From positions 67,069 through 131,068 of the forward strand of contig CAVPJY010000012.1 of the NCBI GenBank assembly GCA_963705535.1: DNA of 64,000 nucleotides, written 5' to 3'. The stretch comes from an uncultured Actinomycetes bacterium. GTDB lineage: Bacteria > Actinomycetota > Thermoleophilia > Gaiellales > Gaiellaceae. The notes beneath the pieces were generated by a model. It made no database searches and was not told the DNA's origin. It saw nothing but the letters and a program-made list of their open reading frames with translations. Shown here piece by piece: positions 1 through 64,000 of the stretch (position 1 is the first letter of the stretch; each line of letters starts with the position of its first letter). A program made the position numbers and the translations under genes.

Positions 1-686
1 GCCTCCTCGAGCCCTTCCACCAGGCGCAGCACCTTGCGGGCGGTCGGCTCGTCGGCGATCTCGACCGTCGTCTTGGGCACCATCGCAAGCTCGGCCGCCT
101 CGGCAGGAAAGCCCGCCTCCTCGAGCGCCGCTCGAACCGCTGCGAGGCTTTCCGGAGCGCTCGAGACCTCGTATGTGGACCCGTCGAGCGACACGTCGTC
201 GGCGCCCGCATCGGCTGCCGCGAGCAGCAGGGCCTCCTCGTCCGTGCCCTCCGCGCTGACGAGCACGAGTCCTCGGCGCTCGAACTGCCAGGCGACCGCT
301 CCTGTCGCCCCGAGATTGCCGCCGTGCTTCGCGAACAGGTGGCGCACATCGGATGCCGTGCGGTTGCGGTTGTCGGTCAGCGCCTCGACGAGGACGGCGA
401 CGCCCTCCGGCCCGTAGCCCTCGTACACCACCGTCTCGAAGCTCGAGCCCTCCGCGTCCGCTCCCGCGCCCTTCGCGATCGCGCGCTCGATGTTGTCCTT
501 GGGCATCGAGTACGAGCGCGCCTTCTCGATCGCGTTCTGGAGCGCGAGGTTCGCGCCAGGGTCGGCTCCGCCTTCCTTCGCCGCGACGATGATCGCGCGC
601 GACAGCTTCGAGAAGAGCTTCCCGCGCTTCGCGTCCGCGGCGCCCTTCTTGTGCTTGATGCTCGACCACTTGCTATGCCCGGACAC
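1..686 (-). CDS. yebC: YebC/PmpR family DNA-binding regulator; the 3' end runs off the left edge
   Basis: Minus-strand translation from GTG at 684-686 reads VSGHSKWSSIKHKKGAADAKRGKLFSKL, the YebC N-terminal signature. The frame stays open to position 1 (...TVEIADEPTARKVLRLVEGLEE). The start overlaps the pdxT stop, and pdxS-pdxT-yebC order is typical. Confidence 0.85.
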   Translation of the reverse strand, partial: MSGHSKWSSIKHKKGAADAKRGKLFSKLSRAIIVAAKEGGADPGANLALQNAIEKARSYSMPKDNIERAIAKGAGADAEGSSFETVVYEGYGPEGVAVLVEALTDNRNRTASDVRHLFAKHGGNLGATGAVAWQFERRGLVLVSAEGTDEEALLLAAADAGADDVSLDGSTYEVSSAPESLAAVRAALEEAGFPAEAAELAMVPKTTVEIADEPTARKVLRLVEGLEE

Positions 687-1239
687 GCCGATCCTCCTCG
701 ACGAGCTCCAGGAACAGCTCGTGCACGCGCGGGTCGTCCGTCAGCTCCGGGTGGAACGCCGCGAGCAAGAGCCGCCCGTCGCGGACGAGCACGGGCTCGC
801 CGTCGAGCTCGCCCAGCACCTCGACGCCCGCGCCCGCCTCGCGGAGGCGGGGCGCGCGGATGAACACCCCGCGCAAGGGCGTCGGGTCGCCCGCGAGGCT
901 CACGTCCGCCTCGAAGCTCCTGACCTGACGGCCGTACGCGTTCCGGTCGACGACGATGTCCGCGAGCCCGAGGTGGTTCTGATCGAGGAGGATCATCCCC
1001 GCGCACGTGCCGAGGATCGGACCGTCGAACTCCGTGATCGCCTCGTCCAGCCCGTAGATCCGCGCGAGGCGCAGGATCGTGGTGGACTCTCCCCCCGGGA
1101 TCACGAGCCCATCCAGCCCGTCCAGCTCGTCCGGGAGCCGGACCTCGCTGACCTCGGCGCCGCGGCTCCGGAGCGCCTGGGCGTGCTCTCGGAACGCGCC
1201 CTGCAAGGCGAGCACCCCGATCCTCGGCGGCCTCTCCAT
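673..1239 (-). CDS. pdxT: Pyridoxal 5'-phosphate synthase glutaminase subunit PdxT
   Basis: ORF track 673..1239. Contains IGVLALQGAF, LVIPGGESTT, GTCAGMILL and AAFHPELT blocks of the class I amidotransferase PdxT. Lies directly downstream of pdxS. Confidence 0.95.
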   Translation of the reverse strand: MERPPRIGVLALQGAFREHAQALRSRGAEVSEVRLPDELDGLDGLVIPGGESTTILRLARIYGLDEAITEFDGPILGTCAGMILLDQNHLGLADIVVDRNAYGRQVRSFEADVSLAGDPTPLRGVFIRAPRLREAGAGVEVLGELDGEPVLVRDGRLLLAAFHPELTDDPRVHELFLELVEEDRRVRA

Positions 1240-1250
1240 CGAGAGGTGTG

Positions 1251-2135
1251 CTACCAGCCGCGTACCTCGAGCCGCTCGTCCTCCGGGAGCGAGCTCGCGG
1301 AGATCCCGACCATGGGCTGGCCGAGCCCCGTGGACACGTCGGCGAGCACCTTCGGGTCGTCGAAGTGCGTCGTCGCCTCGACGATCGCCTTCGCGCGCGT
1401 CTCCGGGTCGCCGGACTTGAAGATGCCCGAGCCGACGAACACGCCGTCGGCGCCGAGCTGCATGCAGAGCGACGCGTCGGCCGGTGTTGCGATGCCACCG
1501 GCGGTGAAGGTCACGACCGGCAGCCGTCCGTTCTCCGCGACCCAGTGCACGAGCTCGTACGGGGCGCGGTGCTCCTTCGCGGCCGCGTGCAGCTCGTCCT
1601 CACGCAGCGCACCCAGCTGCCGGATGGCGCCGAAGACGGCCCGCATGTGCGTGACCGCGTTCACGATGTCGCCCGTACCCGCCTCGCCCTTCGTGCGGAT
1701 CATCGCGGCGCCCTCGGAGATCCGCCGGAGCGCCTCGCCGAGGTTCGTCGCGCCGCACACGAACGGGACGGTGAACTGCCACTTGTCCACGTGGTGCTCG
1801 ACGTCGGCGGGCGTCAGCACCTCGGACTCGTCGATGTAGTCGACCTCGAGCGCCTCCAGGATCTGGGCCTCGGCGAAGTGCCCGATCCGGCACTTGGCCA
1901 TGACCGGGATGGAGACCGCCTCCTGGATCTCACGGATCTTCTGCGGGTCGCTCATGCGGGCGACGCCGCCGTCGCGCCGGATGTCCGCGGGGACACGCTC
2001 GAGCGCCATGACGGCGCAGGCCCCGGCGTCCTCCGCGATGCGCGCCTGCTCGGCGTCGACGACGTCCATGATGACGCCGCCCTTGAGCATCTCCGCGAGG
2101 CCGGTCTTGACCCGAAGCGTCCCGTACTCCGCCAC
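1251..2135 (-). CDS. pdxS: Pyridoxal 5'-phosphate synthase lyase subunit PdxS
   Basis: ORF 1251..2210 trimmed to the in-frame GTG at 2135 ([26 protein letters not shown]). Near-invariant PdxS blocks are present: [36 protein letters not shown]. Confidence 0.95.
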
Positions 2136-2438
2136 GGGCTGAGTGTAGCCGCGCGCGACAGCTCGCCGGCCTGTGGATAGCCCGGACGTAGTTGTCCGAA
2201 ATTGCGGCATTCCGCCTGTGGAAATCCGCTGGAAAAGCTCGGCCGCGCTGGCGCGTGTGGCAGAGATACCGACTTACCGGCGCGACTCCTCTCCCCGCAG
2301 GCGATTCGCCTGGCCCGAAGTTGCGCCAACCTCGACAAGGGGCCCGCCCACCCGGGCCTCTTGTCATCTCAGGGCCCGGGATCTACGTCTCGAGACGTGA
2401 GAGCTACCCGCATCCGGCGCATGCGGCTGTCGTCGGCG

Positions 2439-3614
2439 TCACTCCTCCGGAGGCTCGTCGCGCCGGTCCGGCGGAAGACGGCGAGGAGGCCCGCCGCCGC
2501 CGCGCGCGTCCTCGGCTCGCTCTGCCTGCTTCTGCTCGCGCTTCTCCCGCCGCTGCTCGCTCATCTCGTCCTTCTTCACCTTCGCTTCGCCGTACGACTC
2601 CTTCACGAGCTGCGTGCCCCCGCTCCAGCCGAACACCAGGCAGACCAGCAGGATCGCGAAGCCCGTGTTGAAGGCGGTCGTGATGAGCTGCTGTCCCGTC
2701 GAGTAGGCGGTCGCCGTCGCCGGGTCGGTGTAGCTGTCGAGCGCGAAGGTGTTGAAGGCCTGGTTGACCCCGACGCCCCCGGGCGTGAACGAGAGCAGGT
2801 TGGCCAGCTGGTTCGAGCCGAGCACGCTCATCACCGAGCCGAACGTGACCGGAATCCCGTACGCCGCCAGGAAGACCATGATCACGCCGACCTTCGCCGC
2901 GTACCCGCCCATCTGCGGAAGGAGGACCCACTTCACGTACGCGCCGAGGTCGCCGAGGATCGCCGCCCCCTGCTTCGCCTTCGCCCACATGACCTTGAAC
3001 CAGCGCCAGAAGACACGCACGAGCAGCACGACGAGGAAGATGCCGCCGGCGACGATCCCGAGCGTGAGCAGCGGATGGTTCTGGAGCGCGTCGCGCTCGT
3101 TCCCGAACTGGAACTCGAACGAGCCCGCCACCTGCGAGAAGAGGTAGACGTAGATGAGCGTTCCGATGATGAGGTAGAAGATCTTCTGGACCACGTAGCC
3201 GGCGAGGACACCCGGGAACGTCGATCCCTGCACGACGGCCACGAACATGAGGAGCGTGACGAAGGTGCCCATGTTCGCCGGCACGTAGTTGTTCAGCGCG
3301 ACGCCGGCGGCATAGGACGCCAGCACGGGCATGAAGGTGACCCCGCCCGGGTAGGCGTAGCGGAGGATCCCGTACCAGCCGAGCGCGGTGAGCACCGTCT
3401 GGGCTCCCTGGAGCAGGCAGCCGAGCACGACGTAGCGAAGCGAGATGTCGGTGACCGCGCTCCAGAGCTCCTCGAGCCAGCCCCAGACGTCGACCCCGGC
3501 GAGCCGCAGGGCGACGAGGAGCGCGAGGATCCCGACGATCCACGCGGCGATGCGAACGAATCGCCTCTTCGGGCTCTCCGGCGTCGCTGCAGGTTCGAGG
3601 GCTACCTCACCCAT
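2439..3614 (-). CDS. Flippase-like (UPF0104 / LPG-synthase TM region) family membrane protein with a K/E-rich C-terminal tail
   Basis: ORF track. Multi-pass hydrophobic protein whose N-terminus (RRFVRIAAWIVGILALLVALRLAGVD...LRYVVLGCLLQ) resembles the UPF0104 family. A paralog lies at 27964..29025. Confidence 0.7.
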   Translation of the reverse strand: MGEVALEPAATPESPKRRFVRIAAWIVGILALLVALRLAGVDVWGWLEELWSAVTDISLRYVVLGCLLQGAQTVLTALGWYGILRYAYPGGVTFMPVLASYAAGVALNNYVPANMGTFVTLLMFVAVVQGSTFPGVLAGYVVQKIFYLIIGTLIYVYLFSQVAGSFEFQFGNERDALQNHPLLTLGIVAGGIFLVVLLVRVFWRWFKVMWAKAKQGAAILGDLGAYVKWVLLPQMGGYAAKVGVIMVFLAAYGIPVTFGSVMSVLGSNQLANLLSFTPGGVGVNQAFNTFALDSYTDPATATAYSTGQQLITTAFNTGFAILLVCLVFGWSGGTQLVKESYGEAKVKKDEMSEQRREKREQKQAERAEDARGGGGPPRRLPPDRRDEPPEE

Positions 3615-3683
3615 CGGAGGGGAGCGTAACCACGACGGCGCCCGAAGGACAGCTGGTCACCCGGCCCGGGCGCGCGACCGCGC

Positions 3684-3971
3684 CTAGTACGAGCGAGAGC
3701 CGGAGTAGCGCGACTTCGCCGAGCGCGCGCTGTACGTCATGATGTCCAGCGCCACACCGATCGCGACGATCAGCCAGTCGGCGCCCTCGACACCCTCCGG
3801 GAAGGACCACGCGATCACGTAGAAGAGCGTCGTCCAGGGGAGGAGCAGCAGCCCGAGGAGCGGCCACACCCAGGTGTCGAACGCGGCGTCGACCTTGTCC
3901 CCGAAGATCCACCACGCGAGGAGCGCGATCCGCGGGCCGAGGCCGAGGGTCAGGAGCGCGAGACAGCACAT
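3684..3971 (-). CDS. Small integral membrane protein, hypothetical
   Basis: ORF track, 95 aa with 3 hydrophobic spans (LLAWWIFG, WPLLGLLLLPW, WLIVAIGVAL). No family recognised. Confidence 0.5.
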   Translation of the reverse strand: MCCLALLTLGLGPRIALLAWWIFGDKVDAAFDTWVWPLLGLLLLPWTTLFYVIAWSFPEGVEGADWLIVAIGVALDIMTYSARSAKSRYSGSRSY

Positions 3972-4020
3972 GCCTCGCGCACCCTCTCCTATCTAGCGCC
4001 GTGCGTCAAGCGAGGCACGG

Positions 4021-4692
4021 TCAGACGTTCACGAGGTCCGGCTGCCGCACGATCCGGATGTACGGCTTCGGCTCCTCCCAGCCCTCGGGCCAGATCTCCC
4101 GGGCCTCGTCGTTCGAGACGGACCCGGCGATGATGACGTCGTCGCCCTGCTTCCAGTTCACCGGGGTCGAGACCCGGTGCTCCGCCGTGAGCTGGAGCGA
4201 GTCGATCACACGTAGCACCTCGTCGAAGTTGCGCCCGGTCGTCATCGGGTACACGAGGATGAGCTTCACCTTCTTGTCGGGACCCACGACGAAGACGTTC
4301 CGCACGGTCTGGTTGTCGGCAGCCGTGCGGTCCTTGGCCTCGCCGCCGACCTCGGCGGGGAGCATCCCGTACATCTTCGAGACCTCGAAGCCCGCGTCGC
4401 CGATGATCGGGTAGTTGGGCGCGTAGCCCTGCGTCTCCTCGATGTCCTTGACCCAACCCTGGTGGTCGCCCGTCGAGTCGACGGACAGGCCCATGATCTT
4501 CACGTTCCGGCAATCGAACTCGGGCTTGATCTTCGCCATGTACCCGAGCTCCGTGGTGCACACCGGCGTGAAGTCCTTCGGGTGCGAGAACAGCACCGCC
4601 CACGAGTCGCCGATCCACTCGTGGAACCTGATCGTGCCTTCCGTGGTCTCGGCCGTGAAGTCCGGTGCGGTGTCGCCGATTCTCAGGCTCAT
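4021..4692 (-). CDS. 1-Cys peroxiredoxin (Prx6-type)
   Basis: ORF 4021..4722 trimmed to ATG at 4692 (MSLRIGDTAPDFTAETTEG...). Carries the catalytic motif FSHPKDFTPVCTTE. Confidence 0.9.
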   Translation of the reverse strand: MSLRIGDTAPDFTAETTEGTIRFHEWIGDSWAVLFSHPKDFTPVCTTELGYMAKIKPEFDCRNVKIMGLSVDSTGDHQGWVKDIEETQGYAPNYPIIGDAGFEVSKMYGMLPAEVGGEAKDRTAADNQTVRNVFVVGPDKKVKLILVYPMTTGRNFDEVLRVIDSLQLTAEHRVSTPVNWKQGDDVIIAGSVSNDEAREIWPEGWEEPKPYIRIVRQPDLVNV

Positions 4693-4921
4693 GTCGTCCT
4701 CCTCCGGGGCTGCAGGCCCCACGTCATGGGCGCGCGGGACCGCCCCGCACTCGAGTCACCCCTGTTCTCTAGACGGCTCAACGCGCGACGGTCTTCCGCT
4801 GTTCCCGGACGCGCACGGGGCACAGGTTTTCACATCGTCCGACGGGGTACCGAGACACCGGGGAGGGGCGCGACCGGCGGACTGGCACGTCGGGAGCCCC
4901 TTCTCCACCCGCACTCGCGTC

Positions 4922-5962
4922 TCATGCGGACGAGCCTGCCAGGAACGCCTCCAGACGACTCTTCTCCTGCTCGAGCTCGCGGCCCGCCGAGCGTGCCAAG
5001 GGCGCGAACGACTCGACGGCGACGCGCCCGTCCTCCGCGCTCCAGGTGCCGGCGACGAGCCCGTCGACCAGGAACGTCCGGGCGACGTCGCCGTTCATGC
5101 GGATCACATTCTTCCTGTGCTCCTCCGGGAGCAGGCGCGTCCGGTCCGTCCACGCGAGCAGCACGTTGTCCCACTTCGGGAGGAAGCGAACGGGCGCCGG
5201 CGTGTCGGCGCCCGGCAGCGGCCCGCGCAGGACGTCGAGGAGCTCGCGGCCCTGCTCGTCGCGGAAGTGGCGGAGCGGTTCGAGGCGCGCGAGCGCCCGG
5301 TCGATCTCGGGGACGTGCATCATGCTCCACGCGCCGATGTCACGGCGCGTCGCAGGCCCGAACGCGGCGAGGTAGCGGCTGAGGAGCTCAGCGCGTGCCT
5401 CGGTCGGGTCCTGCTCCTCGGGCTCGTCGAGTGCGACGAATCTGCTCTCCGGGGGCGCGCGCCAGAGCGCCGACTGGTGGTGGTGCACCAGGTGCCCGCT
5501 CACGCGTGCGGCGCGCCAGGCGCGGCGCGCCGCGACCCCGGTGAGCCCGTGCTCGCGCTCGAGATGTGCCAGCGCATCCGCTGTCCTCACCGGGCCCGAG
5601 TCAGCGAGCGCGCGCATCTCCGGCGCGAGGCGCTTCGCCTGGGCCGACTCCCACGGGAAGTTGGTCTCGCTCATGGCTGCCCGGAAGAGCGCGTAGTCGC
5701 GCCGCGTGACGAGGTGGAGCGTCTGCCGGATCACCGTCGCCCGGACCACGTCTCCTCGGCCGAGCTCGCGCTCGAGCGACGCCCGCCGGAAGCTCGTCGT
5801 CCGCGTCCAGATCCCGACGTACGGCGCCGACGGCGACTGCGCCTGCATCCCGACCAGGCGCTCGATCACGGTCTTCGGCGAGAGCCGCTTCCGTTCGAGC
5901 AGGAGCTGTCGCGCCAGCGTCGCGCGGTTCAGCTCACGCAACGTGAGGACGCGCTCGGCCAC
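4922..5962 (-). CDS. Winged-helix DNA glycosylase of the YcaQ/AlkZ family (interstrand crosslink repair)
   Basis: ORF track. N-terminus LTLRELNRATLARQLLLERKRL...VGMQAQ is typical of the YcaQ/AlkZ (DUF1006) family. Confidence 0.7.
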   Translation of the reverse strand: MAERVLTLRELNRATLARQLLLERKRLSPKTVIERLVGMQAQSPSAPYVGIWTRTTSFRRASLERELGRGDVVRATVIRQTLHLVTRRDYALFRAAMSETNFPWESAQAKRLAPEMRALADSGPVRTADALAHLEREHGLTGVAARRAWRAARVSGHLVHHHQSALWRAPPESRFVALDEPEEQDPTEARAELLSRYLAAFGPATRRDIGAWSMMHVPEIDRALARLEPLRHFRDEQGRELLDVLRGPLPGADTPAPVRFLPKWDNVLLAWTDRTRLLPEEHRKNVIRMNGDVARTFLVDGLVAGTWSAEDGRVAVESFAPLARSAGRELEQEKSRLEAFLAGSSA

Positions 5963-5983
5963 GTCGCCACGCTACCCGGGTCG

Positions 5984-6250
5984 TCAGTGCGGAGTCCGTC
6001 TCGACAGCCCGACGGCCATCTCGGCGAAGCGCTCGAGGCTCGGCTCTCCCTCGGCGAGGTACCGCTCGAGCCAGCGGAGCGCGGCCTTCTCGTACTTCGG
6101 AGATGCGCGCTCGGCATAGAGCTGCACGAGCTGGAGTGCGTCCCCGAGCGGCAGGTTCGGAAGCTCGCGAGCCGCGTCTTCCGCCATCCACAGCGCGCGG
6201 CGCTCGATCGCGCGACGGAACCGGGCATTCGCGCTGGGCTGGACGGTCAC
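5984..6250 (-). CDS. Hypothetical small protein
   Basis: 88-aa ORF immediately upstream of the YcaQ-like gene on the same strand. No motif recognised. Confidence 0.4.
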   Translation of the reverse strand: MTVQPSANARFRRAIERRALWMAEDAARELPNLPLGDALQLVQLYAERASPKYEKAALRWLERYLAEGEPSLERFAEMAVGLSRRTPH

Positions 6251-6349
6251 GAACGTATGTTCTCATGCCCGTAGTGGGCGCTGCTGCGCGGAGCTCGCGA
6301 CCGGGAGCGCCCGTCCGAATCAGGCGAGCGCTCCCGATCGCAGCGAGCC

Positions 6350-6778
6350 CTAGTAGTTGTACGTCTCCGTCACGAACTCGTCGTCGCCCGTGCTGAGCGA
6401 GTCCTCGTCGACGGCGATGAGGGCGTGCGAGCTGACGCTCGGCTCCGACACGTGGACGGTCGCGTTGCCCTTCCCGTTGGTCGTCATCTCGGCGTCCACC
6501 GTGAAGCAGTCCGCGCCGCCCTGGACGAGCCGGACCACGTACGTCGTGTTCGGCGTCTGCTTCTTCAGCGACACGGTCGCCGACACGCTGCCATCGGCTG
6601 AGGCGTTGATGACGGCGAATCCGAAGCCACCGGGAGCGCCGCTGATTACGCCGGAGCCGTCGCAGAGCGCGTTCCCGTCCGGGCCCAGAAGCTCGAACTT
6701 GTCCGCTCCTGCCGCCGCAGTTCCTGCCGCGATCGCTGCGACTACGACCGCTGCGAAGAACAGCCTTGCTGCCTTCAT
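6350..6778 (-). CDS. Secreted hypothetical protein
   Basis: ORF track. Signal-peptide-like N-terminus MKAARLFFAAVVVAAIAAGTAAAGA, followed by a Gly/Ser/Thr-rich beta-type sequence containing 2 Cys. Confidence 0.6.
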   Translation of the reverse strand: MKAARLFFAAVVVAAIAAGTAAAGADKFELLGPDGNALCDGSGVISGAPGGFGFAVINASADGSVSATVSLKKQTPNTTYVVRLVQGGADCFTVDAEMTTNGKGNATVHVSEPSVSSHALIAVDEDSLSTGDDEFVTETYNY

Positions 6779-7037
6779 GGAGCCTCCTGCCTGTCAGGCC
6801 CGAGATGGCGGCAAGTCCGCGGGCGATTCCCCTCGGTCGTCACGATCCTTATCCAGCGAGCGGGTGACTGGCTGTACCCCGCCTGGTTGATTTCGAGCTC
6901 GCGCGTCCCCCGCGCCTCGGGGTCGTCACACGCCTGTCTCCCAGGCCGTCGTACTTCGAGGCAGCGTCTATCGGGGTCGTCGCGGATGCCTCGACCGAGG
7001 CCGCCTGCGACTGTTGCATCTCGAAGGAGGTGTAGAA

Positions 7038-7310
7038 GTGTCGACCATTTCGCATCCGACCGAGGCTGCCTCGGAGAGACAGCATTGGTCAGCGCGACTC
7101 CTCGTCACGGAGATGTGGGCGTCCGTGGCGATCGCTGTCATGTGGATCGCTGTTGCCGTCAGCGCAGTGTGGGGCTCCGACTTCGTCTCCAGCAACGGCG
7201 GAGGGACGAACAGCACGGTCATCCCGACAGCAATCGCCATCTCGCTCTTCGCCGCGATCGGCACGTGGGCAGTCGCGAAGTACGGGTTCCCTCACCGCGA
7301 TCACGACTGA
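7038..7310 (+). CDS. Small membrane protein, hypothetical
   Basis: ORF 7014..7310. An in-frame GTG at 7038 is preceded by GAAGGAGG (7024-7030). Two hydrophobic helices: MWASVAIAVMWIAVAVSAVW and IPTAIAISLFAAIGTWAV. Confidence 0.45.
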   Translation: MSTISHPTEAASERQHWSARLLVTEMWASVAIAVMWIAVAVSAVWGSDFVSSNGGGTNSTVIPTAIAISLFAAIGTWAVAKYGFPHRDHD

Positions 7311-7778
7311 GCACCCGCTGCTGCTCGACCTTGCGCCAAGCTCGCGGTGATCTCCGCGAAAGCTGGAGCTAGCCTGGCCGCGACGGCCGTCGCGGCTCTC
7401 GATCACATCGGCACACGGTTCCTCGCGGAGGATGAACCTCGTACCCGAGGTTGACGTGGCTACTGTGATCGAGTCGCCTACGCCACCGATCGTCCCACCG
7501 GTGAGCGAGCACAGGAGGCGTCCGCCGCGTGCCGAAGCCAAGGGCGCGGCCGGGTCGGTCTTTGGCGTCCTCGTTCTTCTCCCCTCCCCTGGGGCGAGGA
7601 TGGGTTCCGGCCTGGTCGTTCCCGCTCTCGCTCACGGACACGAAACGACTGTCGCCATGGGCCAGGCGGCTAACCGGGCGAAGCGGCCGCTGCCGCACCG
7701 CGATAGCGCCGCCGCTCCGCCCGGCCCACCTCCCCCCTCTGAGAACGACGCGCGTCGTCCCGAAAACTTGCGCGGGAT

Positions 7779-8057
7779 CTACCCCGAACGCGGCGAGAGC
7801 TGGAAGCCGGCGATGCGGTGATCCTGCAAGAGCGAGACGTCGATGTACGCGATGTGCGGGTAAGGCAGAAAGATGAGGCGATCGTCGCGTGTGGCCAGCC
7901 TCGCCCCGTTTTCGACTGCTGTGAGCCGCAACGTGTCGAGTCGCTCCCCGTTGAGCGTCACGACCTCGAGCCGCACGTTCATGTCCTCGTGCTCCCGGCT
8001 GAACGCCCGGACGGTCTCGACGAAGTCCGCGCTGAAGAAGAAATCCGCGTCGAACAT
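7779..8057 (-). CDS. Hypothetical protein
   Basis: Distal part of ORF 7779..8261, from ATG at 8057 (MFDADFFFSADFVETVRAF...). The Arg-rich upstream part of the ORF looks non-coding. Confidence 0.4.
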   Translation of the reverse strand: MFDADFFFSADFVETVRAFSREHEDMNVRLEVVTLNGERLDTLRLTAVENGARLATRDDRLIFLPYPHIAYIDVSLLQDHRIAGFQLSPRSG

Positions 8058-8062
8058 GCTGC

Positions 8063-8245
8063 TCACGCAGTCGGAATTGCGAGTGAGCTCGGCGCGCCCA
8101 GACACTCGAGCAGCGTGGCAGTCGGCGCCACGCTCGTCTCCCCCGGTGCGGTCACGAGCGCCTCGCCGGGCTCGACGTTCGGCGCAGGGTGCTCGAGGAG
8201 GCCGAGATCGTGGCCGGCCGCCGACTGCACGCGGTAGGTCGGCAC
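8063..8245 (-). CDS. Possible 60-aa ORF (VPTYRVQSAAGHDLGLLEHPAPNVEPGE...)
   Basis: ORF track, with a GTG start. Its first 18 nt recur at 44082-44099 inside the ssrA islet. The stop is 6 nt before the start of the next ORF. Confidence 0.25.
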   Translation of the reverse strand: MPTYRVQSAAGHDLGLLEHPAPNVEPGEALVTAPGETSVAPTATLLECLGAPSSLAIPTA

Positions 8246-8779
8246 GGGCCGAGTCTGCCAAAAACGCGACGCGTTCGGTCGTCGCTAGACAGCGGAGACT
8301 CCGAAACCGCCGAGTCCGAGCTCGAGAGGTTGGCGGAGGTTTCTGTCCAGGACCTCGGCTCCATGGGAAGCAAGAACGGGACGTGCACGACTAGCTCCGA
8401 AGTGCCGGCACTCCGTCTCGGCGGCGTTGCGCCGGCCAGCCGTATGTCGCTCCGATAAAGGGGGAGCGCGGGCTCTTCGCCCCGGCGCTCCTAGTTGCGC
8501 GGCCCGCGCTAACGGGATTCATCCCCCTTTTGTCTGAGTGTCGGCACTACCTCGTGCGAGTCAACCCGATGGGGGTAGGGACAGCACAGCTCATCCCCGG
8601 CTGCGTATAGGCCCTGGACTCGAACGCCCCTGCAAATGGGCACACCTTCCGCTGCCGTGTATCACGGTGTATGGGCAGACCTGACGCCGTCCACCCTCCT
8701 CAGAGACCCGCGAGACGAAGCTGCCCCCTCTCGGGGACAGCCTCGCTCTCAGGGGGAGGGGTTGCTGCTGAGAAATGGA

Positions 8780-9064
8780 TCAGACGAGCGCCTTGAAGAA
8801 GACGTCCACCTTCTCTGCCGGGAAGGTCTCGGTCTTCACTACCTCCAGCATCCCGATCTTGGCGAGCACGCGGAACGCGGTCTCGTTGTCGGGGTACTTG
8901 ACGATGGCGAAGAAGTCATACGGTCCCATGACCGCCCAGACGTCCTCGAGGACGCCGCCCTCCTCGGTGATGATCGTCCTGATCTTCTCGAGGTACTTGG
9001 GGGCCTCGTGCAGTTTCTCCTGGCCCTCCTCGGTGAGACGAATCAATCCGACATATGTGAACAA
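8780..9064 (-). CDS. GYD domain-containing protein
   Basis: ORF 8780..9112. The likely start is TTG at 9064 (or GTG at 9067), just after GGAGG at 9071-9075. The sequence LFTYVGLIRLTEEGQEKLHEAPKYL...GPYDFFAIVKYPDNETA matches the GYD family pattern. Confidence 0.75.
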   Translation of the reverse strand: MFTYVGLIRLTEEGQEKLHEAPKYLEKIRTIITEEGGVLEDVWAVMGPYDFFAIVKYPDNETAFRVLAKIGMLEVVKTETFPAEKVDVFFKALV

Positions 9065-9331
9065 CACACACCTCCTTTCGGTGGTTGTTCGCTTCTCACC
9101 AGCCTCGCGCATCGCGGGCAGGAAGGCATCGGGGGACTCACTGACGAGCCCGCTGAAACCCGTGGACTAGCGGCCTGCGAGACGGAGATCGAGGTGCGCT
9201 GAGGATGCCGGCTAGGCGCGGGGGGCGTTCGAGACCGAGTACTGTCGAGGGCCGAAGCCTCGGCGACCCTTGGGTGAGGCACCACTCGAGGCGCCGCATT
9301 GCCGCGGCGCTCGAATTGCTCGGGTAGCCCG

Positions 9332-9749
9332 TCAGGAAGTCTTGCGAGCGCTCCAAGTGCCGCCGCGGTTTGCGCTCTTCCAGCGGCCAGACATCGACCT
9401 GCCCGAGACCGTACCCGTATAGGTCGCGCCGACACCGACGGCCCCAAATGAAGTCTCGCTGCCGTGCACGCTGCCCGAAATGGGGTACTTACCGCGTGGG
9501 GTTCGAGAGCTTGATCGTTCCGCGCAAGGTCGAGCCCGATTGCGTCCAGCGAAGCGTGAAGGTGCCCGATACAGCGCCGCTGTACCGCCCTGACCAGGTG
9601 CCGGCAAGCTTCGGCTCCGACTGATTCGAGGAGAAGGGCGTCGGAGCGGCGATCGAGGTGCTGCTGGAACAGACGACCAGAAGTGCTGCTGCGATCGAGA
9701 CAACAGGGATCACCCGGGCGATTCTGGGCTGACGAGAACGAGGTCGCAT
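9332..9749 (-). CDS. Secreted repeat protein, frame interrupted near 9490
   Basis: Signal peptide MRPRSRQPRIARVIPVVSIAAALLVVCSSSTSIAAP (ORF 9489..9812 from ATG at 9749). The sequence continues after skipping one base into ORF 9332.. (GKYPISGSVHGSETSFGAVGVGATYTGTVSGRSMSGRW). The GTWSGRYSG and GTVSGRSMSGRW motifs repeat across the break. Confidence 0.5.
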
Positions 9750-9899
9750 ACGTGTTCCCTCGATTTTGGCTGCTGGTCGTGCATACGCAACGTCGCAGCC
9801 GAAGCGAGACAATTCGGCTCAGTGAGCCACAGCACCTTACGCTTCGCGCCTCGAGCTCCCGCCCGTGTCGGCCGCCGGGTTGCGCCCGTCTAGCAGCAA

Positions 9900-9973
9900 T
9901 GGGCCCGCCTGGACTCGAACCAGGGACCAACCGATTATGAGTCGGCTGCTCTGACCAGCTGAGCTACGGGCCC
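9900..9973 (-). tRNA. tRNA with anticodon CAT (elongator Met, or Ile2 if lysidinylated); CCA not encoded
   Basis: Hand-folded cloverleaf. Acceptor stem GGGCCCG/CGGGCCC. D arm GCTC-AGCTGGTCA-GAGC. Anticodon arm GCCGA-CTCATAA-TCGGT. T arm CCTGG-TTCGAGT-CCAGG. Discriminator A. Confidence 0.9.
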
Positions 9974-10041
9974 GCCGCCTCGAGCGTAACCGACGGTTCC
10001 GGCGAGCCGGGCACCACCGCTGCTGACAGAATAGTGGGCGC

Positions 10042-10494
10042 GTGAAGACGTACCAGTACGAGGCGCACCTGCGAACGGCGGGCGGGCTGACCGTCACGGA
10101 CATCACCGACGAGGTGCAGGAGGCGGTGAGCCAGAGCGGGATCCGCGACGGCATCTGCTGCATCTACTCGCCGCACACGACCTGCCAGGTCCGCGTGAAC
10201 GAGTGGGAGCGCGGGTTCCTCGAGGACTTCGCGGTGCTCCTCAAGCGCCTCGTCCCGTCCGAGCATTACTACGCGCACGACGACTGGGACCGCCGGACGG
10301 AGAACGTCTGCGAGGAGGACATGGATGTGGGCAACGGCCACGCGCACTGCATGTCGATGCTCCTCGGCCCCGCCGGCGAGTCCATCCCGGTCCGCGACGG
10401 TGAGCTCCAGCTCGGCCAGTGGCAGCGCATCCTCTTCATGGAGCTCGACCGCGAGCGCGATCGACGCTGGACCGTTCAGGTCGTGGGGGTGTAG
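10042..10494 (+). CDS. YjbQ/UPF0047 family secondary thiamine-phosphate synthase-like protein
   Basis: ORF track (GTG start). Family-typical blocks: TDITDEVQEAV...GICCIYSPHTTC...NEWE...GNGHAHCMSMLLGP...LQLGQWQRI. Confidence 0.85.
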   Translation: MKTYQYEAHLRTAGGLTVTDITDEVQEAVSQSGIRDGICCIYSPHTTCQVRVNEWERGFLEDFAVLLKRLVPSEHYYAHDDWDRRTENVCEEDMDVGNGHAHCMSMLLGPAGESIPVRDGELQLGQWQRILFMELDRERDRRWTVQVVGV

Positions 10495-10509
10495 GTCAGC
10501 GGAGAAGCA

Positions 10510-10537
10510 GGTGACAGTCACCGCGGTGACAGTCACC
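10510..10537. repeat. Doubled palindrome GGTGACAGTCACC-GC-GGTGACAGTCACC
   Basis: Read directly. Lies between convergent gene ends (10494 and 10568). Same motif family as 18511-18539 and 57743-57771. Confidence 0.8.
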
Positions 10538-10567
10538 GCCCGCCCTCTGTAGTACCCCGGTCGACCG

Positions 10568-11338
10568 CTACTCCGGTGTGACGTAGGCGGCCGTCAGGCC
10601 GCCGTCCACGACGAAGGTCGCGCCGTTCACGAACGACGACTCGTCGCTGGCGAGGAAGAGCGCCGCGTCCACGATCTCGCGCGGCTTCCCCAGCCGTCCC
10701 GTGGGCCAGTGCACCTGGCGCCGCGCGAACGCAGCCGGGTCGTCCCCGTAGATCGCGAGCAGGAGCGGCGTCTCCACCGGCCCCGGGCAGAGCGCGTTCA
10801 CGCGCACGCCCTGCCGCGCGAACTGGACGCCGAGCTCCCTGCTCATCGCGAGAACGGCGCCCTTCGACGCCGTATACGAGATCTGCGACGTCGCCGCGCC
10901 GAGGATGGCGACGAACGACGCAACGTTGATGACGGACCCCCCGCCACGCCTCAGCAGGTAGGGGATGCCGTGCTTGCAGCAGAGGAAGACGCCCTTCGCG
11001 TTGACGTCCTGGACGCGCTGCCAAGCCTCCTCCGAGGTGTCGAGCACAGAGGCGTCGTCGGCCGGTGAGATCCCCGCGTTGTTGTAGAGCACATCGACGC
11101 CGCCGAAGCGCTCGGCCGTCGCCGCGTACATCCGCTCGACGTCGCGCTCGTCGGCCACGTTCACGGTCTGCGCGAACGCCTCGCCGGAGCACAGCCCGAC
11201 GGTCTCCTGCGCGAGCTCGGCGTCGACGTCGGCGACACAGACGCTCGCTCCCTCGGCCGTGAAGACGATCGCCGCCTCGCGCCCCATCCCGCCGCCGGCG
11301 CCCGTGATGACGCACACCTTCCCGTCGAGCCTGCCCAT
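10568..11338 (-). CDS. SDR family oxidoreductase
   Basis: ORF track. Has the TGAGGGMG cofactor motif, NNAG, and a YxxxK context (YTASKGAV). Confidence 0.9.
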   Translation of the reverse strand: MGRLDGKVCVITGAGGGMGREAAIVFTAEGASVCVADVDAELAQETVGLCSGEAFAQTVNVADERDVERMYAATAERFGGVDVLYNNAGISPADDASVLDTSEEAWQRVQDVNAKGVFLCCKHGIPYLLRRGGGSVINVASFVAILGAATSQISYTASKGAVLAMSRELGVQFARQGVRVNALCPGPVETPLLLAIYGDDPAAFARRQVHWPTGRLGKPREIVDAALFLASDESSFVNGATFVVDGGLTAAYVTPE

Positions 11339-11340
11339 AC

Positions 11341-12693
11341 CTAGACCTCCGTCGAGACGAAGACGCTCTTGACCTCGGAGTAGCCGTCGAGCGCCTGCAT
11401 CCCGAGCTCGCGGCCGAACCCCGACTGCTTGAAGCCCCCGAACGGCGTCTGCACCCGCACGGACGAGTTCGAGTTCACGGACAGCACGCCGGTCTCGAGG
11501 GCACGCGCGACCCGCAGGGCGCGCGCACCCTCACGCGTCCAGATGGAGCCGGAGAGACCATAGGGCGTGTCATTCGCGATCCGGATCGCGTCGGCCTCGT
11601 CGTCGAACGGGATGACGGCGGCCACCGGCCCGAAGACCTCGTCGCGCGCGATTCGGTCCTCGTTCGTCGCCTCGACGAGGGTGCAGGGGTACCAGAACCC
11701 GGGGCCGTCGGGCACCGGGCCACGGAACAGCGGCTCGCCGTCGACGAAGGACGCGACGAGCTCGCGGTGCGCCGCCGAGACGAGCGGGCCCATCTCCGTC
11801 GCATCGTCCGCCGGGTCGCCGACGACGACCTTCCCGGTGGACTCCACGAGGAGCTCCAGGAACCGGTCGTACACCGAGCGCTCCACGAGGATGCGCGAGC
11901 GCGCGCAGCAGTCCTGGCCGGCGTTGTCGAACACGGCATAGGGCGCCGCGGTTGCCGCGCGCTCGAGGTCGGCGTCCGCGAAGACGATGTTCGCGGACTT
12001 CCCGCCGAGCTCGAGCGTGACGCGCTTGATCGTGCCGGCCGCCCCCTGCATCACGAGGCGGCCGACCTCCGTCGAGCCGGTGAAACCGACCTTGGCCACG
12101 TCCGGGTGCTCGATGAGCCGCTGCCCGACCACGGAGCCCTTCCCCGCGAGGACGTTCAGGACGCCGTCCGGGATGCCCGCCTCGAGCGCGAGCTCCGCGA
12201 GGCGCAGCGCGGAGAGCGGCGTCAGCTCCGCGGGCTTGAGGACGACCGTGTTCCCGCAGGCGAGGGCGGGGCCGACCTTCCAGCTCGCGATGTTGAGCGG
12301 GAAGTTCCACGGGACGATGAGACCGACGACACCGAGCGGCTCGCGGAACGTGGCCGCCACTCCGCCGGCCACCGGGATCGTGTCCCCGTAGTGCTTGTCC
12401 ACAGCGCCCGCGTAGAAGTGGAAGACCTGGGCGACCATACCGACCTCGCCGCGCGCGCCCGAGATCGGCTTGCCCACGTTGTGGGACTCGATGCGCGCGA
12501 GTTCCTCCGCGTTCTCCTCCACCAGCGCGGCGAGCCGGCGGAGCAGACGCGAGCGGTCGGCCGGGGCGACAGAGCGCCAGGCGGGAAGCGCTTCCTTCGC
12601 ACGGGCGACCGCCTCGTCCGCCTCCTCGACGCCAGCTTGCTCCAGCTCGGCGATCGGCTCCTCGGTCGCCGGGTTGAGGACCGTGAAGGTCAC
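11341..12693 (-). CDS. NAD(P)-dependent aldehyde dehydrogenase (PuuC-like role)
   Basis: ORF 11341..12900 trimmed to the in-frame GTG at 12693 (VTFTVLNPATEEPI). ALDH motifs present: VPWNFPL, FTGSTEVG, LELGGKS, QDCCARSR, PFGGFKQSG. Confidence 0.9.
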   Translation of the reverse strand: MTFTVLNPATEEPIAELEQAGVEEADEAVARAKEALPAWRSVAPADRSRLLRRLAALVEENAEELARIESHNVGKPISGARGEVGMVAQVFHFYAGAVDKHYGDTIPVAGGVAATFREPLGVVGLIVPWNFPLNIASWKVGPALACGNTVVLKPAELTPLSALRLAELALEAGIPDGVLNVLAGKGSVVGQRLIEHPDVAKVGFTGSTEVGRLVMQGAAGTIKRVTLELGGKSANIVFADADLERAATAAPYAVFDNAGQDCCARSRILVERSVYDRFLELLVESTGKVVVGDPADDATEMGPLVSAAHRELVASFVDGEPLFRGPVPDGPGFWYPCTLVEATNEDRIARDEVFGPVAAVIPFDDEADAIRIANDTPYGLSGSIWTREGARALRVARALETGVLSVNSNSSVRVQTPFGGFKQSGFGRELGMQALDGYSEVKSVFVSTEV

Positions 12694-12896
12694 GCGCCGT
12701 ACAGCCCCCGGTTCTGCCGCATCCGGAAGATCGCGTAGACGACCCACGCGAAGACGGGCACGACGAGCAGCGCGACGATCCACAGCGCCTTCCCGCCTCC
12801 GGACAGCGCCCGGTTGCGCAGCACGTCCGCGATGAAGACGATCGACAGAGCCACGTAGATGATCCCGAGCCCCCAGTACATGCGTCTCCTTTCCAC
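12690..12896 (-). CDS. PLDc_N-type small membrane protein
   Basis: 68-aa ORF, two TM helices: WGLGIIYVALSIVFIADVLRN...KALWIVALLVVPVFAWVVYAIF. Its TGA overlaps the ALDH GTG (GTGA). Confidence 0.6.
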   Translation of the reverse strand: MERRRMYWGLGIIYVALSIVFIADVLRNRALSGGGKALWIVALLVVPVFAWVVYAIFRMRQNRGLYGA

Positions 12897-12918
12897 CCAC
12901 CGGCTCGCGCCGATGCGG

Positions 12919-13635
12919 TCAGCCGTCCTCTCTCGCGGCGCGGTACGCCCGCGCTTCGCGTACCAGCCCCTCGAAGAGCGCCTGGTCCTCGCCCGCCTCG
13001 GGATGCCACTGGACGCCGACCGCGAAGCGGCGCGACGGGTCCTCGACCGCCTCCAGGGTGCCGTCCTGCGCCCAGGCAGTCTCCGTCAGCCCCTCGCCAA
13101 TACGGCCGAGCGCCTGATGGTGGTGGGACGCGACGTCCGAGCGCGCCCCGATCAGCGACGCCAGATGCGTGCCCTCCTTCACATCGACCGGGTGCTCGGA
13201 GAACGTGCCCGGGATCTCCTTGTGCGCGTCGTGACCGACCGCCTCCGGCAGGTGCTGGACGAGGTCGCCGCCCCGCGCGATGTTCAGGAGCTGGAAGCCG
13301 CGGCAGACAGCGAGCACCGGAAGATCGCGCTCGAGCGCGGAGCGCAGCAGCGCGAGCTCGCCCGCGTCGCGGCGCGCTTGCGGCGAGTCGGTCTCGGGGT
13401 GCGCGGCCGCGCCGTAGCGAGCGGGGTCGATGTCCGCGCCGCCGGAGAACACGATCCCGTCGAGCGCGTCGATCGTCTCCTCCACGCCCTCCTCACTCGG
13501 CGGGATGAGGACGGGACGACCGCCCGCCCGCTCCACCGCCTCGACGTAGGAGAGCGGGATGAGCGCGGCCGGCAGCCGCCAGACGCCCCAGCTCGCCTCC
13601 TGGGCGTACGTCGTGATCCCGATCACGGGCCTCAT
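12919..13635 (-). CDS. Gamma-glutamyl-gamma-aminobutyrate hydrolase family (peptidase C26, PuuD-like)
   Basis: ORF track. Contains IGITTY..., GIVFSGGADIDP, LAVCRGFQLLN and GVQWHPE. Confidence 0.85.
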   Translation of the reverse strand: MRPVIGITTYAQEASWGVWRLPAALIPLSYVEAVERAGGRPVLIPPSEEGVEETIDALDGIVFSGGADIDPARYGAAAHPETDSPQARRDAGELALLRSALERDLPVLAVCRGFQLLNIARGGDLVQHLPEAVGHDAHKEIPGTFSEHPVDVKEGTHLASLIGARSDVASHHHQALGRIGEGLTETAWAQDGTLEAVEDPSRRFAVGVQWHPEAGEDQALFEGLVREARAYRAAREDG

Positions 13636-14447
13636 GCCGGCTCAGTCTCCACGATCCAGAGTGTGCCGTCAGCGCACTCGAGCGCGGGACCGTCCAGAGG
13701 CTCGCGACTGACGCGCAGGACGCGCACGCGCTCGCCGTCGAGGTCGGTCAGGGCGCCACGGTCGCCGGGGGTCTGGGAGTGGAACCGCCAGGCGCGCACC
13801 TGGCGCTCGACCTCGTCCACCGTCTTCGAGCGATCGATCCAGATGTACTCGGGCTCGAAGAACGAGAAGTACGTCCCCTCTCCCTGCTGCTCGTCGCCGG
13901 GGTCCCCGAGCTCCGCCCGCTCGAGCGCCGCAGGGAGCGTTCCGCCGACGGCCGTGACGAGCTTCGGCTCCAGCTCCTCCCAGGAGTGCTCGTCGCCGAG
14001 CGGGATCGTCGTCTGGGCGAGGATCGCGCCCGTGTCGAGCTCCGCGTCCATGTAGTGGAAGGTGAAGCCGATCTCGGTCTCCCCGTTCCGAATCGCCCAG
14101 GAGACGGGGCTGGGGCCTCGGTAGCGCGGCAGCAGCGAGGGGTGCCCGTTCACGATCCCGCGCCTGGGGACCGCGATCGCGTCGGGCGGGATCTTCCACG
14201 GGAACGCGGCGCAGAGAGCGAGGTCCGGCTCGTAGAGCTCGAGCAGCGGGGCGATCCTCGCCCGGGTCGCGGGCATCACGACGTCGAGCTCGCCGGGCGC
14301 GCTTGCCACCACCTCGGCCACGCGTCCGTAGCGATCGGCCCCCTCGCGCGTGCAGAGGAGCGCGACCGGCTCGTGCCCGAGGCTCCTGAGGAAGCTCGTG
14401 TACCCGTGCACCGCCGGCGTGACCTGCGAGATCAAGACGACCCTCAC
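13632..14447 (-). CDS. Formyltransferase-family protein (Fmt/PurN-like N-domain, divergent C-domain)
   Basis: ORF track. Has IVNGHPSLLPRYRGPSPVSWAI and the FHYMDAELDTG motif of formyl_trans_N. Start and stop overlap the neighbouring genes. Confidence 0.7.
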   Translation of the reverse strand: MRVVLISQVTPAVHGYTSFLRSLGHEPVALLCTREGADRYGRVAEVVASAPGELDVVMPATRARIAPLLELYEPDLALCAAFPWKIPPDAIAVPRRGIVNGHPSLLPRYRGPSPVSWAIRNGETEIGFTFHYMDAELDTGAILAQTTIPLGDEHSWEELEPKLVTAVGGTLPAALERAELGDPGDEQQGEGTYFSFFEPEYIWIDRSKTVDEVERQVRAWRFHSQTPGDRGALTDLDGERVRVLRVSREPLDGPALECADGTLWIVETEPA

Positions 14448-14454
14448 AGGCGGC

Positions 14455-15798
14455 CTAGCCTCTCTCGAAGTAGCGCTTGCGCTCCCAGTCGGTGACGGTC
14501 TTGTCGTAGAGCGCCTGCTCGGTGCGCGCGTAGTTCAGGTAGTGGTCGACGACCTGGTCGCCGAATGCGGCCCGGGCCATCGCGCTTCCCTCGAGCGTGG
14601 TGATCGCGTCGCGCATCGAGGACGGGAAGCGGTCGGCGCCGGACTCGTAGGCGTTCCCCTCGAGCGGCTGCGGGAGACGGAGCTCGTTCTCGATGCCGTA
14701 CAGGCCCGAGGCGATGATCGCGGCGAACGCCAGGTACGGGTTCACGTCGCCGCCCGGGATCCGGGTCTCCACCCGGAGCGACTGTCCGTGTCCGACGATG
14801 CGGAACCCGCACGTCCGGTTGTCGTGCCCCCACGCGAGAGTCGTCGGAGCCCAGCTTCCCGCCGCATAGCGCTTGTACGAGTTGATGGTCGGGGCGAAGA
14901 GGATCGCGAGCTCCTTCGCGCAGGCGATCTGCCCTGCGAGGAAGCGCCGGAAGAGCGGCGTCTCCCGCTCCCCTCGCGCGAAGGCGTTCCGGCCGCCTCG
15001 CCAGAGGCTCGCGTGGATGTGACACGAGCTCCCGATCCAGCTCTCGAACGGCTTGGCCATGAACGTGATCGCGCACCCGTTCAGATGCGCGATCTCCTTC
15101 GCGCCGTTCTTGTAGATCACGTGGTCGTCCGCCATGCGCACGGCGTCCGTGAAGCGGAAGTTGATCTCGTGCTGTCCGGGCCACGCCTCGCCCTTCGAGG
15201 TCTCGACCCGCATGCCGGCGGCCTGCATCCCGTTGCGGATCTGACGGAGCAGCGGCTCGTCGTAGGTCGAGGCGAGGATGTGGTAGTCGAGGATGTACGG
15301 GACGGAGGGCGTGAGCTCCTCGTAGCCCTGCGCCCAGGCCTCCTCGTACGTCTCGCGCAGCAGGAAGAACTCGAGCTCGGAGCCGACCATCGGCGTGAGG
15401 CCGAGCGCCTCCGCGCGCGCGACCTGCGCCCGCAGGACCTGCCGGGGTGACGGCGCGACCGGCGAGCCGTCGTGCCACTGCACGTCGCCGAGCACGAGCG
15501 CGGTCGCCTCGAGCCAGGGGATGCGCCGCAGCGTCGAGAGGTCGGGCTGGATCCCGAAGTCGCCGTAGCCCTGATCCCAGCTCGCGATCTCGTAGCCGGG
15601 CACCGGGTCCATCTCCATCTCGAGGGCGAGCAGGTAGTTGCAGCCCTCGACCTCGTGACCCGCCTCGACCTCCTCGAGGAAGAAATCCGCCTGGAGGCGC
15701 TTCCCGAGGAGCCGGCCCTGCATGTCGGCGAACGCGACGATCACGGTGTCGACCTCGCCGCGGCCTATCAGCGCCTTCAGCTCGTCGAAGCTCGGCAT
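14455..15798 (-). CDS. Glutamine synthetase family protein (gamma-glutamyl-amine synthetase, PuuA/GlnA3-4-like)
   Basis: ORF 14455..15837 trimmed to ATG at 15798 (MPSFDELKALI). GS catalytic-domain blocks present: GSELEFFL, KGEAWPGQHEINF, SSCHIHASLW, NSYKRY, NRTCGFRI. Confidence 0.9.
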   Translation of the reverse strand: MPSFDELKALIGRGEVDTVIVAFADMQGRLLGKRLQADFFLEEVEAGHEVEGCNYLLALEMEMDPVPGYEIASWDQGYGDFGIQPDLSTLRRIPWLEATALVLGDVQWHDGSPVAPSPRQVLRAQVARAEALGLTPMVGSELEFFLLRETYEEAWAQGYEELTPSVPYILDYHILASTYDEPLLRQIRNGMQAAGMRVETSKGEAWPGQHEINFRFTDAVRMADDHVIYKNGAKEIAHLNGCAITFMAKPFESWIGSSCHIHASLWRGGRNAFARGERETPLFRRFLAGQIACAKELAILFAPTINSYKRYAAGSWAPTTLAWGHDNRTCGFRIVGHGQSLRVETRIPGGDVNPYLAFAAIIASGLYGIENELRLPQPLEGNAYESGADRFPSSMRDAITTLEGSAMARAAFGDQVVDHYLNYARTEQALYDKTVTDWERKRYFERG

Positions 15799-15825
15799 GC
15801 GCGCGATCCTAATGCGCCGCGCGAC

Positions 15826-15856
15826 TTGACATGACACCTTCCGGCGTTGCTGAATA
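15826..15856 (+). promoter_or_regulatory. Candidate promoter for the APC permease gene
   Basis: Perfect TTGACA at 15826-15831, then TGAATA at 15851-15856 (19-nt spacer, slightly long). AGGAGG at 15871-15876 and ATG at 15882 follow. Confidence 0.35.
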
Positions 15857-15881
15857 CCCCGTCAGCGACAAGGAGGATGGG

Positions 15882-17516
15882 ATGAGCACGGGTCCTGAGG
15901 GGGGCAGCTACCACACCTCGGAGGACGAGAAGATCCTCCACAAGCTCGGCTACGCGCAGGAGCTCTTCCGCGCGATGGGCGGGTTCCGCAACTTCGCGAT
16001 CAGCTTCACGATCATCTCGATCCTCGCGGGGTGCCTGACCTCGTACAACGTCGGATTCGAGCACGGCGGCCCGATGTGGATCACGTACGGCTGGCTGCTC
16101 GTCGGGCTCATGTCCACGATCATCGCTCTGGGAATGGCCGAGATCGCCTCGGCCTACCCGACCGCGGGAGGTCTCTACTACTGGGCCTCGAAGCTCGGAA
16201 GCCCGGGCTGGGGCTGGGCGACCGGCTGGTTCAACCTCATCGGCCAGATCGCGGTCACGGCCGCGATCGGCTACGGTCTCGCGCTCTTCGGGCAGGCCCT
16301 CTTCGACTTCTGGTTCTCGTACTCGGAGCACATGAACGACTGGTTCGGCGCGTCGTTCGACTGCTCGACGTACATCCTGTATGCGCTGTTCCTGACCGCG
16401 GCGGCGCTCATCAACGTCTTCGACATCCGCATCACGTCGGGGTTGAACGCGATCTCGGCCTGGTGGCACATGGTCGGCGTCGTGGTCATCGTCGGGATCC
16501 TCATCATCGTCCCCGACCGCCACCAATCGCTCTCGTACGTCTTCACCGAGACCGTGAACAACTCGGGCTTCGGCGACGGCACGACCAAGTTCGGCCTGGC
16601 GTTCCTGCTCGTGCTCGGACTCGGCATGCTGCTGCCCCAGTACACGATCACGGGCTTCGATGCGTCGGCGCATACGGCCGAGGAGACCCAGCAAGCGTCT
16701 CGGATGGCGGCGACAGGAATGTGGACGTCGGTCGTCGTGTCCGTCATCTTCGGGTGGATCCTGCTCGTCGCGGTGACGTTCGCGATCCCGAGCACCGAGG
16801 GCGCGCTCGAGACCGTCAACGCCCTCGGGCTGCTCGTGCCGTGGATCTGGGCGAACTCGATGAGTCAGAACTGGGCGGAGGCGCTCCTCTTCATCTGCGT
16901 CGTCGCCCAGTTCTTCTGCGTGACCGCGTCGGTGACGTCGGCGTCGCGGATGATGTTCGCCTTCTCGCGCGACCGTGCCGTCCCAGGGCACCAGCTCTGG
17001 CGCCGCGTGTCCCGCCACCGCGTGCCCGTGTACTCGGTGTTCGGCATCTGGTTCTTCGCGGCGGTCCTCATGATCCCCGCCGTCTGGAACTACTTCGTCG
17101 GCTATGCCGTCGGGACCGCGATCGCGGTGATCGGGCTCTACATCGCCTTCGCCATCCCGGTCTACCTCCGCTGGCGGCTCGGGGACAGCTGGGACGAGCC
17201 GAGGGCGTGGAGCCTGGGCAAGCACTACAAGTGGATCGACCCGCTCTCGGTCCTCTGGGTCGCGTTGATCACTATCGTCTTCGTGATCCCGCTGTACAAG
17301 GTGGGCCTCCCGTGGGACGAGAACTTCACGTGGGAGTTCACCAACTACACGATCCTCTGGTTCGCCGGCATCGGCCTTATCTTTGGCGGCTGGTGGTTCA
17401 TCTCGGCGAAGAACTGGTTCAAGGGACCAGTGCGCATGGGCACCGACGAGGAGCTCGAGCGCCTCGAGGAGGAGCAGCTCGGACAGTTCGAGCTTCCGAC
17501 CGAGGCCGGCGCGTAG
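15882..17516 (+). CDS. APC superfamily amino acid/amine permease
   Basis: ORF 15831..17516 trimmed to the ATG after AGGAGG. Roughly 12 hydrophobic spans. FAISFTIISILAG and MAEIASAYPTAGGLYYW are typical of APC transporters. Confidence 0.9.
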   Translation: MSTGPEGGSYHTSEDEKILHKLGYAQELFRAMGGFRNFAISFTIISILAGCLTSYNVGFEHGGPMWITYGWLLVGLMSTIIALGMAEIASAYPTAGGLYYWASKLGSPGWGWATGWFNLIGQIAVTAAIGYGLALFGQALFDFWFSYSEHMNDWFGASFDCSTYILYALFLTAAALINVFDIRITSGLNAISAWWHMVGVVVIVGILIIVPDRHQSLSYVFTETVNNSGFGDGTTKFGLAFLLVLGLGMLLPQYTITGFDASAHTAEETQQASRMAATGMWTSVVVSVIFGWILLVAVTFAIPSTEGALETVNALGLLVPWIWANSMSQNWAEALLFICVVAQFFCVTASVTSASRMMFAFSRDRAVPGHQLWRRVSRHRVPVYSVFGIWFFAAVLMIPAVWNYFVGYAVGTAIAVIGLYIAFAIPVYLRWRLGDSWDEPRAWSLGKHYKWIDPLSVLWVALITIVFVIPLYKVGLPWDENFTWEFTNYTILWFAGIGLIFGGWWFISAKNWFKGPVRMGTDEELERLEEEQLGQFELPTEAGA

Positions 17517-17528
17517 CGCCTCGTTCCC

Positions 17529-17598
17529 AGACCGGGGATCCGCGAAAGCGGATCCCCGGTCTCGCAATCGCTGAAGCGCGACCACTCGCGCGGTCGCG
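17529..17598. repeat. REP-like two-hairpin element
   Basis: Hairpin AGACCGGGGATCCGC-GAAA-GCGGATCCCCGGTCT (17529-17562), then CGCTGAAG, then hairpin CGCGACC...GGTCGCG (17577-17598). Lies between convergent genes. Confidence 0.75.
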
Positions 17599-17612
17599 GT
17601 GCTGCTTCTCTG

Positions 17613-18506
17613 TCAGCCGCGCAGCGCGCTCGTGAACGTCGGCTCGGACGCAGTCCTGCGCAGGCGCTCGAAGTGCTCGGAGGCGTAGCCGACGAAGTCG
17701 AAGTCGAGCGCGGAGACGGCGCACTGCACCACGCCCCACATCGCCTCGCGGAAGTCGGACATGAAGCGCATGAGCTCGAGCGCGGCCTCGTCCTCGGCTC
17801 GCGTCGCCCCGAAGTAGGAGTCGAGGAGCCGTCGCCGACCGTCCGCGTCCAGCTCGTGGTTGATCGCGAAGTTCGCGAGGTCGAAGAAGCGATCCCCCAT
17901 CCCGGCGTACTCCCAGTCGACGACGAAGAGCCGCTCGCCGTCGTCGAGGAAGTTCGCGTTCAGGAGGTCGTTGTGGCAGGGCACCGGGGTATCGGCCGCG
18001 CGCAGCCGCTCGATCCGCCCCGCGCGCTCGTGTGCCCACTCGTAGTCGGCCGGGATCGTCCCCCCGCGAGAGAGCGCGGTGTCCCGGTACTCCTCCACGA
18101 CGCGGAACGCGTCGAAGCGGCCGGGGATGGGGGCGCCCTCGTGGAAGAGCCTGAGCGCGCGGGCGACGCGCTCGAGCGTCTTTGGCTCGCGCATCCGCGC
18201 GAGCGACGGGATCTCGCCGGCCACGAACCGGGTCACGAGCCAGCCTTCCGGCTCGACGAACTGCACGACGTCCGGTCCGATGCCCAGCACAGCGGCCGCG
18301 CGCGTGGCTGCGAGCTCCACGCCCCGGTCGATCCCCAGGAGCTCCGTGTCCTTGCCCGCGACGCGGAGGACGTACGTGTCGCCGTCGAGCTCGACCTTGA
18401 CATTGTGGTTCGTGATCCCGCCCCCGAGAACCTCGAAGCGCGCGCCTCGACCGGGCCAGACGCGCTCCACGGCAGCTGCGAGGTGGTCGGTCATGGGCGC
18501 TGACAC
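17613..18506 (-). CDS. Choline/ethanolamine kinase-family phosphotransferase (APH fold)
   Basis: ORF track. Has GGITNHNVKV, CHNDLLNANFL and VVDWEYAGMGDRFFDLANF (Brenner and DxD motifs). The start is either GTG at 18506 or ATG at 18494. Confidence 0.8.
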   Translation of the reverse strand: MSAPMTDHLAAAVERVWPGRGARFEVLGGGITNHNVKVELDGDTYVLRVAGKDTELLGIDRGVELAATRAAAVLGIGPDVVQFVEPEGWLVTRFVAGEIPSLARMREPKTLERVARALRLFHEGAPIPGRFDAFRVVEEYRDTALSRGGTIPADYEWAHERAGRIERLRAADTPVPCHNDLLNANFLDDGERLFVVDWEYAGMGDRFFDLANFAINHELDADGRRRLLDSYFGATRAEDEAALELMRFMSDFREAMWGVVQCAVSALDFDFVGYASEHFERLRRTASEPTFTSALRG

Positions 18507-18510
18507 TCCG

Positions 18511-18539
18511 GGTGACTGTCACCTTCGGTGACGGTCACC
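18511..18539. repeat. Doubled palindrome GGTGACTGTCACC-TTC-GGTGACGGTCACC
   Basis: Read directly. Sits between the DMGDH-like stop (18559) and the kinase start (18506). Confidence 0.8.
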
Positions 18540-18558
18540 GGTTTGGACGCTCCTCGCG

Positions 18559-20970
18559 TCACGCGCGAATCCGCTCGCGGCGCGGGTCGAAGAGCGGCTC
18601 CGCCGCGACCTCGCCCCCCACCCACTCTCCGAATATCTCCACCGCGACCTCCGTCCCGACGTCGTGCTCGGTGGGCAGGTACGCGTACGCGATCGAGCGC
18701 TCGACCGTGTAGCCGTAGCCTCCGCTCGTCACCCGCCCCACGAGCTCCCCGCCCGCGCGAACGGGCTCCGACCCGAGAGCAACGGCCCGTGGGTCGTCGA
18801 GCACGAGGCAGCGGAGCAGGCGCTCGGGCTCCCCGGCGGCCGCCAGCGCCTCGCGTCCCGTGAACGCGCCCTTGTCCAGCTTGACGGCGAAGCCGAGACC
18901 CGCCTCGAGCGGTGTGTCCTCGGGCGTGATGTCCGCGCCCCAGACCCGGTAGCCCTTCTCCAGGCGCAGCGAGTCGATCGCCTTGTAGCCGCCGGCCACG
19001 AGGTCGTGAGCACGCCCGGCCTCCCACAACGTGTCCCAGAGCGCGAGGCCGTACTCCGCCGGGCAGTAGAGCTCCCAGCCGAGCTCGCCGACGTACGTCA
19101 CGCGCAGCGCGAGGCACGGCACGTGCCCGACTGCGAGCTCGCGCGCGCGCATGTACGGGATCGACTCGTTGGACAGGTCCTCGGTCGTCAGCGGTTGGAG
19201 GATCTCGCGCGCCTTCGGGCCCCAGAGCCCCAGGCAGGCGTAGTGGGACGTGACGTCCATCACGCGCGCCGACCCGTCCTCGGGCTCGTGCTGCCGGATC
19301 CAGGCGAGGTCGTGCTGGCCGAACGCCGTTCCCGTGACGATGCGGAACCGGTCCTCCGCGAGCCGCGTGACCGTGAAGTCGCACTCGATCCCGCCCCGGG
19401 CGTTGAGCATCTGCGTGTAGGTGACCTGCCCGACGTCGCGACCGACGCGGTTCGCGCAGAGGCGCTCGAGCAGGTCCGCGGCGCCCTCGCCCGTCACCTC
19501 GATCTTGGCGAACGAGGACTCGTCGAAGAGCGCAGCGGCCTCGCGGCACGCGACGTGCTCGGCGCCGATCGCGGCCGACCAGAGCTTGCCCGCCCACCCG
19601 CGTGGGCGAAGCGTCTCGTCGCCGCCGGCAGCGTTGGGCTCGAACCAGTTGGCGCGCTCCCAGCCCGCCTTCTCGCCGAAGGCGGCTCCGAGCTCGACGA
19701 GCCGGGGATAGGCGGGCGAGAGCCGGAGCGGGCGACCGGCCGCGCGCTCGTGGCCGGGGTACTTGACGTCGTAGTAGGTCTCGTACACCTCCCTCGTGCG
19801 CGCGAGCGTGTACTCCGGGCTCCGGTACGCCGCCCCGAAGCGGCGGGAGTCCATGTGCCACACGTCGAGCGACGGCGTGCCCTCGACGATCCACTCCGCG
19901 ACCAGCTTCCCGAGGCCCCCGGCGCCGGCCAGGCCATGGGCGCAGAAGCCGGCCGCGACCCAGAAGCCGCGCACGTCCGACGGCCCGAGGATGAACTCGC
20001 CGTCGGGCGTGAAGGCCTCGGGGCCGTTGATCAGCCGGACGACCTCCATCTCACCCAGCGAGGGCACGCGGACGAGGGCGTTCTCCATGAGCTCCTCGAA
20101 GCGCGGCCAGTCCTCCTCGAGGAGCTTCGAGTTGAAGTCGGCCGGGATGCCGTCGAGACCCCAGGGCGCGCAGTGCCGCTCGTAGCCGCCCATGACGAGA
20201 CCCCCGGACTCGGGGCGGAAGTAGACGAGGAGCGACGGGTCGCGCATCGTGGGCATCTCGAGTGGGAGCCCGGCGGGCTTCGTCACGAGGTATTCGTGCG
20301 CCATAGGGACGATGGGCACGTTCACCCCTGCCAGCTCGCCGATCTCGCGCGCGTACATGCCCCCCGCGTCGATGACGATCTCCGTCTCGATCTCGCCGCG
20401 ATCGGTCTCGACCGCCTCGACGCGACCGCGTTGCACGCGGACGCCGGTCACTCGAGTGCGCTGCTCGATCTCGGCTCCGCGGCGCCGCGCTCCCTCGGCC
20501 AGGGCGAACGTGAGCTGGCTCGGGTCGACGTAGCCGTCCGTCGGGAGGTACGCAGCCCCGAGCACGCCGGCGGTCGACATGGGCGGGAAGAGCTCCTGTG
20601 CGTCCGTCGGGGAGATCAGCTCGAGCGGCAGGCCGAACGTCTTCGCCCAGCCTGCCTGCCGCGCGATCTCCTCCATCCGCTCCTGCGAGGACGCGAGCCG
20701 GAGCGACCCCACCTCGCGCCATCCGGTCTCGAGCTCGACCTCTGCCTCGAGCGAGCGGTAGAGGTCGACGCTCGCCATCATCATCTTCGTCAGGGAGAGC
20801 GAGCCGCGCAGCTGGCCCACGAGACCCGCGGAGTGGAACGTGGAGCCGCTCGTGAGCTCGGCGCGCTCGAGAAGCACGACGTCCCCCCAGCCGAGTCGCG
20901 CCAGCCAGTAGAGCACCGAGCAGCCGCCGACGCCGCCGCCGATCACCACCGCCCGCGCCCGGTCCCGCAT
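18559..20970 (-). CDS. FAD-dependent oxidoreductase fused to a GcvT-type aminomethyltransferase domain (dimethylglycine/sarcosine dehydrogenase family)
   Basis: ORF 18559..21348 trimmed to ATG at 20970 (MRDRARAVVIGGGVGGCSVLYWLA, a Rossmann GxGxxG). The C-terminal half has the GcvT folate-binding domain (GYKAIDSLRLEKGY...). Confidence 0.9.
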   Translation of the reverse strand: MRDRARAVVIGGGVGGCSVLYWLARLGWGDVVLLERAELTSGSTFHSAGLVGQLRGSLSLTKMMMASVDLYRSLEAEVELETGWREVGSLRLASSQERMEEIARQAGWAKTFGLPLELISPTDAQELFPPMSTAGVLGAAYLPTDGYVDPSQLTFALAEGARRRGAEIEQRTRVTGVRVQRGRVEAVETDRGEIETEIVIDAGGMYAREIGELAGVNVPIVPMAHEYLVTKPAGLPLEMPTMRDPSLLVYFRPESGGLVMGGYERHCAPWGLDGIPADFNSKLLEEDWPRFEELMENALVRVPSLGEMEVVRLINGPEAFTPDGEFILGPSDVRGFWVAAGFCAHGLAGAGGLGKLVAEWIVEGTPSLDVWHMDSRRFGAAYRSPEYTLARTREVYETYYDVKYPGHERAAGRPLRLSPAYPRLVELGAAFGEKAGWERANWFEPNAAGGDETLRPRGWAGKLWSAAIGAEHVACREAAALFDESSFAKIEVTGEGAADLLERLCANRVGRDVGQVTYTQMLNARGGIECDFTVTRLAEDRFRIVTGTAFGQHDLAWIRQHEPEDGSARVMDVTSHYACLGLWGPKAREILQPLTTEDLSNESIPYMRARELAVGHVPCLALRVTYVGELGWELYCPAEYGLALWDTLWEAGRAHDLVAGGYKAIDSLRLEKGYRVWGADITPEDTPLEAGLGFAVKLDKGAFTGREALAAAGEPERLLRCLVLDDPRAVALGSEPVRAGGELVGRVTSGGYGYTVERSIAYAYLPTEHDVGTEVAVEIFGEWVGGEVAAEPLFDPRRERIRA

Positions 20971-21032
20971 GCGGGGACAGTAATCCGACCGAGCGCGGGC
21001 GGCAGTGTGACGCGGCGAGCGGGGCCTGCCGC

Positions 21033-21095
21033 CGCAAATTGCGCCGAATTCCTTCGGACCCGCCCTTGAAGGACGTGGCCCTATGTGCATAGAGT
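21033..21095 (+). promoter_or_regulatory. Unit A: palindrome CGCAA-A-TTGCG plus promoter (TTGAAG, 18 nt, TAGAGT)
   Basis: Palindrome at 21033-21043, -35 at 21066-21071, -10 at 21090-21095. Read directly. Confidence 0.5.
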
Positions 21096-21101
21096 GCCGC
21101 T

Positions 21102-21245
21102 GCGCCGAGCACGGGGCGCCGGTAGGACGAAGCCCCCCGAGGAGCACTACGCGGAAGCGGAACGTTCGTCGGGAAGGTGGACAAAAGCGTTCCCGGCTCG
21201 GCGAATACTTTGCGGCCGGGCCTTCGGGCCCGGCCGTTCTCTCTC
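21102..21245 (+). ncRNA. Candidate structured small RNA, unit A (diverged paralog of units B and C), with terminator
   Basis: The 5' GCGCCGAG (21103-) pairs with CTCGGCG (about 21197-21203). Internal hairpins GGGG...CCCC and CGC-GGAA-GCG. Terminator GGCCGGGCC-TTCG-GGCCCGGCC at 21214-21235, followed by GTTCTCTCTC. Confidence 0.4.
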
Positions 21246-21301
21246 GAAGCACTAGAGCACGCGCTAGAGCGCGCAGTTCGACTCTGTGCGAAAAGAAAAC
21301 T

Positions 21302-21363
21302 TCGCAATTTGCGACATGTTCACTTTCGGATGCCTTGACGCCCCCCACGGGTGTCCCTAGTGT
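21302..21363 (+). promoter_or_regulatory. Unit B: palindrome TCGCAA-T-TTGCGA plus promoter (TTGACG, 17 nt, TAGTGT)
   Basis: Palindrome at 21302-21314, -35 at 21335-21340, -10 at 21358-21363. Confidence 0.5.
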
Positions 21364-21370
21364 CCGGCTT

Positions 21371-21480
21371 GCACCGAGTACGGAGCACCGGAGGTTGAAG
21401 GTTTCTCCGAGCGGCAGTCGCTTCGGCGGCGGTCAGTCGGAAAACCGGACGAAGGTGTCACCGGCTCGGTGCATTTCTTT
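21371..21480 (+). ncRNA. Candidate structured small RNA, unit B (~110 nt)
   Basis: Closing helix GCACCGAG (21371-21378) with CTCGGTGC (21465-21472), followed by ATTTCTTT. Internal hairpins GGAG...CTCC, GTCGC-TTCG-GCGGC and GTCGG-AAAA-CCGGAC. Confidence 0.45.
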
Positions 21481-21486
21481 GCTCTT

Positions 21487-21744
21487 CCTTCCCGCAGCTC
21501 GGTGCTCCGCGAACGCGGAGCACCGAGCGCGAAGATCCCTGAAGGCGGCCGCTTCGCGGCCGCTGTCGCGCGTCAGGACCGCCTCGAGACGACAGGAGGG
21601 GAGATCGCCCCGTCTCCTTCCCGCAGCTCGGTGCTCCGCGAACGCGGAGCACCGAGCGCGAAGATCCCCGAAGGCGGCCGCTTCGCGGCCGCTGTCGCGC
21701 GTCAGGACCGCCTCGATACGACAGGAGGAGCTCGCCCCGTCGCC
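21487..21744. repeat. Two tandem copies of a 129-nt REP-like module
   Basis: CCTTCCCGCAG starts at 21487 and again at 21616. Each copy holds hairpin CGGTGCTCCGC-GAAC-GCGGAGCACCG, then GATCCC(T/C)GAAG, then hairpin GCGGCCGC-TTCG-GCGGCCGC. The copies differ at only a few positions. Confidence 0.85.
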
Positions 21745-21757
21745 TTTTGTCAACCTT

Positions 21758-21820
21758 CGCAATTTGCGCGAAGTTCGTTCTGAGGCGCGCTTGACCCAGG
21801 GGCCCTCGCCTGCATAGAGT
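21758..21820 (+). promoter_or_regulatory. Unit C: palindrome CGCAA-T-TTGCG plus promoter (TTGACC, 18 nt, TAGAGT)
   Basis: Palindrome at 21758-21768 (also CTTCGC...GCGAAG at 21755-21773), -35 at 21791-21796, -10 at 21815-21820. Confidence 0.5.
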
Positions 21821-21826
21821 GGGGAT

Positions 21827-21935
21827 GCACCGAGTACGGAGCGTCCGAGGTTGATGGTTCTCCGAGCGGCAGCCGTTTCGGCGGCGGTCAGTCGGAAAGC
21901 CGGACGAAGGCGCCACCGGCTCGGTGCATTTCTTT
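21827..21935 (+). ncRNA. Candidate structured small RNA, unit C (~109 nt, about 90% identical to B by eye)
   Basis: Closing helix GCACCGAG (21827-21834) with CTCGGTGC (21920-21927), followed by ATTTCTTT. Hairpin GCCGT-TTCG-GCGGC keeps pairing relative to unit B. Confidence 0.45.
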
Positions 21936-21937
21936 GT

Positions 21938-22060
21938 CCGCAGCTCGGTGCTCCCCGGGGGAACACCGAGTGCGAATCCCTGAAGGCGGCCGCTTCGCGG
22001 CCGCTGTCGCGCGTCGAGACCAGCGGCTCCACGAAGCGCCGGCGCCACCTCTGAAGACGC
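21938..22060. repeat. Third, diverged REP-like module
   Basis: Hairpin CTCGGTGCTCCCC-GGGGGAACACCGAG, then AATCCCTGAAG, then hairpin GCGGCCGC-TTCG-GCGGCCGC. Same architecture as 21487-21744. Confidence 0.75.
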
Positions 22061-22081
22061 GCGCCGGGGCCGAGCGGCTCG

Positions 22082-23248
22082 GTGCGTATGCTCGAACGCG
22101 TGCGACGGCTCCTCGTTCTCGTCTCCGCGGTGATCTTCGTGGACGCGATGCTCTTCACCGCCCTGACACCGCTCGTGCCGGACTACGCGGACGAGTTCGA
22201 CCTGTCGAAGACCGGCGCGGGCCTCCTCCTCGGGGCGTTCGGCGCGGGTGCGCTCCTCGGCGGCGTCCCAGGAGGAATCGCCGCGGCGAGGCTCGGGCCG
22301 AGGACGGCCGTCGTGGGCGGCCTCGTCCTGCTCGGCGTCGCGAGCTTCGCGTTCGCGGCCGCCGACACCGCGGCGACGCTCGGAATCGCACGGTTCGTCC
22401 AGGGCTTCTCGAGCACCACCACCTGGGCAGGCGCTCTCGCCTGGATCGCCGTGGCGGCGCCGGCTTCGAGACGCGGTGAGGTGATCGGGACGGCCTTCGG
22501 CGCCGCGGTGTTCGGCGCGATCATCGGGCCGATGTTCGGCGGCGTGGCCGAGGCGGTGGGGATCCGCCTCGCGTTCGGGACACTCGGGGTCGTCGCCCTC
22601 GGCTTCGCCGGGCTCGCGCTCCTCCCCCGCTCGTCGGACTGCGAGCCGCTCACCCGCAGCGGCCTCGCGCGTGCGTTCTCGGACACCCGCTTCATCGGAG
22701 GGCTCTGGCTCAACACCCTCCCCGCGCTGCTCTTCGGAACGCTCGCGGTGCTGGCGCCGCTCGCCCTCGACGACGCCGGCTGGACGACGCTCGCGATCGG
22801 ATCCGTCTTCTTCGCCGCAGGCCTGCTCGAGGTGGTGATCAGCCCGATTCTCGGGCGTACCAGCGACCGGCGCGGCCGGCTCCTCCCCATCCGTGCTGCA
22901 CTCGCGGCGTCGATCGTCGTCGCGAGCCTGCTCGCGCTCGCGTCGCAACCCGCGGCAATCGCAATCCTCATCGGCGCGGCAGCGTTGAGCTTCGGCGGCT
23001 TCTACGCTCCGGGCATGGCCCTGACCTCGCACCGCGCCGAGACGGCCGGCCTCGCGCAGGGTCTCGCGTTCGGGATCATGAACAGCGCGTGGGCGCTCGG
23101 GAACATGACGGGACCGGTCGCGGGAGGCGCGCTCGCGTCTGCCTTCGGCGACGCGGCTCCCTACCTGCTCGGCGCCGGGCTCTGCGCGCTGACCCTCCTC
23201 GCGAGCCAGCGAGTCGTCGGGCGGGGGGTGAGACCGCGTGAAGCGTGA
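22082..23248 (+). CDS. MFS transporter
   Basis: ORF track (GTG at 22082; alternative ATG at 22088). About 12 TM helices. The LGPRTAVVGGL loop is the MFS motif-A position. Confidence 0.9.
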   Translation: MRMLERVRRLLVLVSAVIFVDAMLFTALTPLVPDYADEFDLSKTGAGLLLGAFGAGALLGGVPGGIAAARLGPRTAVVGGLVLLGVASFAFAAADTAATLGIARFVQGFSSTTTWAGALAWIAVAAPASRRGEVIGTAFGAAVFGAIIGPMFGGVAEAVGIRLAFGTLGVVALGFAGLALLPRSSDCEPLTRSGLARAFSDTRFIGGLWLNTLPALLFGTLAVLAPLALDDAGWTTLAIGSVFFAAGLLEVVISPILGRTSDRRGRLLPIRAALAASIVVASLLALASQPAAIAILIGAAALSFGGFYAPGMALTSHRAETAGLAQGLAFGIMNSAWALGNMTGPVAGGALASAFGDAAPYLLGAGLCALTLLASQRVVGRGVRPREA

Positions 23249-23834
23249 GGACTGGAACCGTCGCTACACGGAGGTCGATTCGCTCTGGAGCCTCACGCCC
23301 AACCGGTTCCTCGTCGCCGAGGTTGCGGGCCTCCGTCCCGGACGTGCGCTCGACCTCGCCTGCGGCGAGGGCCGGAACGCGATCTGGCTCGCGGAGCGAG
23401 GCTGGCACGTGACAGCCGTCGACTTCTCCGACGTGGCGATTGCCAAGGCCCAACGCCGCGCAGCGGACGAGGACGTCGACGTCGACTTCCAGGTGGAGGA
23501 CCTGCTCGCCTTCGAACCCGAGGCTCGCGCGTTCGACCTCGTCCTCGTGCTCTACCTGCAGCTCCCGGCCGCGGAGCGCCGCAGCGTCCTCGTCACGGCC
23601 GCGGAGGCGGTCGCCCCCGGAGGGACGCTGCTCCTCGTCGGCCACGACTTGCTCAACGCGACCGAAGGGGTCGGGGGCCCGAGCGACCCGGGCGTCCTGT
23701 ACACACCCGACGACATCGTCGCGGAGCTGCACGGGCTCGAGATCGAGAAGGCCGAGCGCGTCCACCGCGACGTGGACGACGCGGAGCGGCCCGCGATCGA
23801 CGCCCTTGTGCGGGCGACGCGGCCACACCGGTGA
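23238..23834 (+). CDS. Class I SAM-dependent methyltransferase
   Basis: ORF track. Motif I is ALDLACGEGRNAIWLAERG. Overlaps the MFS stop. Confidence 0.85.
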   Translation: MKREDWNRRYTEVDSLWSLTPNRFLVAEVAGLRPGRALDLACGEGRNAIWLAERGWHVTAVDFSDVAIAKAQRRAADEDVDVDFQVEDLLAFEPEARAFDLVLVLYLQLPAAERRSVLVTAAEAVAPGGTLLLVGHDLLNATEGVGGPSDPGVLYTPDDIVAELHGLEIEKAERVHRDVDDAERPAIDALVRATRPHR

Positions 23835-24301
23835 CCGCGTCCCGGGACGAGCGCCACCTCCGGCGCACGCTCGAGCTCGCGCGACTCGCACGCGAGCGCG
23901 GGAACCACCCCTTCGGCGCGCTCCTCGCCGATCCTCGGGGCTCGGTGATCGAGGCCGAGAACACGCTCGTGACGGACCCGGACTGGACGGGGCACGCGGA
24001 GCTGAACGCCGTGCGTGCCGCGGGCGCCGCGCTCGGGCTCGTGGACCTAGGCGCGTACACCCTGTACGCGAGCACCGAGCCGTGCGCGATGTGCACGTCG
24101 GCCGCGTACTGGGCAGGAGTCGGGCGGATCGTGTTCGCCCTCGGCGCCGAGAGGTTCCGCGAGCTCGCCGGCATCGGCGAGGACGGGGAGAAGCTCGCGC
24201 TCTCGTGCCGAGACGTCCTCTCCCGCGGCGGGCGCAGCGTCACGGTCAGCGGGCCGCACCTCGAGGAGGAGGCCTGGGCCGTCCACGACGGCTTCTGGTG
24301 A
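23831..24301 (+). CDS. Nucleoside/nucleotide (CDA-fold) zinc deaminase
   Basis: ORF track. Has the HAELNAV and PCAMC zinc-ligand motifs. GTGA overlap with the methyltransferase gene. Confidence 0.85.
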   Translation: MTASRDERHLRRTLELARLARERGNHPFGALLADPRGSVIEAENTLVTDPDWTGHAELNAVRAAGAALGLVDLGAYTLYASTEPCAMCTSAAYWAGVGRIVFALGAERFRELAGIGEDGEKLALSCRDVLSRGGRSVTVSGPHLEEEAWAVHDGFW

Positions 24302-24365
24302 GCTCACAAGACAGGCGGTCTCCAGGGGCGCTCGGTCACCACGCGAGCGAGCCCACGCAGACATA

Positions 24366-24492
24366 GCGGCCGCGAAGCGGCCGCCTTCAGGGATTCGGTC
24401 GCACTCCCGGCTCGCGCGAGCGAGCCGGGAGTGCTGGCCAGGGAATCAGGGATTTCGCGCGGCCCTGGATCCGCTTCTGCGGATCCAGGGCC
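24366..24492. repeat. REP-like three-hairpin element
   Basis: Hairpin GCGGCCGC-GAAG-CGGCCGC (24366-24384), then CTTCAGGGAT, then hairpin GCACTCCCGGCTCGC-GCGA-GCGAGCCGGGAGTGC (24401-24434), then hairpin GGCCCTGGATCCGC-TTCT-GCGGATCCAGGGCC (24461-24492). Lies between convergent genes. Confidence 0.8.
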
Positions 24493-24496
24493 TGCG

Positions 24497-25000
24497 CTAA
24501 GAGTCGTACGGGCCCTCGGCGAGGAGCTTCCGGAACTGGGCGAACTGGCCCGCTTTGCCGACCGCGACCAGGGTGTCGCCCTGCTGGATCACGTCGCCTG
24601 GCTGAGCGCCGCTGATCGGCTCCGGCTCGCGGAGGATCGCGATGACGGTCACGCCCGTCCTCGCGCGCAACCCGCACTCGGCGAGCGTGCGGCTGATCGC
24701 CGGGCTCGAGTCGGGGACCGGGATCCACTCGATCTGGAGCTCGCCGAGCGCCATCTCGAGCTCCTCGACGATCTTCGGGCGCTCGTACGCGCCGCCGAGA
24801 ATCGCGCCCAGCTGACGAGCCTCGTCGTCCTGCAGCTCGATGACGCTCGTCGCGTCGTCGTCCGCCGCGCGCCGGTAGTAGTAGATGTCCCGCTGGCCGT
24901 CCATGTGGAGGATCACGGACACCCGACCGCCGTGAGCGAGGTGGAAGGCGTACTTGAAACCCACGCCAGGCAGGCGCGTCTCTCGGACGTCGAGGGGCAT
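24497..25000 (-). CDS. Cation:proton antiporter regulatory subunit (KhtT-like, TrkA-C domain)
   Basis: ORF track. MPLDVRETRLPGVGFKY...SRTLAECGLRARTGVTVIAILR...GDTLVAVG matches the KhtT architecture. Translationally coupled to the upstream CPA2 gene. Confidence 0.8.
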   Translation of the reverse strand: MPLDVRETRLPGVGFKYAFHLAHGGRVSVILHMDGQRDIYYYRRAADDDATSVIELQDDEARQLGAILGGAYERPKIVEELEMALGELQIEWIPVPDSSPAISRTLAECGLRARTGVTVIAILREPEPISGAQPGDVIQQGDTLVAVGKAGQFAQFRKLLAEGPYDS

Positions 25001-26181
25001 CAGGTCTCTCCAGTCAGTCTAGGGATCGAGAACAGGGCGCGTCCCAGCCGCTTCGACTCCTTCATCAGGACGATGCCGATCGTGGCCGTGACGAGGACGT
25101 AGAGACCGGCGAATGCCACGAGGTCCGCGCTGTCCGCGGGATCGATCGCGGGGTTGTCGGAGGCGAGCTGGGCGAGGATGACGGTGAACTCCCCGTGCGC
25201 GACGAGCGCGACGCCGGCGTTCAGGCTCTGCCGGCTCGTGAAACCGCCGATGCGGCCGGCGGCGAGGCCGCCGCCGATCTTGCCGACGAGCGTGACGAGC
25301 ACAGCGAGCGCCACGATCCAGCCGACGTCGCCGAGCGCCGAGAGGTCGATGGACAGGCCGAAGACGAAGAAGAACAGGGCCGCGAAGATGTCGCGGAAGC
25401 TGAAGAAGCGCTCCTCGATCTGCTCCCGGACGGACGTCTCCGAGAGCACGATCCCGGCCATGAGGGCGCCGATCGCCTCGGAGAGCCCGAGCTCGTCCGC
25501 GATCGCGGCACTGCCCACGAGGAAGCCGAAGACGACGAGCAGGAAGAACTCCAGCGGCAGGCGGTCGAGCAGGCGGTCGAGCGGTCTCGCGAGCCAGCGG
25601 GAAGCCGCCAGTCCGGCAGTGACGAAGGCGAGCGCCTTGGCGACGAGGACGAGCGTGTCCGAGGGCTCGCCCCCACCCGCGGCCGCGAAGCCGAGCATGA
25701 ACGCGATGACGAGGTCCTCGAAGATGAGGATCGCGAGGATGAGGTCGGTCTCGTCGTCGGCCAGCCGGCGGAAGTCGATCAGACCCTTGACCGCGATCGC
25801 GCTCGACGAGACGTAGATGCACGCGGCCAGGACGACCGCCGCGGAAGACAGGCCGAAGGCGGCGATCCCCACGACGAGGCCGAGCGCCGCGTTCACGACC
25901 AGGTCGATCGTGCCCCCGAGCCCGACGTGACGCCCCGTTCGCATGAGCCGCGCGAGGCTGAACTCGAGCCCGAGGAAGAAGAGGAGGAAGACGATCCCGA
26001 GCTCCGCCACGAACTCGGTGACCTCGGAGGGGCTGATGAGGTAGAGCTCGCTCGGCTCGTTGGGGCCGAGGAGGAGCCCCGCCAGCAGGTACGCGGGAAT
26101 CGCCGAGAGACCGAAGCGCCGCGCCACGAGCCCGAGGACGGCCAGCACTCCGACCGTCAGCGCGAGCTCGGCGAGCGTCAT
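25000..26181 (-). CDS. CPA2 family monovalent cation:proton antiporter (KhtU/Kef-like)
   Basis: ORF track, a roughly 12-TM Na_H_exchanger-type sequence (LLAGLLLGPN, AELGIVFLLFFLGLEF). Confidence 0.9.
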   Translation of the reverse strand: MTLAELALTVGVLAVLGLVARRFGLSAIPAYLLAGLLLGPNEPSELYLISPSEVTEFVAELGIVFLLFFLGLEFSLARLMRTGRHVGLGGTIDLVVNAALGLVVGIAAFGLSSAAVVLAACIYVSSSAIAVKGLIDFRRLADDETDLILAILIFEDLVIAFMLGFAAAGGGEPSDTLVLVAKALAFVTAGLAASRWLARPLDRLLDRLPLEFFLLVVFGFLVGSAAIADELGLSEAIGALMAGIVLSETSVREQIEERFFSFRDIFAALFFFVFGLSIDLSALGDVGWIVALAVLVTLVGKIGGGLAAGRIGGFTSRQSLNAGVALVAHGEFTVILAQLASDNPAIDPADSADLVAFAGLYVLVTATIGIVLMKESKRLGRALFSIPRLTGET

Positions 26182-26245
26182 GCGCCCATTCTTCCCTGCC
26201 TCGTCGTCCCGCGCGTGCGTGTTGCCTATGCGGCAGCGGCCGGCT

Positions 26246-26815
26246 TCAGGCTCGCGCCGTCCGCGGGACCGGCAGCGCGACGTCGAGCTCCGGCGGGAAG
26301 CGCGCGAGGACCCACGACTCGTCGAGCGGCTCGAGACGGTAGTCGCGACCGTTCACGAGCGCGAACTCGCCAGTGCGAGGATCCATCGGCAGCTGGGACT
26401 CGATCGGATACCAGCGGTTGTGACGTTCGATCAGGTCGTTCACGTCCCTGAAGTCGACCGCCCGGGCCGCGGCGAGCCAGCGCCGACGAAAGCCGCGCGC
26501 GTCGGCGAGGCAGTCGGCCGCGAGCGCCTGCCACGCCTCGCGGAGCGCCTCCTGCTGCTCCTCGAGCCTACGCTCGATGTCGTGGAGACGGAGCATGTAG
26601 TGGAGCGGCCCACGTGCTGCCGCGAGATACGAGTCCGCCCGCGGGCGGAAGTTGCGAAGACGAAGCGGGAGCGGCCTGCCACGCGCGGGGTTGGACCGAA
26701 GGTCCTCCTCGAGGCCCGCACGCTCGCGGCGGTCCCGCGGCGTCTCGGGAAGGACGACTCCCTGGCGCATGATGGCCTCGCGCTCGGCCTTCTCCACGCC
26801 CCCATTAGAGCGCAC
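26246..26815 (-). CDS. Hypothetical protein
   Basis: ORF track, 189 aa, soluble, no family recognised. An alternative start at 26770 is possible. Confidence 0.5.
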   Translation of the reverse strand: MRSNGGVEKAEREAIMRQGVVLPETPRDRRERAGLEEDLRSNPARGRPLPLRLRNFRPRADSYLAAARGPLHYMLRLHDIERRLEEQQEALREAWQALAADCLADARGFRRRWLAAARAVDFRDVNDLIERHNRWYPIESQLPMDPRTGEFALVNGRDYRLEPLDESWVLARFPPELDVALPVPRTARA

Positions 26816-26849
26816 GCGACCGGCGTCGGCGCCACCGAGACGTCCTCGG

Positions 26850-27248
26850 CTAGCGGCCCAGCAGCCGATCGAGCCACGCGCGGCGCACAGGCGGCGCCTC
26901 GGGCTCCTCTGCGAGCTCCGCCGCTTCCTCCTCGGCCTCGACCGGCTCGGGCTCGGCGTCGTCCACGGCGACCGGCTCGTCGTCGGCCGGAGGCGGAGCT
27001 TCGCGGTCCGCGGACGGCTGGTCCGGCTCGGCCGTGGGCTCGCTCGCCGACTCGGCGCCCTCCGGCTCCGCAGGATCCGGGACCGTCTCCCCGGACGCCT
27101 CGGGCTGCGCCGACTCAGGCGCGTCGTCGGGCTGCGCCGTGTCGGGAGCGAGGCTCATCAGCTCCTGGCTCCCCCGGCGCTCGGCGAGCCGCTCGAAATC
27201 CCCGCGGATGGCGGATCGCATGTCGTCGAGGTGGCTCTCCTCCCTCAT
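26850..27248 (-). CDS. Acidic Pro/Glu/Ala-rich low-complexity protein
   Basis: ORF track. An ordered N-terminus (~35 aa) and C-terminus (RRAWLDRLLGR) flank a PE/AE-rich linker. Confidence 0.4.
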   Translation of the reverse strand: MREESHLDDMRSAIRGDFERLAERRGSQELMSLAPDTAQPDDAPESAQPEASGETVPDPAEPEGAESASEPTAEPDQPSADREAPPPADDEPVAVDDAEPEPVEAEEEAAELAEEPEAPPVRRAWLDRLLGR

Positions 27249-27293
27249 CAGGCGCTCGTTCCAGGCTCGCGCGGCGAGTCCTGCCCGTCGATC

Positions 27294-27881
27294 TCAGCGA
27301 GGCGTCGCGAACTCGGTGACCCAGAGTGCGCCGTCGCCGTCACGGCGCATCCCGCGCGCCCGGACGAGCGCCGCCCCGAGGTGCCGGTAGCCCCGACGCA
27401 GCATGTTCTCGCGGTGAGGCGGCGACCCGAGCCAGGCCGCGACCGCGTCCCGCGCGCTCACCTTGCCCCATGTCCCGATGAAGAGGTTCTCGCCGAGGTG
27501 CCGGTACCGGTAGCCGACCGCCCGCACCGACGCCCGCGGATCGCTTCCGCACGGTGTGTGCGAAAAGTCGCCGCACGAGGCCACCCTGCCCCCCTTCAGT
27601 TCCGCGGCCCGTCCGAGCGCAGCGGGGCGACGGAGGCGGGAGACACGAGCGTGAGCCCGCGCCCAGTTGACGAGGCACGCGGCGGCCCGTTCCTGCACTG
27701 CAGCCGAGGCGTTCCGGTCCGTCGACCCCGGGCAGGCGGACGCAGGGGCCAGGTACGAGGCCCACGAGCCGGCGCCGTCCGCGCGGCCGGCGACGAGGAC
27801 CGCCAGGAACGACGTCGTGAGGAGCACAGCCAGCCCGACGCGGATCGTCGCTGACGCCTGCACGGAGGTCACGGCTCTCAC
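27294..27881 (-). CDS. CAP (SCP/PR-1-like) domain secreted protein
   Basis: ORF track. Signal anchor followed by NWARAHARV...GENLF...AWLGSPPHRENML...GAAL, typical of the CAP domain. Confidence 0.7.
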   Translation of the reverse strand: MRAVTSVQASATIRVGLAVLLTTSFLAVLVAGRADGAGSWASYLAPASACPGSTDRNASAAVQERAAACLVNWARAHARVSRLRRPAALGRAAELKGGRVASCGDFSHTPCGSDPRASVRAVGYRYRHLGENLFIGTWGKVSARDAVAAWLGSPPHRENMLRRGYRHLGAALVRARGMRRDGDGALWVTEFATPR

Positions 27882-27963
27882 CGTTGGACACTCCGGCGGC
27901 TGTTCGCTCTGGCTGCTCGAGGACGCACATTCCTCGAGGCAGTGATCCCGCCCCTCGTCAGGG

Positions 27964-29025
27964 TCACGCGCCGGAGTCTAGAGGCTCCCCCGGATGGTGC
28001 GTGCGCCAAGTGGCGGCGGCAAGCAGCCCGAGGGCCAGTGTCGGGAGCACGGAGAGCGCGCGATACAGGAGCGTCGCCGCGACGGCATCCGCGTTGGACG
28101 CGCCGAACGCGACGAGGGCGCCGCTCAGACCGAGCTCCACGATGCCGAGGCCGCCGGGAGTGAGCGGCAGGATGCCGAGCACGCGGATGAGCGCCCACGC
28201 TGCGAAGGCCTCGATCGCCGAGACCTCCGTGCCGTCGACACCGACGACACGCAGGCAGGTCAGCAGCACGAGGAAGACCGTGAGGTGCCCGACCAGGGTC
28301 GCCACCGTGATCACGTGCCAGCGCCGCCGCAGGAGGTCGAGCGCCCGCGACCGGAAGTCCGACAGGTCATCGCCTCCCCACGCGACCGGCCCTCGCCGGA
28401 AGACGCCACGCACCCGGCTGACGATGCGAGCCGCCAGGTCGCCGATCCGCCGGGCGCGACGCGGAGCGGAGAGGGCGAGCGCGAACGCCACGAGGACTAC
28501 GACGAGCACGACGACGCCCACGAGCGCAGCCGTTCGCAGCGCCGGGTGATCCTCGTCGATGCTCGTGAGCAGCGCCAGCGCGACGATCGGGAATGCCAGG
28601 TTGAGGAGCTGGTTCCAGATCCCGGCCACCCCGACGGCGAGCCCCACCTCGGTCCTGCCGAACCCCCACGACCGGAGCATCGAGTACGAGCCCGCGACAC
28701 CCACGGCGGCGCCGGCCGGCGAGACGATCGAGAGCGCGGTCGAGGCCTGGGTCAGCACCATCGCCTGGCGGAAGCGCAGTCCCGGCAGGGCTGCCATCCA
28801 CGGGGGCGCGAACGTGACGAGGTTGAGGACGGTTACGGCGGCGAGGAGCAGGCCCTCCTGCCAGGTGAGCTCGCGGATGACGTCCCAGACATCGCGGTAG
28901 TCGGCGATCCGCGGGAGGAAGAACACGAAGACCGCGACGGTGACGGCCACCGTGACGCCTCCTCCGAGGAGACGGCGCCTCGAGCCCAGGAACCGCCGTC
29001 TCGGCTCGGCGATATCGTCCGGCAT
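27964..29025 (-). CDS. Flippase-like (UPF0104) family membrane protein, second paralog
   Basis: ORF 27964..29400 trimmed to ATG at 29025 (MPDDIAEPRRRFLG...). Multi-TM protein with the same family features as 2439..3614. Confidence 0.7.
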   Translation of the reverse strand: MPDDIAEPRRRFLGSRRRLLGGGVTVAVTVAVFVFFLPRIADYRDVWDVIRELTWQEGLLLAAVTVLNLVTFAPPWMAALPGLRFRQAMVLTQASTALSIVSPAGAAVGVAGSYSMLRSWGFGRTEVGLAVGVAGIWNQLLNLAFPIVALALLTSIDEDHPALRTAALVGVVVLVVVLVAFALALSAPRRARRIGDLAARIVSRVRGVFRRGPVAWGGDDLSDFRSRALDLLRRRWHVITVATLVGHLTVFLVLLTCLRVVGVDGTEVSAIEAFAAWALIRVLGILPLTPGGLGIVELGLSGALVAFGASNADAVAATLLYRALSVLPTLALGLLAAATWRTHHPGEPLDSGA

Positions 29026-29083
29026 CGGCGGGAACCTATCGCGGCCCCGGACGTGGACGGGGAGCGACCGAAAGGAGATCCAG

Positions 29084-29545
29084 ATGAAAGCCGGCAGACG
29101 CGTCACGTTCAGCCCTGGGACGGCGATCGCGCTCATCGCCCTCTTCTTCGCGCTCGGCGGCTCGGCCTTCGCCGTCGGCGAGCGGATACAGGCCCCATCC
29201 GCGGTGCAGCAGCGCTGCGCGAACGGGGCCGTCCGCGGCGTCGCGACCGTGACGGGGGATCCGAGCAAGGGCATGGCGAACCTCCCGGACCAGTTCTCGG
29301 CCGCGCCGAACCTGTTCTCCCGGCGGTTCAACTGCTCGGGGAAGGCGATCCAGGTCCGGCGAACGGGAATCGGCGTGTACGAGCTCCGCTTCGTCGGCAA
29401 CGCGGCGACGAGCGTCGTCGCGAACGGGATCGGCCTGTTCTCGGCGTCGGTCGAGACGATCGGCCCCGGGACGTTCCGGATCCGCGTGCAGAACGTCGGA
29501 CGAGCGGACGAGGACGACGGCGCCTTCGTGGCGGTTGCCGTCTAG
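29084..29545 (+). CDS. Membrane-anchored/secreted hypothetical protein
   Basis: ATG at 29084 follows AAAGGAG. MKAGRRVTFSPGTAIALIALFFALGGSAFAVG is a signal or anchor sequence. Confidence 0.55.
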   Translation: MKAGRRVTFSPGTAIALIALFFALGGSAFAVGERIQAPSAVQQRCANGAVRGVATVTGDPSKGMANLPDQFSAAPNLFSRRFNCSGKAIQVRRTGIGVYELRFVGNAATSVVANGIGLFSASVETIGPGTFRIRVQNVGRADEDDGAFVAVAV

Positions 29546-29698
29546 CCGAGATGCGCGTCCGCGGCCGCAAGGCCGCGGGCCGCGGGCGCCCTGTCCTCCG
29601 CAAGACGGCCACTCGCTCACGCGAGCGGCCGTCGCGGGCAAACCCTGAAGCGCGGACGCTGCGCGTCCGCGGTCGTCGCGACGGCTCGTCTGGCCCCG
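29546..29698. repeat. REP-like multi-hairpin element (inverted copy of the element at 49866-49968)
   Basis: Hairpin GGCCACTCGC-TCAC-GCGAGCGGCC (29607-29630), then AACCCTGAAG, then hairpin GCGGACGC-TGC-GCGTCCGC (29652-29670). An ~80-nt stretch is the reverse complement of 49907-49985 with few mismatches. Confidence 0.8.
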
Positions 29699-30763
29699 TC
29701 AGGGGAGCCGGGGCGAGACGAAGGCCGAGAAGACACCCGCGGCGACGAGCAGCAGAGCGGCCGCGGCGACGAGCAAGAACGTCACCTCGCTCTCCCCCGG
29801 CTCCCGCCCGAGCTTCGAGCCCAGGTTCTGGTACGCGCCCTCGAGCGCGTTCGCGGTTCGCGCTTCCGTGAACTCGCCTCCCGTCGTCTCGGCGATGGCG
29901 CGCAGCGTCTCCGGGTCGGGCGGCACGGGAATCCGCTGCTCCGTGCTGCCGAACCCGAACGGCCCGCGCTCGATCGTCCCGCTCGGAGTCCCGAGCGCGA
30001 CGGTGTAGACGGGGAAGCCGGCCTCCTTGGCGAGCGCGGCGCCCTCCGCGGGCTGGAGGATCCCCCGCGTCTGCGCCCCGTCGGACAGGAAGAGGATCGA
30101 GACCGGGCTCTCCGACTCGTCCCCCTCCGTGCCACCGGCCTGGGCGAACGTGCGCGTGCCGCTCACAGGAGCCGGAGCCCGGAAGACGATCTCCTCGCCG
30201 TCCGGAGCTTGCTCGTCCTCCACGCGCTTCCCCATCTCCACCGCGGTCTGGAGGGCGTCGCCGATCGCGGTGCCGCCGTAGATGAGGTACGAGTCGATCT
30301 CGTCGATCGCGGTGCGCACGAGATCGTGGTCCTGCGTGGGCGGGGTCGCGACCTGCGCCTCCCCGGCGAACACCACGAGCCCGACGCGCAGCTTGTCCGG
30401 CACCTGGTCCAGGAAAGAGCGGACCGCCGCCTGCGCAGCCGCGAGCCGCGTCGGCGGCACGTCCTCCGCCTGCATGGAGCGCGAGGTGTCGATCACGAGG
30501 ATGACCGTGGCGCGCTCCTTCAGGAACGTTCGCGAGACCTGCGGGCGGGCCAGGGCGACGAGGAGGCAGGCGAGCGCGAGTCCGAAGAGCGCCGGGGGGA
30601 CGAGCCTGAGCCACGAACGGCCCGAGACGACGGTCGCGAGGACGTCGACGTTCGGGAACTGCACCGCGTAGCGCACTCGGCGGCGCTCGGCGAGCAGCCA
30701 GATCGCTGCAGCGACCCCCAGCAAGGGAAGCGCGAGGAGAAGCCAGGGGCTCTGGAAGCTCAT
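29699..30763 (-). CDS. VWA domain-containing protein (BatB-like)
   Basis: ORF 29699..30781 from ATG at 30763 (MSFQSPWLLLALPLL). MIDAS motif VIDTSRSM. C-terminal TM anchor. Confidence 0.85.
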   Translation of the reverse strand: MSFQSPWLLLALPLLGVAAAIWLLAERRRVRYAVQFPNVDVLATVVSGRSWLRLVPPALFGLALACLLVALARPQVSRTFLKERATVILVIDTSRSMQAEDVPPTRLAAAQAAVRSFLDQVPDKLRVGLVVFAGEAQVATPPTQDHDLVRTAIDEIDSYLIYGGTAIGDALQTAVEMGKRVEDEQAPDGEEIVFRAPAPVSGTRTFAQAGGTEGDESESPVSILFLSDGAQTRGILQPAEGAALAKEAGFPVYTVALGTPSGTIERGPFGFGSTEQRIPVPPDPETLRAIAETTGGEFTEARTANALEGAYQNLGSKLGREPGESEVTFLLVAAAALLLVAAGVFSAFVSPRLP

Positions 30764-31470
30764 CACGACACCCTCGAGCACACTGCCTGGACCTGGACGA
30801 CCGCGCGCACGTTGCCGATCTCCGCGTCGCCGCGCACCGTGACGCTGACCCGACCGCCTCGGATCGTGCGGGTGCCCGTGACGCTCGAGACGAGGCTCGC
30901 GTCGGGCGGGCGCGGCGTGTGGAAGCCGATCGCGTGCGCCGCACCTACCAGGCGCTCGCGCGCGGCACAGCCCTGGACGATCGTCGCGGTCCCGGGCCGC
31001 ACGCGCACGGTCCGAACGCGCCGCACCGTCGGGCGCCCCGGCTCGAAGGCGGAGGCCGAGGTCGGGACGCGACCGCCGCCGCCCGTTGCGGGAACGCAGC
31101 CGACGAAGGGGCGGAAGGTCGCGTTGGCGGCGCCGCTACCGACGTACGCGGCGACGAACACGACCGAGCGCGAGGTCGAGATCCCCGGGTTCACCGGGCT
31201 TCCGAGCGTCCCGAGGAACGAGACGTCGATCGCGCGCCGGCTGAGCCGTGCGTCGAGGCCGCCGGCGACATGGCCGCGCGGGCACGTGACCTGGTACTCC
31301 ACCTGCTTCCGCGGGACGACGCCGCTCGTCGGCACGACCACCCAGGGCCCCGCGACCGGCACGCAGACCATCAGCCCGTCGCACTCGTCCGCCGCGCCGG
31401 CGGGGGCGGCCGCGACCAGGGCGGCCGCGAGCGTCACGACGAGCGCCAGAGCACGCACGACCGCCGTCAC
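30763..31470 (-). CDS. Secreted hypothetical protein embedded in the Bat-like operon
   Basis: ORF track. Signal peptide MTAVVRALALVVTLAAALVAAAPAGAA and 8 Cys. Start and stop overlap the flanking VWA genes. Confidence 0.6.
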   Translation of the reverse strand: MTAVVRALALVVTLAAALVAAAPAGAADECDGLMVCVPVAGPWVVVPTSGVVPRKQVEYQVTCPRGHVAGGLDARLSRRAIDVSFLGTLGSPVNPGISTSRSVVFVAAYVGSGAANATFRPFVGCVPATGGGGRVPTSASAFEPGRPTVRRVRTVRVRPGTATIVQGCAARERLVGAAHAIGFHTPRPPDASLVSSVTGTRTIRGGRVSVTVRGDAEIGNVRAVVQVQAVCSRVS

Positions 31471-32426
31471 GGCACCCTCCGGAACAGGAACGCCGAGAGC
31501 GCTCCTCCCACGAGCAGGAACGCGACCGCGCCCGCGGAGAACACGTCGGTGATCTCACGGCTCTCGTCGCGGGTGCCGAGCCGCGAGCCGAGGTTCTCGT
31601 AGACGGTGTGGAGCTGGTCGGCGTCCAGCGCGGCGAAGAACTCGCCGCCGGTCCCGGCGGCGATCTGCTGGAGGGTCTGCGGGTTCGGCGGCACGCGGAT
31701 GATCCGCTTGTACCCACCCGTGAGCTCCTCCTCGACGACGCCGTCCGGGGTGCCGACGAGCACGGTGTACACCGGCACTCCCTGCTTCTTCGCCGCCTCG
31801 ATCGCCTGCGCCGGCTCGATCCTTCCTCCGTCCTGCGCGCCGTCGGAGATGAGGAGGATGGATCGCGGAATGCGTTCGGTGACCTCGCGCTCCGTCCGTC
31901 CGAGCTGTACCCCCAGGGCCACGGCGTCACCGATGGCGGTTCCCTCGCCGGGCGCGAGCGAGTCGAGCGCTGCCTGCACGAGCTCGCGGTCTTCCGTCGG
32001 CGGCACGCCGACGGCTGCCCGCGTGGCGAAGGAGACCACTCCGACGCGGTACTTCTCGGGCACCTCGGCGAGGAACGCCTTCGCCGCCGCCCGCGCCGCG
32101 TCGAGCCGCGTCGGCTCCACGTCGTTCGCCTTCATCGAGCGCGACACGTCCAGGGCGAGAACGACCGTGGCCTCCTCGCGCGGCACGCTCACCATCGCGT
32201 GCGGACGAGCGACCCCGAGGATCATCATCCCGAGGCCGACGAGGAGCAGGACGAGCGGGACGTAGCGGATCCGCCCGGGCTCGCGGTCGACGACGTTCGG
32301 GAGGAGGTCGGGGTTCCCGAACGCCGCCTGCGACGCCTTGCGCCGCCCGTCGTTCCAGACCCAGAGCGCGACGAGCAGCGGGATCGCGACGAGCCCCACG
32401 AGCGCGATCGGCCAGCCGAAGCTCAT
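31467..32426 (-). CDS. VWA domain-containing protein (BatA-like)
   Basis: In-frame ATG at 32426 (MSFGWPIALVGLVAIPLL). MIDAS motif LDVSRSM. C-terminal TM anchor. ATGA overlap with the DUF58 gene. Confidence 0.85.
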   Translation of the reverse strand: MSFGWPIALVGLVAIPLLVALWVWNDGRRKASQAAFGNPDLLPNVVDREPGRIRYVPLVLLLVGLGMMILGVARPHAMVSVPREEATVVLALDVSRSMKANDVEPTRLDAARAAAKAFLAEVPEKYRVGVVSFATRAAVGVPPTEDRELVQAALDSLAPGEGTAIGDAVALGVQLGRTEREVTERIPRSILLISDGAQDGGRIEPAQAIEAAKKQGVPVYTVLVGTPDGVVEEELTGGYKRIIRVPPNPQTLQQIAAGTGGEFFAALDADQLHTVYENLGSRLGTRDESREITDVFSAGAVAFLLVGGALSAFLFRRVP

Positions 32427-33349
32427 CCGCGGCTCCGGCGGAGGAAGACGACGAGCGCGCGCAGCCAGTCGCCGGACGTCGTGAGCACCACGTGACGGAC
32501 GCCGGCCGAAGCGAACACCTGGGCCACCTGAGCGCGCTCGGCCGCGGCGGCGACCGCGAACCGCTCCCGGAGCTTCCGGCTGCGCGTGTTGACGTGCAGC
32601 TGACGGCCCGTCTCCGGGTCGACGAGCCAGAGCTGGCCGACGTTGGGGAGCTCCTGCTCGCGCGGGTCGCGGATCTCGACCGCGACGACGTCGTGTCGCC
32701 CCGCGAGCTCGAGCAGCGGTGGGCGCCAGTCCTGCGGCCCGCGGAAGTCGGACACCACCACTGCGAGCGACCGCTGGTGGGAGAGGCTTCCCGCGCGGGC
32801 GAGCGCGGTGCCGAGCGTCGGGGCGCCCGTGCCCGGCCCCGGGCGGGCCTCCCGCAGCGCCCTGAGCAGGCCGAGCAGCGCGACACGACCCTGGCGGGGC
32901 GGAAGCGCGTAGGTGCTCTCGTCGCCGAACGTGACGACTCCCAGGCGGTTGCCACGACGTGTCGCGAGGTGGCCGACCCCGATCGCGACCCCTTCGGCCA
33001 CGTCGGCCTTCCGCCGGTCGGCGGTCCCGAACTGCATCGAGGGCGACGAGTCGAGCACGAGCCACGACACGAGGACGCGCTCGGCGAGGTCCACGCGCAC
33101 GTGCGTCTCGTTCGTCCGGGCGGTCACGGCCCAGTCGATGCGCCGGACGTCGTCTCCGGGCTCGTACGGTCGCACCATGGCGAGCTCGGACCCCGCCCCG
33201 AGGTGGTTCGAGCGGAAGTCTCCCGCGAGCAGCCCCTCCATGCGCCTCCCGATCGCCACGTCGAGCGCGCGCAGCAGCCCCTCGGCCATCGGCCCGGGGC
33301 CGGGCCTCGCCGGAGTCGGCTGTGCCAGAAGCGCGCTCGCGGAGGTCAC
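32423..33349 (-). CDS. DUF58 domain-containing protein
   Basis: Distal part of ORF 32423..34237 from the in-frame GTG (VTSASALL...). RPYEPGDDVRRIDW is the DUF58 hallmark. GTGA overlap with moxR. Confidence 0.85.
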   Translation of the reverse strand: MTSASALLAQPTPARPGPGPMAEGLLRALDVAIGRRMEGLLAGDFRSNHLGAGSELAMVRPYEPGDDVRRIDWAVTARTNETHVRVDLAERVLVSWLVLDSSPSMQFGTADRRKADVAEGVAIGVGHLATRRGNRLGVVTFGDESTYALPPRQGRVALLGLLRALREARPGPGTGAPTLGTALARAGSLSHQRSLAVVVSDFRGPQDWRPPLLELAGRHDVVAVEIRDPREQELPNVGQLWLVDPETGRQLHVNTRSRKLRERFAVAAAAERAQVAQVFASAGVRHVVLTTSGDWLRALVVFLRRSRG

Positions 33350-34365
33350 GCCGCGGTCACGTGCTGGAGGTCGAGCTGCGGGGCTGGCACGGCAGCGACG
33401 ACGCGGTCGAGGATGGCGTCCGGGCTCACCTCCTCGGCCAGCGCCTGGTACGAGAGGACGAGCCGGTGCCGCATGGCGTCCCGGACCAGGGCCTGGAGAT
33501 CGTCCACGATCGCGTACTCGCGGCCACGGATGAGCGCGAGCGCGCGCGTCGCCTGCACGAGGCTGATCGGCCCTCGCGGGCTCGCGCCGTACGAGATGTA
33601 CGGCGCCAGGTCGGCGAGGCCGTGCTCGGCGGGCTCGCGCGTCGCCGTCGCGAGCGCGACCGCGTAGCTCACGAGCGAGGGGTCGACGTAGATGTCGTAG
33701 ACCGCGCGCTGCAACGCCCGCAGGTCGTCGAGCGAGAGCACCTGCCGCAGCTCGGGCGGATCGACGAGCTGGCGCTGGACGACGGTGAGCTCCTCGTCGT
33801 GCTGCGGGTAGCCGATCACGACCTTGAGCATGAAGCGGTCGACCTGCGCCTCGGGCAGCGGGTACGTCCCCTCGGACTCGATGGGGTTCTGCGTCGCCAT
33901 CACGAGGAACGGATCGGGAACCAGGTGCGTGTCGTGCCCGATCGTGACCTGCCGCTCCTGCATGACCTCGAGGAGCGCGGACTGGACCTTGGCCGGCGCG
34001 CGGTTGATCTCGTCCGCCAGGAGGAAGTTGCAGAAGACGGGCCCGAGCTCGGTGTCGAAGGTCGCGTCGCCGGGGCGGTAGATGCGCGTCCCGACCAGAT
34101 CGGAGGGTACGAGATCCGGCGTGAACTGCACCCTGGCGAACGTGCCGCCCAGGACACCGGCGGTCGTCTTGACGGTCAGGGTCTTCGCGAGACCGGGCAC
34201 GCCCTCGATCAGGAGGTGCCCGTGCGCGAGCAGGCACACGAGCACGCGCTCGAGCATGGCGTCCTGGCCCGCGATCACCCGCCGTATCTCGAAGAGCGCC
34301 TGCTCGAGCTGTTCCCGTGCCTCTTCCGGATTCGGACCGGCCTGGTCGGCGCTCTCGACGGTCAC
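33346..34365 (-). CDS. MoxR family AAA+ ATPase
   Basis: ORF track. Walker A HLLIEGVPGLAKT, Walker B FLLADEINRAP, and VMATQNP. Confidence 0.92.
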   Translation of the reverse strand: MTVESADQAGPNPEEAREQLEQALFEIRRVIAGQDAMLERVLVCLLAHGHLLIEGVPGLAKTLTVKTTAGVLGGTFARVQFTPDLVPSDLVGTRIYRPGDATFDTELGPVFCNFLLADEINRAPAKVQSALLEVMQERQVTIGHDTHLVPDPFLVMATQNPIESEGTYPLPEAQVDRFMLKVVIGYPQHDEELTVVQRQLVDPPELRQVLSLDDLRALQRAVYDIYVDPSLVSYAVALATATREPAEHGLADLAPYISYGASPRGPISLVQATRALALIRGREYAIVDDLQALVRDAMRHRLVLSYQALAEEVSPDAILDRVVAAVPAPQLDLQHVTAA

Positions 34366-34413
34366 TGGGCCCCCTTTTCTCGGTCGGATGTGGGGATATA
34401 CGAAAGCAGCGGA

Positions 34414-34428
34414 ACCTAAGTTTTAGGT
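34414..34428. promoter_or_regulatory. Palindrome ACCTAA-GTT-TTAGGT in an AT-rich patch upstream of moxR
   Basis: Read directly. About 50 nt upstream of the moxR GTG (34365). The local sequence GATATACGAAAG is unusually AT-rich for this genome. Confidence 0.25.
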
Positions 34429-34486
34429 GAAGCCGCGGGGTTCCCGTCGGGCGATGCGGTCCGGTGCGCGCACGACGGTCGGGCGG

Positions 34487-35197
34487 CTACGAGCGGAACA
34501 CGCCCATGGCGATGGACGCGACGTAGCCCGAGGCGGTCTGCCGGAGCCTGAGCGTGGAGCGCTTGCCGCCGTTCCGGTAGATGCTGTCGCCGGGGTTTCG
34601 CGGGTCGCGGTTCGGCCGGCGGTTGTACGGGGCGCGCCGGTACACGGTGTCGGTCACCGCGTCCGGGAAGTAGAGCTGGCCCGTGTGCACGACGTTCCCG
34701 CCGAGCGCGACCTTCACGTGGACGTGGACGGTACGACCCGGGTACCAGCCGGGATAGACCGTCCGGAACGTCACGAGCCCCTTCGCGTCCGTGCGCTGGA
34801 TGCCGCGGAGGAACGTGCCCGCCGAGCCCTGCACGCCCGAGTACGCGCCGCCCGAGTCGCAGTGCCAGACGTCCACGGCCGCACCCCTGAGCGGACGGCA
34901 GGTCGACGCGTCGACGACGGTGAGCCGCAGGATCAGCGGCGTGCCCGGCTTGCCCTCGGTGATGTTGCGGCGGACCTTCTGGTCGTCGAGGTAGTACGGG
35001 CCCTCCGTCTGCTCGGGCGCGAGGACGCAGGTGACGGCTCCGGACGCGACACCGGCCGGACCGGAGCCGGCGGCCGCGTCGTCCGTCGCGCCCGCGGAGT
35101 CCGCGATCTCGATACCGGTGACCACGGCCGCTCCCGCAAGCAGCCCGCCCAGCTTGAGAAGCGACTCGCGTCGGCTGAGACGGGCCTCGTCTTCCAT
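34487..35197 (-). CDS. Intradiol ring-cleavage dioxygenase family protein with a Tat-like signal
   Basis: ORF track. RRESLLKLGG Tat-type N-terminus, then TEGPYY...VDVWHCD...YPGWYPGRTVHVHVKV, characteristic of the intradiol dioxygenase core. Confidence 0.8.
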   Translation of the reverse strand: MEDEARLSRRESLLKLGGLLAGAAVVTGIEIADSAGATDDAAAGSGPAGVASGAVTCVLAPEQTEGPYYLDDQKVRRNITEGKPGTPLILRLTVVDASTCRPLRGAAVDVWHCDSGGAYSGVQGSAGTFLRGIQRTDAKGLVTFRTVYPGWYPGRTVHVHVKVALGGNVVHTGQLYFPDAVTDTVYRRAPYNRRPNRDPRNPGDSIYRNGGKRSTLRLRQTASGYVASIAMGVFRS

Positions 35198-35265
35198 AGC
35201 CCGCGAGGGTAGCTCGCCGACCTGAGAGCCGTCTGAGAGCGATACGCGACTACTACGATCGCCCC

Positions 35266-36177
35266 ATGGCCGACTCGCCCGCGGTGGAGACCTTCGGGCT
35301 GTCCAAGACGTACGGGGGCGGCGTGCGAGCGCTCGTCGACCTCGACCTCCGCGTCGAGCAGGGCGAGGTCTTCGGCTACCTCGGCCCCAACGGCGCCGGG
35401 AAGTCGACCACGATCCGGCTCCTCCTCGGGCTCATCCGCCCGACGTCCGGCCGCGCGTCCGTGCACGGATTGGATACGCGGGCGAACGGTGTCGCCGCGC
35501 GCAGGCTCGCCGGCTACCTCCCCGGCGACCTCCGCCTGGCCGACCGCCTGACCGGCCGCGAGCAGCTCGAGTCGCTCGTACGTCTCCGCGGGAACGTCGA
35601 CGAGCGGTTGCGGGATGGGCTCTGCGAGCGCCTGGACGTCGTCCTCGACAGGCCGATCCGCCAGCTCTCGAAGGGCAACCGCCAGAAGCTCGGGATCGTG
35701 CAGGCGTTCATGCACCGGCCGCAGGTCGTCGTCCTCGACGAGCCGACCTCCGGGCTCGACCCGCTGCTCCAGGCGGAGGTGCGCGCGCTGCTGCGCGAGA
35801 CGGCGACGGACGGGCGCACGGTGTTCCTCTCGTCGCATTCGCTCGACGAGGTGCAGCACGTGGCGGACCGGGTCGGGATCATCCGATCGGGTCGGCTCGT
35901 GGACGTGGACGCCGTCGAGAGCCTGCGCGAGCGCTCGCTTCGACACGTCTCGATCACGTTCGAGGCGCCGGTCGACGCGGCCGAGCTGGCCCGGCTCGAC
36001 GGCGTTCGCGTCACGGCGGTGGAGGGGCCGCACGTCCGCCTCTCGGCGCCCGAGACGGCGATGGACGCCGTCGTGAAGGCGGCGGCGCGGCACGAGGTGG
36101 TCGACCTCGTGTCCCAGCCTGCGGATCTCGAGGAGATCTTCCTCGAGCTGTACCGGGAGGACGACGACGGCCGCTGA
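35266..36177 (+). CDS. ABC transporter ATP-binding protein (ABC-2 exporter type)
   Basis: ORF track. Walker A GPNGAGKST, signature LSKGNRQK, Walker B VVVLDEPTSGLD. Confidence 0.92.
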   Translation: MADSPAVETFGLSKTYGGGVRALVDLDLRVEQGEVFGYLGPNGAGKSTTIRLLLGLIRPTSGRASVHGLDTRANGVAARRLAGYLPGDLRLADRLTGREQLESLVRLRGNVDERLRDGLCERLDVVLDRPIRQLSKGNRQKLGIVQAFMHRPQVVVLDEPTSGLDPLLQAEVRALLRETATDGRTVFLSSHSLDEVQHVADRVGIIRSGRLVDVDAVESLRERSLRHVSITFEAPVDAAELARLDGVRVTAVEGPHVRLSAPETAMDAVVKAAARHEVVDLVSQPADLEEIFLELYREDDDGR

Positions 36178-36971
36178 GCTCTTCCTGCGCGGGCTCCTCG
36201 ACCACCGACGCGCGCTCGTCGCCTGGTGCCTCGGCGTCGTCGCCTACGTCGGGCTCATCGCCGCGATCTTCCCCTCGATCGAGGGCTCGCCCGAGCTCGA
36301 CGATCTCCTGGCGAGCTACCCCGAGGTCCTGAAGTCGCTGTTCGGCATCGCGGAGGGGAGCAGCATCACCTCGGGCCCGGGGTATCTCGACGCGGAGCTC
36401 TTCAGCTTCATGCTCCCGCTCTTCGTCCTCGTGCTCGCGATCGGCTCGGGCGCGCGGACGTTCGCGGGCGAGGAGGACGCGGGCCGGCTGGAGCTCCTGC
36501 TCTCGTATCCCGTGCGGCGCCGGAATGCCGTGCTCGCGAAGGGCCTCGCGGTGGGGACCGAGGTGCTGCTTCCTGTGCGCCGCCGCGGGTGTCGCGATGC
36601 TCATCCTCGACCCACTCCTCGGCCTCGACCTCTCCACCAGGAACATCGCGGCCGCCGTAGCGTCTCTCGCCGCGCTCGGGCTCCTGCACGGCTGGCTCGC
36701 GCTCGCGGTCGGCGCCGCGACGGCGAGTCGCGCGCTCGCCATCGGCGTGCCCGTCGGCGTCGCTGCGGCCGGGTACCTCGTCAACGGGCTGCACGGGATC
36801 GCGGGCTGGCTCGACCCGTTTCGCTTCGCCTCCCCGTTCTGGCTGGTCGGCTCCTCCCCGCTGCAAGGTGGCGCCGACACGTGGGGGGCCGCGGTGGTGA
36901 TCGCCGCCGCCGTCGCGCTCCTCCTCGCAGGAGCGCTGCTCGTCGAGCGGCGCGACCTCCGGACGCCGTGA
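36176..36971 (+). CDS. ABC-2 family permease; no canonical start codon, and frame interrupted near 36572
   Basis: The frame open from 36077 encodes ELFLRGLLDHRRALVAWCLGVVAYVGLIAAIFPS...GARTFAGEEDAGRLELLLSYPVRRR, a typical ABC-2 permease N-terminus. It then continues after skipping one base into ORF 36525..36971. Before 36410 the only in-frame start-like codons are CTG (e.g. 36185). Confidence 0.6.
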
Positions 36972-36972
36972 C

Positions 36973-37704
36973 CTAGAGGATCGCCTCCACGCACGCGACC
37001 GCCTTCACGGTCTCTCCCACGACGAACCCGACCTCGTACCGCTCTCTGCTCCACTCCTCGGCGAGTTCGACACGCTCCTCGAGGTCGAGCGGGTGGCGGT
37101 AGTCGAGGAGCGCCCGTGCCGGGCGGCGGAGATCGGGGCCGCGCTCCGGCAGGCGCTGCTCCACCGCGCTCCAGTAGGCCGCGTTGTTCACGTGGCCCAT
37201 GAGGTCGACGTCGGTCGCGCGCAGCGGCCACGACACCCGGGGCGCGTCGCCGGACGGGCCCTCCAGGGTGAGCCGCGTCGAGGCGGCCCGGCCCGCAGCC
37301 GCCCGCGCATAGCCGTCGAACCCCTCGCCGATCCGGGCCGGTCGTGCGTCCGGCCCGAGATGGACCCACACGCTGTCCACCTCGATCGAGCCCCCGGCAT
37401 CTCCGGTGAGCGACCACCGCCGGCCCGCCGCGAGCGCCGAGAACGCGCTCCCCCACGTCACGATCTCGACGCTCGTGTCGCGCACGAACGGCGAGAGCGC
37501 GTCGATGCGGATCGAGCGCAGGACCCAGAGATGCTCGGGAGCCCCCCACCCGGTCTCGTCGACGTCGTCCGTCGCGGCGTCCTGGAGGTACCGGGCGACC
37601 GCGTCCAGCCGCAGGCGGCCGGTCGCGTCCGTGTCGGAGAGCCTGACGCGGTAGGCGGTGCTGAACGTCCTGCCTGCGGACGGACGTGGGACGAGCGGCT
37701 CCAG
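36973..37704 (-). CDS. Acyl-ACP thioesterase family protein, probable CTG start
   Basis: ORF 36973..37485 plus an in-frame upstream extension: LEPLVPRPSAGRTFSTAYRVRLSDTDATGRLRLDAVARYLQDAATDDV... Between the upstream TGA and 37485 there is no ATG, GTG or TTG. CTG at 37704 gives 243 aa. Confidence 0.7.
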   Translation of the reverse strand: MEPLVPRPSAGRTFSTAYRVRLSDTDATGRLRLDAVARYLQDAATDDVDETGWGAPEHLWVLRSIRIDALSPFVRDTSVEIVTWGSAFSALAAGRRWSLTGDAGGSIEVDSVWVHLGPDARPARIGEGFDGYARAAAGRAASTRLTLEGPSGDAPRVSWPLRATDVDLMGHVNNAAYWSAVEQRLPERGPDLRRPARALLDYRHPLDLEERVELAEEWSRERYEVGFVVGETVKAVACVEAIL

Positions 37705-37729
37705 TGAGGGCTCCTCGCGGCGGAAGGCG

Positions 37730-38236
37730 TCAGCCTACGCCGTCGTCGAGCTCGAGCACCATCCGCCCGAGGTCGTCGCCCGGCTCGTGGTCGACGTACC
37801 CGAGGGCCGCGTACAGTCGCTTCGCCGGGTTCTCGGCATCCACGCTGAGCGAGACCCTGCGGATGCCGCGGCGCCGGCCGAGGTCGTGCATCGCCAGCAT
37901 GAGCGCGCGACCGACACCGCGTCCCCGGTGGCCGTCGACGACGGCGATCGCGAGCTCCGGCGTGAACTCGTCCACGAAGCCCTCGCCGTGCTCGGCATCG
38001 GTGAAGAAGCGCCACCACACCGCGCCGATCCGCCGGTCTTCCTCCTCCGCGACGAGTCCGGCGTCGCCCTCTCGCCCCCAACCCGCGTGGAAGATCGCGA
38101 GCTGCGGGTGGTCGATGACGAGCTCGAAGGGCGGCAGCTCGGGACTCGGCCGCCACGCGAGCGCCGCGTACAGCATCTCCCGGAGGAACGGGAGGTCGTC
38201 GCTCGTGAGCTCCCTGATCGTCAAGGCCGCAGGCAC
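37730..38236 (-). CDS. GNAT family N-acetyltransferase
   Basis: ORF 37730..38338 trimmed to GTG at 38236 (VPAALTIRELTSDDL). Acetyl-CoA motif VVDGHRGRGVGRALM. Confidence 0.8.
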   Translation of the reverse strand: MPAALTIRELTSDDLPFLREMLYAALAWRPSPELPPFELVIDHPQLAIFHAGWGREGDAGLVAEEEDRRIGAVWWRFFTDAEHGEGFVDEFTPELAIAVVDGHRGRGVGRALMLAMHDLGRRRGIRRVSLSVDAENPAKRLYAALGYVDHEPGDDLGRMVLELDDGVG

Positions 38237-38287
38237 GACGCAATCATCTCGATTCGGCGGCGTGCGGGCGCATGCGAGCATCCCGTG

Positions 38288-39817
38288 ATGAGCAGCTTCC
38301 CCCGAGGACCGCAGTCCTCGTCCGAGCGCGGCCCCCACCGGCGACGGCTGCTCGTCCTCGCCGGAGCCCTCGTGGCCGTCGCCCTGGCCACCGCGGCCGT
38401 GCTCGTGCGGTCCTCGGGTGACGACGGCGGGAACGCGCTCCTCGTCCCGCGGGACCCGCTTCCGTCGACCGACGTCCTCGTTTACGAGTCGTCACAGGAG
38501 GACGAGCTCGAGCGCGCGGCCGCGGTCGGCCTGAGCCATCCGCTGTACGAGAAGTCGCCGGGCGGCGTGCTGGCGACGGCGCGACGGGTCGAGGCGTTCC
38601 GGCCGCTCGTCGAAGCGGCCGTCGAGGGCACCGAGATCGACGCGGACCTCCTCGAGGCGATCGTGTTCCTCGAGAGCGGTGGCCGGCCGGACGTCATCGC
38701 TGGCGACGACCCCGAGGCCGCCTCGGGTCTCACCCAGATCCTCGCCGAGACCGCGCAGAGCTTCCTGGGGATGCCCGTGAACCTCGACCGGAGCCGGGCG
38801 CTGACGGTCCGGATAGCGGGCGCGGAGCGCCGCGGGGACCTCGCCCGGGCGGAGCGGCTCCGCGCGGAGCGCCGCGCGATCGACGCCCGCTTCGATCCCG
38901 CGCAGGCCCTCGCCGGCACCGTCCGCTACCTGTCGAGGGCGTTCGAGCGGCTCGGCCGGGAGGATCTGGCCGTCGTCTCGTACCACATGGGCATCGGCAA
39001 CCTGACGGACGTGCTGCGCGCCTACACGGGGACGGGAACGGAGACGCCCGTGCCCGAGCTCGTGGACGAGAACGACCTCTCGTGGGCGCGCGTCTTCTTC
39101 GACACCGCGCCGGACTGGCACGCGGCGGCCCATCGCCTTCTCGCCCGCCTGGGCGACGACTCGCCTACGTACTACTGGCGCGTCCTCGCGGCGGCCGAGA
39201 TCATGCGGCTGTACCGCGACGACTTCGACCGCCTCCAGGAGCTCGACCTCCTGCACGGCGCGAAGGCAAGCGCCGAGGAGGCGCTCCACCCGCCGTCCGA
39301 GACCGACCGCTTCGCCGACGGCGTCGACCTCCAGCGAGCCTGGGACGACGTCGTGCTCCAACCGTTGCCCGACGACCCCGCGCGCCTCGGGTTCACGGTC
39401 GATCCCTCCATGGGAGAGCTGGCCTCGCGACTCGGGCGTCCGCGCGGTCTCTACCGGGGGCTCCGCAAGGAGGCGCTCGCGCTCCTCGTCTACGTCGGCT
39501 CCCGCGTGCAGGCGATCGGCGGCGCGTCGCAACCGCTGCAGGTGACGAGCTCCGTGCGCGACGACGAGTACCAGAGCCTGCTGCGCGCGACGAACCCGGA
39601 GGCCGCGCAGCGCTACTCGCTCCACACGACCGGCTACGCGTTCGACGTCAGGCGCCGGTACGAGTCGGGCGCGCAGGCCCAGGCGTTCCAGTTCGTGCTC
39701 GACGACCTGACGGCCCGCGGGCTCATCGCGTGGGCGCGCGAGCCCGCCGCGATCCACGTCACCGTCGCCTCGGACGCCGAGGCACTCGTCCCGGAGCTCC
39801 TCGAGCGGGCCGACTGA
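38288..39817 (+). CDS. Secreted cell-wall hydrolase: lytic transglycosylase (SLT) domain plus a C-terminal M15/VanY-like domain
   Basis: Distal part of ORF 37658..39817 from ATG at 38288. TM anchor. SLT motif FLESGGRP...ASGLTQI. C-terminal SLHTTGYAFDV resembles the zinc site of LAS/M15 peptidases. Confidence 0.7.
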   Translation: MSSFPRGPQSSSERGPHRRRLLVLAGALVAVALATAAVLVRSSGDDGGNALLVPRDPLPSTDVLVYESSQEDELERAAAVGLSHPLYEKSPGGVLATARRVEAFRPLVEAAVEGTEIDADLLEAIVFLESGGRPDVIAGDDPEAASGLTQILAETAQSFLGMPVNLDRSRALTVRIAGAERRGDLARAERLRAERRAIDARFDPAQALAGTVRYLSRAFERLGREDLAVVSYHMGIGNLTDVLRAYTGTGTETPVPELVDENDLSWARVFFDTAPDWHAAAHRLLARLGDDSPTYYWRVLAAAEIMRLYRDDFDRLQELDLLHGAKASAEEALHPPSETDRFADGVDLQRAWDDVVLQPLPDDPARLGFTVDPSMGELASRLGRPRGLYRGLRKEALALLVYVGSRVQAIGGASQPLQVTSSVRDDEYQSLLRATNPEAAQRYSLHTTGYAFDVRRRYESGAQAQAFQFVLDDLTARGLIAWAREPAAIHVTVASDAEALVPELLERAD

Positions 39818-39838
39818 AGTCGGCTGCGTTCCGTTCCG

Positions 39839-40471
39839 TCAGCGGCCCGTCGTGGAGAAGTGCATGTAGTCCTTCGTCGAGCCCGTCCACTCGCCGCCCC
39901 AGCCCCAGCCGACCGAGCGGAACGCCCGCACGACCTCGGGCGTCACCATGCCCTTGCGGAGAGGCGTGCGGTCGACGTACGGCCTGCTGCGCGGGTCGTA
40001 GACGGCGCCGCACCCGACGTAGGGGTTCTCCTTCGGGTTCAGGTCGACCGCGTGACCGTACGCATGGTTGGACCAGTTCCCGCTGCCGGTCCCGCAGGGG
40101 GACGGGACCGCGCGGCGGCAGTGGAACGACCCGGTGACGTCCCCGTCCGTCGGGCGCGCACGCTTCGGCCCGTACAGGTCACCGAGCTCCATGTGCCGGA
40201 TCGGGAAGCGCAGCTGGTACAGGCGTCGGAACACCTTGGCGAGCGGCGCGGCGACGTCCCGGTTCACGACGAGCTGGCCCGTGTGCGGGCGGCCGTCGAA
40301 GCCCCAGTGGGTCACCGTCAGGAGACGGAGATCGGACATGGGCACGGGACACCCGGGCTGCCAGAAGCGGCCCTCGAGGCTCGCACGGAGTGGCGCAGGC
40401 AACGGCTTGGCCTCCGAGTCGAACCCGTGGAGGGCGACGAGGGCGAGCGGAACGGCGAGGAGGCGGAGCAC
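39839..40471 (-). CDS. M15 family metallopeptidase (D,D-carboxypeptidase-like)
   Basis: ORF track. Signal peptide, then NHAYGHAVDLN and DYMHFS zinc-ligand motifs. Confidence 0.8.
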   Translation of the reverse strand: MLRLLAVPLALVALHGFDSEAKPLPAPLRASLEGRFWQPGCPVPMSDLRLLTVTHWGFDGRPHTGQLVVNRDVAAPLAKVFRRLYQLRFPIRHMELGDLYGPKRARPTDGDVTGSFHCRRAVPSPCGTGSGNWSNHAYGHAVDLNPKENPYVGCGAVYDPRSRPYVDRTPLRKGMVTPEVVRAFRSVGWGWGGEWTGSTKDYMHFSTTGR

Positions 40472-40556
40472 GGCAGCTGACGTCTAGGGTGCTCGCTCGG
40501 CCGCCCGCTCGTCAAGGTTCGGCCTCGCGCCGCGCTCACGCACCTACGCTCTCGTC

Positions 40557-41141
40557 ATGCGCGACTTCTCCGATCTGCCGGCGGACCCTCGCGCCGTCGT
40601 CCTCGTAGAGGGCCCGAGCGACCAGGCTGCGCTCCACGCGCTCGCGGAACGGCGCCGGCGCGACCTCGACGCGGAGGGCATCTCCGTCGTGCCGATCGGC
40701 GGCGCGCAGGCGGTCGGACCGTTCCTCGGTCGGCTCGGGGGCGCGGGCGCGAACCATGACGTGCGGCTGGCAGGGTTGTGCGACGCGGGCGAGGAGCACG
40801 CCTTCCGCCGAGCGCTCGAGCGCGCCGGGCTCGGCTCGGACTTGACGCGGGAAGACATGGAGCGCCTCGGCTTCTACGTGTGCGACGCCGACCTCGAGGA
40901 CGAGCTCGTCCGCGCTCTCGGCGCCGACGCCGTCGAGCGCGTCCTCGCCGAGCAGGGCGAGCTCCGCTCGTTCCGCACCTACCAGAAGCAGGAGGCGCAT
41001 CGGGAGCGGCCGCACGAGCAGCAGCTCCGGGGCTTCATGACGAACAGGAAGATCCGCTACGGACGCCTGCTCGTCGAGGCGCTCGACCTCTCCCGGGTCC
41101 CGCGGCCGCTCGACGCGGTGCTCGAGCACGTGCTCACCTGA
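40557..41141 (+). CDS. Stand-alone Toprim domain protein (OLD-nuclease C-terminal-like)
   Basis: ORF track. VVLVEGPSDQ (Toprim Glu) and YVCDADLEDE (DxD), with no ATPase domain attached. Confidence 0.65.
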   Translation: MRDFSDLPADPRAVVLVEGPSDQAALHALAERRRRDLDAEGISVVPIGGAQAVGPFLGRLGGAGANHDVRLAGLCDAGEEHAFRRALERAGLGSDLTREDMERLGFYVCDADLEDELVRALGADAVERVLAEQGELRSFRTYQKQEAHRERPHEQQLRGFMTNRKIRYGRLLVEALDLSRVPRPLDAVLEHVLT

Positions 41142-41177
41142 CCCGTGCGGGTCGCGGGAGCCGAAAAGGAGCCGGGT

Positions 41178-41200
41178 GCCGACGCGCGACCCGCGTCGGC
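41178..41200. terminator. Bidirectional hairpin between convergent genes
   Basis: GCCGACGCG-CGACC-CGCGTCGGC, a 9-bp GC stem with no clear U tract. Confidence 0.35.
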
Positions 41201-41241
41201 GTCACGCCGGCAGCGCAGAGCAAGAGATGTGCCCGCGTCTC

Positions 41242-42978
41242 CTACGTGTCCTTCGCGATGGGGACGGTGACCGTGGTGCTGCTCAGGCCGAGCGCGCCTC
41301 CGCGGATGTCGAGGCGAAGCGTCCAGAGACCGGCGAGCGGGAACCTCGCCGCGGGCACGACGGTCTCGCCCGGGCCGGCCGGTGCCGCCTCGAGCCGTAT
41401 GGGACCGAGTCCCGCCGCGGGCAGCGAGGCGGTCACTCCGACCTCGGCCACCTTCGCCGGCCGGCCGGTCAGGTGGTTCACGAGGTGCACGTGGATCTCG
41501 TTCGAGCCGGTCCGGGCCGGGTCGACGACGACCTCGACCGCGAAGGGGTGGGCGAAGGCGTCGCGGGTGACGGATCCGCCCTGAGCGGCGAGCTGCGCCT
41601 TCGCCGGCGGCTCGGCGACGAGGGCGGCCGTCACTCCCACGACCACCAGCGCGATGACGAGCTCGGCGCCGGTCGACACGAGGAACCGCCTCCGCTCGAG
41701 CGCCGAGGTGACGCCATCCCGCAGTCTCGGCGTCGAGACGCGGTTGTTGAACACGCCCAGCCCGAGGATGGGCACGACGAGCGCGACCTTGACGAGGAGC
41801 AGACGGCCGTACGTCGTCTCCCAGAGCCCGCTCCACGAGCCGACCTCGTAGAAGCCGTTGACGACGCCCGCGACGAGCAGGAGCGCGATCGCTACGACGG
41901 CGAGCGTCGAGAAGCGCGGGACGCTCCTCGAGGCGATCCTCCACCGTTCGCCGCCGCCCCGCCAGAGCGCGACGAGCAGGAACGCCAGCCCTCCGGCCCA
42001 GGCCGACGCGGCGAGCACGTGCACCCAGTCGCTCACGACCGCGAGGCCCCCGTCGACCCGTGCGTGCCCCGAGAGCGCCGGCGTCGGGGCGATGACGGCG
42101 CCAAGGGCGACCGCGGACCAGGCAAGCGCGCGACTCTCCGCGGAGCGCCTCACGGCGAGCACGGCGACGAGCGCGAGGAGAGCAGCCAGCACCACCCGTA
42201 GGAGCCACACCTCGCCGAACCGCGTGTCGAGAACGTCGCCGTATCAGCGAAGGACGGACGGCGGCGTCGAGACCGAGCGCGCTCGCCTTCGCGCCCTCGA
42301 GCCCGATGCCCGCGAGTGCGGTGAGGGCCAGGAGAGCCGATGCGACGGCGAGGACGACCCACAGCGGCTTGCGGATGCGGCGGTCCTCGCCGGTGAGCAC
42401 GACCGCCAGGGCGATCGCGCCGCCGACTCCGAGCAGGATAAGCGTCAGGCTCAGGAAGCGGACGACCCAGAACGCGGTGTCGACCGCCGTGATCCTGCGT
42501 GCTCGTCGAGCACCTGATCGACGACGCCGCGCGGCACCAGCGCCCGGCTTTCCGACGTGGAAGACGAACGCGCCGCTGATCGGATGCGAGTCCGCGGACA
42601 CGACTCGCCACGCGACGGTGTACGTGCCGCGCGGCAGATCGGGCGGCAGGCCGACGGCGACGGACTCCGGTTCCGGCCGGGTCGTCTTCCCGTCGTCCAC
42701 CCGCCGCGCGCCGCCGTCATAGACCCGGACGGAGGCGAACGCGGTCTCGACCGGCTCGCTGAAGCGAAGCACGACCTGGCTCGGCGCACGACGAAGCACC
42801 TCGTCGTTCGCCGGCGTCGACGACTCGAGCTCCGGCATGGGCCAGCGCCGTCGGCGCCCAGGCGAGCGACGCGATCGCACCCGATGACGAGGGCGACCCA
42901 GATCGGTGCGCGAAACGGTCTCCGCAAGCCGAGCATCTGTCTCCTTCTTCGCATGGCGCGACCCAGCGGGTTGCGCAT
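41242..42978 (-). pseudogene. CopC-CopD fusion copper-resistance protein (YcnJ-like), reading frame broken three times
   Basis: The signal peptide (MLGLRRPFRAPIWVALVIG / AIASLAWAPTALAHA), the CopC domain (ELESSTPANDEVL...VAWRVVSADSHPISGAFVFHV) and the CopD membrane domain (YGDVLDTRFGEVWLLRVVLAALL...) lie in successive frames. Breaks are near 42880, 42835 and 42245. Confidence 0.7.
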
Positions 42979-43057
42979 CGACTCAGCGACGTCGATGGAG
43001 GCGATGCTCGCAGGTCCTCCTCACCGTGGCCGACGTCAGCCCTGTAGGTTTGTCCGG

Positions 43058-43612
43058 ATGCCCGAGGCGCAACTGGAGGACTCCGGCTCCGGGCTGGCGC
43101 CCGTCAGCGAGGGCTGGTTCGTCCTCAACGTGCGGGACGCCGAGTGGCTGACGTCGGAGAAGGGCGAGAAGAGGCCGTCCGGGTCCGAGTGCGCCTTCGA
43201 GGGTCAGAAGGTCGAGTTCGCGGAGCTCGGCATCAGGCTCCACGTCCTCGAGCCGGGCGAGCCGAACGGCCTGTACCACGCGGAGTCGAAGCAGGAGGAC
43301 TTCCTCGTGCTGCACGGGGAGTGCACGCTCCTCGTCGACGGTGAGGAACGACTCCTCCGCCAGTGGGACTTCTTCCACTCCCCTCCCGAGACCGAGCACA
43401 TCTTCGTGGGGGCGGGCGATGGGCCGTGCGTGATCCTGATGGCCGGCGCGCGGTCGGGAGACTGGCGGGTTCGCTACCCGGTGTCGGAGCTCGCGGCGCA
43501 GTACGAAGCGAGCGCGCAGGAGGAGACGACCGACCCGAGGCAGGCGTACACGGCGTTCGAGCCGTCGCGGCGGGAGCGGCCCTCGTACTGGGACCAGCTC
43601 CCCTGGGCGTAG
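43058..43612 (+). CDS. Cupin domain-containing protein
   Basis: Distal part of ORF 42557..43612 from ATG at 43058. Cupin beta-barrel pattern: GLYHAESKQEDFLVLHGECTLLVDGEE...HIFVGAGDG. Confidence 0.8.
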   Translation: MPEAQLEDSGSGLAPVSEGWFVLNVRDAEWLTSEKGEKRPSGSECAFEGQKVEFAELGIRLHVLEPGEPNGLYHAESKQEDFLVLHGECTLLVDGEERLLRQWDFFHSPPETEHIFVGAGDGPCVILMAGARSGDWRVRYPVSELAAQYEASAQEETTDPRQAYTAFEPSRRERPSYWDQLPWA

Positions 43613-43688
43613 CCTCGGGCACGCGTTCGACCGACTGACCGCGCGGGGAGCTGAATCTGGCGCGGAGCGATCCAGCCCGCGACACGAG

Positions 43689-43716
43689 AGTGGAGGCGGC
43701 GGGAATCGAACCCGCG
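43689..43716. repeat. 28-nt direct repeat of the ssrA 3' end (distal att site)
   Basis: AGTGGAGGCGGCGGGAATCGAACCCGCG is identical at 43689-43716 and 47293-47320. It is the reverse complement of the tmRNA T arm plus acceptor 3' strand. Confidence 0.85.
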
Positions 43717-44181
43717 CAACGTTCCTCACGTGTTCGCACCCTCTCCCGCGCACTTGTTCACGACGTCGTGAAACTCTCTCCCGACGAGCGGGACGCCGTG
43801 AACGCGCGCGCGCATCCGGCCGACATCGGAATCGAGTTTCCGGCCCGCCCGATGTCTTCGAGGTTCACAACATCATCAAGCGCTAGCCCGGCCCAGGCGA
43901 TCATCATGAGCAAGAGCTCCGCCGAAGAAGCAGAAGCAGAGCGCGGCCTCAAGGACGTCGCGGCGAGAGAGCGCGGCCAGAAGTCCGGCTCCGGTTCGTG
44001 TTTCTGGCGAGTGCTGCACGGCGACACAGACACACGGTTGCCATGGAGCGCTCAGCCCGATGCGCCGGGGTCGAGTGCCAGGCGGTAGGTCGGCACGGGT
44101 GCGGAGGCGGGTACGACGATCCGCCTGCTGTCGACGTATACGTCGGGCGCGGGGTCTGGCAGACGTGGCTTACGTAATCGC

Positions 44182-44222
44182 GCGGGTGGGCGGCGCGGGG
44201 AGCACCCGCACCGCCCACCCGC
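44182..44222 (-). terminator. Hairpin directly after the 600-aa gene
   Basis: GCGGGTGGGCGG ... CCGCCCACCCGC, a 12-bp stem, 6 nt downstream of the stop at 44228. Confidence 0.4.
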
Positions 44223-44227
44223 GTACG

Positions 44228-46030
44228 TCAGCTGCAGCCGGGCAGCTTGAAGGACGCGATGCGCGTCTGCCAGCCAGCGGTCGAGCTCGCCTGGCCGGCG
44301 GCCGTGTAGTACTCGTTGACGTACCAGAACGTGCAGTCGTCCACGGGGTCGACGTTCATGGACGTGTAGTCGCCCCAACGGGAGTTCGTGGTCGTCTGGA
44401 CTCCCGATCCGTCGATGACGACGCCCTCGCCGAGCGTCATCTGCCCGAGCGGGTCGCCGGCGAGCCGACCCGTGTAACGGATGCCCGGGTAGACGTTGAC
44501 GCCGTTCACGACGCTGTAGCCGAGCGCCATGTTGCCCTTCTTGTCCTGGGCGATCGAGCCCATCCAGCGATGCACGCCGTCGTTGGGTGCGTACGTACCC
44601 TGCTGGTGGACGGAGTACGCGCCCGCTGCATCTCGCCGAATCTCGTACCAGCGCATGCCTGCCATTCCGGGCGAGGCCTCAACCGACTGTGTCGTGACCA
44701 TGGCTTCGTAGTCCTTGAAGTTGCGGTACGCCAGCCGGTGTGTCGGGCGCTGCCGGTACGACAGGATGTCGAGATACTGGGCGGTGTTGGCGATCCCCGG
44801 CTGCGGCAGGCAGTCACGACTATTGAGCCCACCCGGGGGGGCGCACGGAAACACCGAATCGAAAGCAGCGACGGGAAGCTGGGTTGCTAGCACCAGCGAC
44901 GCTGTCGGCGTCGAACGCCACTTCACATCGAGGTTCCAGATGTTGAGCGCGTCAGCCGCCGCCCCGTACGGGGCAAATCCGGCGTCCTGGGTGCCCACGA
45001 TCGGAATCGGCGTGTCGTTCTTCGGCTTCTGCTTGCCGTCGATGTCCGCCGGCAGAAGGCCGTCGCCCATCAGGTTGACCGGGACGACGTCCGAGTCGAG
45101 GAAGAACTGCACCGCCCGTGCCTTCGGCTCGCCGTTGACCATCTTGTTCTTCTCGAGCGCATAGACACTGATCCCGTACCTATCGTCGAATCCGAAGTCG
45201 CGTGTCGTCATGACGTACGAGTCCGTCCAGACGCCGTACTTCGGGTAGTCGGGGAAGAAGTAGCCGCCGTCCACTTCGTCCGGCTGCGTGATGAACGCAT
45301 AGCGGTAGTAGGCGCCCGTCGGATCGCCGGTCTGCGAGACGGCGATGCAGTTGTAGAAGGGCGCCGTGAACGGCGGGTCGAGCCCCCTCGTCGTGAACTG
45401 GCTCAGGATCCAGCGATCGGTCGTCTGGTCGTACAGCACGATCGGGTCGCCCGACGGATCGGTGCAGTCGGGAACGGCGAACCCGTCCCACAACGAGCCG
45501 ATGGCAGCCGGCCCAGCCAGGAGCGTGCCGGACTTGCTGTAGACGGCGAACGCGAGGTTGACCATCTCGACGTAGTGATTCGGCCCGACGTCGCCGACCG
45601 GGTCGGGCGGGTTGACGCGGCCCCCGTAGAGGTTGAAGTTGTCCTGGTTGCTGATCCCCTCGAAGTTCGCGTTCGGGGATGGGATCGCCGCGGCCACCTG
45701 CTGGACGCTGGTCTTCTGGGGTGCCATCGCCGCCAAGAGGCTCGCGCTTGTCGACCGGAACGCGCTCCAGGCGCCCGTCTCGGCGCCGAGCTCGCTGTCG
45801 GTGTCCTTCCCGGTTGCGGGCGGGAGAGTCAGACTGGAGGGCTTCACTTTCGCCAACTCGCGAAGCGGTTTCGAGACGTCGAATCCCGTTGCCTCCGTGA
45901 ATTTGGGGCCCTTCGTGTTGGGACCCGCCTGTGTCGCTCCCGCGGAAACCGCCATCACAACGGTGGCCACCAAAGCCACCGGAAGCGTGAGCCTCCAGAA
46001 CCGTACGGCGCGGCTGGGTGCTCTCGTCAT
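44228..46030 (-). CDS. Large secreted hypothetical protein (islet cargo)
   Basis: ORF track, 600 aa. Signal peptide RFWRLTLPVALVATVVMAVSAGATQA. Trp/Tyr/Gly/Asp-rich, suggesting a beta-rich protein. Codon usage is less GC-biased than in neighbouring genes. Confidence 0.8.
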   Translation of the reverse strand: MTRAPSRAVRFWRLTLPVALVATVVMAVSAGATQAGPNTKGPKFTEATGFDVSKPLRELAKVKPSSLTLPPATGKDTDSELGAETGAWSAFRSTSASLLAAMAPQKTSVQQVAAAIPSPNANFEGISNQDNFNLYGGRVNPPDPVGDVGPNHYVEMVNLAFAVYSKSGTLLAGPAAIGSLWDGFAVPDCTDPSGDPIVLYDQTTDRWILSQFTTRGLDPPFTAPFYNCIAVSQTGDPTGAYYRYAFITQPDEVDGGYFFPDYPKYGVWTDSYVMTTRDFGFDDRYGISVYALEKNKMVNGEPKARAVQFFLDSDVVPVNLMGDGLLPADIDGKQKPKNDTPIPIVGTQDAGFAPYGAAADALNIWNLDVKWRSTPTASLVLATQLPVAAFDSVFPCAPPGGLNSRDCLPQPGIANTAQYLDILSYRQRPTHRLAYRNFKDYEAMVTTQSVEASPGMAGMRWYEIRRDAAGAYSVHQQGTYAPNDGVHRWMGSIAQDKKGNMALGYSVVNGVNVYPGIRYTGRLAGDPLGQMTLGEGVVIDGSGVQTTTNSRWGDYTSMNVDPVDDCTFWYVNEYYTAAGQASSTAGWQTRIASFKLPGCS

Positions 46031-46068
46031 CGTTCCTCCCCTAGGTTGACCTTCGTGGACTGCACCCT

Positions 46069-46497
46069 ATGAGGTTTCACTTGCCGACGCGCGCTCCATC
46101 GACGAAAGCGCGCTACCGTGCAGGCGTGGGCCGACTCGGCGTCAGCTGTCTTGCACTCGCCGCGCTCGCCGTCGTTTCTGCGACCGGCTCGGCTTCGGTC
46201 GCTTCGGGCCTCAGGGGGAAGGTGACGCTCTCACCGAGCCGCCCCGTCTGTATCGAGGGCCAGCCATGCAGCAAGCCCGCGCCTGGTGTCCTCATCGTGT
46301 TCCGGCACGGCGGCCGTGTCATAGCCCGCGTCACGACGCGCCCCGATGCGAGCTACCGCGTGCTCCTCACTCCGGGAACGTACGCGGTCGCGGCGCCGCG
46401 GTTTCGCGTCGGAGTTGGAGTGACGCCGCACACCGTGCGTGTGCCGAAGGGGCGGCTCGCTCACATCGACCTGGAGATCGACACCGGGATCCAGTAG
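46069..46497 (+). CDS. Secreted carboxypeptidase-regulatory-like (Ig-like fold) domain protein
   Basis: ORF track. Signal peptide, then GKVTLSP...ARVTTRPDASYRVLLTPGTYAV, typical of CarboxypepD_reg-like domains. Confidence 0.6.
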   Translation: MRFHLPTRAPSTKARYRAGVGRLGVSCLALAALAVVSATGSASVASGLRGKVTLSPSRPVCIEGQPCSKPAPGVLIVFRHGGRVIARVTTRPDASYRVLLTPGTYAVAAPRFRVGVGVTPHTVRVPKGRLAHIDLEIDTGIQ

Positions 46498-46613
46498 CGC
46501 GCCTGGGACGCCCGACGACGGCGACATCAACACCTTCTGACAAGCCCTCGTAAGAACGACGAACCGCTTGCGCCGGCTCGTCGGCTCTTTTCACTCACCG
46601 CCCCAAGAGGGCG

Positions 46614-46937
46614 ATGTCCGAAGCCTTGAGACATCGACGGACGTTTCGGCGAGCGCCTTCTCCGCCGCACAGGTCTTTTCACCAATGGGGCGCGAGGGCG
46701 GGACGCACCTACAACAGGAACCTGTCCATCCTGCGGTACTTCTTCACGTTCCACGTCCTGCGCAAGCGCCTGCACAGCGACCCCACGCTCCCGATCGAGC
46801 GAGCGAAAAGGCGCTCCGCTCACCGCACGACCTTCAGCGACGACGAGCGGACACGATCCTCGCCTCCAACCCGGACTCGCGCACACGGTTGCGCATGCCT
46901 CCTGCTCGCCTACGGCCTGCGCAAGGACGACGCACCC
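46614..46937 (+). pseudogene. Tyrosine recombinase (phage integrase) remnant: N-terminal SAM-like domain up to box I only
   Basis: RTYNRNLSILRYFFTFHVLRKRLHSDPTLPIERAKRRSAHRTTFSDDE / ILASNPDSRTRLRM / LLLAYGLRKDD is spread over two frames. The catalytic C-terminal part is absent. Confidence 0.6.
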
Positions 46938-47240
46938 GTGTGGGCCATACTCGTCCCTGTGCTCGAGGTCTCGTTCTTCGCTTTGGTGATCGCCTTTCCA
47001 CTCATAGGAGCACTGACACGTCGTTGGATCGCTGTGATAATCCCGCTTCTCGGCTGGCCCTTGTACTACATCGGCATGAATCGTGGCTGGTGGCTCGACG
47101 GCACCGGCGACGGCTGGCAAACCATCGCACGCTCGATGACCGTGATCGGTGTGATTACCACAACTGCCGCGATCGCCCTCGGCCGCGCACTCCGGCCGGT
47201 CAAGCATGAGGGCTTGAACACTCGCCTCGCACAACGCTAA
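46938..47240 (+). CDS. Possible small membrane protein
   Basis: In-frame GTG at 46938. Three hydrophobic helices (WAILVPVLEVSFFALVIAFPLIG, IAVIIPLLGWPLYYIG, MTVIGVITTTAAIALG). May be a fortuitous fusion with the integrase remnant ORF. Confidence 0.35.
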   Translation: MWAILVPVLEVSFFALVIAFPLIGALTRRWIAVIIPLLGWPLYYIGMNRGWWLDGTGDGWQTIARSMTVIGVITTTAAIALGRALRPVKHEGLNTRLAQR

Positions 47241-47294
47241 CGCCGTGGCACGACCCGTTTGACAGCGCTCGACACGGCTCATCCGAGCGAGAAG

Positions 47295-47660
47295 TGGAGG
47301 CGGCGGGAATCGAACCCGCGTCCGCGGCCGCACCGAACAGGGCATCTACGAGCGTAGTCCGCGCTTGATCTCGCCCGACGGCCGGTTCGCGGACGACCAA
47401 CCGACGGGCCAGCCATCCTGAAGAGTCGCGCTCCGGGCGATTGGCTCTCCCTCGGCACCGAGCCCGATCGTTGGCGCCGGCTCCCGGATCTCGGGCCGAA
47501 TCCGGGTCGGCGTCGCCTTACCTAGCTACTAACTAGGCGGCGAGTGCGAGTTCGTTCTTGTTCGCACTTGCTTTGGTGCCGGTTGATTTACGAGGCCAAC
47601 CGGCGACCTCGGCTCGCAGCTCTGCCGGAGAACCGACCACGTCGAGACCTGGTCGCCCCC
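47295..47660 (-). ncRNA. ssrA: tmRNA (SsrA), tag peptide (AS)ANKNELALAA
   Basis: The 5' end GGGGGCGAC pairs with the 3' end CGCCTCC-A, including a G3:U pair. T arm GCGGG-TTCGATT-CCCGC. The tag ORF GCG AAC AAG AAC GAA CTC GCA CTC GCC GCC TAG runs from 47565 to 47533. smpB lies 7 kb away. Confidence 0.93.
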
Positions 47661-47769
47661 GTATGTGTCTTCAGGTTTGCAGGATAGCTGCCGATAAGCG
47701 CACTGGCCGACCTGGTCAGAGGATGAAACGGGAAGAACACCAGCCCTTACTGCGAAAGGACCGATCCTT

Positions 47770-48752
47770 GTGGCGCTGATGATGGAGGAGAAGTACGACG
47801 ACTTCGCGGACCTGCGCGAGCGGGCCAAGCGGGAAGTCTGCGAAGGTCGTGATCGGCCAGGACCGCACCGTCGAATTGCTCCTCATCGCCGCCGTGTCAC
47901 ACGGGCACGTGCTGATCGAAGGCCCTCCCGGCAGCGCGAAGACGCTCATCGCGCGCGCCGTCGCGCACATGCTCGGCGCGTCCTTCAAGCGCATCCAGTT
48001 CACGCCCGACACGTCGCCGAGCGAGCTCAACGGCGTCAACACGATCCGCGCCGGCGAGCACGTGTTCATGCCGGGCGCCGTGTTTACGAACGTGCTCCTC
48101 GCGGACGAGATCAACCGCACGATGCCGCGCACCCAGGCTGCCCTGTTCGAGCCGATGCAGGAGCGCCAGGTCACGGTCGACGGCAAGGCGCACAAGCTCC
48201 CGGACCCGTTCCTCGTCATCGCGACGCAGAACCCCTTCGAGCACGAGGGCGTGTACCCGCTCCCGGAGGGCCAGCTCGACCGCTTCCTGTTCAAGATCGA
48301 GCTCACCTACGCGGACGCCGACAGCGAGCTCGCGATGCTCAACCTCCCCCACAAGGGCATCGCACCGGACATGCTCGGCGAGGTGCGGCCGCTGCTCGGC
48401 GTCGTCGGCCTCGACAAGGCGCGGCAGGAGCTCGAGCACACCGAGGTCCCGGACTCCGTCGGGCGCTACATCGTCGCGCTCGGACGGCGTACGCGCGACA
48501 TCCCGGGCGTCGAGCTCGGCGTCAGCTCCCGGGCGATGATCCATCTCGTCAACGCCGTGAAGGCCAACGCGCGGCTGAACGGACGCTCGCTCGTGACGAT
48601 CGAGGACGTCCGCGAGATGGCGCCGTACGTGCTCAAGCACCGCCTCGTCGTCACCGAGGAGACGACGCCGGACGAAGGCTCTGCAGCTCGCGCTGAGCTC
48701 GGTGCCGACGCCGGTCGCACCTGCCGCGCCGGCGGCCGTCGAGCTCGCCTGA
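47770..48752 (+). pseudogene. MoxR family AAA+ ATPase, paralog 2, two frame interruptions
   Basis: VALMMEEKYDDFADLRERAKREV (ORF 47770..) continues into ORF 47849.. (AKVVIGQDRTVELLL...GPPGSAKT...LADEINR), then into a third frame (ALQLALSSVPTPVAPAAPAAVELA, stop 48750-48752). Colinear with paralog 3 without gaps. Confidence 0.75.
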
Positions 48753-48883
48753 TCCCGCTCCCGCGCCCGCGCCGGGGTTGACGCCCGCCGGGGCTCCGCC
48801 GATAGTGCGGTCGGGGAAAACTGGGATGCTTGCGTCCGGGCGAGCTAGAATCGCTCGGACCGCAGATACAGGGGGGCTGGACC

Positions 48884-49864
48884 GTGGCAATCATCTGGGA
48901 AGAGCCGTACGAGAACCTCACCGACCTGCGCGAGCGCGCGAAGGCGGAGATCGCGAAGGTCGTCCTCGGCCAGGATCGTGCGGTCGAGCTGCTCCTCGTC
49001 GCCGCGCTGGCGCGCGGGCACGTGCTCCTCGAGGGCCCGCCCGGAAGCGCGAAGACCCTCCTCGCGCGCGCGACCGCGCACATGCTCGGCGCGACGTTCA
49101 AGCGGATCCAGTTCACGCCCGACACGACGCCGGCCGAGCTGACCGGCATCAACGTCATCCGCGCCGGCGAGAAGGTGTTCGTGCCCGGCGTCGTCTTCAC
49201 GAACGTCCTCCTCGCGGACGAGATCAACCGCACGCCCCCGCGCACGCAGGCCGCTCTGCTCGAGGCGATGCAGGAGCGGCAGGTCACCGTCGAGGGCAAG
49301 GGCCACAAGCTCCCGGACCCGTTCCTCGTCATCGCGACGCAGAACCCGTTCGAGCACCGCGACGTCTTCGAGCTGCCCGAGTCGCAGCTCGACCGCTTCC
49401 TCTTCAAGATCCAGCTGGACTACGCCGACTCGGAGAGCGAGTTCGAGATGCTCGACCTTCCGCACCGCGGCATCGCGCCGGACATGCTCGGCGAGGTGCG
49501 CCCGCTGCTCGGCGTCGTCGGCCTGGACAAGGCCCGGATCGAGCTCGACGGCACCGACCTTCCCGAGGAGGTCGGCCGCTACATGGTGGCGATCGCGCGG
49601 AAGACCCGCGAGCTGCCGGGCGTCGATCTCGGCGTCAGCTCGCGCGGGATCATCCACCTGGCGAGCGCCGCCAAGGCGAACGCGCGCCTCAGCGGGCGGG
49701 AGGTCGTGACGCCCGCCGACGTGCAGGAGGTCGCCCCGTACGTCCTCCGCCACCGGCTGATCCTCCAGGACGACGTCACGGCCGAGGAGATCATCCGCAC
49801 CGCGCTCGAGCAGGTGCCGGCGCCGCTCGTGCAGGTCCCGGTCGCGACCTTCACCTACGTCTAG
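48884..49864 (+). CDS. MoxR family AAA+ ATPase, paralog 3 (intact)
   Basis: ORF 48830..49864 from GTG at 48884 (VAIIWEEPYENLTDLRERAK). Walker A GPPGSAKT, Walker B LLADEINRTP. Confidence 0.9.
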   Translation: MAIIWEEPYENLTDLRERAKAEIAKVVLGQDRAVELLLVAALARGHVLLEGPPGSAKTLLARATAHMLGATFKRIQFTPDTTPAELTGINVIRAGEKVFVPGVVFTNVLLADEINRTPPRTQAALLEAMQERQVTVEGKGHKLPDPFLVIATQNPFEHRDVFELPESQLDRFLFKIQLDYADSESEFEMLDLPHRGIAPDMLGEVRPLLGVVGLDKARIELDGTDLPEEVGRYMVAIARKTRELPGVDLGVSSRGIIHLASAAKANARLSGREVVTPADVQEVAPYVLRHRLILQDDVTAEEIIRTALEQVPAPLVQVPVATFTYV

Positions 49865-49865
49865 C

Positions 49866-49968
49866 GCCGGAGCAGGCCGACCGGCCGCGGGCGAACCTCG
49901 CCCACCGCGGACGCGGAGCGTCCGCGCTTCAGGGGTTGTCCGCGACGCCGCTCGCGTGAGCGAGCGGC
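49866..49968. repeat. REP-like multi-hairpin element
   Basis: Hairpin GCGGACGC-GGA-GCGTCCGC (49907-49925), then CTTCAGGGG, then hairpin GCCGCTCGC-GTGA-GCGAGCGGC (49947-49968). Inverted copy of 29600-29670. Confidence 0.8.
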
Positions 49969-50035
49969 CGTCTTGCGGAGGACCGGAGCCGCACCACCGC
50001 AGCGGGCGGCCCCGGTCTCGACCCACGGGGATCGC

Positions 50036-50882
50036 CTATCCCGTCGAGGAGGCCTCCTCCAGCGCGCGCCGTGTCAGCACGGTGGCGAGATGCCGGCGGA
50101 AGTCGGCGCTCGCGGCGTGGTCGGACGGCGGGTTCCGCCCCTCGCTCGCGAGCTTCGACGCCTCCTCGATGCCGGCACCGTCCGCGATCGCCTGCTCCGA
50201 GGCCCGTGCCCGCACCGCGGTCGCGCCCATGTTCGTGAGCGCGATCGCCGCGCGCGAGATGTCTCCGTTCGAGCGCTCCACGACCGCGGCCACGCCGACC
50301 GTTGCCCAGTCCTGCGCTCTGCGGGCCATCTTCACGTACGACCAGCCGGTCGAGGGGGCGAGCTTGGGCACGCGGATCTCCACGAGCATCTCGCCCTCCT
50401 GCGAGCGCCGTCTGGAAGACGCCGGTGCAGAAGTCGAGCGCCGGGATCGTCCGCTCGCCACCGGCGCCTCGCACGACCATGTCCGCGTCGACGGCGAAGA
50501 GCACGGTCGGGAGGTCCGAGGCCGGGTCGCTGTGCGAGATCGAGCCGCCGATCGTCCCGCGATGCCGTACCTGCGGGTCTCCGACCTGGCCGGCGGTGAA
50601 GGAGACGATCGGGCAGTGCTCCTGGAGAAGCGGGGCGTCGCGGACGTCCTTGTGCCGCGTGACCGCCCCGATCGCGATCCGGTCGCCGTCGTCACGCACG
50701 TAGTCGAGCTCGTCGAGCCCTCCGATGTCGATCAGGCACGCCGGGCGCGCGATGCGGAGCTTCATCGCCGGCAGGAGCGAGTGCCCTCCGGCGAGGAGCT
50801 TCGCGTCCTCCCGCTCGCCGAGCAGCTGGATCGCGTGCTCGGTGCTCTCGGCGACCTCGTAGTCGAACGGCGCGGGGATCAT
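50036..50882 (-). CDS. Molybdoenzyme FAD-binding subunit (CoxM-like), frame interrupted near 50402
   Basis: [21 protein letters not shown]...LLAGGHSLLPAMKLR...GTIGGSISHSDPASD continues after skipping one base into ORF 50036..50695 (QEGEMLVEIRVPKL...). ATGA overlap with the large-subunit gene. Confidence 0.8.
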
Positions 50883-53233
50883 GACGTCGCCTCCTGGATC
50901 GCGTTCCACACTCGCTCCGGCGTCGCCGGCATCTGAATGTCGGTGACGCCGAGGTGCGAGAGCGCGTCGACGACGGCGTTGATGACCGCAGGGGCGGCGG
51001 CGATCGTGCCCGTCTCCCCCACGCCCTTGACCCCGAGCGGGTTGTCCGCCTCCGTCAGCGTCCGGTCCGTCTCGTACGACGGGACCTCGGCCGCCGACGG
51101 GACGAGGTACGTCGTCATGGTCGTCGTCATGAGGTTGCCCTCGGAGTCGTACGCACCTTCCTCGTAGAGCGCGGCGGCGATCCCCTGGGTGATCCCTCCG
51201 TGCACCTGCCCGTCGACGATCATCGGGTTGACGGGATTCCCGATGTCGTCGACGGCGACGTAGCGCACGAGCCGGGTGTCCCCGGTCTCCGTGTCCACCT
51301 CCACGACCGCGGCGTGCGCGCCACCTGGCCACGAGAAGTTCGGCGGGTCGAACACGGCCGTCGCCTCGAGCCCCGGCTCCATGTCGTCCGGAAGGTTGTG
51401 CGCCGAGTGCGCCTGGAAGGCGACGTCCTTGATCCCCATGCTCCGGTCGGGCGACCCCTTCACGGTGAACGTCCCGTCCGCGAAGTCGAGGTCGGCCTCC
51501 GAGACCTCGAGCTGGTGCGCGACGATCGACCGCGCCTTCTCGATGATCTTCTGGCCTGCGTTCCAGAGCGCGATCCCGCCGACGGTCAGCGAGCGGCTCC
51601 CGTACGTGTCCATCCCGAGCTGCGAGACGGCGGTGTCGCCGTGCAGGACCTCGACGTCGTCGATGGACACGCCCAGCTCGTCGGCGACGATCTGCGCCCA
51701 CGAGGTCTCGTGGCCCTGACCGTGCGGCGACGTGCCGGTCACGACCTGCACGGAGCCGAGGGGCTGGAACCGGATCGTCGCGCTGTCCCAGCCTCCGACC
51801 GCGTAGCGGATGGCCCCGAGGATCCTCGACGGAGCGAGGCCGCACATCTCGTTGTACGTCGAGAAGCCGACGCCGAGCTGCTTCACGTCGTTCCGCGCCC
51901 GCCGCGCCTCCTGCTCCGCCTGGATGGCGGGCAGGTCGAGGAGCTCGAGCAGGCGTTCGAGCGACGCGTCGTAGTCGCCGGAGTCGATCGTGAGCCCCGA
52001 AGACATCGTGTACGGGAACTCCTTGATGAAGTTCTTCCGTCTGAGCTCGACCCGGTCGATCCCGAGCTCGGCCGCGAGCGCGTCCATCGTGCGCTCGAGG
52101 ACGTACGTCGCCTCGGGCCTCCCGGCTCCGCGGTACGCGTCCGTCGGCGTCGTGTGCGTGAACACGCCCGTGAACGTCACGGAGTAGTTGGGGATCGCGT
52201 ACGGGCCGGAGTAGAGCCAGGCGCCGAGCAGCGGTATGCCCGGCGTCACGAGCTGGAGGTAGGCGCCCATGGCGCAGAGCGCCTCGGACTTGACGGCCGT
52301 GATCGTGCCGTCCTTCGTCGCCGCGAGCGTGAGCTCGTGCTGCACGTCGCGTCCGTGGATCGTGGCCTGGTAGCCCTCGGCACGTTCCTCCGTCCACTTC
52401 ACCGGTCGCCCGAGCCGGTTCGCGAGGGTCACGGCGAGGTACTCCTCGGCGTACGCCTCGACCTTCGACCCGAAGCCGCCACCGACATCGGGCGCGATCA
52501 CGCGCATCTTCGACTCGGGGATTCCGAGGACGAGCTGCATCGTGAAGCGCAGGATGTGCGGGACCTGGGTGGACGACCACAGGGTCATGTCACCCGTGGG
52601 GCCGGGTTGCGCGAGAACGCCGCGGGGCTCGATCGCGTTCGGGATGAGCCGCGGCTGGTAGTAACGTCGCGTCACGACGACGTCGCCCGCGTCGATCGCA
52701 GCCTGGACGTCGCCCGAGTCGAGCTTCCAGACGTAGCACTCGTTCGTGCCGAGGTCCGCGTGCACGAGCGGCGCGCCGTCCTCGAGGGCCTTCGCCACGT
52801 CGGCGACGGAGTCGAGTTGCTCGTATTCGACCTCCACGAGCTCGGCCGCGTCCTTCGCGAGCGCTCTGCTCTCTGCGACGACCACGGCGACGCCGTCGCC
52901 CTGGTACCGGGCCTCCTCGGCGGCGAGCGGGAAGTGCGGCGGCATCTTGATGTCCTCGGTCACCGGCCAGGCGCACGGCATGGAGCCGGCCCAGTCGTCG
53001 GCGAGGTCGGTGCCGCTGAACGCGGCGATCACCCCTTCGGCAGCCCTCGCGGCATCGAGGTTGACGCTCGCGATCCGCGCGTGCGGATAGGGGCTGCGGA
53101 CGACGGCCATGTAGACCGTGCCGGGGAGCGTGAGGTTGTCGACGTACGTGCCCTTGCCGCGCAGGAGCGATGCGTCCTCCTTCCGCGGGACGGAGCTGCC
53201 GACGTAGGTCTCGGTCGACTCGACGACGGCCAT
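50879..53233 (-). CDS. Xanthine dehydrogenase/CODH family molybdopterin-binding large subunit (form II CoxL-like)
   Basis: ORF track, 784 aa. The active-site loop reads AYRGAGR (form II) and not VAYRCSFR (bona fide CO dehydrogenase). Confidence 0.9.
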
Positions 53234-53695
53234 CTAGCTCACCCCCGCTGCGGACGCGACCGCCCGGACGATGTTGTGGTACCCGGTGCAGCGGCAGAGG
53301 TTGCCCTCGAGACCGAGGCGGATGGTGTCCTCGTCGGTCGCCTCACCGCTCTCGATCAGGCTCACGGCGGCCATCACCATCCCCGGCGTGCAGAAGCCGC
53401 ACTGGAGCGCGTGCTGGTCGTGGAACGCCTGCTGAACGGCGTGGAACGAGCCGTTCGTCGCGAGACCTTCGATCGTCGTCACCTCGAGCCCGTCCGCCTG
53501 GACGCCGAGCATCGTGCAGGACTTCACCGACTCGCCGTTCACGAGCACGGTGCAGGACCCGCACGAAGACGTGTCGCAGCCGACGTTCGTGCCCGTGAGC
53601 CCGAGTCGCTCGCGGAGCACGTACACGAGAAGCTCGCGCGGCTCGACCTCGAGCTCGTGGCGTATGCCGTTGACGGTCAGCGCCACTCGTCGCAT
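53234..53695 (-). CDS. (2Fe-2S)-binding small subunit (CoxS-like)
   Basis: ORF track. Cysteine motifs [12 protein letters not shown] and QCGFCTPG...CRCTGY. Confidence 0.92.
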
Positions 53696-53727
53696 CGGCT
53701 CTCCTTTCCGCGATGTTGTGCGCGAGA

Positions 53728-53800
53728 CCGGAATCCGCTGACGCGCGGATTCCGGCCGCGCGATGATTCCCGAAGGCGTCCGCTTCGCGGCCGCTGTGTC
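53728..53800. repeat. REP-like element
   Basis: Hairpin CCGGAATCCGC-TGACGC-GCGGATTCCGG (53728-53755), then GATTCCCGAAG, then an imperfect GCGTCCGC-TTCG-CGGCCGC hairpin. Confidence 0.7.
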
Positions 53801-53921
53801 GTCGTCTCCATCTCGCCCCAGCCGAGACTAGTACGGCGGCCGACGTTCCGCCAGTTGCCGCCGGGTAGCCAGCGCGCGCGGGATGCTCTAGCGTGGAGGG
53901 GTCGCGAGAGAGGGGTGCGAG

Positions 53922-54911
53922 ATGCGCATCGAGTCATCAGTCACGGCGATTTCGTGGATTCCGTCGGACGCGATCGAGGGCATGCCGAAGCTTCCGTTCG
54001 AGCTCGGGGTCGCGCGCTACGACCAGCCGCCGCCCGATCGCCTCGAGGAGGGAGACCTCGAGCGGCTACGCGCGGAGGATCGCTTCCGCGAGGCCAATCG
54101 CCTCGCTGCGTGGATCGAGGCGAACGATGGGAAGATCGTCGGCCACGGGTACGAAGGCGCGGGGCTCGTCGGGTCGACGACCTTCAACCTCGGCATCACG
54201 GACATCACGATTCCCGGCGCCGCCTTCGAGGTCCTGCGACAGGAACCGGAGGTTCAGGGCAACGCCGTCCGCTTCGTCCAGACGGTCGGCGGCCGCGCTG
54301 GATTCCCGGCTCCGCGCAGGGTGACCGGGAGGCCCTTCGTGCGGATCCATTCGGCAACGGCGTGGACGACGCTCGCGCTCACGATCCGGGAGGACGGCTC
54401 CTCCGAGCACGAGCTCGTCGGGGCGAGCACCTTCCCCAGGCACTGGGTGTACGACCGGGACGGACACGTCGTCGCGAAGTCGGGGACGATCGACTTCAAG
54501 AAGTGGTACCGGGAGGCACACGGCGAGCGAACGCCGTGGGGCGACGAGGAGTCCGATGCATTCGTCACGGCCGCGGAGAGCGCGCTCGAGCGAGAGATCT
54601 CCCGCGATCTGCTGGCGGGCAAGAGGATCCCCGAGCGACGCACCCTCGAGCCCGAGGAGACGCTCGTGGAGCAAGGCGCGCCCGGCGGCGAGCTCTACCT
54701 CGTCCTCGACGGCGTGCTCGCTGTCGACATCGACGGCGAGGAGGTAGCCGAGATCGGGCCCGGCGCGATCGTAGGAGAGAAGGCGTTGCTCGAGGGCGGC
54801 ACGCGAACGGCGACCCTCACCGCGCGAACGCGCTGCCGCGTCGCAGTGATCCCGGGGGATCTGATCGACCGGCACCAACTGGAGGGCCTGGCGGCGACGC
54901 GGCGAGCGTAG
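53922..54911 (+). CDS. Cyclic nucleotide-binding domain protein with an uncharacterised ~230-aa N-terminal domain
   Basis: ORF track. C-terminal cNMP-binding pattern: GAPGGELYLVLDGVLAVDIDGEEVAEIGPGAIVGEKALLEGGTRTATLTA. Confidence 0.75.
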   Translation: MRIESSVTAISWIPSDAIEGMPKLPFELGVARYDQPPPDRLEEGDLERLRAEDRFREANRLAAWIEANDGKIVGHGYEGAGLVGSTTFNLGITDITIPGAAFEVLRQEPEVQGNAVRFVQTVGGRAGFPAPRRVTGRPFVRIHSATAWTTLALTIREDGSSEHELVGASTFPRHWVYDRDGHVVAKSGTIDFKKWYREAHGERTPWGDEESDAFVTAAESALEREISRDLLAGKRIPERRTLEPEETLVEQGAPGGELYLVLDGVLAVDIDGEEVAEIGPGAIVGEKALLEGGTRTATLTARTRCRVAVIPGDLIDRHQLEGLAATRRA

Positions 54912-54934
54912 AGCCCGGCGCTGGACCAGCTCGG

Positions 54935-55399
54935 CTAGCGGCGACGCTTGAGGGCGCGCTCGATCTGGCGCTGGGCGTCGCGCTCGGCGATCACGCGCCG
55001 CTTGTCCATGCGCTCGCGCCCGCGCGCGAGCGCGATCTCGACCTTCACGCGGCCGTCCTTGAAGTACATCCGCGTCGGGACGAGGGTCAGGCCCTTCTCG
55101 CGCACCTTGCCGTACAGGGAGTCGATCTCGCCGCGGTGGAGCAGGAGCTTGCGGTCGCGGTCCGGCTCGTGACCGAAGGCACCGCGCTGCGCATACTCGG
55201 CGATGGACGCGCCGACGAGCCACGCCTCGCCGTCACGGATGTCCGCGTACGCATGGCCGAGCTGCACCTTCCCGTCGCGCGCGGACTTCACCTCGCTCCC
55301 GGACAGGACGAGGCCCGCCTCGACGCGCTCGAGCAGCTCGTAGTCACGCCGCGCGCGGCGGTTCTCGGCGATCAGCTTCGTTCCGGTCGAGGTGGCCAT
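54935..55399 (-). CDS. smpB: SsrA-binding protein SmpB
   Basis: ORF 54935..55462 trimmed to ATG at 55399. IAENRRARRDYELLERVEAGLVLSGSEVKS...KLLLHRGEI...GLTLVP matches SmpB. Confidence 0.93.
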   Translation of the reverse strand: MATSTGTKLIAENRRARRDYELLERVEAGLVLSGSEVKSARDGKVQLGHAYADIRDGEAWLVGASIAEYAQRGAFGHEPDRDRKLLLHRGEIDSLYGKVREKGLTLVPTRMYFKDGRVKVEIALARGRERMDKRRVIAERDAQRQIERALKRRR

Positions 55400-55441
55400 G
55401 GGTCGAGTGTACGGAGCGGCCGCCCCGCGAAAGCCGGGTGC

Positions 55442-55637
55442 GCTGCGCACACGCAGCGACAAGACCGCGAAGCGGCCGCCCTACGGAGACATGTCCGTTG
55501 AGTGAAAGGCGCGATCAGGCCGCGAAGCGGCGGCCCTGTGGGGGCCTGTCCGTTGGGTGAAAGGTGGGATCAGGCCGCGAAGCGGCCGCCTTTAGGGGTC
55601 TCGCGCGTCCGGGGATCCGCTCCGGCGGATCCCCGGA
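55442..55637. repeat. REP-like array: about 2.5 tandem copies of a 55-nt unit plus flanking hairpins
   Basis: The core (G)GCCGC-GAAG-CGGC(C) occurs at about 55464, 55518 and 55573, and ...GTCCGTTG(A/G)GTGAAAGG(C/T)G(C/G)GAT occurs twice. Terminal hairpin TCCGGGGATCCGC-TCCG-GCGGATCCCCGGA at 55608-55637. Confidence 0.8.
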
Positions 55638-55649
55638 CTGCGCACAAGC

Positions 55650-56054
55650 TCAGTCCGGCGCGTAGTTGCTCAGACGCCTCGCGAGCTCGTGCAGCATGTT
55701 GAGCGCGAACGAGGGCTCGCTCTCGACGAGGACCATGAAGTCGTCGCGCGGGAGGCTCAGGCAGCGGACGTGCGTCGCCGCGCGTACCCGCGCGACGCGG
55801 CCCGACTCGGGGACGAGGAGCGCGATCTCGCCGAAGAAGTTCCCGCGACCGAGCTCCGTGTGCCACCCACCGCGCATCTCGACGCTCACCGTCCCGTCGA
55901 GGACGACGTACATCCCCGATCCGGGATCGCCCGGCAGCGCGAGGATCTGACCGGGCTCGCACGTGAGCTCGGCCGCGTGCGCAGCGACACGCTCGAGCCC
56001 CGCCGGGCTCAGCCCCTCGAAGAGCGGCAGGGTACGGACCTCGTCCGGGGTCAC
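55650..56054 (-). CDS. Stand-alone cyclic nucleotide-binding domain protein
   Basis: ORF track. LPLFEGLSPAGLERVA...GMYVVLDGTVSV...FFGEIALL...RVARVRA. Confidence 0.8.
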   Translation of the reverse strand: MTPDEVRTLPLFEGLSPAGLERVAAHAAELTCEPGQILALPGDPGSGMYVVLDGTVSVEMRGGWHTELGRGNFFGEIALLVPESGRVARVRAATHVRCLSLPRDDFMVLVESEPSFALNMLHELARRLSNYAPD

Positions 56055-56066
56055 GAGGCCTTCATA

Positions 56067-57714
56067 TCACGAGCGCGCGGCGATGCCCGCGCACCGGTCG
56101 CAGAGCGGGTACCAGGGCGGGCAGGAGCGCCCGCACGACCGGCAACGGCCGAGGGTGGGCGACTCCACCTCGACCCGGAGGCGCGCGACGACGCGCTCCG
56201 CGGCCGTCTCCTCGAGGGCGGCGGCGCGCTCGATGGTCACACCGCCCACGCCCGGATACTGGAGCGCGAACCAGCGGAGGATGCTCGCCTCGCGCCCGGC
56301 CTGCTCCGCGTCCTCCAGCGACGCCCCGCGGAGCCGGGCCGTGTCGAGGAGGAAGTTGAGGTGCGGGCGCGCAACCTTGTCCCCCGCGAGGGCCAGGGCG
56401 AGCGTGGCCAGGAGCTCGAGCCCGTCCTCGTCCACCGGCGAGCTCACGAGCGTCCACGTGTCGTCCAGCGACAGACGTCGTCCCCGCTCGGCGAGCCGTC
56501 TCTGGACCGCCTCCAGCCGCATCCGCAGCGGCTGGAGCGACTCGACCGCGAGCCAGCTCTCGAAGGCCCACTCCCTGAGCGCCACCCGGTGCCAGGCGAC
56601 GAGCGCGGCGTCCAGATAGGCGGGTTCCTCGACCCCCAGGTCCGACGAGCCTCGGGCGGATCCTCGCCTCGTCGACGACGCGATATCCCCAGAAGCCCCC
56701 CGGAAGGGCCACGTGCGGCTCGAGCGCGTCGCGGACGAGCTCCGGCTCGGCGACCCCCCAACCGATGCCGGCGAGGACGCCGACGTGCCCCCGCTCGACC
56801 AGGCCGAAGCGACCGGCTCTCCCCGCGATCTGCGCGATCTCCCAGGGAAGGAGGTCGCGCCGCTCCTCGCCGTCGAACTTCGTCGTCTCCGCGAAGAGGA
56901 GCGTCTCGCACGGGAGGTTCACGCCGTGCCCGAGGACGTCGGTGGCGACGCACACGTCGGCGGCGCCGGAGAGGAACCGGTCGATCTCCTCCCTCCTCGA
57001 CGCGAGCGGCATCGCGCCGTACAGGACCGCCACGCGGCCCGGGTGCAGGCGGTTCACCTCGCCGGCGAGCGCCAGGACGGCCTTGCGGCTGAACGCGACG
57101 ACGACGGTGCCCGTGCCGAGCGACCGTAGCGTGCGCTCTCCCACCCACTCGAGGGGCAGCTTCCGCTCGAAGACCTTGAGCTCGGCCTCCGGGAACGCTC
57201 GCTCGACGAGGGGAAGGGCGTCGAGAGCGCCCAGTAGGAGGATCTGGCGGTACTCGCCCGCGAGCAGGAGTCGCGTCCAGGCGGACCCGCGCTCCTCGTC
57301 GTCGGCCCACTGGATCTCGTCGAGGACGAGGAGCTCTCCGGCGTGCGGGGCCATCTCGGCGGTGCAGCAGACGATCGGCGCCCGCTCGTTCACGCGCTCC
57401 TCGCCCGTGATCAGGCCGACGCGCTCCTCTCCTACCCGCTCGGCGAGCCTGCGGTGCGCCTCCTGGGCGAGCATCCGGAGCGGGCACGCGTAGACGCCCG
57501 ACCCGTGCGCCGCGAGCTCCTCGAGCGCGGCGTGCGTCTTGCCCGAGTTCGTCGGGCCGAGGTGCGCGACGACTCGCTCGGGAGGCGCGCCGCGTGCGGG
57601 GAGCGCGATCTCGACGTTCTGCTCCGCCTGACGGATCGCCTGCGCCGGCCGGCGCGCGCGCTCGGAGCGGCTCGACCGCTTCTGGCGACCTCGAGGTGGG
57701 CGTCGGTTACGCAT
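56067..57714 (-). CDS. SUV3-like (SUPV3L1 family) helicase with a C-terminal CxxC zinc ribbon, frame interrupted near 56650
   Basis: GPTNSGKTH (Walker A), VLDEIQW (DExx-like), helicase C (VATDVLGHGVNL, QIAGRAGR). After skipping one base the frame continues SSDLGVEEPAYLDAALVAWHRVALREWAFESW... and ends in GRCRSCGRSCPPWYPLCDRC. Confidence 0.75.
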
Positions 57715-57738
57715 CGGCGCACGGTACCGGGCAGACGT

Positions 57739-57775
57739 GCAGGGTGACTGTCACCGAAGGTGACTGTCACCTGCT
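57739..57775. repeat. Doubled palindrome GCAG-GGTGACTGTCACC-GAA-GGTGACTGTCACC-TGC
   Basis: Read directly (core 57743-57771). Lies between the ftsX stop (57777) and the helicase start (57714). Confidence 0.8.
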
Positions 57776-57776
57776 T

Positions 57777-58676
57777 TCAGACCCGCAGGAAGCGCCTGAG
57801 CGTGAGGCCGGAGCCGAGAGCCCCGATCGTGAGGCCGACGCCGACGAGGAGCGCGGCCGTCCAGCCGAACGCGAGCGCGTGGACGTCTGGGTCCTCACGG
57901 AGATTGCTCATGATCTGCGGCATCGCGACCTCGCGTGCGAGGAAGAGCAGGATCACGGCCGCGAGCGAGCCGACGAGCCCGGTGAGGAGACCTTCGAGCA
58001 TGAAGGGGCCGCGGACGAACCAGTTCGTGGCACCGACGAGCTTCATGACCTCGATCTCGCGACGCCGAGCGAAGATCGAGAGCCTGATCGTGTTCGCGAT
58101 GAGGATCGTGGACGCTGCGAGCAGCACGAGCACGGCGACGAGCGACACGATCTGGACGACGCGCGCGACCTGGAGGATCCGCTTGGAGACCTCCTCGCCG
58201 TAGCGCACCACGTGCACTCCGGGAAGCTCGGCGTTCCGAATGGCGAGGGCGATCGCCTCCGTGTCCTCGCCGCGCTTCGGAACGATGTCGAAGGACGGAG
58301 GCAGCGGGTTACGGACGAGGTTCTCGGTCAGCGCGGGCGTGCGCTTGCGCTGGATGGCGAGCGCCTGCGCCTTGGTGATGAACGTGATCCCGTCCTGCTT
58401 GATGCGGTCGTCCGACTCGAGGAACACGCGCACGCCGTTTATCTGCTTGGGCGTCGCGGCCGCGGCGCACTCGGGCGGTCCGTCGCAGAAGAAGACGTGC
58501 ACCGCGAGCTCCTTCTTCTTGTCGTCGGACCACGAGACGAGCCAGGTCCCGATCCCGATGAAGAAGCCGATCAGGAGCATTCCGATCAGCACCGACACCG
58601 CCGACGCGAAGGTCGTCGACACGTTCGCGCCGATCGAGCGGACCGCCTCGGCGAGGATGAGCCGGAGCTTCGTCAT
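57777..58676 (-). CDS. ftsX: Cell division permease-like protein FtsX
   Basis: ORF track. Four TM helices with a large extracytoplasmic loop. 4-nt overlap with ftsE. Confidence 0.9.
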   Translation of the reverse strand: MTKLRLILAEAVRSIGANVSTTFASAVSVLIGMLLIGFFIGIGTWLVSWSDDKKKELAVHVFFCDGPPECAAAATPKQINGVRVFLESDDRIKQDGITFITKAQALAIQRKRTPALTENLVRNPLPPSFDIVPKRGEDTEAIALAIRNAELPGVHVVRYGEEVSKRILQVARVVQIVSLVAVLVLLAASTILIANTIRLSIFARRREIEVMKLVGATNWFVRGPFMLEGLLTGLVGSLAAVILLFLAREVAMPQIMSNLREDPDVHALAFGWTAALLVGVGLTIGALGSGLTLRRFLRV

Positions 58677-59356
58677 TCCTCCGTGTACCCGCCGCGGCGC
58701 TCGTCGCGCACGAGCTTTCCGGTCTCGAGCGCGATGACCCGCTTCCGCATCTTGTCCACCATCTCGCGGTCGTGTGTGACCATGAGGATCGTCGTCCCGG
58801 TCCTGTTGATGCGGTAGAGGAGCTGCATGATCCCGACCGAGGTGTCGGGATCGAGGTTCCCGGTCGGCTCGTCGCAGACGAGGAGCGGCGGGTGGTTGAC
58901 GAACGCGCGCGCGATCGAGACGCGCTGCTGCTCTCCGCCCGACAGCTCCTCCGGCCGCGAGTTCATCTTGTGCGCGAGGCCCACGAGGTTCAGCACCTCG
59001 GGCACCTTCTTCCGGATCTGCGCGCCCGCCTCGCCCTGCACGCGCAGCGCGTAGCCGATGTTCTCGGCCGCGGTGCGGTTCGGCAGGAGCTTGAAGTCCT
59101 GGAAGACACAGCCGAGGTTGCGCCGCAGGAGCGGCACCTTGGAGCCCTTGAGCCTCCCCAGGTCGCGACCCCCGACGATGATCCTGCCGCGCGTCGGCTC
59201 GATCTCCTTGAGCAGGAGCCGGATCACGGTCGACTTGCCCGAGCCCGAGGCTCCGACGACGAAGACGAACTCGCCCTTGTCGATCGTGAACGAGACGCCG
59301 TCGAGCGCGGTGACGCCCGGCTCGTAGATCTTCTGGACGTCCTCGAACACGATCAT
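58673..59356 (-). CDS. ftsE: Cell division ATP-binding protein FtsE
   Basis: ORF 58673..59527. The homology-consistent start is ATG at 59356 ([14 protein letters not shown]). Walker [10 protein letters not shown], signature LSGGEQQR, Walker [14 protein letters not shown] 57-aa N-terminal extension from 59527 cannot be excluded. Confidence 0.9.
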
Positions 59357-59537
59357 CGTCGAGCCGCTCGGGTCCGCCTGGACCGGCTGCTTCTCTGAGA
59401 GTTGCTCTGGCTCGGCGAGTGCCGTCATCGTCGCGTCTGTCGGTGGGTCGTCCAGCACCGGGCGAATGGCCGCTGCAGCCGGCGACGGCTGCTCCGGTTC
59501 GTGGGGAGCGCCGATTGTAGCTGACACTCCGGCGGCC

Positions 59538-60643
59538 CTACACGACTCTCCCCGCCGCCTTGGCGAGGAGGTACGAGTGGACGAACCCGTCGAGTGCGCC
59601 GTCGAGCACGGACTGCGTGTTCCCGACCTCGTGGTCGGTGCGATGGTCCTTCACCAGCTGGTACGGATGGAGCACGTACGAGCGGATTTGACTCCCGAAG
59701 CCGATGTCCTGTGCGGCGCCGCGCTCCTTGGCGAGCTCTGCCTCGCGCTTCTCCTCCTCGAGCTCGGCGAGGCGCGAGCGGAGGATGCGCAGGGCGGTCT
59801 GCTTGTTCGACGTCTGGGAGCGCTCGTTCTGGCACTGCACGACGATCCCCGTCGGGAGGTGCGTGATCCGTACCGCCGAGTCGGTCTTGTTCACGTGCTG
59901 CCCGCCGGCGCCGGTGGCGCGGTAGGTGTCGATCCGGAGATCGTTCTCGTCGATCTCGATCGTCGACGTCCTCGGGGAGGAGCGGCGCGACGACGACCTG
60001 CGCGAACGCCGTGTGCCGGCGGTGGGAGGCGTCGAACGGGGACAGCCGCACGAGCCGGTGGACACCGCGCTCGGCCTTCAGGATCCCGTACGCGTTCTCG
60101 CCGCGCACGGCGACCGTCGCCGACTTCAGGCCCGCCTCCTCACCGGGGCTCGCCTCGAGGAGCTCGGTCTCGAAGCCGCGGTCGGCCGTCCAGCGGAGGT
60201 ACATGCGCAGCAGCATCTCCGCCCAGTCCTGCGCGTCCGTCCCGCCGGTCCCCGCGTGGATCTCGAGGATGGCGTCACCCGCGTCGTACTCGCCGGTGAA
60301 GAGCGCGTCCTCCTGGAGGCGCGCGAGGTCCGCCTCGACCGGCGCGAGCTGCTCGGCGACCTCGCCCTGCAGGTCCGGCTCGAGCGCGAACAGCTCCTTC
60401 GCATCCTCGAACTCGCGTCGGAGGCGCTCGTAGCGCTCGAGCTTGCGGGTGACGCGCGCGTGCTCGGTCGAGATGCGCGCCGCGGACGCCTGGTCGTCCC
60501 AGAAGCCGGGAGCGCCCATCGCCTCCTCGAGCTGCGCTCGCCGGGCGTCTAGCGCGTCGGGGTCAAAGGTAATCACGGACCCAGGCGAGCTGGGCCCCGA
60601 TCTCCTCGAGGCGCTGATCGAGGCTCTGCGTCGTCTCGGCCAC
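59538..60643 (-). CDS. prfB: Peptide chain release factor 2, with the programmed +1 frameshift plus one unexpected frame break near 59961
   Basis: GTG at 60643 encodes 26 codons ending CTT TGA C (60568-60562). The +1 frame continues [24 protein letters not shown]... The GGQ motif ([22 protein letters not shown]) is in ORF 59538..60065, reached only by skipping one further base. Confidence 0.9.
60562..60568 (-). promoter_or_regulatory. prfB programmed +1 ribosomal frameshift site CUU UGA C
   Basis: Read directly. An in-frame TGA at codon 27 is preceded by CTT and followed by C, the canonical RF2 autoregulatory site. Confidence 0.85.
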
Positions 60644-60692
60644 GCGCGGATGGTAGCCGCATGGTCGGTTCCCGCTGTGTCTAGGACTCGAA

Positions 60693-61622
60693 GTGTGGTG
60701 GTATCCCCGGGACATGGCGCGGATGTCGCGGGCGTTTCGCACGAGCTACTCCGTCGAGATCGAGCTAATGCTCGTCGCACTCGTTCTCCTCGCGTGGCAG
60801 GCGATCCGCATTCCCCTCGAAGGCCCCGTCGACCTCTCCCTCGCCCATGCCCAGAGCGTCGTCGGGATGGAGGGCGCGCTCTCCATCGACGTGGAGGCGT
60901 GGGTCGTGCGGACGACGTCGGAGGCCGACCTGACCTCCGTCCTGAAGTGGCTCTACCTCAACATTCACCTGCCGGTGCTCTTCGGCTTCGTCGCGGCCGT
61001 CCGCTTGCTCGCCCCGGACCGGTATCCCAGGCTGCGCACGACGTACGTCCTCTCATTCCTCCCGGCGGTGCTCGTGATCGGCTTCTACCCGTTGGCTCCG
61101 CCGCACTGGCTCCCGAGCCTCGGACTCGGCGGCGCGCCATCGGATCTCGAGCTGACGACCGGCGGCGCGCTCTTCCACAACTCGACGGCGGCCGCGGCGA
61201 GCCAGCACTTCGGGTTCGCGGTCTTCGTGGCCGCCGCGTCGATCTGGCTCTTCCCACGATCGCTTCTGGCGTGGGCGACCCTGGCGTACCCCGTGCTCGT
61301 CTTCGTCGTCATCGTCGGGACCGGCAACCACTACGTCCTGGACTGCGTCGTCGGCACGCTGACCTTCACGTTCGCCGCGCTCGTGGCATCGATCGTGCAC
61401 GGTACGCCCGCGCCGGCGTCGGCCTCCCAGCACGCGAGCGGGATCGCAGGCATCGCCGTCGGCTACGCCCTGATCGTCTGGGGATTCGTGTCCCTCGACG
61501 TGCTGTCGCCGCGAGCGTGGGAGCGGAACCTCCTGGAGCTCCTCGTGCTCGCGGCGGGCATCGCCCTCGTCGTCGCTCCGCGCCTGGCCGCGAGGGAGCC
61601 TCTCCCCGAGAGCACCCGGTAG
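60693..61622 (+). CDS. PAP2 superfamily membrane protein (PAP2_3 / AUR1-like)
   Basis: ORF track. Multi-TM protein with SQHFGFAV and GTGNHYVLDCVVG, resembling the PAP2 C2/C3 motifs. Confidence 0.7.
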   Translation: MWWYPRDMARMSRAFRTSYSVEIELMLVALVLLAWQAIRIPLEGPVDLSLAHAQSVVGMEGALSIDVEAWVVRTTSEADLTSVLKWLYLNIHLPVLFGFVAAVRLLAPDRYPRLRTTYVLSFLPAVLVIGFYPLAPPHWLPSLGLGGAPSDLELTTGGALFHNSTAAAASQHFGFAVFVAAASIWLFPRSLLAWATLAYPVLVFVVIVGTGNHYVLDCVVGTLTFTFAALVASIVHGTPAPASASQHASGIAGIAVGYALIVWGFVSLDVLSPRAWERNLLELLVLAAGIALVVAPRLAAREPLPESTR

Positions 61623-61641
61623 CGCCACCGGACGACCGGAG

Positions 61642-62274
61642 TCACCTCCGGAGGCGATCGCGGAGGAGGAGGCACGCGGAGAGCCACGCGAGGCCGAAGC
61701 ACCAACCGGCGAGGACGTCCGTGACGAAGTGGACGTTCAGCGCGATCCGGGAGAGCCCGACCGCGACCCCGGCGGCGCCGACGCCGGACCACAGCCACAC
61801 ACGCGCGCGGCGGCTCGGCAACCGTTCCGCAGCGAGGACAGCGAGCGCCCCCAGGCACGCGGCGCCGGACGCCGCGTGCCCGCTTGGGAAGGCCGCGGAC
61901 TCGGGAAGCGCGACAGCCGAGCCGACATCGGGTCGCGGGCGGTCGAACCACTCCTTGAGCAAGGAGACGGCGAGCTGCGAGCCGAGGTACGCGGTGACGA
62001 AGAACGCGAGGTCGAGCCACGCCCGCTCGCGCACGAGCAGGATGGCCGCCGCCACGCCGAGCACCGTGAGACCGATCCAGCCGCCGAGCCAGGAGAACGG
62101 CCGCGCGAGCCACTCGACCCACGCCGGCAGGTCGGACGCGACCCACTGCGCGACCTCGCGGTCGACCGTCGCGAGCGGCTCGTGGTCGTACCCGACGGCG
62201 AGCACGGCGAACCCCGCGAGCGAGGCCGCGAGGACGACGAAGAGTGCCCGCGCGCCCATGTGACACAGTGTCAC
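61642..62274 (-). CDS. PAP2 family phosphatase
   Basis: ORF track. KEWFDRPRP, PSGHAA and SRIALNVHFVTDVLAG are the KxxxxxxRP / PSGH / SRxxxxxHxxxD motifs. Confidence 0.85.
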   Translation of the reverse strand: MTLCHMGARALFVVLAASLAGFAVLAVGYDHEPLATVDREVAQWVASDLPAWVEWLARPFSWLGGWIGLTVLGVAAAILLVRERAWLDLAFFVTAYLGSQLAVSLLKEWFDRPRPDVGSAVALPESAAFPSGHAASGAACLGALAVLAAERLPSRRARVWLWSGVGAAGVAVGLSRIALNVHFVTDVLAGWCFGLAWLSACLLLRDRLRR

Positions 62275-62298
62275 GAGGGAGTTGGACGGCCGCGGTCG

Positions 62299-63111
62299 CT
62301 ACCCGAAGTCGGTGTCCTCGAGGTAGTCGGTCTCGATCGCGATCCCGACGACGTAGTCCGAGCCCTCGGCGCGAGCCAGCACGCGGTCGACGTCGAGCGG
62401 AACCTGCCTCCGGTAGCTCTCGAAGACGCCACCGCGCTTCCGGCGATGCAGGTCCTCGAGCCAGAACCGGCCGGTCCCGTCGGCGCCGCCGTAGCGTACG
62501 TCGAGGTACTGGTCGCCGCGCTCGTACGTCGTGGTCGGAAGGCTCGAGATCGGGAATCGCTGACTCCCGTACTCGGCGGCCCGCAGATCCCAGTACTCCT
62601 CGACGTTCCCCGACAGCGTCTCCGGGCACGGCGTCCGGTAGCACCCCCATCCGACCCCGAAGAGACGCCGGTCGAACCGGGCGATGCGGCGTCGGAAGTC
62701 CCCGTCGAAGACGACGGCGGCGGCCCGGCGGAGCGTGCACCGGTGGTCGTACCCCTCGTGCACCTTGTAGTTGTTCTGGCCCTGGTAGCACGCGTCGTCG
62801 GACGCGCGGCCCACGACCCGGCCGCCGAGCGCCGCGACGACCTCGGCGAGCGCGTCGTCGGCTCGCGCGGACGCGCTCTCCCGGGCGGCGACGACGTCCG
62901 GCTCGAACGGATCGGGTGGCGGGCCGTTGTCCTCGCCCAGCCCGAGGCACGCGGAGAGCGCGAGACAGAGCGGGACGAGGACGGCGAGCCGGCCGAGTGA
63001 GGCGGCCCGGCTCAGGTTCCTGGCGCGTCTGGGGCGTCGCTGGCAAGGGAGGCGAGGCCGAGGGCCGCAGGACAGTACAGGTCGTACGGACAAGGCCCGA
63101 GGCCGACGCAT
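62299..63111 (-). CDS. Putative lipoprotein, hypothetical
   Basis: Distal part of ORF 62299..63978 from ATG at 63111. Lipobox-like LCLALSAC. The start is uncertain. Confidence 0.55.
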   Translation of the reverse strand: MRRPRALSVRPVLSCGPRPRLPCQRRPRRARNLSRAASLGRLAVLVPLCLALSACLGLGEDNGPPPDPFEPDVVAARESASARADDALAEVVAALGGRVVGRASDDACYQGQNNYKVHEGYDHRCTLRRAAAVVFDGDFRRRIARFDRRLFGVGWGCYRTPCPETLSGNVEEYWDLRAAEYGSQRFPISSLPTTTYERGDQYLDVRYGGADGTGRFWLEDLHRRKRGGVFESYRRQVPLDVDRVLARAEGSDYVVGIAIETDYLEDTDFG

Positions 63112-63185
63112 CCCGCCGCCGGCGGCGTCAGCGCAGCCCGGAGGCGGGCTCTGCCCGCCGGGAGGGATGCGCGATCCCAGACGCG

Positions 63186-64000
63186 TCAGGCGCCATGGCA
63201 CTTCTTGAACTTCTTGCCGCTGCCGCACCAGCACGGGTCGTTGCGCCCGATGTCCTTGTGCTCGTTCACCGCAGGCGCCTGCGCGAACGAGCCGGACGGC
63301 GTCGGTGGAGCGGCGAGCGCGGTCGCGGCGCCCACCGGCGCCGGCCGCGGCGATCACGTCGGCTCCAGCCGACGTCTCGTGCTCGTAGTGGAGGGACCCG
63401 CTCGGCGCCTGCATCGGCTCGAGCGCCGGCTCCTCGACCTGCACGGCGACGTGGAAGAGCGTGAAGACGACCTCCTGGCGGATCGTCCCGCCGAGCTCCT
63501 CGAACATGGCGTGCCCCTCGCCGCGGTACTCGACGAGCGGGTCCTTCTGGGCGAACGCGCGGAGGTGGACGCCTTCGCGGAGGTAGTCCATCGTCTCGAG
63601 GTGCTCGCGCCAGCGCTGGTCGACCGTCTGCAGGATCACGTACCGCTCCACCTCGCGCGCGAGCTCCGGGCCGAGGGCCCGCTCCCGGTCCGCGTAGGCC
63701 TCGAGCGCGTCCTCGACGAACTCCTCGACGAGCGCCTCCCGATCCGTGGCGTCGATCTCCTCGCGGAGCTCGTCGACGGTGATGTCCGTCCCGTACAGGG
63801 ACTCCATGCTCGTGACGATGCCCTCGAGGTCCCAGTCCTCGGCGAACTCGGCGTCCGTCAGCTGCCGCACGGCGTCCTCGACGGTCTCCGTGATCCAGCC
63901 CTTGACCTCGTCGGAGAGGTCCTCGCCCTCGAGCACGCGGCGGCGCTGCTCGTAGATGACCATGCGCTGCGTGTTCATGACGTCGTCGTACTTGAGGACG
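63186..64000 (-). CDS. secA: Preprotein translocase SecA, C-terminal part (gene continues beyond the right edge); frame break near 63335
   Basis: [16 protein letters not shown]...[40 protein letters not shown] matches the SecA HWD/IRA1 region. The zinc-finger tail [26 protein letters not shown] with its stop (63186-63188) is in the next frame. Confidence 0.9.

Follow-up and report, generated by a model that had tools for sequence, protein, structure and literature searches.

The region between a gene for a dimethylglycine-oxidase-like protein and an operon that begins with an MFS transporter gene contains three copies of a single arrangement, in which a palindrome is followed by promoter-like boxes and a segment of about 105 nt. 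The question raised by this locus is what such a series represents: genes for RNAs, control sequences of the transporter operon, repetitive DNA or a short coding sequence. The comparisons described here make it reasonably probable that the region consists of three co-regulated sibling small RNA (sRNA) genes of one undescribed family, a gene of type A being followed by two of type B.

Organisation of the array

All coordinates refer to the window, which is the whole 64-kb stretch of DNA that was analysed. The palindromes, the -35 and -10 boxes and the ~105-nt segments had been located in a first-pass annotation, and all of these positions were verified on the sequence. The array is composed of the following features:

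21033-21043: palindrome 1, CGCAAATTGCG, centred at about -63 relative to the start of unit A
21066-21095, + strand: predicted promoter of unit A (-35 TTGAAG at 21066-21071, spacer of 18 nt, -10 TAGAGT at 21090-21095)
21101-21205, + strand: unit A, the putative type A RNA, a rod hairpin of about 105 nt whose basal stem is GCGCCGAG/CUCGGCG and whose apex is a GGAA tetraloop; covariance model score 102.6 bits
21212-21245, + strand: putative intrinsic terminator of unit A, with a GC hairpin of 11 bp that is closed by a UUCG loop (21212-21237) and then the T/C-rich UUCUCUCUC
21252-21299, + strand: conserved inter-unit block, CTAGAGCA .. GCGCAGTTCGAC .. TGTGCGAAAAGAAAA, just 5' of palindrome 2
21302-21314: palindrome 2, TCGCAATTTGCGA (CGCAA-N-TTGCG core at 21303-21313), centred at about -62 relative to the start of unit B
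21335-21363, + strand: predicted promoter of unit B (-35 TTGACG at 21335-21340, spacer of 17 nt, -10 TAGTGT at 21358-21363)
21370-21473, + strand: unit B, a putative type B RNA, with the U-rich tail AUUUCUUUG extending to 21481; 111.4 bits
21758-21768: palindrome 3, CGCAATTTGCG, centred at about -63 relative to the start of unit C
21791-21820, + strand: predicted promoter of unit C (-35 TTGACC at 21791-21796, spacer of 18 nt, -10 TAGAGT at 21815-21820)
21826-21928, + strand: unit C, the second putative type B RNA, with the U-rich tail AUUUCUUUG extending to 21936; 119.1 bits

When aligned, the three units appear as head-to-tail paralogues. Each RNA is predicted to begin at a T located 6 nt past its -10 box, which is followed by GCGCCGAG or GCACCGAG, and in units B and C ATTTCTTTG is found directly 3' of the RNA body. 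The sequence CGCAA-N-TTGCG occurs at three sites in the whole window, all of them within the array, against 0.04 expected by chance. Similarly, the 34-nt core shared by the 3' parts of the units (GTCGGRAA..GGACRAARG..CCGGCTCGG) is present in exactly three copies in the window, where 0.00 are expected.

Distribution and conservation

Scanning 185,579 species genomes for a pattern of the element returned 97 stretches, 93 of which are from metagenome-assembled genomes (MAGs) of the Gaiellaceae, Gaiellales or Thermoleophilia, or from MAGs labelled only as Actinomycetes or Actinomycetota. When the loci were searched with nhmmer, the three-unit array, type A and then two of type B, was found at 75 of 94, most of the shorter arrays being located where a contig or chunk ends. 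Synteny of the array is retained in approximately 90 genomes. There is one locus per genome, the exceptions being a MAG in which two contigs each carry a locus (L064 and L084) and a locus that is split over two contigs (L073 and L091).

A 129-nt direct repeat, which was not mentioned in the first-pass annotation, is also found in the region:

21486-21599 and 21615-21728, + strand: two copies of the 129-nt direct repeat, between units B and C, each with a 15-bp perfect hairpin and then a GGCGGCCGC-TTCG-GCGGCCGC hairpin
21938-22021, + strand: partial third copy, inserted between unit C and the MFS promoter

This repeat is a lineage-specific insertion that lies outside the conserved array. Its GGCGGCCGC-TTCG-GCGGCCGC hairpin, six copies of which are present in the 64 kb, is a true dispersed repeat that adjoins the units. 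As the ends of each unit are also inverted repeats, the units might themselves be viewed as a repetitive DNA element, such as a MITE, a REP or a recombination site, rather than as genes. This is highly improbable, and has already been largely refuted: instead of being dispersed, the units are confined to the loci listed above, with no further copies in the window; they are syntenic between genomes and carry strand-specific signals; and no similar sequence was detected in collections of plasmid, phage and viral sequences. The first-pass annotation had raised the prospect of pieces of a dispersed MITE lacking compensatory changes, and such changes are present in the units.

The mean pairwise identity of the RNA bodies is 95% for the first unit, 90% for the second and 86% for the third. 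By comparison, the corresponding values are 77% for the MFS coding DNA, 50% for the spacer between the -35 and -10 boxes, 44% for the terminator region of type A and 28% for the sequence upstream. One conceivable alternative would be a short protein-coding gene, for instance the 9-codon ORF ATG CAC CGA GTA CGG AGC GTC CGA GGT TGA with which some type B units begin, given that many type B units have ATG or GTG at the predicted start and a conserved TGA nine codons on. However, the first base varies freely between A, T, G and C, the T forms a stem pair with the 3' A (pair 2-111), the ORF is absent from type A, and the conservation is even over codon positions and reaches about 75 nt past the stop codon. 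It is therefore barely credible that the units are coding sequences.

Predicted structure of the RNAs

Each unit is predicted to fold into a single irregular hairpin of about 104 nt, with a free energy of -54 to -57 kcal/mol. The folding z-scores of the three units are -3.9, -5.0 and -5.2, and none of 200 shuffles was equally stable. Across 46 diverse units, 96.7% of cells are paired in the consensus rod structure, many of the pairs being G-U, as opposed to only 26-44% in controls in which the partners were slid by one to three columns. The fold is retained in divergent loci. The signal is specific to one strand: covariance model scores are 78-123 bits for the + strand and do not exceed 37.6 bits for the - strand.

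Compensatory changes are observed at 14 of the 28 pairs, in the upper helices, and were matched by none of 500 shuffles, a result that should be read with the relatedness of the sequences in mind. The strongest signal comes from comparisons of type A with type B and from a few divergent lineages; within type B, covariation is modest and mostly one-sided. The proposal that several of the differences between units B and C preserve pairing needs one correction: those in the apical hairpin are one-sided changes from G-C to G-U, and true compensation is instead evident between types A and B and between genomes.

The lower half of the rod is almost invariant in sequence. It is made up of the basal stems P1-P3 together with an internal loop rich in purines, in which AGGUUGAU or AGGACGAA faces GGACGAA on the opposite strand. 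Because the basal stems do not vary they have no support from covariation, and their invariance could instead stem from a constraint at the level of the DNA. The earlier impression that structure is more conserved than sequence is consequently applicable to the upper half of the rod, but not to the basal stems and the large internal loop, where the sequence itself is nearly fixed.

Searches for known RNA families

Comparison of the whole window with Rfam 15 (4227 models) at the gathering thresholds identified only a tmRNA and one tRNA, leaving the units unmatched. When the threshold was relaxed to E ≤ 10 for positions 20900-22200, no match spanned the body of a unit, the best scores of 10-23 bits comparing with thresholds of 39-218. 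Nor did cmscan match the units to SRP RNA (RF00169), Y RNA or YrlA even at E ≤ 10. These searches bear out the initial failure to recognise the RNAs as members of a known family.

Inspection by eye for the motifs of SRP, Y RNA, glycine, guanidine-I and -III, glutamine, hammerhead and sarcin-ricin RNAs revealed only short chance likenesses. Among these, CCGGACGAAGG resembles the guanidine-III core and GAGUACGGAG the sarcin-ricin loop, in neither case with a match to the model. In the literature on Gaiella, Gaiellales and Thermoleophilia, no paper was found on the non-coding RNAs of Gaiellaceae and their relatives.

Promoters, terminators and a shared regulator site

The predicted promoters conform to a consensus of TTGAC(G/C) or TTGATC at -35, a spacer of mostly 17 nt and TAGNGT or TAGATT at -10. 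The promoter, together with the 6-nt gap between the -10 box and the first G of the basal stem, is kept in 87 of 91 first units, all 90 second units and 74 of 76 third units. At the other end, type A is followed by a hairpin and a run of T in 70 of 86 genomes. For type B, at least six T are found within the 12 nt past the basal stem in 83 of 90 second units and 72 of 76 third units.

The palindrome GCAA-N-TTGC is present at -61 to -64 in 77 of 89 first units, 55 of 93 second units and 46 of 75 third units, and is degenerate in approximately 40% of units at two of the three array positions. Outside the expected position, the loci (about 750 kb in total) contain one other site, and the window contains no further one. 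A centre near -62 is typical of the site of a dimeric class-I activator. As the palindrome is shared at this position, one dedicated DNA-binding protein would most likely switch all three genes together. One lead, and only a lead, is ClgR, an actinobacterial activator of the XRE family with the operator motif CGC-N5-GCG. The site (T)TCGC-AANTT-GCG(A) fits this motif and is likewise upstream, while its inner bases are unlike the Corynebacterium consensus. The conservation of the array in about 90 genomes, complete with promoters, palindrome position, terminators and covariation, supports the original suggestion of three paralogous structured sRNAs, each preceded by an operator and bearing a promoter.

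The gene on the other side of the first palindrome is, like the MFS operon described below, predicted to be leaderless:

18559-20982, - strand: divergent DAO + FAO_M + GCV_T (dimethylglycine-oxidase-like, or DMGDH-like) gene, with a -10 box TACTGT at 20982-20977 and an ATG at 20970

The first-pass annotation envisaged that one protein bound at this palindrome could gate both this gene and unit A. That suggestion is not upheld, because the distance between the palindrome and the start of the DMGDH-like gene ranges from 25 to more than 1000 nt between loci, and in many loci this gene is not the upstream neighbour at all; bidirectional control was rejected, the arrangement not being conserved.

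Relationship to the downstream operon

The genes downstream of the array are arranged as follows:

22087-22102, + strand: predicted promoter and start of the MFS operon, with a -10 box TATGCT at 22087-22092, then 7 nt, and a GTG at 22100; leaderless spacing
22100-24301, + strand: operon of an MFS_1 transporter (22100-23248), a class I SAM methyltransferase (23238-23834) and a dCMP_cyt_deam_1 deaminase (23831-24301)

The deaminase gene suggested a purine-related operon, an idea that was rejected as this gene is found only in the window and its closest relative. The MFS gene is a near-constant neighbour: in 82 loci the array is upstream of it and on the same strand, while the neighbour on the upstream side varies. 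In most loci, 23-60 nt separate the end of the third unit, with its terminator-like stem and U-tract, from the MFS start.

A working idea, which arose from the third unit being 10-40 nt from the gene, was that the units, and the third in particular, form a riboswitch-like 5' leader or attenuator of the MFS-methyltransferase mRNA, the stem and U-tract terminating transcription unless a ligand or protein intervenes. The constancy of the downstream gene and the closeness of the third stem to it are as such a leader would require, and the invariant internal loops could make a ligand pocket. However, in 78 of the 82 loci the MFS start codon is preceded at 6-8 nt (mostly 6-7) by a TANNNT box, whatever the distance to the unit. 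Leaderless mRNAs are known from actinobacteria. The start codon itself is consistently placed, with most homologues among the matches listed being called at 382 aa from the same start, and all of the 120 proteins listed being at least 72% identical, with no remoter homologues among them. Since the operon appears to have its own -10 box at leaderless spacing, the units would not be its 5' leader, and a read-through transcript would be one without a 5'-terminal start codon. It was on this evidence that the working idea was dropped. Furthermore, every unit has a predicted promoter of its own and type A a strong predicted terminator; no competing anti-terminator pairing is evident in the predicted folds; no riboswitch family in Rfam matches the units; and two arrays have no MFS gene downstream (L075 and L080). 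A leader function is accordingly considered unlikely.

It is also rather improbable that the units are simply promoter-terminator cassettes, in which the RNA is incidental and the expression of the MFS gene is set, through interference or insulation, by transcription and termination atop its promoter. The U-tract of the third unit stops 10-15 nt short of the MFS -10 box in over 30 loci, such that a terminating RNA polymerase would occupy the MFS promoter, and this promoter has no recognisable -35 box. Against this, the distance from the third unit to the MFS -10 box is not constant, being about 10 nt at its shortest and over 100 nt at its longest, and two further units insulate type A from the MFS gene. 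If only transcription mattered, conservation of the RNA body would not be expected to exceed that of the promoter spacers or the terminator region so strongly, nor would compensatory changes be expected in its helices.

A model for the three sRNAs

If the array does consist of three sibling sRNA genes, each would have a promoter of its own, of the housekeeping type, and would be transcribed on the + strand, with transcription starting at the first base of the ~105-nt rod hairpin. Judging from these signals, type A transcripts would end at the separate GC hairpin and its U-tract, and those of type B would use their own GC-rich basal stem and U-tract as a terminator. Constraint as strong as that on these RNAs usually marks an RNA with an important binding partner. 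The lower half of the rod would most likely be bound by a conserved protein or some other macromolecular partner, and the three RNAs would act in trans, either as regulators or as decoys for that partner. A purely trans-acting role leaves the near-constant adjacency to the MFS gene (82 loci) unexplained; the terminator of the third unit, which abuts the leaderless MFS promoter, probably also shields this promoter from upstream transcription.

A bolder proposal, offered tentatively and with more doubt than confidence, is that the array represents a new class of riboregulator. The invariant lower half, comprising the basal stems and the quasi-symmetric GGACGAA / AGG-N-N-GA loop, would be bound with high affinity by a core cellular protein, a complex or a small molecule. 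In this scheme, type A would serve as a stand-alone decoy; in the two type B copies, the same recognition would be coupled to termination atop the leaderless MFS-methyltransferase promoter; and a single dedicated activator would control the set. If true, this would be an RNA-based control circuit without a described counterpart in the Actinomycetota.

In soil, the Gaiellaceae and related groups rank with the most abundant Actinomycetota, and they are almost uncultured. The putative RNA family that they carry is more conserved than the adjacent protein-coding DNA, and forms a fixed set of three genes with a dedicated regulator site. The model is directly testable, as it predicts to the single base where transcription starts, where the RNAs end, where the operator lies and how the RNAs fold, and the covariance model built here can be used for annotating the family. 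The predicted abutment of an sRNA terminator and a leaderless promoter is also a useful example of how transcription units may be packed and insulated in actinobacteria.

Comparison with known systems

The first-pass annotation considered the array to be an unusual regulatory module. The module is new as a family, but not as a concept, as there are precedents for tandem sibling sRNAs that share a regulator site. Such sets include PrrF1/PrrF2 in Pseudomonas, OmrA/OmrB in E. coli and the tandem Pxr paralogues of Cystobacter, and orthologues of Pxr have been described as being as conserved as 23S rRNA (PMC5568312). Like the units, these are groups of two or three head-to-tail paralogues, each having its own promoter and terminator, with a common regulator site and highly conserved orthologues. 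They differ in having no homology in sequence or structure to the units, as judged with Rfam. The units are, in addition, long rods in which nearly all bases pair and no single-stranded seed is obvious, and their array directly abuts a leaderless promoter. PrrF1/PrrF2 are regulated through Fur boxes and OmrA/OmrB by OmpR; the position of the site at -62 in the units suggests activation, in contrast to repression by Fur. Hfq is not generally known from actinobacteria.

In overall form the units are reminiscent of the small SRP (4.5S) RNA and of Y RNAs, which also have a length of about 100-115 nt, paired ends that give a rod and very high conservation. In type A, the likeness extends to an apical loop of the GNRA type (GGAA), with a 4x4 internal loop beneath it. 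However, by eye this internal loop is ACUA/GAAG, as against the AGG/AGCA type of SRP RNA, and the units exist as three paralogues. No rsr gene, encoding the Ro protein, was found among the neighbours examined.

The thiS-motif HMP-PP riboswitch is an example of the riboswitches and attenuators that are embedded in a terminator. In a comparable manner, the basal stem and U-tract of type B would double as a terminator, immediately 5' of a transporter gene. Unlike in that system, the transporter gene and every unit have promoters of their own, type A stands alone, and no riboswitch in Rfam matches the units.

GlmY/GlmZ, CsrB/CsrC and RsmY/RsmZ are sets of homologous decoy or sponge sRNAs that have a common protein-binding module and a dedicated transcription factor bound upstream. 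The motif of the units is not of the type with GGA in a hairpin loop. By analogy with these sets, however, the presence in the units of an invariant module beside variable helices would fit a protein-binding role.

The array in the window

Every feature of the array that the first-pass annotation had listed was recovered in place when the sequence was re-checked. The 64 kb contain three copies of the palindrome CGCAA-N-TTGCG, against 0.04 expected, each lying upstream of one unit, and a 34-nt core common to units A, B and C is found three times in the window, against 0.00 expected. The units are preceded by the -35/-10 pairs TTGAAG/TAGAGT (A), TTGACG/TAGTGT (B) and TTGACC/TAGAGT (C), with spacers of 18, 17 and 18 nt respectively; a simple promoter scan of the window called only the third of these. 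Each unit folds as a single irregular hairpin of approximately 104 nt (z from -3.9 to -5.2), and no shuffled sequence was as stable.

21101-21205, + strand: unit A, with an 11-bp GC hairpin and then a pyrimidine run on its 3' side
21370-21473, + strand: unit B, with AUUUCUUUG on its 3' side
21826-21928, + strand: unit C, with AUUUCUUUG on its 3' side

In agreement with the earlier statement that the fold belongs to no recognised family, the Rfam models at gathering thresholds matched only a tmRNA and one tRNA in the whole window and none of the units, while a permissive scan of 20900-22200 (E up to 10) gave weak hairpin matches far below threshold, none spanning the body of a unit. The two matches imply that ordinary RNA families are detectable with Rfam models in this lineage.

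47292-47660, - strand: standard tmRNA (Rfam, 152.6 bits)
9900-9973, - strand: tRNA with CAU anticodon (Rfam)

Searches of plasmid records, phage records and viral contigs found nothing resembling the units. Tried as riboswitch leaders, SRP RNA, Y RNA or MITEs, they were rejected in each case.

The first-pass annotation had missed a 129-nt direct repeat, with two copies between units B and C and a partial copy past C. Its 15-bp perfect hairpin, GCUCGGUGCUCCGCG-AA-CGCGGAGCACCGAGC (21497-21528 and 21626-21657), repeats the duplex at the base of the units (GCACCGAG/CUCGGUGC) in swapped strand order, as though the 3' end of a unit had been joined to the 5' end of its successor. A GC-rich hairpin, GAAGGCGGCCGC-TTCG-GCGGCCGC, is present in six copies in the 64 kb, against 0.01 expected. 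Three of these fall within the inserted 129-nt repeats of the array, and one is in the convergent gap past the deaminase gene, after a different perfect hairpin; the element has the look of a mobile module of this lineage, REP-like or terminator-like.

21541-21563, 21670-21692, 21982-22004 and 53772-53794, + strand: GC-rich TTCG hairpin
24366-24388 and 55571-55593, - strand: GC-rich TTCG hairpin

Distribution among related genomes

A scan for the core pattern in one genome for each of 185,579 species returned 97 stretches. Four are chance matches in unrelated phyla that contain no unit; the other 93 come from MAGs labelled Gaiellaceae, Gaiellales, Thermoleophilia, or merely Actinomycetes or Actinomycetota. 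There is one stretch per MAG with two exceptions, which makes the element a clade-specific locus in single copy and not a dispersed repeat; the proposal that relatives might reveal the units as pieces of a dispersed MITE thus failed against this distribution, which also makes it very improbable that they are a repetitive DNA element of any kind. One exception (L073 and L091) is a single array broken over two contigs of one MAG. In the other, MAG MFD02159.bin.2.13, two complete arrays with flanking genes lie on two contigs (L064 and L084), reflecting either a real duplication or a mixed bin of two strains.

A covariance model and a profile HMM, both built from the first alignment, recovered many more copies than the strict pattern, and found exactly three units in 75 of 94 loci; shorter arrays mostly lie at the ends of contigs or of the stored 8-kb chunks. 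Type A (GCGCCGAG..., with a GGAA apical loop) is always the first unit, and type B (GCACCGAG..., usually with a UUCG loop) forms the second and third. The arrangement ancestral to the clade is the three-unit array seen in the window. At the locus from Gaiellaceae bacterium KatS3mg012 (L080, 150-240), a short hairpin, GCGCCGUUCUC-GAGG-GAGAACGACGGCGC, replaces the type A unit behind a TAGACT box and preserves no more of it than the basal-stem sequence; the array continues with two type B units and lacks a downstream MFS gene.

Conservation and structure

The units are conserved above the neighbouring coding DNA, which is unusual.

Mean pairwise identity by region, across 60 genomes
Unit 1: 95%
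Unit 2: 90%
Unit 3: 86%
MFS coding DNA: 77%
Spacer between -35 and -10 boxes: 50%
Region with the type A terminator: 44%
DNA further upstream: 28%

When 46 diverse units were compared with a hand-drawn structure of 28 pairs, standard pairs occupied 96.7% of cells and 14 of the 28 pairs had changed on both sides. None of 500 shuffles reached any of five covariation measures, a control inflated by relatedness since the relatives are MAGs of one clade throughout; as a further control, sliding the partners by 1-3 columns reduced pairing to 26-44%. It is the upper helices that carry the covariation signal. Almost no variation is seen in the basal stem (GCRCCGAG/CUCGGYGC), in the two short stems that come next or in a large purine-rich internal loop, with AGGUUGAU or AGGACGAA on the 5' strand facing GGACGAA on the 3' strand, and these parts therefore argue neither for nor against the fold. 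Divergent lineages (loci L021, L024, L085, L062 and L089) keep the rod fold with different helix sequences. The functional strand is the + strand, because the covariance model reaches 78-123 bits there but never exceeds 37.6 bits on the - strand, and because the unit helices are rich in G-U pairs. That the units are mini-ORFs is barely credible.

Promoters, terminators and a putative operator

The description of three independently promoted, operator-preceded structured units is borne out by predicted signals conserved across about 90 genomes. The -35 box is of TTG type (TTGATC, TTGACG and TTGACC in the first, second and third units), the spacer is mostly 17 nt, and the -10 box, TAGNGT or TAGATT, mostly ends 6 nt ahead of the first G in the basal stem. 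This layout is found in 87/91 first, 90/90 second and 74/76 third units, with the intervening bases varying freely; given this fixed spacing, the 5' end of the predicted transcript coincides exactly with that of the rod. In 70 of 86 genomes a stable hairpin with an immediate T-run comes after type A, and the remaining genomes have weaker versions; the sequence of the hairpin is not conserved. For type B, at least 6 T occur within 12 nt past the basal stem in 83/90 second and 72/76 third units. That such units are promoter-terminator cassettes working by transcriptional interference is considered quite improbable.

Relative to the first G of the stem, the centre of GCAA-N-TTGC falls between -61 and -64 in 55/93 first, 77/89 second and 46/75 third units, with degenerate versions in the remainder and a single further copy in approximately 750 kb of related loci. 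The palindrome is fixed one helical turn upstream of the -35 box, with its centre near -62, the classical class-I position for a dimeric activator, and is a putative activator binding site. It also fits the bare CGC-N5-GCG form of ClgR-type operators, which serves as a lead only.

21252-21299: conserved inter-unit block (CTAGAGCA, GCGCAGTTCGAC, TGTGCGAAAAGAAAA) in the gap that separates the type A terminator from the second palindrome

That palindrome and the T-run, taken on the - strand, look like a small terminator-like site.

Relationship to the flanking genes

Downstream on the same strand, tblastn identified an MFS_1 transporter (82 loci) and a class I SAM methyltransferase (63 loci), and the adjacency of array and MFS operon is nearly constant. 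As the third unit ends 23-60 nt ahead of the MFS start codon in most genomes, it was first taken for the MFS 5' leader, and the same proximity would suit an attenuator or riboswitch controlling the operon. A TANNNT box just before the start codon is the arrangement of leaderless actinobacterial mRNAs, as seen in transcription-start maps of Mycobacterium and Streptomyces. In 78 of 82 loci such a box (TATCCT, TACGCT, TAGGCT and others) precedes the conserved ATG or GTG by 6-8 nt, mostly 6-7, whatever the distance to the unit; most database homologues, called at 382 aa, have the same start. This spacing rules out the leader, and together with two arrays lacking an MFS gene downstream (L075 and L080) makes control by attenuator or riboswitch unlikely. 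The array is independent of the MFS 5' end. The predicted terminator of the third unit, unusual in abutting a leaderless promoter, may insulate it.

22087-22092, + strand: MFS -10 box TATGCT, with the GTG start at 22100

In most genomes the leaderless MFS mRNA would start with (A/G)UGCGCCG (window 22100-22107), matching the start of the type A RNA (UGCGCCG; 21101-21108). This could be chance, the MFS sequence encoding Met-Arg-Arg, or could reflect shared ancestry or a common constraint on the initially transcribed sequence. A deaminase gene (23831-24301, + strand; dCMP_cyt_deam_1, 156 aa) overlapping the end of the methyltransferase gene is restricted to the window and its closest relative (L061), and so is a recent addition to the operon.

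The usual upstream gene, in 63 loci, is a divergent DAO-FAO_M-GCV_T (dimethylglycine-oxidase-like) gene; other loci have a different one. It looks leaderless, like the MFS gene, with TANNNT 5-8 nt upstream of its start in 53 of 58 loci (window 20968-20982). The suggestion that one protein gates both directions may hold in the window, where the first palindrome is at about -68 from the DMGDH-like start, and is not conserved, the distance from palindrome to start ranging from 25 to more than 1000 nt across loci. Together with its companions, which are a choline-kinase-family kinase, an amino-acid permease and a glutamine-synthetase-like gene, the DMGDH-like gene appears to make up a cluster for the catabolism of methylated or phosphorylated amines. 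The choline-kinase/APH-family protein (17613-18506, - strand) matches GntI, the NCBIfam pre-guanitoxin N-oxide kinase model (E = 3.8e-97), at 325 bits, below the cut-off of 357.

Interpretation and comparison with known systems

The repeat, its conservation in about 90 genomes, its fold and strand, and its promoter, operator and terminator signals are established; the array probably represents three sibling sRNA genes that belong to a new family and are regulated together through a single operator. An activator would bind the palindrome, the RNAs would be made from the predicted promoters, and a conserved partner would bind the invariant lower half of the rod, with the RNAs accordingly acting in trans. 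Should this partner be a core machine or a metabolite, the significance of the array would grow.

Tandem sibling sRNAs with a common regulator are exemplified by PrrF1/2, OmrA/B and the tandem Pxr paralogs (PMC5568312), and RcoF1/2 are a further paralogous pair (PMC5449619). The array resembles the first three in its tandem siblings and common regulator site, and its mixture of invariant and variable parts may work as in the decoy sets GlmY/GlmZ and CsrB/C. Its RNAs have no homology to any of these families and are not members of them; they are near-continuous rods without an obvious seed. The RNA family is new, and its arrangement is one already known.
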